From a virus (Duplodnaviria > Caudoviricetes): a stretch of 28,117 bases of DNA. Below are positions 1 to 28,117 of this stretch, in pieces. The stretch lies in IMG/VR virus record IMGVR_UViG_3300012346_000372, positions 1 through 28,117 of that record, one strand, 5' to 3'. Position numbers and translations under genes: made by a program. The notes beneath the pieces were generated by a model. It ran no database searches, had not been told where the DNA came from, and saw only the letters and a program-made list of their open reading frames with translations. How positions within the stretch are numbered: position 1 is the first letter of the stretch; every line of letters starts with the position of its first letter.

Positions 1-320
1 ACATTATCATAACCATCAATAGTTAAACATATCCTTGCATTTTGTCCGTCAATTATTCCTGCACCTAAAACATTATTACCCACTATTGTAACATCGCTAT
101 TTTGAACTAATAACAATTCGTTAAAAGTTCCACAAATGTTTAAAGTTTTGTTTTCTAATAAAGACCAATTAATAGATGAGAATCCACTCCACGCATTAGC
201 GTAAGAAGTACCACTACTATCACCATAAGTTGTGCCACTTGGTCTTACGAAATATTGAATTTCAGAAATACCCGAACTTTTAAAATTTTTATGTATTAAA
301 CTATTACCTAATCCTAACAT
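1..320 (-). CDS. Partial (3'-truncated by window) putative tailspike / parallel beta-helix protein
   Basis: Not in ORF track. ATG at 320 reads MLGLGNSLIHKNFKSSGISEIQYFVRPSGTTYGDSSGTSYANAWSGFSSINW...AGIIDGQNARICLTIDGYDN, open to the window edge. YFVRPSG..G.S.ANAW resembles the N-cap of pectate-lyase-like beta-helices. Confidence 0.6.
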   Translation of the reverse strand, partial: MLGLGNSLIHKNFKSSGISEIQYFVRPSGTTYGDSSGTSYANAWSGFSSINWSLLENKTLNICGTFNELLLVQNSDVTIVGNNVLGAGIIDGQNARICLTIDGYDN

Positions 321-322
321 AA

Positions 323-601
323 CTATCCTTTATAAGCAATTACTTTTCCGCTTGCTACTTGTAAATTAATAAATCTACCGTATATAATAGTTCCAGCTGT
401 TAACGATAAAGAAGTTATTGAAGTATCCCCAATTTCGCCAGTAGATTGATTAACTGTTAATGTAGCTGAAATTACAGCATCAGTTAAAACTTGAATTGCT
501 ACAAATTCCTCTCCAGTTGTTGCGTTTGTAGTTAGTACTCTTAAACCAAATTGACCGAAAGACGATTGATTTGTGTTTGCGTTGTAGTTGTAATCTTTCA
601 T
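323..601 (-). CDS. Small virion structural protein (hypothetical, beta-rich)
   Basis: 92 aa, Thr/Gly-rich, between two fibre-like genes. Confidence 0.5.
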   Translation of the reverse strand: MKDYNYNANTNQSSFGQFGLRVLTTNATTGEEFVAIQVLTDAVISATLTVNQSTGEIGDTSITSLSLTAGTIIYGRFINLQVASGKVIAYKG

Positions 602-617
602 TTTTTTTATTTTTATG

Positions 618-1697
618 TTAATTGTATAATCTAATTTCTAAAGCCGCTTTGTAAAGGATGTTATTTGATTTTAATCCGTCTGACATTGTTACTATTTGCA
701 CCTTTCCAGTTAAAGCATCTGCACTAACTATATTAATAGGATTTGCACCGCTTGAAAATTCGCTATATTTATTGCTTATAGTTACAAAACAATTACTTGT
801 TATTTCTGAATTTGCTATTTCGTAAACACCTTCAGAAACATACGAAAATATAAGAACGTCGTCAAATGTATCTTCTAAAATAGTAGCAGTTGGTGAATCT
901 GTTCCAACTTGAGTTATTATTGCTGAGTATATTTTATAAGGACGTACATCAACTATATTAATTGATTTTCTAATAATGCGAGTGTACCATCCGTTTACTT
1001 TTAAACTTCCAGAAGTGTCTGCTAAAACGTATAATTCCGCAGGTGCATTTTTAATATCTTCACTACCTAAATAAAACGGGATATTTGCTGTGACATTTTC
1101 ATTTGTGACAGCTGTTTTAAACTCTACTGCATCAATAAATTTCATAAATTCAGAAGGCGTTCCTATTCCAAATTTAATAAACATTTTTAAAGTCTTATTT
1201 GTTCCTGTTGTGGTTACATCTAAATCAATTCTTAAATCAATAGTATCACCAACATCCATCTGGCTAAAATCAAACTGATTTAATCCGTCATCCCAAACAT
1301 TAGTAACTCCGTAAGGTGCTTTGCTTAAATCTGTAAAAGCTCCTAAAGTATCATTTGTTAGTTTTGTTAAAACTCCAGAAGTAAAAGAAATAGGAGTTGT
1401 ATGCGTTTCCAAATCATTATGGTCAAAATATCCAACGCTCGCAAATAATTGTTCAGGCGCATCTACCAAATCATTAAAATTAATAGGTACGTTTACTTGC
1501 GCACCCGCTTCAATTCCAGCAAGTTTTGCCTTTTCATCATTTGTGAAATCATTTGTACTTAACGACTTGCCTGTAACCTTATCCACCTTAGTTGTATAAA
1601 GTTCAGTATTCATTGCGTTTTGATTTCCGAACGCTGTTCTTAATTCGTCACCATTTCCTGAGTTAGGAACGTCTATGTCGTGTATTATCTGTGCCAT
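618..1697 (-). CDS. Tail/head fibre-like structural protein
   Basis: N-terminal NSGNGDELRTAF..QN.MNTELY (T4 gp9/gp10-like anchor motif), then KVDKVTGKSLSTNDFT..EKAKLAGIEAGAQVNV, a segment common in phage fibres. Confidence 0.7.
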   Translation of the reverse strand: MAQIIHDIDVPNSGNGDELRTAFGNQNAMNTELYTTKVDKVTGKSLSTNDFTNDEKAKLAGIEAGAQVNVPINFNDLVDAPEQLFASVGYFDHNDLETHTTPISFTSGVLTKLTNDTLGAFTDLSKAPYGVTNVWDDGLNQFDFSQMDVGDTIDLRIDLDVTTTGTNKTLKMFIKFGIGTPSEFMKFIDAVEFKTAVTNENVTANIPFYLGSEDIKNAPAELYVLADTSGSLKVNGWYTRIIRKSINIVDVRPYKIYSAIITQVGTDSPTATILEDTFDDVLIFSYVSEGVYEIANSEITSNCFVTISNKYSEFSSGANPINIVSADALTGKVQIVTMSDGLKSNNILYKAALEIRLYN

Positions 1698-1698
1698 A

Positions 1699-2172
1699 TT
1701 AATACCAAGGAATTATATTTTTACTAACGTTTTCCTGTTTATATTCAGGGATGTTTTTATCCTTCATAAAAGTAATAAAATTTTGCTCTACATTTACACC
1801 TAATTGGTTGTATTTGTTCACTAAATTAGATAATTCTTTTAAATCCACATTACTTGCACCCTCTACACTTGTTTTATATACTCCATTGTTGGTAGTTTTA
1901 TAGCTACCAAAAGACATATAAAGACTACAACTAAAATAAGTCAGCATATCAATAACATAAATATCGAAAATATCTTTGTAGACACCTGTTAAAGTATCCG
2001 CCACATAGTCGGCATAAATTTTATTATATAAATCCAATCCTAAAACACGCACGATTTCAGTTGTTTGAGCTATGTAAATATGCGGTTTAAGGCTGTCGAC
2101 ATCTATATTCCCACTAAAAGCTGTTAAAGTGGGAATATCTGTATCTTTTAAAAATAGTTTTACTTGTATCAT
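1699..2172 (-). CDS. Putative head-tail adaptor/connector
   Basis: 157 aa, directly downstream of and overlapping the portal stop (ATGA-type coupling); helical; position-based call. Confidence 0.55.
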   Translation of the reverse strand: MIQVKLFLKDTDIPTLTAFSGNIDVDSLKPHIYIAQTTEIVRVLGLDLYNKIYADYVADTLTGVYKDIFDIYVIDMLTYFSCSLYMSFGSYKTTNNGVYKTSVEGASNVDLKELSNLVNKYNQLGVNVEQNFITFMKDKNIPEYKQENVSKNIIPWY

Positions 2173-3293
2173 TGCTCTACTGTATCTAAATTATCTTCAC
2201 TTTCAAAGTCTTTCACGTCCAATTTTATAGATGGATCAATTAATTTGAAAACACTACCCAGCGCATTTAATATAACTTTTCTGCTGGGATTTATGTGCTT
2301 TCTATATACTTCTTTAAGTGTTATTTCTCTCTCATCGGCATTGCTTGAAAATCCGCTACCTGTACTTTGACTTTCAAATAGTATCTTTGGTGCCGAGTGT
2401 GCAACAATCAATTTTCTTTCAGCTTCTTCTGCATAAAATACATTTTGATTATTCAACTCAGGCGGCGCAACTCTGTCAATAGTTGTCGAACCCTCTGCAC
2501 CGTCATTCATTGATACGATTACCGTACTTGTTTTATCAGTTCCGCAAACTTGTTCACGTCTTTTTTTAGCTTCTTCCTTTGCCGCTTCTTCACTGCCTAT
2601 AAATCCACCGTTGTAATTGATAACGGTAATTTCAGGCAAGTAGTTTATAAAATGTTTAATTGCTGAGTTTGCAAGTTCGCCCTCAACTTCCGCCCATGGA
2701 ATCCCGCTAAAATAATCTGGAATAGGAAAAAACGGCTCTGTCGTCGCTTTTCTAAAATATAAAATTTCAAGTCCGTTGCCTTTGTATGTTCCTGTAAATT
2801 TAGGGTATAATTTAGGAATATATTTACTTCGATTTTTCCAATCGTATGAATACCAATAACCATCAACCGCATAGTTTTGATTTTCGTTGTAATTGATACC
2901 TAATTTATAAATCGGAATATATTCTATTTTTAAAGGTTCGTTTGCTTCGCTCCAAATAACCTGAGCCGATGCTCCACCAAACTTTTTATAATCGTGGCAA
3001 ATCATTTCAAAATCTTCATCACTAATAATATGTGAAATATCTTGCCCATTCAAATCGATAAGTCCTTCCCCTTGTATATAACTTACAAATGAATTTATAA
3101 TACTTGAGTTTGTAGGGCTATCATCGTAAGCGTCAATGTATCTTTGAAAGTTTTTATTATTGTCACCATTCAAAATCCACTCACGACCATAGGCTGGTTG
3201 TATATTTATCGGTTGGTGTTTCGAGAATTGAAATTCTGAACCAAACGTAAAAGTTTTAGATGTATCTTGAGTTTGTTTGTTGTTTGTATTCAT
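2169..3293 (-). CDS. Portal protein
   Basis: W..NGDNN...Y..SPTN..II, D...FGG...QVIW, FFPIPDY, I..AH motifs typical of Bacteroidota phage portals. Confidence 0.8.
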   Translation of the reverse strand: MNTNNKQTQDTSKTFTFGSEFQFSKHQPINIQPAYGREWILNGDNNKNFQRYIDAYDDSPTNSSIINSFVSYIQGEGLIDLNGQDISHIISDEDFEMICHDYKKFGGASAQVIWSEANEPLKIEYIPIYKLGINYNENQNYAVDGYWYSYDWKNRSKYIPKLYPKFTGTYKGNGLEILYFRKATTEPFFPIPDYFSGIPWAEVEGELANSAIKHFINYLPEITVINYNGGFIGSEEAAKEEAKKRREQVCGTDKTSTVIVSMNDGAEGSTTIDRVAPPELNNQNVFYAEEAERKLIVAHSAPKILFESQSTGSGFSSNADEREITLKEVYRKHINPSRKVILNALGSVFKLIDPSIKLDVKDFESEDNLDTVEQ

Positions 3294-3579
3294 AGTTTTG
3301 TATATCTGTTCCCGATTTAAGAATTATTAATTTTCCTAAATAGATTATTTTTTCATCATTCAAAATTGTAACCTCATACTTTTGATTTTCAGCAAAAGTT
3401 TCAGGTTGTTCCGTAATGGTTATTTCTAATTTTTGCCCAACTTCAAAAGTAATTTCAGGCGTTATAATTTCGTCTGTAAATTCGTTGCGTAAAGTTAGTG
3501 AAATATTGTCAATTTCAAGCGGGTATTCTCGAGGAATTACACTAAAAATTAAAGGGTCATTTAAAAAAAGTACTTTCAT
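3256..3579 (-). CDS. Hypothetical structural/head-completion protein
   Basis: 107 aa ORF between tail tube and portal; overlaps the portal start by 38 nt. Confidence 0.5.
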   Translation of the reverse strand: MKVLFLNDPLIFSVIPREYPLEIDNISLTLRNEFTDEIITPEITFEVGQKLEITITEQPETFAENQKYEVTILNDEKIIYLGKLIILKSGTDIQNYEYKQQTNSRYI

Positions 3580-3593
3580 TTTTTAAAATTTAT

Positions 3594-3626
3594 AAAAAAA
3601 GCCGTGACAATTAGTCACGACTTTTT
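3594..3626 (-). terminator. Intrinsic terminator after major tail protein
   Basis: Minus strand GTCGTGAC-TAATT-GTCACGGC followed by T7. Confidence 0.8.
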
Positions 3627-3644
3627 AATTAACTAACTCAAATA

Positions 3645-4196
3645 CTAATAAGACATTAAAGCGGTTGCATAGCTTGTTAAAGCATCGCCACTTAATACAT
3701 ATCCTTTTGAAAAATCAGGCTCCATGGTTTGAATATTTACTGTATATCCAACTAAATCACCAATAGTTGCACCAGTATCGCCATCAGCAGTCGTTACAAC
3801 CGCACCATTTTGAGAACCGATAACTACGATTTTACCATTTTTCAATTCTAAGAAAGCGACAAATTCGCCTTTCATAATTTCCTCTACCATTTTAGTGGTT
3901 TCAACCTCTCCATTCTCAGGAATATTGAAAATACAAGAAATATTACCCGTTACGCCTGTACTTCTGTTATCACCGCCTGAGATACCATTTTCTAAAAATT
4001 TAGTAGTAGTATTTTTCAACTCTAAACGCGCAATACTTCCAGCATCATAGATAGATGGTAAAGTTGTTACACCAGTTGAACCTTTTACAACAAGGTTTAA
4101 AGCATCATACGGAGCTATTCCAATAGCCTTAACACCCGCTTGCTTAGACATACAAGCTAATTTTCTACTTTTTGTTAATACAACACAATCTGCCAT
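3645..4196 (-). CDS. Major tail (tube) protein
   Basis: 183 aa directly after the capsid gene. C.L.KSRKL.C....GVKAI N-terminus and G..NG......TG...GD..GYT..I...EP C-terminus as in Bacteroidota siphovirus tube proteins. Confidence 0.7.
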   Translation of the reverse strand: MADCVVLTKSRKLACMSKQAGVKAIGIAPYDALNLVVKGSTGVTTLPSIYDAGSIARLELKNTTTKFLENGISGGDNRSTGVTGNISCIFNIPENGEVETTKMVEEIMKGEFVAFLELKNGKIVVIGSQNGAVVTTADGDTGATIGDLVGYTVNIQTMEPDFSKGYVLSGDALTSYATALMSY

Positions 4197-4210
4197 ATAT
4201 ATAATTTTTT

Positions 4211-4234
4211 AAAAGGGAGTTTTGACGCTCCCTT
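4211..4234 (-). terminator. Hairpin/weak terminator after capsid gene
   Basis: Minus strand AAGGGAG-CGTCAAAA-CTCCCTT-TT. Confidence 0.55.
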
Positions 4235-4241
4235 GTTAATA

Positions 4242-5264
4242 CTATCCTACGTAAAGTACATTGAATTTTTGGTTAGCAACATGCGCCCCAATAGATGCAA
4301 CAGACTTAATAAACATTTTCTCTTGGTTGTTTGCAATCTTGTCAACTTTTAAAGTGTTAACATCAGCTTGTAAATCAGTTAACCAGAAAATGTGTGATTT
4401 TCTTGCACAAATAACAACTTTCTCAGGAGTTGGAACGAACTCGATTTTTAAACCATTGTAGTAAAATTCAGTTGCTGAATCATTTACATTGAAAGGTTTT
4501 GAAAAATCAGCAGTCACGTTGTTTGCCATGATGATCATTTGTTTGTGTGACTTCGGAGCGAAGATAACAGGTAATTCTGTTTGTGCTAAAACGTCTGCAG
4601 GAATAGCAGCATAGATTTTGTCATACTCAGCTTTAATGTTAGATGAAGTAATAGTTGTTCCAGCTACTTTCACACGACCACCAACGCCAGCCGTAGCCGT
4701 TGCATTAGATGAATTGTAAATCATTTTAGTAATAACACCATCAATTTGTGATGCTGTTAAAGCCGCTACTAAAGTTTTTTCCGCAGCTCCAACTGATGTT
4801 TGTCCTGTACCAGCTGTTAACGCTGCTACTGCTGTTTGAGTTGCTGAGGTTGCACCATTCCAAAATTCTTTTTCTAATTGTAAAGAAATTTTCTTTGCAT
4901 AGATACCACCAACTACTACTCTTTCAAATTCGCTTGACATTGAATTCCACGCACCCGCTGGCATATCTCTTTTGAATCTTGAATAACGTAATGTTTCAGG
5001 GTCGAACTCATTGTACGTCATTACTTTTGCTGGAGAAACCTCTACATCAAAAGCTGATAAGTCACCGCTTGAAGTTGGTTCACCTGAAATATACGCTTGT
5101 AATGTCGCTGTTGCCGATGCTTCTGTGAAAATTGTTTCCGCTTTTACATCGTCTTCAAAAGTTACTAATGCTTTTGCAATTGTTTCATTTTCGAATAATA
5201 ATTCTTCGATAATAGGTTCAGCTGCTACTCCCTTAATGTTAACTACATTGTAAGTTATTGCCAT
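4242..5264 (-). CDS. Major capsid protein
   Basis: 340 aa after protease/scaffold; LEKEFWNG and IDG motifs; followed by a hairpin. Confidence 0.8.
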   Translation of the reverse strand: MAITYNVVNIKGVAAEPIIEELLFENETIAKALVTFEDDVKAETIFTEASATATLQAYISGEPTSSGDLSAFDVEVSPAKVMTYNEFDPETLRYSRFKRDMPAGAWNSMSSEFERVVVGGIYAKKISLQLEKEFWNGATSATQTAVAALTAGTGQTSVGAAEKTLVAALTASQIDGVITKMIYNSSNATATAGVGGRVKVAGTTITSSNIKAEYDKIYAAIPADVLAQTELPVIFAPKSHKQMIIMANNVTADFSKPFNVNDSATEFYYNGLKIEFVPTPEKVVICARKSHIFWLTDLQADVNTLKVDKIANNQEKMFIKSVASIGAHVANQKFNVLYVG

Positions 5265-5275
5265 TTTTTTTTGTT

Positions 5276-6226
5276 TTATTTGTTAATTTCTTTTTTAAAT
5301 CTGTACTGCTCTAAAGGCGTCATGTCTTTAAAGTCTTTTTTAAATTCTACTTTTGGAGTAGTTTGAATTGCTTCGGCTTTTGGAGTTTGTTTTTTCATTG
5401 TTTCCAAATCCGTTTCCGCTTTTACTTTCTCGGCTTCCATGTCCGCTAACTTAGTTTTAAGTTCCGCTACTTCAGCTTTTAAATCTTCGTTTTCAGTTTT
5501 CAAAGCTTCTGAATCTTCCGCTTTTGGTTCTTCTGCTGGTGGCGTTTCTTCCTCCATTTCTTCAACAGTTTTTTCTTCTGCTGGCATTTCTTCATTTGGC
5601 TCTTCTACCTCAACTTCAATTTCGCTTGCAAAAACGTTTTTGATAGCATCGATAACAAGTTCCAATTTTGTTGGTTTACTCATATTAATTTCTGTTTTAA
5701 AATTACTCTCTTTTAATTGGGTGTCTAAACGTGCTTCGATTGAAAGTCCGTCTAAATTTCCATTTTTGCACTCGTTCCATACCTCATCGTTTTCAACTTT
5801 AAAAGCCATAACTAAACTACCATTTTCCGCTTGCATACCCATAGCATTGCTTTTGTCGTTTGTTGAATCTTTTACAATCCAACTTTCAAAAGGGAAAACG
5901 CCTGTTGTGTCTTTTTCGTTGTGGTTAATATTTACAGCTTTATTGGATGCGGTTCTAAAATAATGTTGTTGAAAACGCTCTATACTTTCAGTTGTGAAAT
6001 ATCCCATTGCTGGCTCTCCGTTGATATCTTTACGGAAAATCATTTTGTTTGGAATCATAGCCACGCAATAGATTTCACGCTTATCTTCATTAGCGAAGTA
6101 CATCGGTTTGTCTTGTTCTTCTTTTGCAAAAGCCATCAACTTAGTTTCAACTGCAGCATCTTTCACTACGCTAACTTTTAAGAAATCGTTTTTACTTTCG
6201 TCAAATATAAATTCGTATACTTTCAT
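5276..6226 (-). CDS. Prohead protease (XkdF-like) fused to acidic scaffold
   Basis: AMIPNKMIFR, NINH, FESWIV, VWNECKNGNLDGLSIEA protease motifs; C-terminal Glu-rich coiled coil. Confidence 0.8.
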   Translation of the reverse strand: MKVYEFIFDESKNDFLKVSVVKDAAVETKLMAFAKEEQDKPMYFANEDKREIYCVAMIPNKMIFRKDINGEPAMGYFTTESIERFQQHYFRTASNKAVNINHNEKDTTGVFPFESWIVKDSTNDKSNAMGMQAENGSLVMAFKVENDEVWNECKNGNLDGLSIEARLDTQLKESNFKTEINMSKPTKLELVIDAIKNVFASEIEVEVEEPNEEMPAEEKTVEEMEEETPPAEEPKAEDSEALKTENEDLKAEVAELKTKLADMEAEKVKAETDLETMKKQTPKAEAIQTTPKVEFKKDFKDMTPLEQYRFKKEINK

Positions 6227-6236
6227 AATTTCGCAT

Positions 6237-6340
6237 AAAAAAAGGCACTCACTAAGTTAATAGCGAGTACCTTTGTTGTAAATCAAACTTAAAACATGGG
6301 TGCTGTACATCTTCATACAGTTAAATTTTCATCAAATATA
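6237..6340 (-). promoter_or_regulatory. Promoter (-7 TATATTTG at 6333-6340) and structured leader with terminator-like hairpin (6241-6274)
   Basis: Bacteroidota TAnnTTTG box; 14-bp stem with two G-U pairs that work only on the minus strand, then a U tract 10 nt before the ATG. Confidence 0.6.
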
Positions 6341-6370
6341 ATCATTATTTTTATTAATTCCAAATAAAAA

Positions 6371-8545
6371 CTAAAAAGAATTACTTGCAATTCTATTTCT
6401 ATCTAATGTTTGCGAGTTTGTAACTTCCGTACTTACTACATATGCTTGAATTGGTGGCGTTCCTTGTTGCGCCGTTGCTACGCTTGTTGCTATCTGATTT
6501 TCACTACTGCTTTGAAATCCTACTTGCGGCGCACTTCCACCGCTTGGCATAGCTGCTGTTTGTGAACCTCCACCTCCTGCACTACCACCACCTACTGCTG
6601 ATAATGCTTTTGCAGTTGCTGCAATTGAACTCGCTACACCTATACCAGTAGTGATGTTATTTAAAGCGATTACAGGTGCTGCACTTGCCCCACTTGACGC
6701 AATCGCTTGCGGTGTTGCTAATGCTCCAATATTTGCACGATTATTATCGATAATCATTTTACCAATACCAACCGCATTTTCAGCTATAATAGCCGCTTTT
6801 TGTACGGCTTTACTTTTACCAAAAACAGACGCAAGTAATTGTATACCCTTTTCGGCAATATTTATTTTTGCGTCTTCAATTTGTTTTTTCTGCTCTAATA
6901 AGGCATTGTCTATTTCTAATTGCTTGTCTGCATTTTTTTTATCTGTTTCAGCTTTTTTTTCTGCGGCTTCTTTATCTTTCTCGGCTTGCTCTTCCGCTCT
7001 TTTATTTTTTAAATCTTGCTCTAGTAATTTATACTTTTCTTCATTTAAAATTAAAAGATTAGAAACATCAGCCCCTTTTTTTCTTAGCAATTCAATAGAT
7101 TCTAAATCCCTTTCTTTTTGGCGTGCAAGTTTTTGCTCCTCTGACTTATCTTGAATATCTTGAATTGTTTTTGTATAATTCGTTTCAGCGTCTAAAAGCG
7201 ATTTCTTTAAATCTTCTAAACGTTTCTTTTCATCTTCATCGGCTTTTTTTCTTTGCTCAGCTCTTTTCTTTTGCGCTTCTTGTTGCTTTTCTAGAATAGC
7301 CTTTTCTTTGTCCGTTTCTTCTTGTACAATTTCAACTCTATGATTCAATGCCATTTGTTTACGCTCTTTTAAAGATGCATTGTAGACAGCATTTTGGTCT
7401 TTATACAATTCAGTAGCTTTCTTTGCTGTTTCCTTTTGTGCGTCCGTTGCGTCTTCAAGACCTGCAATTCTTTGAGCTTCTAAATATATAGAATATGCCT
7501 TAACAGCGTTCAAACGTTTCTCAGCAACTTCTTGATTAATTAACTCCTCTTTTAATTTACGAACTTCAACTGAACTTTTCCCCTGAGCCTTTGCCATTTC
7601 AACAGCATAATCATTTGCCATTTCCATTTGCTCATTGGACTTTTCCGTAGCCTTAGCCATGTCGTCAATTTCCTTTGATAGCTTTTTGTTAGCTTGCTCC
7701 GCTTTTGCAGCCGAACCATCGAAGTCACCAAACGCACCCGTTAAATATCCAATACCAGCCACTAAACCCCCAATCCCTACAATAAGTAAAGTTATCGGAG
7801 CTGTTAATATAGCTAAAGACGCATTGAATAGATTAGTAGCTATTGTTGCCCCTGTTGTCGCAATAGTTTGAATTGTTGTAGCTCCTGTTAGCACACCTGT
7901 TGCAACCGCACCGCCCTCAGTAACCGCTATATTTTTAGCCTTTGACGCTGTATTAATTTCGGTAGTTGCGGTATCGGTAACTTTTGCAGTAGATAACGCT
8001 GTAAACGTGCTTACTACTTGTGCTTTCAACTTTGCGAAGTCGTCACCCATTTCAGTTATACGCCCAATTGAATCACTGAAAGCCATTGCAGCCTGCACTT
8101 TTAAAAGTGCCTTTTCAGTATCTTCACTTTCGGCACCAAACAAAGCCATACCGGATGTTATTCCGCTTGCCGCTACTGCTGCTGTATTTACAGCGGTTGC
8201 CATACTTTGAAATTTTCTGTCAGGATTGAACCCATCTACCAAATCATTAGCGAATCCCATTTGGTCTTTTAACTCCGCTACTTTTTTAGCAGCGTTGACC
8301 GCTTCTTTTGAAGTATCTCCATAAGTCTGCGACATTTTTAGCAAGTCCTGAGTAGCTTCTCGGATTTGCGTTTTCATCGACTTATACGCTTGCTCTTCTT
8401 TTTTATTGACTTCTATACCTTGCTTCTTTTCAGCATTTACAGCTTCATAACTTGAATTTAAGCTATCAACATCTTTAGCCGCTTTTTGTGCGTTGGTTTG
8501 GTAATTTAGAATTATATTTTGTTCAATGTCTCTTTCTTCTGCCAT
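6371..8545 (-). CDS. Tape measure protein
   Basis: 724 aa, Ala/Lys/Glu-rich helical; hydrophobic segments; C-terminal IQAYVVSTEVTNSQTLDRNR. Confidence 0.85.
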   Translation of the reverse strand: MAEERDIEQNIILNYQTNAQKAAKDVDSLNSSYEAVNAEKKQGIEVNKKEEQAYKSMKTQIREATQDLLKMSQTYGDTSKEAVNAAKKVAELKDQMGFANDLVDGFNPDRKFQSMATAVNTAAVAASGITSGMALFGAESEDTEKALLKVQAAMAFSDSIGRITEMGDDFAKLKAQVVSTFTALSTAKVTDTATTEINTASKAKNIAVTEGGAVATGVLTGATTIQTIATTGATIATNLFNASLAILTAPITLLIVGIGGLVAGIGYLTGAFGDFDGSAAKAEQANKKLSKEIDDMAKATEKSNEQMEMANDYAVEMAKAQGKSSVEVRKLKEELINQEVAEKRLNAVKAYSIYLEAQRIAGLEDATDAQKETAKKATELYKDQNAVYNASLKERKQMALNHRVEIVQEETDKEKAILEKQQEAQKKRAEQRKKADEDEKKRLEDLKKSLLDAETNYTKTIQDIQDKSEEQKLARQKERDLESIELLRKKGADVSNLLILNEEKYKLLEQDLKNKRAEEQAEKDKEAAEKKAETDKKNADKQLEIDNALLEQKKQIEDAKINIAEKGIQLLASVFGKSKAVQKAAIIAENAVGIGKMIIDNNRANIGALATPQAIASSGASAAPVIALNNITTGIGVASSIAATAKALSAVGGGSAGGGGSQTAAMPSGGSAPQVGFQSSSENQIATSVATAQQGTPPIQAYVVSTEVTNSQTLDRNRIASNSF

Positions 8546-8549
8546 AATA

Positions 8550-10661
8550 TTATTTATTTAAAAATTTTGCTTTTGTTTTTCCGTTTACAATATTAATTTC
8601 CGCTTCGATAATTTCGTACTTTGTTTCAGAAATTACCACATCATTTTGAAGTCTAAAACCTAAAGGCGTGAACCCTATATTTTCGTTTAGATAAATTTCA
8701 TTTGGTGGTAACTCCAAACTTATAGCGTGTTCCAACGTATTGGGATTTAATAACAATTCCGTTTGTTGTCTGTAATAGTTGTAGTACAAAGACAAAGGAT
8801 AAGAAGTGTTATTGCTTACCAATATCGAGAACCCAAACGAATATCCATTATTTAAATTGAAAGGAGTTGACTTTTGATATTGTCCTAAAATGCTATTCAC
8901 TAAAACGCCTGAGCTGTTAATATTTTGACATCCTAAATTGTCAATCCCTGTTGGATTTCCTTTATAGAAAATAGTCAATTCATCTTCATTTGGAGTGTAG
9001 CGAAATAGTCCGCTTTCAAATGTTGGTGCATCGCTTGTAAAACCGTAGCACGTTTGTATCGTACTTCCATTAATTGTTACAGGCGGAATAATTGAAAAAC
9101 CACTTTCTATAATGTATTCCTTTGCTTGTGGTGGCTTAACTGTTGGATAAGTAATTTGTCCGTACTCTAAAGCGAATTGATTTTTAAAATCTACATTGCT
9201 CTTATACTTACTTTCTTTGTGTTTGAAATTGTAATAGGTAAAATCTTCTAAAACTTTTTTGTCAACTTTTGACAGGTCCGCAAATCTTGTATAGTCAGTT
9301 TCACGCTTGCCATAAACAGCAACTTCATTTTCAATATCTTCAATAGTTAAGAAGTCTAAATTTTCATTATTTAGCGAACTATCAAATATTGATATATTGA
9401 AAGTCTTAATTATCGAAGTTATAAAATCCATTACTTTAGTATCTGGAATACATTTAAGTAAGTCTATTTTATTAAAATTCGTAAAAGCAATATTGTTATT
9501 GTTGATACTTCTAACGATATGATTAGTACCAGTTAAATTTACAAATCTAATTTCAAAACTTGACCAACTTACATTTTTATCACATTCTAAATTTATATAA
9601 AATTCAGATTGATTAGAAGCAAACATTGTACCAGGTAAAGCGAAACTATTAAGCTCCGAACCTTGCGTTAATGTAAATTCACACGTGTAAAAATACGCCC
9701 CAGTTGCTTTGCTTATTAAGTGCAATTTACAAGGGATGTCGTTTTCGTTTCCTGTTATAAAAGTATTGTTAAAAATGAATTGACAAACGTTGTTTATTGT
9801 TGCAGTTCGTGTTATTAAAATGGAACTATCCGCTAAATTCGCAACCGCTGTTATTGGATTAGTTCCACTTGTCAAAGTTGTGAACTGATTAAACAACCTT
9901 AACCTTTCATTTCTATTTTGCGTAAAGTTAGAACCATTGCACCATAAATACGCTTCAGAAAATTCAATTCTATTTTCTAAAGGCATTGTAATTTGTAAAG
10001 CATATTTATTTTTAATCAATCCAAATAAAGACTTCATAGAAACAGCTGGTCTGACTTCGCCCGAGTTTATAACCTTTGTACTTGTTGCTGAATTTCCTGA
10101 CTTGTAATGGATGTTATCTTCTGTATTCGTTTCTTCATTGTAGCTCCAAACTCTATTATTTGAAATTAGTGGCGTATAGTAGTCAACTCCTGAAACTGTT
10201 TGCTTATTTTTAATTGAATTGAACATCTTTGCTGGTGTCCAATTGATATTTATAGTGTCAAGGTCGCTTAACTTATCATCTCCTATTCTATCTTTTAAAG
10301 ATAAAATATTGGAATTAAAAGAAACGTTAAAACTCGATGCCTTTCCGTTCGTGTATTTTACGTTTTCGATTTTTAAAAGTCCTGTATTATTCAAAAAGCT
10401 ATTCACATAAATTTTACATTTCAAGATATTAGAACCTGACAAACGAATAACCTCCGTTTTACCAAAGAATCCAAACGCTTGCATATTCTTTTCGGTTGCT
10501 TCGACTGAAAAGCCATTCGAAAATGGTGCGAAAACCTTGCTTAAATCCTTAGTATCTTTTTTTAAATACTTAATTACTATACTCTCATCCTTTAATAAAT
10601 CTAATTTCGTATAGTTTTCGCCATCTTTACTGACAAAAATCTCACATCTTAAGTCTGCCAT
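8550..10661 (-). CDS. Tail tip/baseplate hub-like protein
   Basis: 703 aa adjacent to tape measure; LDL..DESI.I...D.KD..KVF..FS..F N-terminus typical of Bacteroidota phage tail proteins. Confidence 0.6.
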   Translation of the reverse strand: MADLRCEIFVSKDGENYTKLDLLKDESIVIKYLKKDTKDLSKVFAPFSNGFSVEATEKNMQAFGFFGKTEVIRLSGSNILKCKIYVNSFLNNTGLLKIENVKYTNGKASSFNVSFNSNILSLKDRIGDDKLSDLDTININWTPAKMFNSIKNKQTVSGVDYYTPLISNNRVWSYNEETNTEDNIHYKSGNSATSTKVINSGEVRPAVSMKSLFGLIKNKYALQITMPLENRIEFSEAYLWCNGSNFTQNRNERLRLFNQFTTLTSGTNPITAVANLADSSILITRTATINNVCQFIFNNTFITGNENDIPCKLHLISKATGAYFYTCEFTLTQGSELNSFALPGTMFASNQSEFYINLECDKNVSWSSFEIRFVNLTGTNHIVRSINNNNIAFTNFNKIDLLKCIPDTKVMDFITSIIKTFNISIFDSSLNNENLDFLTIEDIENEVAVYGKRETDYTRFADLSKVDKKVLEDFTYYNFKHKESKYKSNVDFKNQFALEYGQITYPTVKPPQAKEYIIESGFSIIPPVTINGSTIQTCYGFTSDAPTFESGLFRYTPNEDELTIFYKGNPTGIDNLGCQNINSSGVLVNSILGQYQKSTPFNLNNGYSFGFSILVSNNTSYPLSLYYNYYRQQTELLLNPNTLEHAISLELPPNEIYLNENIGFTPLGFRLQNDVVISETKYEIIEAEINIVNGKTKAKFLNK

Positions 10662-11815
10662 TAGCGTATATTATTTATTTTGCTGTTAGTTTCTTTGAAA
10701 TTGATAGTAAAATCAATAGCATTTCTGTTATTCAACCTTACTTTTCGCTCGAAGTCGCTGTTTGTTACCGTTACAGGAATTTGTCTATGCGTTTTAAAGT
10801 ACGCTAAATACTCATCCGTTACACTTAATCCATCAATTGAAGTGTTTAAATCGTCGATTGTTATATAAGTATTATCAATAGTTATGCCCTCAGTAGTGGT
10901 TATGTTTAAATCGCCTTTAAATTCGATTAAGTAAACTTTTGGTGATAAAAATATCTCTTCTACTTGCGCTACCATATCAGGGCGCAATAGTCCTGTATTA
11001 ATAGCGTAACTTTGAGTAACACTACTTATTGTTCTTATTTCAGAGTGCATGAATGAATTATCTACATACGATGGATTTCTGAAACTTCGATTGCTTGTTT
11101 CGCTTTCAATTTTAGAAGTTACCGATACTTTTCCATGTGGCGTAAACATTTCAAATAGTCCTACCTTATTCAAATAAACTATTAAATAGTTTTCTTGTGA
11201 ACATCTTAAATATCCTGTTGGTGGTGTTACATCAGTTACCGATATTAAATTTGCACTTGTAGCGGTTTCTAAAGACTTTGTTAAATCGAAATTTTGAGCT
11301 ATGTAGTTGTGTATTCTTGGGTTGTAATATTTGTTATACGACCCTGCAAAGCCTAAAGAACCGCCTGTGTTAATATTAATAGGATTAAAAAGATTTTGTT
11401 CGTAATTCCATTTATAACCCAACGTTGCAAAGTTGGTATTGAAATTATAACGAGTTGTTCCACTTGCTGTTGTTACATCTGCTACAATTTGCCAAAAGCA
11501 ACCCTGACCTGTTATAGTCGGGTTTGCTAATTCATTATAAACAAAATTTGGCTGGCTTGTATTTGATGCGTTTGGTGGTGCCACTAAAAAAGAACGTATA
11601 TAGTCGCTAATTTCAAAATGTACATAGTCATCATCCGCACTTACTCTATTCTTAAATAAAGTTACGTTTGGAATAGTTAACGTTTGGTTAAGCGAACCAT
11701 TCCAAACATACAGATATACATACGCTGATAATATACCAGCATATTCTAAATTTATATTTATAGGTGAATTGCAAAAAGTAATTTGCTGAGGTGTTGAAAT
11801 TGCTGTTGGTGTCAT
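10661..11815 (-). CDS. Distal tail (Dit-like) structural protein
   Basis: 384 aa; YLNKVG and INTG....EIFLSPKVY motifs; position upstream of the hub gene. Confidence 0.55.
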   Translation of the reverse strand: MTPTAISTPQQITFCNSPININLEYAGILSAYVYLYVWNGSLNQTLTIPNVTLFKNRVSADDDYVHFEISDYIRSFLVAPPNASNTSQPNFVYNELANPTITGQGCFWQIVADVTTASGTTRYNFNTNFATLGYKWNYEQNLFNPININTGGSLGFAGSYNKYYNPRIHNYIAQNFDLTKSLETATSANLISVTDVTPPTGYLRCSQENYLIVYLNKVGLFEMFTPHGKVSVTSKIESETSNRSFRNPSYVDNSFMHSEIRTISSVTQSYAINTGLLRPDMVAQVEEIFLSPKVYLIEFKGDLNITTTEGITIDNTYITIDDLNTSIDGLSVTDEYLAYFKTHRQIPVTVTNSDFERKVRLNNRNAIDFTINFKETNSKINNIR

Positions 11816-12144
11816 TTCTTAAAAGGTTTCAATAACGAATCGTTAATATTTTTAATTATAATTTTTGTTGCTTTTGGTATGTTGTTATTAACAGCAATTA
11901 GCAAAGCATTTTTTTCGCCTGAATTTTTACCAGCTGGGTAATTAAAAGCGCCGTAATACATTTGTGTCATTACCAATCTTGTATCACCCTCAACTCTAAA
12001 ATTCTGTTCATCTTGCAAACGCCCTGTGTCACGTCTTGAATTTGGAACCGACTCTTCTAAAATTTCATCACCTAAAATAAGTAATTGCTTTTTAATAATT
12101 CTGTCGGATTGAATCTGTTCTTTACTCCTTCTCTTTGTCGCCAT
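11812..12144 (-). CDS. HK97 gp10-like tail completion/neck protein
   Basis: RRDTGRL motif and YYG; basic; 110 aa. Confidence 0.55.
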   Translation of the reverse strand: MATKRRSKEQIQSDRIIKKQLLILGDEILEESVPNSRRDTGRLQDEQNFRVEGDTRLVMTQMYYGAFNYPAGKNSGEKNALLIAVNNNIPKATKIIIKNINDSLLKPFKK

Positions 12145-12511
12145 CTTTTTTTTTCTTTACCGATGCAATCAATCTTTTTATATTTGAGCTACTACTACGA
12201 CTTGCCGAAGCTATCGCACTTCTTTGACTTCTGCGCCCCGTTTTACTTCTGCTAACCTCAACGGTCTTACCACCAAATTCAGTCAATTCAATTTTATAAG
12301 GTATTCCATTTGGCATATAACTTTTTGCAAGTTCTTCGAGTTGTGAATTATCACCATACACACCGTAAAAGATTTGTCTAAAAGTAACCACACCACGAAC
12401 ATACGTAAAAGCAATAGAACGCTTTAATGTTCCTTGGTCAACCCGGGCGGTGCTTTTGGCTTTCTGCACGATGTTTGACGCAATTGCTCTTATTTCTTGT
12501 TCTTCTAACAT
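12122..12511 (-). CDS. HK97 gp10-like tail completion/neck protein (paralog)
   Basis: ARVDQGTLKRSI motif and FYG; basic; 129 aa. Confidence 0.55.
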   Translation of the reverse strand: MLEEQEIRAIASNIVQKAKSTARVDQGTLKRSIAFTYVRGVVTFRQIFYGVYGDNSQLEELAKSYMPNGIPYKIELTEFGGKTVEVSRSKTGRRSQRSAIASASRSSSSNIKRLIASVKKKKDGDKEKE

Positions 12512-12699
12512 TAAAAAATATAGATTTTATCTTTTGTTATTTCAATATCATAATGAGTTGTTTCAACTTCCCCACAATTAACATAATAAATAACTCCAGA
12601 AGGTCTTATTATAATTCCTGTTATAATTCTTTTCTTTTGGTCTTCATCTGTTATTAAATACACAAAATCACCAATACTATGTTTTGTTTTTATTTCCAT
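12511..12699 (-). CDS. Small SH3/KOW-like hypothetical protein
   Basis: ATG at 12699 preferred; TKHSIGDFVYL N-terminus typical of small beta-barrel phage proteins. Confidence 0.5.
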   Translation of the reverse strand: MEIKTKHSIGDFVYLITDEDQKKRIITGIIIRPSGVIYYVNCGEVETTHYDIEITKDKIYIF

Positions 12700-12701
12700 A
12701 A

Positions 12702-13154
12702 TTAACACGAACTCCCCTCGTTTGGAATTGCTAAGTCAATATCTAACTGCACACCATCTAAATTAGACAAACCAAACTCTTTTAAAATCTTATTTGTTCC
12801 TTGCTGTACTATTTCAATATCGTAATCATTATTTTGTCTTACAAGGTAGTTAACAACCTTATTCAATATCGAGTGCGTTTCATTCAGGTTGTCAACATAG
12901 TTTGTATTGCTTAATAATTTAGAATCAATCTTAATAGGTTTAATGTCCCTTTGCTGTAATATTGTAATTCTAAACGAAAATACAATTGCTTGGTCTTGCG
13001 TTTCCGTTTCTCTTAAATCCAAATTAACAAGCGGATATATATTTTCTTTGTTGGAATCAATATCCATAGTATTAACCATAGAAATAGTATTAACAAGGTC
13101 GTTTGATTGAAACAACCCTATTAAAAAATCATAAATTTTACTAACTTCATTCAT
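12702..13154 (-). CDS. Putative tail terminator protein
   Basis: 150 aa acidic; KENIYPLVN and DNLNETHSIL motifs; tail-module context. Confidence 0.55.
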   Translation of the reverse strand: MNEVSKIYDFLIGLFQSNDLVNTISMVNTMDIDSNKENIYPLVNLDLRETETQDQAIVFSFRITILQQRDIKPIKIDSKLLSNTNYVDNLNETHSILNKVVNYLVRQNNDYDIEIVQQGTNKILKEFGLSNLDGVQLDIDLAIPNEGSSC

Positions 13155-13156
13155 AA

Positions 13157-13419
13157 CTACTTCGTATTTTCAACTATTCTTTTTCTCAATAAATATTCCC
13201 CAATAAAAAGAAAATCTTCTGTTTTCCAATTTAAAACTTCTTCTCTCTTTGTAAAATCCCCTTTACAGATTAAATAGATTATTTCTAAATAAGCACCATA
13301 ATATTCTGCGAATTCTTCACGGTCAAGTGTTCCCTGAGTTATATCCCCAGTATTCGCTTGTATGGGCGGGTTGTAAATATATTCGTACTGCTCCCGTATT
13401 TCACTTGACCTTTTATAAA
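13157..13419 (-). CDS. -1 frameshift extension of tail assembly chaperone (gpT-like segment)
   Basis: Start-less open frame YKRSSEIREQYEYIYNPP...EFAEYYGAYLEIIYLICKGDFTKREEVLNWKTEDFLFIGEYLLRKRIVENTK* fills the gap exactly to 13157; entered by a -1 slip at CTT TTT (13422-13417). Confidence 0.7.
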
Positions 13420-13794
13420 AAGTTGTAACGCATGTTCAGCATCTGCAACTGATAATTTATTAATATCAAACTTTTGCCAAAAATAATAAGGCTTTAAGAT
13501 ATATGATAACAACTCAGGAATATCCCCATCGGTAGCCCTTGTATCTGCATTTATCCATTCCCTAGCGGGTCTAAAAGATAAGTCTATGTTGTATTTAAAC
13601 TTTGCCTTTTCTTTCGAGTGTAAAGCATTTGCAAATAGTTCAACATAAGCAGCTTTACCTTCTGTAACATTTGGGTAAAAGTGTTCTATTACCTTATCCG
13701 CTACAAATTCTAAATTATCTTCTTGCCCCTCGATTTCTTTGTGAAATTTTAGGAACTGCAAATAGTTTATATCATTCTTACTTTTGATACTCAT
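13339..13794 (-). CDS. Tail assembly chaperone (gpG-like)
   Basis: 151 aa with an overlapping -1 frame near its 3' end. Confidence 0.65.
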   Translation of the reverse strand: MSIKSKNDINYLQFLKFHKEIEGQEDNLEFVADKVIEHFYPNVTEGKAAYVELFANALHSKEKAKFKYNIDLSFRPAREWINADTRATDGDIPELLSYILKPYYFWQKFDINKLSVADAEHALQLFIKGQVKYGSSTNIFTTRPYKRILGI

Positions 13795-13984
13795 AAATAG
13801 CTTTTAATTTTGAAGCATCGAACGGCTCGGATTCCCCAAACAATTCAACAAATACTTCTTTATTATTCAATTCTTTTTTATCAAGTGGTCTAAATTCATT
13901 TCTAAGAAACGGATGCACCATTTTTAAAAAGTCCTTTGTGTGAACTTTTCCCAATTCTTTTAATTCAATTTTTTTCTTTGCCAT
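13778..13984 (-). CDS. Hypothetical protein
   Basis: 68 aa ORF coupled between terL and the chaperone. Confidence 0.55.
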   Translation of the reverse strand: MAKKKIELKELGKVHTKDFLKMVHPFLRNEFRPLDKKELNNKEVFVELFGESEPFDASKLKAIYEYQK

Positions 13985-13987
13985 ATC

Positions 13988-15289
13988 TTATGCGCTTACT
14001 GATTGATTTTTGCTTAACACCATAGACACAGCATATCTAAAAGCGTCTATTGCGTGGTTATTATCGTCTATTGGTTCATCCTGTCTTTTGTCACTCCAGC
14101 GATAATTGTCTAATTCCCTCTGTAAATTTACGGAATTTTTATCAATTATCAAATCATAATTCAATATAGTATTGATTGAATCGACAATCTTAGGCTTTTT
14201 AACCTCTCTAATGTATAAACCTTTATTTTTTAATTCTTTGATAAACATCGGAACAGCGGAGTCACACCAAATTCTGTTATAGCCTACTTCATCTTTTATG
14301 CCCTCGTAAATAGTGTCGTTTGTTTGATGCGTTTTATAAAAAATTTCTTTAAGGTAAATTGTCTTTTCTTTTTTATCTACATGAACTTTTACGACTGCGG
14401 TTGGGTGTGTGTAACCCTGATCCATTCCATAAATCGGAGGTGCTGGTAAATCTTCTGGAAATTCTCCAACGTTATAAGAAAATATAACACCCTCAGCAAC
14501 ATCCCGAAAAGAACCTAAAACAACATTCTTAAATTCGATTGCGTCACGTTTTACTTTTGTAGGTAAATCGTTTCTTAATTTTACATCAATAGTTAAATAA
14601 TTTTCGTACACTTCTTTTAACCTTTCATATTCTAACCAGTTATGTGGTGCCATATTTTCCTGACCGTTGTCTATGTAGTTGGTATGTATATATAGGATAT
14701 TATCAATAACGCCGTTAAAACCCTCGGGAACGCTCTCGTAAAATGTTTTATATAACCAATGCGTTTTAGTTGGTGGATTAAAAGAAATTATAGACAAACA
14801 CTGCACATCAGTTGCACGCATAGAGCGTTTAATTTTCACCCATTCATCATAAGATGTCAACTCTTCTCCTTCATCGGTTATAAAAATAGAATAATCTTCT
14901 AATGATTTCAATTTAGCCGTTTGAGTTCCTACGCTGGTCTTTTGTCCTGTAATGGTTATTTTGCCGTTGCTTAATTTGTGAGTGTAGTTGTTATTTGCAA
15001 ATTCGTATTCGTGTGATACTCCCAACATTTCTAATCTATTATCGAGTGCTGAGGTTATAGAGTTGTCAGTACTTGACATAGTTTGTCGCGTGTATAAAAT
15101 TCTATGATTATAATCGGAGCTTGCAACTCCTACAAATGTTGATAAAGCAAATGATTTGCCACTATCACGACCTCCAGAAATTAAAATAGTATCAACTTTT
15201 GATAAATCGAAAAGGGCATGATTTTCATCTACGCCCTTTGCTTTCAATATTTGAAATAATGGATTATATTTTTTACTAAATTTTATCAA
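13988..15289 (-). CDS. terL: Terminase large subunit (PBSX-like)
   Basis: Walker A GGRDSGKS, Walker B FITDEGEE, SFNPP coupling motif, nuclease GMDQG...DSA...NHAIDAFRYA. Confidence 0.95.
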   Translation of the reverse strand: MIKFSKKYNPLFQILKAKGVDENHALFDLSKVDTILISGGRDSGKSFALSTFVGVASSDYNHRILYTRQTMSSTDNSITSALDNRLEMLGVSHEYEFANNNYTHKLSNGKITITGQKTSVGTQTAKLKSLEDYSIFITDEGEELTSYDEWVKIKRSMRATDVQCLSIISFNPPTKTHWLYKTFYESVPEGFNGVIDNILYIHTNYIDNGQENMAPHNWLEYERLKEVYENYLTIDVKLRNDLPTKVKRDAIEFKNVVLGSFRDVAEGVIFSYNVGEFPEDLPAPPIYGMDQGYTHPTAVVKVHVDKKEKTIYLKEIFYKTHQTNDTIYEGIKDEVGYNRIWCDSAVPMFIKELKNKGLYIREVKKPKIVDSINTILNYDLIIDKNSVNLQRELDNYRWSDKRQDEPIDDNNHAIDAFRYAVSMVLSKNQSVSA

Positions 15290-15548
15290 TGAACTCTATT
15301 TTTGGTCGTTCAGTAACTTGTATTTCTCCTACATAGTCAATTGATTTTAGAGTAGGTAAACAGAATTTCGCCATTTCAATAGTATATTTTACTCTTTCAG
15401 TTGGTTTCAACTCTTCAAAATCCGCTTGTAGTTGTTCTAAGTTGCCTTCTACTAACATTTGAAATTTCTCTCTAATGTCTTTCATGTCTTTGTTTGGTAC
15501 TCCTTTTGGTCTACCTCCTGCCTTTGCATTGTTTATCGGTGCTGCCAT
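15276..15548 (-). CDS. terS: Terminase small subunit
   Basis: GGRPKGVPNK motif; directly upstream of and overlapping terL. Confidence 0.75.
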   Translation of the reverse strand: MAAPINNAKAGGRPKGVPNKDMKDIREKFQMLVEGNLEQLQADFEELKPTERVKYTIEMAKFCLPTLKSIDYVGEIQVTERPKIEFIDKI

Positions 15549-15591
15549 AATAACTGATTTTTAAATATTGTTTTTCAGTTGGTAAATATTA

Positions 15592-15599
15592 CAAATGTA
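15592..15599 (-). promoter_or_regulatory. Putative -7 promoter box for the packaging/tail operon
   Basis: TACATTTG 43 nt upstream of terS. Confidence 0.5.
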
Positions 15600-15604
15600 C
15601 TAAT

Positions 15605-15736
15605 TTATTTCAATCCGTAATAGATATAATCTAATTTTTTAATAATTTCTTTTAATCGTGTTGGATTTTCTTTTGATACGTAAAGTTTACGCTTTTCAAT
15701 TTCGAGTTCTTGAAATGTTGGCTTTTTAGGTTTCAT
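15605..15736 (-). CDS. Small hypothetical protein (43 aa)
   Basis: MKPKKPTFQELEIEKRKLYVSKENPTRLKEIIKKLDYIYYGLK*, below the ORF track cutoff. Confidence 0.5.
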   Translation of the reverse strand: MKPKKPTFQELEIEKRKLYVSKENPTRLKEIIKKLDYIYYGLK

Positions 15737-15737
15737 C

Positions 15738-15955
<218 letters not shown>

Positions 15956-15972
<17 letters not shown>

Positions 15973-17008
15973 CGGAAAAATCTTGCAAAAAATAACCACC
16001 TTTTGGCACGTCTTGATTTATCCAATTCATTTCTTTTGCATATGTTAAAAATTGCTTAATTGCATTATCACCCATATCGGTTGTATTTTCTCTTACCTTT
16101 TCAATTAATACGCTATACCCTAAATTTTGGCTCTTTTTAAGCCCTTTGTAGCACTCTAATAGTACATTGTATCTTTCTGTATTGCTTAAAGTTTTTCGTG
16201 CCTTACGTCCAGCCTTTGGAAGTTCATAGCATTGCTCCATAATTTCAGGCATACCTTCATTAATTCTAAATGAAAAATTGTCAGGTTTTGCGTTACGTGT
16301 TTGTAATGCTTCGACTATTTTAATACTATCATCTTCTTTACTTGAAGAAATTTGCAATACAGTTTCTGACTTATTCATTAAAATAGTACCTAAGTGACCA
16401 CGCATTTTAGTGCTATCGCTTGGGTTTTGATGCAATACATAACCGATAGCAACATCATTAATAGTCGCCCATTTACGGAGAGTGTCTGACATTTCAGTAG
16501 CTAAAATTTCATCGTTAATTGATTTTACTAAGTCAGCAATTCCATCGATAATAACAAGCCCAACACCTTCAGTATTTTGTATTAGATATTCAGTGTATGC
16601 TCGACGCATATCGGTGTTAACTGCATCAAATGCATACATTAAAAGATTGTCGATTTTGTAATCTTCTACCATTTTTTTAACTCTTTGAATAGCTAATGCA
16701 ACGTGATAATCTGATTGCTCCGTGTCTATGTATATAATTTTATCTTTGCCTTTTGGCAAGTACGAAGATAGCATTCCCATTTCGCCTTTTTTAAGCACAG
16801 TAGCGTTAATAAGTGCCATTAAAAAAGACTTGCCTACTTTTGCTTTCCCTGTAATTCCAAAAATATTTTTTCTAGTGGATATGATTTTACCACCTACTTG
16901 CAATACTGTTTCTGGTTTTGGAATTTGGTCTGTTGGTCTTATTCTGTATTTCTCAACGTTTGAAAAATCAAGCTTTTGTGGTTTATCTACTTTTATTTTT
17001 TCAAACAT
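15956..17008 (-). CDS. AAA_25/RepA-like (SF4-type) replicative helicase/ATPase
   Basis: Walker A GKAKVGKS, YIDTEQS, Walker B IIDGIADL, VLHQNP, MRGHLG; C-terminal winged-helix-like segment. Confidence 0.8.
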
Positions 17009-17483
17009 GATTTTTAAATTTTTGTATTGTTAAATTTACATTTGTTTCCAGGTGCGAAGTTACATTTTCTGTGGTCCAAAAATCCCAAATATGAACAAAT
17101 TCTTTTTCTAAATTTGGAAATTCTTTTAATTTCTCACGTGCTTTTGTTGGTGAAAGTATTGCAAAAAAATCATCTGTAATAACTTTGCATAATTCAGTTT
17201 GTTTAATTTGTGCCGTTAAAAATTCAATACGATAATCTATATTTTCGGCTAACAATTCGTTTAATTTTTCAGTTGCTATATTTACGCACTTGTAATGCCT
17301 TGTAAATTCTTGCAAGTTATAAGCGTATAATTTAGCAAATAATAAATTATCCTGAATAGTTTTAGTTTGCGTTTGTTCTAAGACTTCTAAAATGCAGTTA
17401 AAAGCTTCGATGTCTTTTTCGTTTGGTCTGTTAGATTTTGATATTGTGAATCCCAATCTACTTACGGCTTCTTTTAATTTCAT
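17001..17483 (-). CDS. Hypothetical protein
   Basis: 160 aa helical ORF, translationally coupled on both sides. Confidence 0.6.
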   Translation of the reverse strand: MKLKEAVSRLGFTISKSNRPNEKDIEAFNCILEVLEQTQTKTIQDNLLFAKLYAYNLQEFTRHYKCVNIATEKLNELLAENIDYRIEFLTAQIKQTELCKVITDDFFAILSPTKAREKLKEFPNLEKEFVHIWDFWTTENVTSHLETNVNLTIQKFKNHV

Positions 17484-17836
17484 AATATTGGAACTACTTT
17501 GTTAATAAAATCTTCTAAACTACGAACTAAAATGTAATCGCCTTTAATATCGTTTACACGTTTTTCGAATATAAATTGCTCTTTGCTTTGCGAACCTGTT
17601 GAGGTTTTAACCTCTACTGTTATGTATCTTTTATCAGGACAAAGTATGATTAAGTCAGATGCACCTTTTAAAAGTCCATTTTTTTGTAAATTAGAAAGTA
17701 TTTGTGTCATTATTTTAAGAGGTAAAGGATACGGAATTTCATTTGGTACTGAAAAAATTATGTGAGTTTTAAAATAATTTTTATTCATAAATAAAATTAT
17801 ATCCTGTTGGTGCTTTGATTCAAGTTCTTTGCGCAT
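17480..17836 (-). CDS. VRR-NUC domain nuclease
   Basis: ES..Q, FSVPNE, GASDL, VEVKT..G.QS.EQ..F, VRSLEDF. Confidence 0.85.
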   Translation of the reverse strand: MRKELESKHQQDIILFMNKNYFKTHIIFSVPNEIPYPLPLKIMTQILSNLQKNGLLKGASDLIILCPDKRYITVEVKTSTGSQSKEQFIFEKRVNDIKGDYILVRSLEDFINKVVPIL

Positions 17837-19457
17837 AATATTTTTCGAGTTTAGTTTTTATTTTGTTGATAATATAAGCTTTTGTTCTTAAATTTGTACC
17901 TTCAAGCTCCGAACCTTGAATGCTTGAATATGGTTCTTTGATAATATTACGCATTGATTGTTCAAATTTTCCGTTTTTTTCTGTACGCTGAAAAGTTCCA
18001 AATGTGACTTCATGCCTTATGAATAAATCGAGGATCTGATTAATTAAAATAGTCCATGCAAAATTTTTGTCTTTTTCGATTCGAGTGCAATAATCAACTA
18101 TTTTTTTACCATTAGGCAAAGGTATTTCATCTACTAAAACAGCAACCTCATCTGTAATTGATTTTTCTTTCTTTGGTTCTTCATAGTCGCAATTCGGGCA
18201 AGTAATTTCATTTTTAACATAAATTATTCCGCAATTAGTGCATTGCTTTGTTTGTTCCAGAGCTTCGCGTTTTGGTTTTGGCTTTTCATTTGATGAATAA
18301 AAAATACTCTTCCAATCTATTTCATCTGACCATTTACCGTGAGTTTCAATGTTTCCACCTAAATCAATGACTTTAAAATGTGGCTTATAAATTGTTTCGC
18401 ATTTTCGACCGCCACGCCCCACCATTTGCAACCACAAAGAAAGTGATAGTGTAGCACGATTTATAATAACAGCTTGTATAGTTGGTTCGTCAAATCCAGC
18501 GGTCAATACTCCGCAATTTAATAAAATAGCGTCTGGGGTTTCTTTAAACCATTTTAAAATTGGCTTGCGTTCGGATTGCTTTGTATTAACAGAATCCAAC
18601 ATTCGTACATTCTCATAACCAGCATAAACAAAACTTTCAAATGTAGCTAAATTTGTTGATGTTGATGAATTGAAAACTATTGTTTTTTCTCCTTTACAAA
18701 TAGATTCGTAATTTTTTACAACGTTTGGCTGTTTAAAAAATGCATCAGTTGACTTAGTATCATAGTCACCTGTTTTGCTGTCTATTGAAAATTCCGAACG
18801 ATTACAGCCGCCTATTTGGTAATTCAAGTCCCTTACTAATCTATCGTTTAGTATCAACTCTGAAATTGATTGCCCTAAAATAATATGTTCGTAAATTTCA
18901 GAATATGAAAATTTGCGGGTATATTCGTAAGTTTCGTAGTTGCAACATTCGGTTATTATTTCGTGTTCTTTTTTACAGCGGTGGCAACGTGTGAAATTTA
19001 TTTTTTTTAAACTTGAAGGAGTTGCTGTGACTGCTAAAATCTTTGCTGTTGTAAAATAGTCAAATACTTCTTTATGTAAATCTAGATGCGCTTCATCGAT
19101 AATGATAAGTCCAATTTCTTTAACAAACAAAGGATTATTTTTTAATCTATTTTTTAGCGTTTGAATCATTCCTACATAAGCATTAGCATTATGTTTTAAT
19201 GATTTTTTTGAAGCAATAACGCTTTCACAAGATACACCAATATTACGTAATGTTTCTAATGTTTGATTAATTAATTCTTCGCGATGTGCTAATACTAAAA
19301 TTTTCTTTTGATATTCTTTTATAAATCGTTTAGCTATAAAAGAAAATACAGCCGTTTTTCCACCTCCTGTCGGCAACTGAAATAAAAGTCGGTCTTTAGT
19401 TTTAAATTCCGTAAATATTTCATTAATTGATTTTTGTTGGTCTAAATATGGTTTCAT
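17820..19457 (-). CDS. SF2 DEAH-box helicase (RadD/YejH-like) with Zn ribbons
   Basis: LPTGGGKT, DEAH, TATP, LTAGFDEP, QMVGRGGR, CxxC...CPxC. ATG at 19457 preferred because the 19475 start lies inside the leader hairpin. Confidence 0.9.
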   Translation of the reverse strand: MKPYLDQQKSINEIFTEFKTKDRLLFQLPTGGGKTAVFSFIAKRFIKEYQKKILVLAHREELINQTLETLRNIGVSCESVIASKKSLKHNANAYVGMIQTLKNRLKNNPLFVKEIGLIIIDEAHLDLHKEVFDYFTTAKILAVTATPSSLKKINFTRCHRCKKEHEIITECCNYETYEYTRKFSYSEIYEHIILGQSISELILNDRLVRDLNYQIGGCNRSEFSIDSKTGDYDTKSTDAFFKQPNVVKNYESICKGEKTIVFNSSTSTNLATFESFVYAGYENVRMLDSVNTKQSERKPILKWFKETPDAILLNCGVLTAGFDEPTIQAVIINRATLSLSLWLQMVGRGGRKCETIYKPHFKVIDLGGNIETHGKWSDEIDWKSIFYSSNEKPKPKREALEQTKQCTNCGIIYVKNEITCPNCDYEEPKKEKSITDEVAVLVDEIPLPNGKKIVDYCTRIEKDKNFAWTILINQILDLFIRHEVTFGTFQRTEKNGKFEQSMRNIIKEPYSSIQGSELEGTNLRTKAYIINKIKTKLEKYYAQRT

Positions 19458-19461
19458 AAAA

Positions 19462-19566
19462 ATAAAAAATCCCATCGGTTTGAAGGTTGCAGCTTCTCCC
19501 CGATAGGATAATAATAATTTCTTTAATTGTAAAAAGCCTGCAACGAATTTTACTTTTACAAAAATA
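19462..19566 (-). promoter_or_regulatory. Promoter plus structured 5' leader A (loop-loop pairing with terminator-like hairpin)
   Basis: TATTTTTG box 19559-19566; GTTGCAG 19538-19544 complementary to loop CTGCAAC 19486-19492 of hairpin 19469-19509; U tract follows. Confidence 0.7.
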
Positions 19567-19638
19567 CAAAAAAAACCGAACTATAAAACATATAGGTCGA
19601 AAGTTTTTATTAAAAGTTTTAGATTTTCAATATTTGTG

Positions 19639-19986
19639 CTAAAAGGGTAAATCGCTTATAGGTTCATTACTTAAATTTTGTGGAGTTTCTACAACAGGTG
19701 CTAATACAGGTGCATTGCTTTCTTGCTTTTCAATTTTCCAGCCATTTAAAGAAACATAAAACTTTGAATTATATTCATTCCCTCTAATGTTAATTCCCAC
19801 TTTTACATCGTCACCAACTTTGTATTTATCTAACACACTACATTTATCTTGTACAAAATCAATAGGAATTTTTTGTTTATATTGTTCGTCTGTTTCCACA
19901 ACTAATAATCTTTTTTTGAAAGTCCCAGCACTTCCTACAATTTCCTCATTACCTATTACGATAATTTTTCCAATTATTTCACTCAT
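19639..19986 (-). CDS. DUF3127-type single-stranded DNA-binding protein
   Basis: FKKR.LVVET.EQY.Q.I..DF.QDK...L, NIRGNEY, L.GWKIE, C-terminal DLPF tail. Confidence 0.8.
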   Translation of the reverse strand: MSEIIGKIIVIGNEEIVGSAGTFKKRLLVVETDEQYKQKIPIDFVQDKCSVLDKYKVGDDVKVGINIRGNEYNSKFYVSLNGWKIEKQESNAPVLAPVVETPQNLSNEPISDLPF

Positions 19987-19990
19987 AATT

Positions 19991-20518
19991 TTAAATATTT
20001 ATATATGTTAATTTTCTTAATATTTTACTCATTGCTGTATTACTTATGCTATAATGTTTAGCTAATGTAATATTATTCCACCCTAACTCGTGCATTTTTC
20101 TAGCTGTTTTAACTTGTTCATTAGTTAATTTTGAATTATGGTGTTTGTCAGCTAAATTAGGATTACATAAATTATTTTTAACTGCGTGTATTTGATTTTC
20201 TTGATTAGTACACCACTCTAAATTTTCTACTCTATTATCAGTCTTAATTCCATTAATATGATTTACTTGTGATTTATTTTTAGTATTTTGTATAAAAGCC
20301 AAAGCTACTAATCTATGAATACCAGTATTAAATCTTTTTTTATTAATACTCAAGCAAACTCTTAAATAACCTTTTTTGCATTTTTGTTGCTTTAAAACTC
20401 TTCCAGTTTGTTTTCCACTTCCTAATCTGTTTTCGCAAAAATGGTCTAAACTTCTAACTATTCCTAAATTTGAAACTTCATAATTTTCAAATCCTTCAAT
20501 TTTTTTCCAAACTTCCAT
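19991..20518 (-). CDS. NUMOD4-HNH homing endonuclease with C-terminal HTH
   Basis: EVWKKIEGFENYEVSNLG.VRS (NUMOD4); HRLVA.AFI, VNHINGIKTDNRVENLEWCT..EN..HA; ATG at 20518. Confidence 0.92.
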   Translation of the reverse strand: MEVWKKIEGFENYEVSNLGIVRSLDHFCENRLGSGKQTGRVLKQQKCKKGYLRVCLSINKKRFNTGIHRLVALAFIQNTKNKSQVNHINGIKTDNRVENLEWCTNQENQIHAVKNNLCNPNLADKHHNSKLTNEQVKTARKMHELGWNNITLAKHYSISNTAMSKILRKLTYINI

Positions 20519-20523
20519 AAAAT

Positions 20524-20617
20524 TAAAAACCACCAAATCAAAAGGTCGTCGTCTTTATCATTGGTGGAATTTGTATAATATTGTTAATGTAGCGACGACT
20601 CTACTAATGCAAATATA
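20524..20617 (-). promoter_or_regulatory. Promoter plus structured 5' leader B (same architecture as leader A)
   Basis: TATATTTG 20610-20617; GTCGTCG 20593-20599 complementary to loop CGACGAC of hairpin 20530-20567; U tract follows. Confidence 0.7.
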
Positions 20618-20630
20618 CAAAATATATTTA

Positions 20631-21254
20631 TTACTTCCATTGTTTATTTGTATTAATTTTGTTAATATACTCTTTTTTAATTTCGATTGCTTCTGCTAAT
20701 CTTGATTTAATTAATTCAATCATAACCTCGTCACGTTCAACGATAATTTCGTGGTGATATTCTGTACCTTCATGAATAAGATAATTAAAGAAATATGCTT
20801 TATTTCTATTTGTGCATAACATTTGCATTTGCATTTGTGCGTAATACTTTTTATCTACTTCATTAGTTGCTACCAATTCAAAAAAAGTTGTTGATTTCGG
20901 ACATTTAATTTCTAAAACAGCATTGTCAGAAACTAATCCGTCTGGACTTGCTCCAGCGTGTTCATTAAATTTAAAAAAACTACAATTTGTAACATCTAAA
21001 AATTCAAGTTCTTTCAACTCTTTGAATTTAGCAAAAGCAAGCGGTTCTAAATTTATTCCTCTTTCCATGTCGAAAGATACAAAATTCTCTTCCATTTCTC
21101 CGTAAAGTTCTTCAATTGCTTTTTCGATTGCGTATGTTTTACCAGTTTCACCAAGTCCACGAACTCCTAAAAGTTTTATAATTTCGCTTGCTGAAAATTT
21201 ACCATAACGTTCTATTTTCCAATTTTCTGAACGTTGCTCGTTATTGCTTTGCAT
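20631..21254 (-). CDS. YqaJ/lambda-exonuclease family protein
   Basis: QRSENW..ER.G..SAS, MERG..LEP.A, GASPDGL, LEIKCP, YYAQMQMQM. Confidence 0.9.
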   Translation of the reverse strand: MQSNNEQRSENWKIERYGKFSASEIIKLLGVRGLGETGKTYAIEKAIEELYGEMEENFVSFDMERGINLEPLAFAKFKELKELEFLDVTNCSFFKFNEHAGASPDGLVSDNAVLEIKCPKSTTFFELVATNEVDKKYYAQMQMQMLCTNRNKAYFFNYLIHEGTEYHHEIIVERDEVMIELIKSRLAEAIEIKKEYINKINTNKQWK

Positions 21255-21759
21255 ATTCTTTAAATTTTGTTTCCATTTCTGGAGTTAGTTCATATTTAGT
21301 TTTTATTTGTTCAATTGTGGCTTTTGCAGTTTTAGCAGCTTCAAAGTTAGCTTCTGTAAAAATAGGTAATTCTTTATTCAATATTGGTTGCAAAGGTTTT
21401 ATCCTTATACCATCGGTTATTGCTCCAAGCATACGAACATTTCTATCGACAAAAAGCTCGATTTTCATTCCTTTCCAATTCTCAATAACGTGACATTCTT
21501 TTCCGATTAGTCCGTTTTTCTTTGCAAATCCAGCAAGTACTTTGTTGTTTGTTGAATTTAGTTTTAAAGGTTTTACAGGTTCTAAAAAGTAGCAAAATAT
21601 TCCATCCATTTTAGTTCCTGAAACATCAACGCCTTGTTCATACTTTACTTCTTTAATTGTAAATATTAATTTTTTACCTTCTGTTTCAAGTGCATCTAAA
21701 TCAGCACTTGCTAAGTGAGTTGATTTTCTGAATTTTCTCCAGTCTGTTTTTTGTTCCAT
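21241..21759 (-). CDS. Hypothetical protein, candidate recombination partner of the exonuclease
   Basis: 172 aa coupled to the exonuclease; KPLKLNSTN...IENWKG..I.L motif. Confidence 0.5.
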   Translation of the reverse strand: MEQKTDWRKFRKSTHLASADLDALETEGKKLIFTIKEVKYEQGVDVSGTKMDGIFCYFLEPVKPLKLNSTNNKVLAGFAKKNGLIGKECHVIENWKGMKIELFVDRNVRMLGAITDGIRIKPLQPILNKELPIFTEANFEAAKTAKATIEQIKTKYELTPEMETKFKEYAKQ

Positions 21760-21782
21760 GTTTTTAAAGTTTTAAATTTTGT

Positions 21783-21790
21783 CAAATATA
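21783..21790 (-). promoter_or_regulatory. Putative -7 promoter box
   Basis: TATATTTG 23 nt upstream of the ATG at 21759; the plus-strand 15-mer CAAATATACAAAATA is shared with the 20610 promoter. Confidence 0.6.
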
Positions 21791-21829
21791 CAAAATATAT
21801 TATTATTTTATACTTTTTTATGTAAAATT

Positions 21830-22585
21830 TTAAAATAAATTTAACTGTTCTTTACCTTCATAAATATTTAATATGTGTTTATATAAATCAATAGGCACTT
21901 TTGAACGCTCGCAATAGTCTTTTTTAATATTATAATCTTCAATATTAATAAGTCCTTTTTTAACTTTATTTAAAAAATTATTATTTGTTGTTATTCTATT
22001 ATTATTATTTTTAATATTAGTTTTTTTTAATAACATATTTTTATTTGAAAAAATAGTTGTAGGCTTTTTACTGAAATTAATTTTGTCATAACTATCATAA
22101 TAACATTTATTTAAATATCCTTTTAGATTGTTGTATTTATTTAAATATTTAAAAATCATACTACTACTTCCATTTTCAATACACCATAAATCTGGAGTAA
22201 ATTTTTTAACTATTTCCGCTGTATAAAAAGCTGTTTTTTGCCCTAATAATCTTCTTTGTTCAAAAACTTTTTTAAACTTATTAGACTTAAAATTTCTTTG
22301 CCAATATAAATTATGTTCGTTAAAATTTCTTTTATAAAGCCTTGTAAGACCTATACTAACATCAACCCAAGTTTCGCAAGGTGGACTTGCAAAAATAATA
22401 TCAGGTTTTGGTAATTTTTCTAATTTAGTTAAACAACTTTTTTTACTTAAATCCATTTTAATAAAGTTATCAGTTACAGCTGATGAACTTGGCAATCCTA
22501 TTGAATAAACAATATATTCATCTGAATTTAATTGTTGAGTTATAGCGGTTTCAGAATCAAATAAACTCCATATTACTTTTTTCAT
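21830..22585 (-). CDS. C5-cytosine DNA methyltransferase-like protein
   Basis: DIIFASPPCE (motif IV), IENG (motif VI), KKPT, ERSKVP..L; motif I degenerate (LFDSET). Confidence 0.7.
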   Translation of the reverse strand: MKKVIWSLFDSETAITQQLNSDEYIVYSIGLPSSSAVTDNFIKMDLSKKSCLTKLEKLPKPDIIFASPPCETWVDVSIGLTRLYKRNFNEHNLYWQRNFKSNKFKKVFEQRRLLGQKTAFYTAEIVKKFTPDLWCIENGSSSMIFKYLNKYNNLKGYLNKCYYDSYDKINFSKKPTTIFSNKNMLLKKTNIKNNNNRITTNNNFLNKVKKGLINIEDYNIKKDYCERSKVPIDLYKHILNIYEGKEQLNLF

Positions 22586-22695
22586 TTATTTCTTAATATT
22601 TTAAAATATAGTTGATTTATACGTTCAGAATTCACGCCTCTTTTATAGTAGAAGTTAATTACTCTTTTAATTCTTTGTAATGGTGTTTGTTTCAT
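22582..22695 (-). CDS. Small basic hypothetical protein (37 aa)
   Basis: MKQTPLQRIKRVINFYYKRGVNSERINQLYFKILRNK*; ATGA overlap with the next gene. Confidence 0.6.
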   Translation of the reverse strand: MKQTPLQRIKRVINFYYKRGVNSERINQLYFKILRNK

Positions 22696-22696
22696 T

Positions 22697-24067
22697 TTAT
22701 TTGTAATTATCAGTTAATGTAAATCCTTTTAACTCTCCGTATGCTTTGTTTAAAAGATACCAATCGTTATCATTTTTAAATTTAAAATGTGCCGTTCCTT
22801 TTTTGAAAAATTTTACTTCAAAGAATCCGAACTTATACCAAGTATTAGCAACTAATGCAAACTTATCACGATTGAATCCATACAGCCCCCCTATTGTACT
22901 ATAATTAGTAGCTGTAATGTTACATAGTACTTTAGTTAAATCATCAATTTTACGACCTCCAAATGAATCATATCTTATTTCAAGTCTGTTGTATTCAAAT
23001 TTAGCTATTCCATCAACAATAAACTTTTTGTTAAGCATGTAACCTGAATTAGTTTTCCAACCTTCAACTCCAAACCTGTTTTCGTGGGTGTACTTTGTGA
23101 AATTATCAACTGCTTCTTCTAAGGCTCTGTTAAAAGTTTCTTGACGTGTTCCTACAATTATTTCAAACATTTTGTAAATATTACGCATTGTAAATGGGAC
23201 TTTCTCTTGCGTTTCAACAAACTTGTTAATGTCTTTCATTACTCCAGAAGTAACATATTTTTCCATATTCATTTTACGGAAAATGTGGTTCCACGATTGT
23301 TTTTGGATTAACTTTCCAAAAGATTTTTTATCTGTAATTGTTTTATCGTAACCAATACTTAAAGATATACTACTCATTCCAATTTGATTAGTCATTATAT
23401 TAACAGAATCAATACTTTGACGCATTGCATCAAATAGTTTCATTGTGCCTACATAACGATTAACTAATGCACGAACTTCATTATATTGCATAATTCCATC
23501 GCCTTGCATTTCTTCTTCTTCCTCTTCCATAAAAAATCCTTCAAATTCAAAATCAGTTGAAGATATAGGTTTAAATAATCGAATTAATCCAATATCAATA
23601 CCTGTTTTTCTTTCAGCAGTTGAAAAGCAATCACCAATATTAGTACCACTACCATAATCTCGAATTAAATTACTTAATTGTCTATGTGCGTAATCTTTTT
23701 CAATTGTTGCGTAATTACAAAGTGCTACAATTTCGCAACCTTCTGGGGCAATATCCCACGCGTGCATTATGTGTCGGTCTGCATTGCTAAAAGGTGGGTT
23801 CATATAGATAGCGTTTATGTGACTTATTTCTTCTGGTTTACACTCAAAAAAATCCCCTCCTATAATGGAACACTTATTTTTTAAAACAGCTCTACAATTA
23901 TCGTTTATTTCAATTGCTAAAACTTCTTTAGCTCCGTTGTTTTGGCAATATTCAACTATATGCCCAAAACCTGCAGAAGGCTCTAATATAATTTTGTTTT
24001 TGCAATCCAATTGCATTAATTCAATTGCTTCTGGTGGTGTAGGGTAAAATTCGTTATGAAACATCAT
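22697..24067 (-). CDS. N6-adenine DNA methyltransferase with DUF4942-like C-terminal domain
   Basis: FYPTP, ILEPSAGFG, MNPPF; C-terminal WKTNS...NKKFI and FFKKGTAHFKF. Confidence 0.85.
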   Translation of the reverse strand: MMFHNEFYPTPPEAIELMQLDCKNKIILEPSAGFGHIVEYCQNNGAKEVLAIEINDNCRAVLKNKCSIIGGDFFECKPEEISHINAIYMNPPFSNADRHIMHAWDIAPEGCEIVALCNYATIEKDYAHRQLSNLIRDYGSGTNIGDCFSTAERKTGIDIGLIRLFKPISSTDFEFEGFFMEEEEEEMQGDGIMQYNEVRALVNRYVGTMKLFDAMRQSIDSVNIMTNQIGMSSISLSIGYDKTITDKKSFGKLIQKQSWNHIFRKMNMEKYVTSGVMKDINKFVETQEKVPFTMRNIYKMFEIIVGTRQETFNRALEEAVDNFTKYTHENRFGVEGWKTNSGYMLNKKFIVDGIAKFEYNRLEIRYDSFGGRKIDDLTKVLCNITATNYSTIGGLYGFNRDKFALVANTWYKFGFFEVKFFKKGTAHFKFKNDNDWYLLNKAYGELKGFTLTDNYK

Positions 24068-24222
24068 TTCAATAAGTATTTAATTTTTTTATTTTTTATT
24101 TCATCTGGTGTATTATTTGCCACTTCAATAGCTTTCAATCTGCTATCTTTTTGGATTTCGTAAGCAGTCGGTATTCTTTTACCTACTGCTACTATTGTTT
24201 TACGTTTCGATAATTTTCCCAT
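24064..24222 (-). CDS. Small hypothetical protein (52 aa)
   Basis: MGKLSKRKTIVAVGKRIPTAYEIQKDSRLKAIEVANNTPDEIKNKKIKYLLK*; ATGA coupling to the MTase. Confidence 0.55.
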   Translation of the reverse strand: MGKLSKRKTIVAVGKRIPTAYEIQKDSRLKAIEVANNTPDEIKNKKIKYLLK

Positions 24223-24721
24223 ATTCTTTAAAATCTTCGTATGTCCATTTTGTATAAACTTTATCGTTTAAATAAGTTCTTTTTTTTCTTAAATTAGTAG
24301 CAACTTCTAAAATGTGAGGTTTTTTAATTTTTGGCTTTATTTCGTCTGTTTTATTTTTACTAATCGTGACAATGTTTGGTTTTGATAATCTTTTTACTTT
24401 AACTCTTGAAGCATTATAATCGTTAATTTCTTTAATTTTTGCTTCTAAAAATTCATTTGATTTTTGAAGTAATGACTTATCTTTATTTTGATAGCATTCT
24501 AAAATTAATTTGAAATAAATATCATCTTTGTAACTGTTGTAAGTCCTTAAAATATAAAATACACTGCTCCTATCTTTTTTAATATTTTTAGCTATTTCTA
24601 CAATACTCATAGTTTCAATGTTTTCTTTTGCATAAATAGCTCTTAAATAAATAAATAATTTATCACGTTTATTTGTTGTTATGTCTATGCCGTAAAATTC
24701 TTTAATTTCAAATGGTGTCAT
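24200..24721 (-). CDS. DnaA C-terminal (domain IV)-like HTH protein
   Basis: DI....R....YLRAIY...SIVEIAKNIKKDRSSVFY resembles the DnaA_C/TrpR-like HTH. Confidence 0.55.
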   Translation of the reverse strand: MTPFEIKEFYGIDITTNKRDKLFIYLRAIYAKENIETMSIVEIAKNIKKDRSSVFYILRTYNSYKDDIYFKLILECYQNKDKSLLQKSNEFLEAKIKEINDYNASRVKVKRLSKPNIVTISKNKTDEIKPKIKKPHILEVATNLRKKRTYLNDKVYTKWTYEDFKEYGKIIET

Positions 24722-24950
24722 CAGAGTTTATTTTAGATTCGTAAATGTGGTAAGTTTCAGTTATTACAATGGTTTTATTGTATTGTATAAATGCTATTAA
24801 AACTTGATTAAAGTCGTAAAAGTTTTCATAAAATTTATTTTTCCAAACTTTGTCAATTGGTTTTATATTTGCTTTCTTACAAATAGTATTAAATCTGTCA
24901 TAGTTAATTCCTAATTTGTCGCATACTTTAGTTGTACTTAATAATTCCAT
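24708..24950 (-). CDS. Small HTH (excisionase/MerR-like) protein
   Basis: LLSTTKVCDKLGI N-terminus. Confidence 0.5.
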   Translation of the reverse strand: MELLSTTKVCDKLGINYDRFNTICKKANIKPIDKVWKNKFYENFYDFNQVLIAFIQYNKTIVITETYHIYESKINSDDTI

Positions 24951-25321
24951 TACTCTAATTCTAAAATTTTCATTACTTCTTCAGGTCTTTTTGCGTACTC
25001 TTTTAGTATTAAATCCATTTGATTATAATCTGTTAAAACTCTTTTACTCATTGTTTCAAAAAGATTTTCCATACTTTTAAATATTTCATCTACTTTCTGC
25101 GTATCTACATCATCTACCTTTTCAAACTCTTTACGCTCGGCATTGATTAAGATGTTAATACAAGGTCGTAAAACCTCTTTTAAACGCCCTTTGTAGTATT
25201 GACTATGCTTGAGTATTTCGTTGCAATGTAAAGCGTACTGATTAGCTAAAATGCTTTTCGCTAATGCTGTATTGAATATTACTTCTAAATATTCTTGTTG
25301 TGTCATTTCTTTATTTATCAT
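24950..25321 (-). CDS. Hypothetical protein
   Basis: 123 aa coupled ORF. Confidence 0.6.
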   Translation of the reverse strand: MINKEMTQQEYLEVIFNTALAKSILANQYALHCNEILKHSQYYKGRLKEVLRPCINILINAERKEFEKVDDVDTQKVDEIFKSMENLFETMSKRVLTDYNQMDLILKEYAKRPEEVMKILELE

Positions 25322-25443
25322 AATTTCAAACTATTTTTATAGTTCTCAAAAAACTGATCTAACAATATTATTTCATTTGGTGTTAGCTCGTTAAATGATT
25401 TTCCGTTAACGAGCCATTTTCCTGCAATCAATTCAATTCGCAT
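25318..25443 (-). CDS. Small hypothetical protein (41 aa)
   Basis: MRIELIAGKWLVNGKSFNELTPNEIILLDQFFENYKNSLKL*; ATGA coupling. Confidence 0.55.
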   Translation of the reverse strand: MRIELIAGKWLVNGKSFNELTPNEIILLDQFFENYKNSLKL

Positions 25444-25583
25444 ATCTCTCTTATTTTTACAAATGGGTTATTTTCTCTAAAAGCCTTAAAACATTCATCG
25501 AAGTTGAAAGCGAATATTTCCTTTTCGCAATCTATACAATCGTCATTTTTATGGCGCCAGTAATATATTTTAAATTTTTTCAT
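25428..25583 (-). CDS. Small hypothetical protein (51 aa)
   Basis: MKKFKIYYWRHKNDDCIDCEKEIFAFNFDECFKAFRENNPFVKIREICELN*; fills the gap between neighbours. Confidence 0.55.
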   Translation of the reverse strand: MKKFKIYYWRHKNDDCIDCEKEIFAFNFDECFKAFRENNPFVKIREICELN

Positions 25584-25797
25584 ATCTTATTTTTTTTTCA
25601 AATCGTTCAAACCATTGTTTTTCATTAAATTCATCTCCAAAAGATAAGTATTCTTTACAAGAAGTAATTATTCTTAAAACTTCTTCCTCACTATACAATT
25701 TCTTATCTTGTTCAGCTTGCCATTTAGCACCTTGTTCAAAACCATCTTTAAAATAACGTTGTTGAATTTCTTCAAATGTTTCTTTATTCTCCATCAT
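25570..25797 (-). CDS. Hypothetical phage protein
   Basis: FEQGAKWQAEQ..YSEEEV motif, recurrent in Bacteroidota phage early genes. Confidence 0.6.
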   Translation of the reverse strand: MMENKETFEEIQQRYFKDGFEQGAKWQAEQDKKLYSEEEVLRIITSCKEYLSFGDEFNEKQWFERFEKKIRYEKI

Positions 25798-25999
25798 TAA
25801 ATAAATTATCTACATTTTCAATATTTGTTGGTTCTCCTGTTGTTTCCTGCATTAAAAAGATAACGCTTTCAAATCTTAAGTTAGTCCAAGCAACCTCACT
25901 TTTCAATTCACATATTAGTTTTTTAGCTGTAAATCTGTAAGGGCAAGTTTTTAGTTTTGTTCTATTTTCCTTACTTAATTTTTTCCAAAGTGTTTTCAT
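25784..25999 (-). CDS. Hypothetical protein, paralog of 26001-26222
   Basis: MKTLWKKLSKENR..L...PY....W.NL. Confidence 0.6.
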   Translation of the reverse strand: MKTLWKKLSKENRTKLKTCPYRFTAKKLICELKSEVAWTNLRFESVIFLMQETTGEPTNIENVDNLFNDGE

Positions 26000-26000
26000 G

Positions 26001-26222
26001 TTATTTGTTGTTAAAAAGCTCGTATAAAAGTGTTATAAAATCTTTATCGTAAGCAGTTAAATCGAGAAGTATCGTGTTTGAAGTTGATACTGTTAAATTA
26101 TTCCAGCCGAAAGTATTTTTAAGGTTTGAAATAATACTACTATATAAAGTAGGGTATGTTTTTTGGTTCTCTAATAAAATTAATTGATTTTCTTTTGATA
26201 ATCGTTCCCAAAGTGTTTTCAT
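26001..26222 (-). CDS. Hypothetical protein, paralog of 25784-25999
   Basis: MKTLWERLSKENQ..L...YP....W.NL. Confidence 0.6.
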   Translation of the reverse strand: MKTLWERLSKENQLILLENQKTYPTLYSSIISNLKNTFGWNNLTVSTSNTILLDLTAYDKDFITLLYELFNNK

Positions 26223-26241
26223 TATTTTTTAGTTTTAAAGA

Positions 26242-26406
26242 TTAATAAAGATTATAGTTTTTTATATGATTAATAGCTTCATTAAAGCTATAAAAACATT
26301 TATTTTCATATTTATTTAATTTTACAAATAAATAATATTCATCATAAAATTTAACTATTTTACATTTTGTGTTTTCAAAAGCTGTAAATTCAAATACTTG
26401 GTCCAT
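26242..26406 (-). CDS. Small hypothetical protein (54 aa)
   Basis: MDQVFEFTAFENTKCKIVKFYDEYYLFVKLNKYENKCFYSFNEAINHIKNYNLY*; flanked by 19-bp direct repeats. Confidence 0.5.
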   Translation of the reverse strand: MDQVFEFTAFENTKCKIVKFYDEYYLFVKLNKYENKCFYSFNEAINHIKNYNLY

Positions 26407-26407
26407 G

Positions 26408-26524
26408 TTATTTTTTAGTTTTAAAGGTTAATATTCCGCATACAATTAATGCGCCTGTCATTACAATAAAATTATCGGTACTCATTCCGATAGTTGCAAC
26501 TGATAAAAAGATAATTGTTTTCAT
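26408..26524 (-). CDS. Small hydrophobic peptide (38 aa), first gene of the leftward transcript
   Basis: MKTIIFLSVATIGMSTDNFIVMTGALIVCGILTFKTKK*. Confidence 0.5.
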   Translation of the reverse strand: MKTIIFLSVATIGMSTDNFIVMTGALIVCGILTFKTKK

Positions 26525-26545
26525 GTTTTAAATATTTTGATAGGG

Positions 26546-26618
26546 CAAATGTAAAATGAAAAAAGTTATAAAAAAAATTATTTTATATCTTTTTATTTAA
26601 AATATTTGTATATATTTG
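26546..26618. promoter_or_regulatory. Divergent promoters with candidate operator
   Basis: Minus TACATTTG 26546-26553; plus TATATTTG 26611-26618; 13/14 inverted repeat 26560-26573/26581-26594 between them. Confidence 0.6.
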
Positions 26619-26638
26619 CATAAATAAAATTATAACAT

Positions 26639-26848
26639 ATGAACATACTACAAAAATTGATTTCAGAAACAGCAAAGAATAATAACACCTTTGCAAAAAT
26701 GGTAGGTGTTACGCCTTCAAAATTATCGTTACAGATTAAAAGTAAAAATCCAATGGCGCCAGCTATTACTTACGCTAAACTATTAAAGGTAAAATTAGAG
26801 TTTGAAGAAAATGGATGTAAAATTGAATTAGATTATAGTAAAGAGTAA
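26639..26848 (+). CDS. Cro/XRE-like HTH regulator
   Basis: NNTFAKMVGVTPSKLS..I...NP.......AKLL.V; 69 aa; divergent from the early operon. Confidence 0.7.
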   Translation: MNILQKLISETAKNNNTFAKMVGVTPSKLSLQIKSKNPMAPAITYAKLLKVKLEFEENGCKIELDYSKE

Positions 26849-26974
26849 CGGTTCTCGGCTTTTCGAAGAAGCCGATTTTGAAAAAAAAATGTTCAATTAA
26901 CAACTAAATTATAATAAAGATGAAAAGTTTAAAATTAGCACTGAAACGGATTTTTTGCAAAACCGATGTTAGGC
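26843..26974. mobile_element. attC-like site 1
   Basis: TAAC-ggttc-TCGGCTTTTCGAAGAAGCCG ... CGGATTTTTTGCAAAACCGA-t-GTTAGGC imperfect inverted repeat. Confidence 0.65.
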
Positions 26975-27141
26975 GAAGTGTTCTAACTATTTGGTGTTCA
27001 GATTTGCAAGAAGGATTAGATTTATGGCAAAAAGTGTATATGCTTGATGGGTGGGATGTTGTCCAACCAATCGAAGTGAGATGGAATTGGAAAAGGTTTG
27101 ATTACTTATACACTTTTCGGATGTCCAAACATTTCGCATAA
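26920..27141 (+). CDS. Cassette-borne hypothetical protein (73 aa)
   Basis: Starts inside hairpin 1, reads through GTT in frame (KTDVRRS), and its stop TAA forms the TAAC of hairpin 2. Confidence 0.65.
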   Translation: MKSLKLALKRIFCKTDVRRSVLTIWCSDLQEGLDLWQKVYMLDGWDVVQPIEVRWNWKRFDYLYTFRMSKHFA

Positions 27142-27231
27142 CGTATGGTGCTATGAGCAGGTTTGCCTTGCAGAAATGTTCAAATTTAGCACAAATGTTA
27201 TTGGCAAACTTGCTTATAGCACGTGTTATAC
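27136..27231. mobile_element. attC-like site 2
   Basis: GCATAAC-gtatg-GTGCTATGAGCAGGTTTGCC ... GGCAAACTTGCTTATAGCAC-gt-GTTATAC; 20-bp stem with two G-T pairs. Confidence 0.75.
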
Positions 27232-27288
27232 GCTGGCACGGTAAATTCAGCAGAAACTTTATTTGAAAAACTAAAAGAAAAAATAAAA

Positions 27289-27867
27289 ATGAGCAAAGGA
27301 GATTTTACAACATTAGGAGCATCAGCACATTCAAAAGAAGAACGTGAAGAAAACGATTTTTATGCAACAGATCCGAAAGCATTAGAGATATTCCTTGACG
27401 AAACAGGAATTGAATTGCGAAACGTATGGGAATGTGCTTGCGGAGAAGGGCATTTAGCAAAAGTATTAGATGCAAGAGGACTGCTTGGAAGATCAAGTGA
27501 TTTGATAGATAGAGGTTATGGGGTAACAGAAAGTAATTTCTACTACTCTTCTGAAATATGGGAAGGTGATATTTTAACAAATCCACCATACGTAGATGCA
27601 ATGAAATTTTGCCAACACGCTCTTGATTGTGTAGATGAAGGAAGCAAAGTAGTAATGCTGATGCGTATTCAATTTTTGGAAGGGCAAAGACGTAAACCGT
27701 TTTTACTTGCGAACCCTCCAAAGTATGTATATGTAAGTAGTTCAAGATTATTACTTGCAAAAAATGCAGACTTTGTGAAATACAATACACCCTCTGCCAA
27801 CTGTTATGCTTGGTATGTATGGGAAAAGGGATTTAAAGGCGAAACTACTTTACGTTGGTTTAATTAA
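27289..27867 (+). CDS. Cassette-borne amino (N6-adenine-type) DNA methyltransferase
   Basis: REENDFYATDP, VWECACGEGHL, DILTNPPY, FLEGQRR, YAWYVWEKG; ATG at 27289 after an A-rich leader. Confidence 0.88.
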   Translation: MSKGDFTTLGASAHSKEEREENDFYATDPKALEIFLDETGIELRNVWECACGEGHLAKVLDARGLLGRSSDLIDRGYGVTESNFYYSSEIWEGDILTNPPYVDAMKFCQHALDCVDEGSKVVMLMRIQFLEGQRRKPFLLANPPKYVYVSSSRLLLAKNADFVKYNTPSANCYAWYVWEKGFKGETTLRWFN

Positions 27868-27937
27868 AATGTGTGTGGGGAAATTTTAATTTTTTTTTCT
27901 CACAAATGTTCAATCGAAGAACGAATGTAGTGCTTGC

Positions 27938-27994
27938 GTATAACCAGCGGAGCTTTGCGAAGGCGTTTGCGCTTGCGCAAAGGTCTAGTTGGGA
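27938..27994. mobile_element. attC-like site 3 (short)
   Basis: GTATAAC-cagcggag-CTTTGCGAAGGCG-tttg-CGCTTGCGCAAAG-gtcta-GTTGGGA. Confidence 0.7.
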
Positions 27995-28058
27995 GAAGGT
28001 CTGAAAGAGCTTCTTCCTTTGGAAAGCTCCACTGGTTGGGAAAAAGTCGGAGACTTTT

Positions 28059-28117
28059 TCCCAACGTTCTGCATATTAACGATGTGGCATATTTGAACAC
28101 AAACGACAACAAATAAA
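28059..28117. mobile_element. attC-like site 4, left arm only (truncated by window)
   Basis: TCCCAAC-gttctgca... preceded by a 15-mer complementary to the cassette start at 27988; right arm not visible. Confidence 0.45.

Follow-up and report, generated by a model that had tools for sequence, protein, structure and literature searches.

Known cassette systems

The hallmarks of integron attC sites are AAC/GTT cores, strand exchange at AA|C, matched ends, and one better-folding strand (Nivina et al. 2016, PMC5027507). The hairpin strand is the bottom strand by attC convention, and in the same paper, cassettes facing the promoter are stated not to have been observed in integrons. The I2 helix of the integrases, which docks extrahelical bases and prevents a second exchange, is held to be the innovation that enabled these enzymes to use folded single strands, and a Xer-like ancestor has been proposed (PMC7790495). 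With IntegronFinder 2, almost no complete integrons were reported in Bacteroidetes (PMC9024848). Further integron literature includes Cury 2016 (PMC4889954) and Ghaly 2021 (PMC8618304).

Integrase-less clusters of attC-like sites, accompanied by methyltransferases, were described in virulent phages as phage CALINs (Qi et al. 2023, PMC9892861). These were treated as canonical attC sites and were rare (17 CALINs in 10,705 genomes); they include that of Polaribacter phage P12002L. The text of that study, as far as accessible, neither sets the sites apart as a family nor names a cognate recombinase, and it reports no systematic inversion and no comparative shuffling. In Bacteroidota, rAID-1 elements on the chromosomes of gut Bacteroidales carry genes for immunity (Ross et al., bioRxiv 10.1101/471110). 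They start with a XerD-family recombinase, behind which stand genes of the same direction, separated by integron-like repeats, and they are defined by a 5′ XerD-like recombinase >44% identical to BF9343_RS08045; site structure, recombination data, and phage arrays are absent from the description as available. Finally, the attP of CTX phage (IMEX) is a folded single strand with unequal central regions of 12 versus 5–7 bp (PMC4246890, PMC5357621). There, an enzyme without I2 performs one strand exchange, which is resolved by replication (PMC4246890).

An array of hairpin-bounded units at the end of a phage contig

The window analyzed here is the whole of viral record IMGVR_UViG_3300012346_000372 (28,117 nucleotides), a linear contig with 80% completeness and 31% GC. 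Its minus strand carries genes for a terminase, a portal protein, a tape-measure-like protein, a helicase, an SSB (DUF3127), a YqaJ exonuclease, and two methyltransferases (methyltransferase-like genes at 21830–22585 and 22697–24067, outside the array). The plus strand from 26639 carries an HTH-like gene and then the array, as listed below.

20631–21254, minus strand: YqaJ-like exonuclease gene (PF09588, E 4.7e-19), outside the array; it bears on homologous recombination as an alternative
26546–26553, minus strand: divergent match to the same TAnnTTTG motif as in the next line
26611–26618, plus strand: TAnnTTTG match, 20 nt 5′ of the HTH-like gene
26639–26848, plus strand: HTH/Cro-like gene, 69 aa, which anchors the array on the left and is fixed; the first TAAC core supplies the TAA of its stop codon
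26846–26849, plus strand: first TAAC core, where identity with relatives ends
26847–26970, plus strand: site S1, AAC...GTT hairpin; spacers of 10 and 6 nt; the AT-rich loop contains the ATG of the next ORF
26849–27141, plus strand: unit 1, 293 bp, S1 plus cargo; matched ends 26968–26982 and 27128–27142
26920–27141, plus strand: unit-1 ORF, 73 aa, with its start in the hairpin loop and its stop codon within the next TAAC
27140–27227, plus strand: site S2; spacers of 9 and 6 nt; 18/18 arm positions paired (two G:T), no bulge
27142–27943, plus strand: unit 2, 802 bp, S2 plus a DNA methyltransferase gene; matched ends 27225–27239 and 27930–27944
27289–27867, plus strand: DNA methyltransferase gene, 192 aa, NPPY motif (phrog_799, E 5.6e-53)
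27942–27990, plus strand: site S3 in the family register; spacers of 9 and 6 nt; outer arm 27988–28002 with G:T at position 11
27944–28064, plus strand: unit 3, 121 bp, 51% GC, no convincing ORF
28063–28117, plus strand: site S4, represented by its 5′ arm and some of the loop; cut off by the contig end and resembling the 5′ arms of the family

Each unit runs from AA|C through the hairpin and GTT into its cargo and on to the next TAA. The attI-side end of the array lies past the contig end, and Logan contigs begin at 28063 with different upstream sequence.

The matching of cargo ends was analyzed. An earlier note, made from the letters alone, had described three complete hairpin sites and the start of a fourth, with the two ends of each cargo complementary at 13 of 15 nt. 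All coordinates and 15-mers were correct, and the 13/15 matching held for 26968/27142, 27225/27944, and 27988/28065. The remaining nine ways of pairing a GTT end with an AAC end of the window gave 4–8/15. Among non-cognate pairs of family ends, 53 of 26,718 (0.2%) reached 10/12 outside the core. The predicted circles of 293, 802, and 121 bp were likewise confirmed when measured from AA|C to AA|C. Flanks across one hairpin, which the note found to match less well, scored 4.55/12 over 288 sites, compared with 8.6/12 within cargos. The proposed 15-nt outer complementarity also held, since the family match drops to background at position 16, and the arm asymmetry of 3–4 nt was seen in 242 of 268 site calls, an offset count that depends on a caller tuned on this family's geometry. 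The note had seen no clear extrahelical G/T, and S2 is indeed bulge-free, while S1 and S3 are mismatched and gap-free over the first 12 arm positions.

Fold stability was compared with that of shuffled sequences. None of 200 shuffles was as stable as S2 (z −4.5) and two were as stable as S3 (z −3.0). S1 alone was equaled by 25 of 200 (z −1.3), and its lowest-energy fold was a local hairpin; because this fold is weak alone, what identifies S1 is its arm pairing and its family sequence rather than energy. All sites and junctions folded better on the plus strand, the circle junctions by 3.9–5.6 kcal/mol. The window genes sit on this better-folding ("bottom") strand and are thus inverted compared with canonical cassettes. 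As to the hairpins being mere terminators, which the note had set against its own reading, no terminator-like site was called on the plus strand of 26400–28117. Rfam matches were absent from the array; elsewhere in the window, weak microRNA matches fell on an (AT)n tract. At 15761–15815, ~36 nt of pure (AT)n between G-rich and C-rich arms form a near-perfect intergenic palindrome, possibly an origin or a cruciform. A loose structure-only site finder made many false calls across the window and was dropped; the fixed-geometry caller used instead, with a background of ~18 calls per 413 kb of shuffled sequence, called no site on the minus strand of the window.

The unit-1 ORF had no family matches. 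Its lone viral match (locus L381) was rejected as homology, since the hairpin-coded start accounts for the match and the interiors differ. The HTH-like gene, which is 91–97% identical in five relatives, had no matches in Pfam, PHROG, or NCBIfam; of three rows listed by the ESM Atlas, one was an XRE cluster, 16% of whose members carry HTH_3 (score 0.92), no more than a lead. TAnnTTTG, which we take to be the Bacteroidota −7 promoter element, occurs 62 times in the window against 51.6 expected, and the match at 26611–26618 is suggestive of an array promoter by its position alone. A sigma-70 scan was uninformative (3 matches versus 6.8 expected). In L162, L163, L164, and L165, 200–600 extra nt with a short duplicated promoter stretch lie between the window's 26643 and the HTH start, and the region 5′ of the gene appears to be a second variable spot in these loci. 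Flavobacterium phages make up 46 of 63 records among the best cultured matches to the array, so the phage likely infects Flavobacterium-type bacteria.

Unit 3 differs in design. The 5′ arm of S3 has a second, symmetric partner at 28016–28037 (20/22 paired), and a perfect 14-bp hairpin at 28035–28065 ends the unit; S3 can thus be read in two registers, the GTT at 27988 marking one. The segment 28016–28048 is an inverted near-copy of the unit's own circle junction. The unit has two mutually exclusive folds (z −7.2), and the symmetric one is the predicted minimum in both array and circle (−39.5 and −41.2 kcal/mol). The same design with other sequence was found in L164 and L091, which gives three cases, including the window, among 425 sequences; an exact search of viral contigs for the terminal hairpin gave 0 matches. 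Unit 3 was present in Logan contigs of four runs from four studies, with loose ends at 27941–27942 and 28065–28068. A variant at 28031 in three of the four runs repairs one symmetric mismatch, and the listed changes to the family register include one GTT to GTA. In contig X14, unit 3 is followed by sequence resembling the attI-like motif beside the recombinase of host genome G098 (register ± one base). On the minus strand the unit ends in a terminator-like hairpin, whose L164 counterpart has a TTCG loop, and an RNA role is plausible for unit 3 alone.

Site family, content change, and recombinase

A motif derived from S1 found 82 viral stretches, and S1 shares one sequence family with 67 other distinct seed sites. 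In 60 of these 68 distinct sites, the best pairing left 6 nt after AAC and 2 before GTT, the 5′ side being fixed by the search pattern. Read as recombinase arms, the site is YAA, 9–10 nt, inner arm, loop, inner arm, 6 nt, and TTR; the hairpins have 15–25 nt of similarity in common. Over 187 cargos (161 loci plus the window), the ends matched on average at 8.6/12 beyond the core, compared with 4.6 under shuffled pairing (best of 200 shuffles, 4.9). The 134 cargos with at least 8/12 were taken as well matched; their ends covary, with all four Watson-Crick pair types at positions 6–9 and 12–14, and position 11 is G:T in 120 of them. The longest ORF lay on the hairpin strand in 119 of 121 phage cargos of at least 200 nt and in 70 of 71 phage cargos of another count. 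Because the attC convention makes this the bottom strand, the phage genes are inverted. The ORF start appears to lie inside the upstream site for 57 of the 119 ORFs.

The content of the array was compared among relatives. Fixed content and order, which the earlier note had named as evidence against its proposal, were not observed: both differ, with breakpoints at the TAAC core. All five relatives were identical to the window at 56–57 of 60 nt up to 26849 and at 20–27 of 60 nt after it, and each carries different cassettes. The stretch 27137–27957, spanning unit 2 from its TAAC to just beyond the next TAAC, is 90% identical in a 169-kb viral contig (L083) with other neighbors, and the unit-2 cargo also stands behind another hairpin in L086. 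Among 19 methyltransferase loci examined, the same methyltransferase had different matched ends, clearly for window/L083/L086 and L087 and more weakly for L097 and L089; the remaining loci gave no match or no candidate. Of the cultured Flavobacterium phages, seven records were retrieved and four compared. Here, the loss of a single 506-bp unit of mumin6-1 from mumin6-3 is exact, with no more than 7 nt common at the joint, and snork9-1 has blocks 99.5–100% identical in a changed order.

Breakpoints were then counted in 120 arrays with 685 called sites. Of 53 distinct internal alignment ends, 33 lay within 8 nt of AA|C and five near G|TT, each against 3.4% expected, and 15 lay at neither core. 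The breakpoints expected by the earlier note at AAC/GTT were thus concentrated at AA|C, with few at GTT. Of 26 left ends, 13 fell at −3 from AA|C, where TAAC begins; the exact crossover bond is masked by core letters common to both sides. The hairpin and cargo changed partners at the GTT side in the five ends above, in L086, and between mumin and snork; such changes fall outside a one-crossover model. In addition, L381 (1424–1814) has the unit-1 hairpin type and nearly the same end pair, including the position-5 mismatch, around an unrelated interior. The partner changes and this end pair suggest that the whole circle-form site may be transferable to new genes, perhaps by homologous recombination. 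No circle junctions were listed among assembled contigs of sequencing runs; no run contained half of the query words, and no RNA run was listed as containing the sequence. A joint from 26846 to 28063 (X3), which would skip all three units, was not counted, as its side is 24 nt and the intervening letters are undefined.

In L162, the first site after the HTH gene (4536–4640) keeps its 3′ arm and GTT and has lost its 5′ arm, and another site has TACC for TAAC; both appear to be signs of decay. The arrays of L163 and L164 end in YAA-CTTGT followed by the same small gene, with a spacer resembling the G098 host attI-like motif. The array end of L165 differs from these, and all three arrays end in simple non-hairpin sequences.

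As the earlier note had observed, no integrase lies in the window: PF00589 gave no matches in this 80%-complete record, nor in four relatives (three at least 90% complete). To be active, this array would need a recombinase supplied in trans, and it may be inactive. Among the first 161 loci, a motif scan gave two recombinase candidates, and that of L076 lies directly after nine sites. Around the 80 best viral relatives of L076, 268 sites were upstream on the recombinase strand versus 20 downstream, with 34 and 23 on the other strand, and 51 of 54 viral loci with at least 2 kb upstream had at least two sites. In 32 of 47 rows, some of them duplicates, the last cargo closed on a non-hairpin TAA-N6-TAT-type motif 23–97 nt ahead of the recombinase match; this motif beside the recombinase is a putative attI-like site.

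The recombinase was closest to archaeal XerA in the PDB and NCBIfam, below all cut-offs, and aligned to IntI4 in two pieces. Its Lys-to-His spacing was 59–65 in 20 of 20 family proteins, compared with 66 in XerA (4a8e) and 107 in IntI4 (2a3v). TIGR02249 scored 151 bits against a cut-off of 265, with the match breaking where ~42–48 residues are missing, and the XerC/XerD models scored ~160 bits against 330. The likely enzyme of the array is this short Xer-like tyrosine recombinase, not IntI, and its association with the arrays points to its being cognate. Since I2 docks extrahelical bases, its absence fits the bulge-free S2. The nearest cultured-phage match to the recombinase was Ingeline (39%). 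Host recombinases of L422, L423, L307, and L309 have N-terminal extensions of 80–190 residues, which the phage versions (~270 aa) lack.

The 80 best genome matches of the recombinase were mostly from Bacteroidota. Association with sites was weaker in chromosomes (7 of 63 loci with at least two upstream sites, among 80 loci), partly because many contigs end just after the gene. In many of the host loci L294–L373, no more than a few hundred bases separate the recombinase gene from the end of its contig, which suggests assembly breakage at the arrays. Host arrays had the same offsets as phage sites and G:T at position 11 in 7/11 and 5/10 cargos. However, host genes run in the canonical direction, with the hairpins on the non-coding strand (11/11 and 10/10 cargos). 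Of 121 genomes sampled from the likely host genus, that of F. erciyesense, 64 had the recombinase at E 1e-45 or better, and 55 had the site motif; the reversed control gave 19, with at most two matches each. Long arrays of the same family adjoin the recombinase in two host genomes, G019, where the listed site matches span 890–1101 kb, and G098 (199–231 kb). G019:C1:885000–1101000, a stretch of >200 kb of which two 20-kb pieces were examined, has same-strand sites beside a divergent recombinase and is superintegron-like. The sites form one Bacteroidota family common to phages and hosts, and supply of the recombinase in trans by the host is plausible. In this respect, the earlier note's host or distant tyrosine recombinase is predicted for this array and found beside arrays in other phages and in Bacteroidota chromosomes, whereas its phage-resident platform is borne out for the array in this phage but is not phage-only.

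Explanations and meaning of the array

The family resembles integrons in its AAC/GTT cores, probable exchange at AA|C, cassette-specific matched ends, and one better-folding strand with G:T. It also has a simple, putative attI-like site beside a tyrosine recombinase, divergent and co-directional chromosomal layouts, and arrays of tens to 200 kb in host chromosomes. Unlike integrons, the recombinase lacks the I2-containing insertion, and no IntI gene was found at the array in the 80%-complete record. Unlike attC, the arms are offset by 3–4 nt, S2 has no extrahelical base, the spacers are 9–10 and 6 nt, and the matched ends extend over 15 nt (7 in attC) with a fixed G:T. In contrast to integron cassettes, genes in the phage arrays run inverted, and many of them start in the loop; host arrays keep the canonical direction. 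The integron cassette signature that the earlier note had recognized, AAC/GTT hairpins and within-cassette end complementarity, stands; the IntI insertion of the associated enzyme, extrahelical bases in S2, and the canonical direction of the phage genes are missing.

Similarly, the window array is like the phage CALINs, and attC1 of P12002L has a layout similar to the sites here (PMC9892861). The rAID-1-type layout is seen in host loci L345 and G098, a likeness by layout alone; unlike rAID-1, the window array holds a methyltransferase gene, an orphan ORF, and an ORF-less unit in a phage, and has no recombinase in the window. The likeness to CTX attP is one of geometry only, with 9–10 versus 6 nt here. 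CTX, however, integrates its whole genome at dif irreversibly through host XerCD, whereas here small units stand in arrays, and the dedicated recombinase adjoining arrays of the family is far below the XerC/XerD cut-offs. In the mainly open-access literature covered, the site family together with its recombinase was not found described as a system. The distinct cassette system that the earlier note thought possible is supported by the separate site family and the likely I2-less enzyme; parts of the system are already in print as phage CALINs and rAID-1.

We consider it highly probable that the array consists of at least three units that vary at a common TAAC boundary and were likely moved as circles by an Xer-length tyrosine recombinase supplied by a host or another phage. 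With the same good confidence, we regard it as a mobile cassette array that would work as integrons do but fails the IntI, extrahelical-base, and orientation tests. According to this model, the plus strand would fold, and in the circle the hairpin would gain a 15-bp outer arm made of the two cargo ends. The resulting pair of binding arms would enclose an overlap with 6 nt on one side and 9–10 nt on the other. The enzyme would exchange one strand at AA|C with a second folded site or with the double-stranded YAA-N6-TAT site beside the recombinase gene, and replication would resolve the junction. The unequal overlap, as in CTX phage attP, would block a second exchange and so replace the IntI I2 helix and extrahelical bases, while the G:T at position 11 might help strand choice. 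Array genes would be read from the HTH promoter, and the methyltransferase might protect against host restriction.

It is unlikely that phage Red-like homologous recombination on similar hairpins swaps the units, with the recombinase association historical and the array a relic. The phage does encode the YqaJ exonuclease and an SSB, a tyrosine recombinase was found neither in the record nor in four relatives, and the 15–25 nt of hairpin similarity and the joins that change at the GTT side fit such exchange. However, the mumin6-3 joint has only 7 nt in common, and left ends concentrate at the start of TAAC rather than spreading across the hairpin. Homologous recombination would not select for a folded circle junction, which the unit-specific matched ends and their fixed G:T require. 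It may, nevertheless, act alongside the recombinase.

We hold it highly improbable that the sites are simply the attC sites of a CALIN, on which a canonical IntI in the host acts. The AAC/GTT cores, the probable exchange at AA|C, the matched ends, and one better-folding strand fit attC hallmarks (PMC5027507), the family enzyme reaches 151 bits on TIGR02249, and IntI1 recombined five of six phage sites (Qi et al. 2023, PMC9892861); since one of the two Polaribacter phage sites, P12002L_attC2, was among these, an IntI enzyme could act on such sites. Yet P12002L_attC1, apparently of the 9/6 layout according to the supplement, failed with IntI1 (PMC9892861), the score is below the cut-off with ~42–48 residues missing at the break in the match, and S2 has no extrahelical base in a family with offset arms. 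Moreover, such arrays are common in a phylum with almost no complete integrons (PMC9024848). An RNA role for the hairpins, whether as terminators or as signals for processing or translation, within a mosaic made by ordinary intergenic exchange has scarcely any probability in our view. In phages they lie on the coding strand with G:T(U) pairs, many ORFs appear to start inside the upstream site, and unit 3 and its L164 counterpart offer the minus-strand terminator-like hairpin and TTCG loop. In host chromosomes, however, the same sites lie on the non-coding strand; the outer arms pair only across the cargo or in the circle, and S1–S3 had neither plus-strand terminator calls nor Rfam matches.

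Returning to the proposed recombinase-moved cassette array, a broader reading appears to us evenly balanced between true and false. The family would be a second, I2-less integron lineage of Bacteroidota and their phages with a CTX-like unequal overlap, in which the I2 helix was either never gained or lost. Phages would have reversed the platform for their own anti-restriction and early genes, and the recombinase-less ones would borrow a host enzyme. Unit 3 would be a mobile two-fold switch of its own excision or read-through, or a trapped intermediate of cassette birth.

The window array is a short, recombinase-less example of the family, cut by the contig end and holding one unusual unit. Inverted phage cargo and common end pairs around different interiors bear on how cassettes arise. 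If true, a natural I2-less cassette system would make the Xer-like origin of integrons testable, and a phylum reported as nearly integron-free (PMC9024848) would hold large overlooked arrays. In Muminvirus isolates, reduced plating on one host accompanied the lack of one methyltransferase (Nilsson 2020, PMC7077304), and the accessible text of that paper contains neither the word "integron" nor "integrase". Cultured Muminvirus isolates carry such arrays, and the plating-linked methyltransferase may lie inside or outside them. If the proposed system is true, phages would have a programmed way of swapping methyltransferases.
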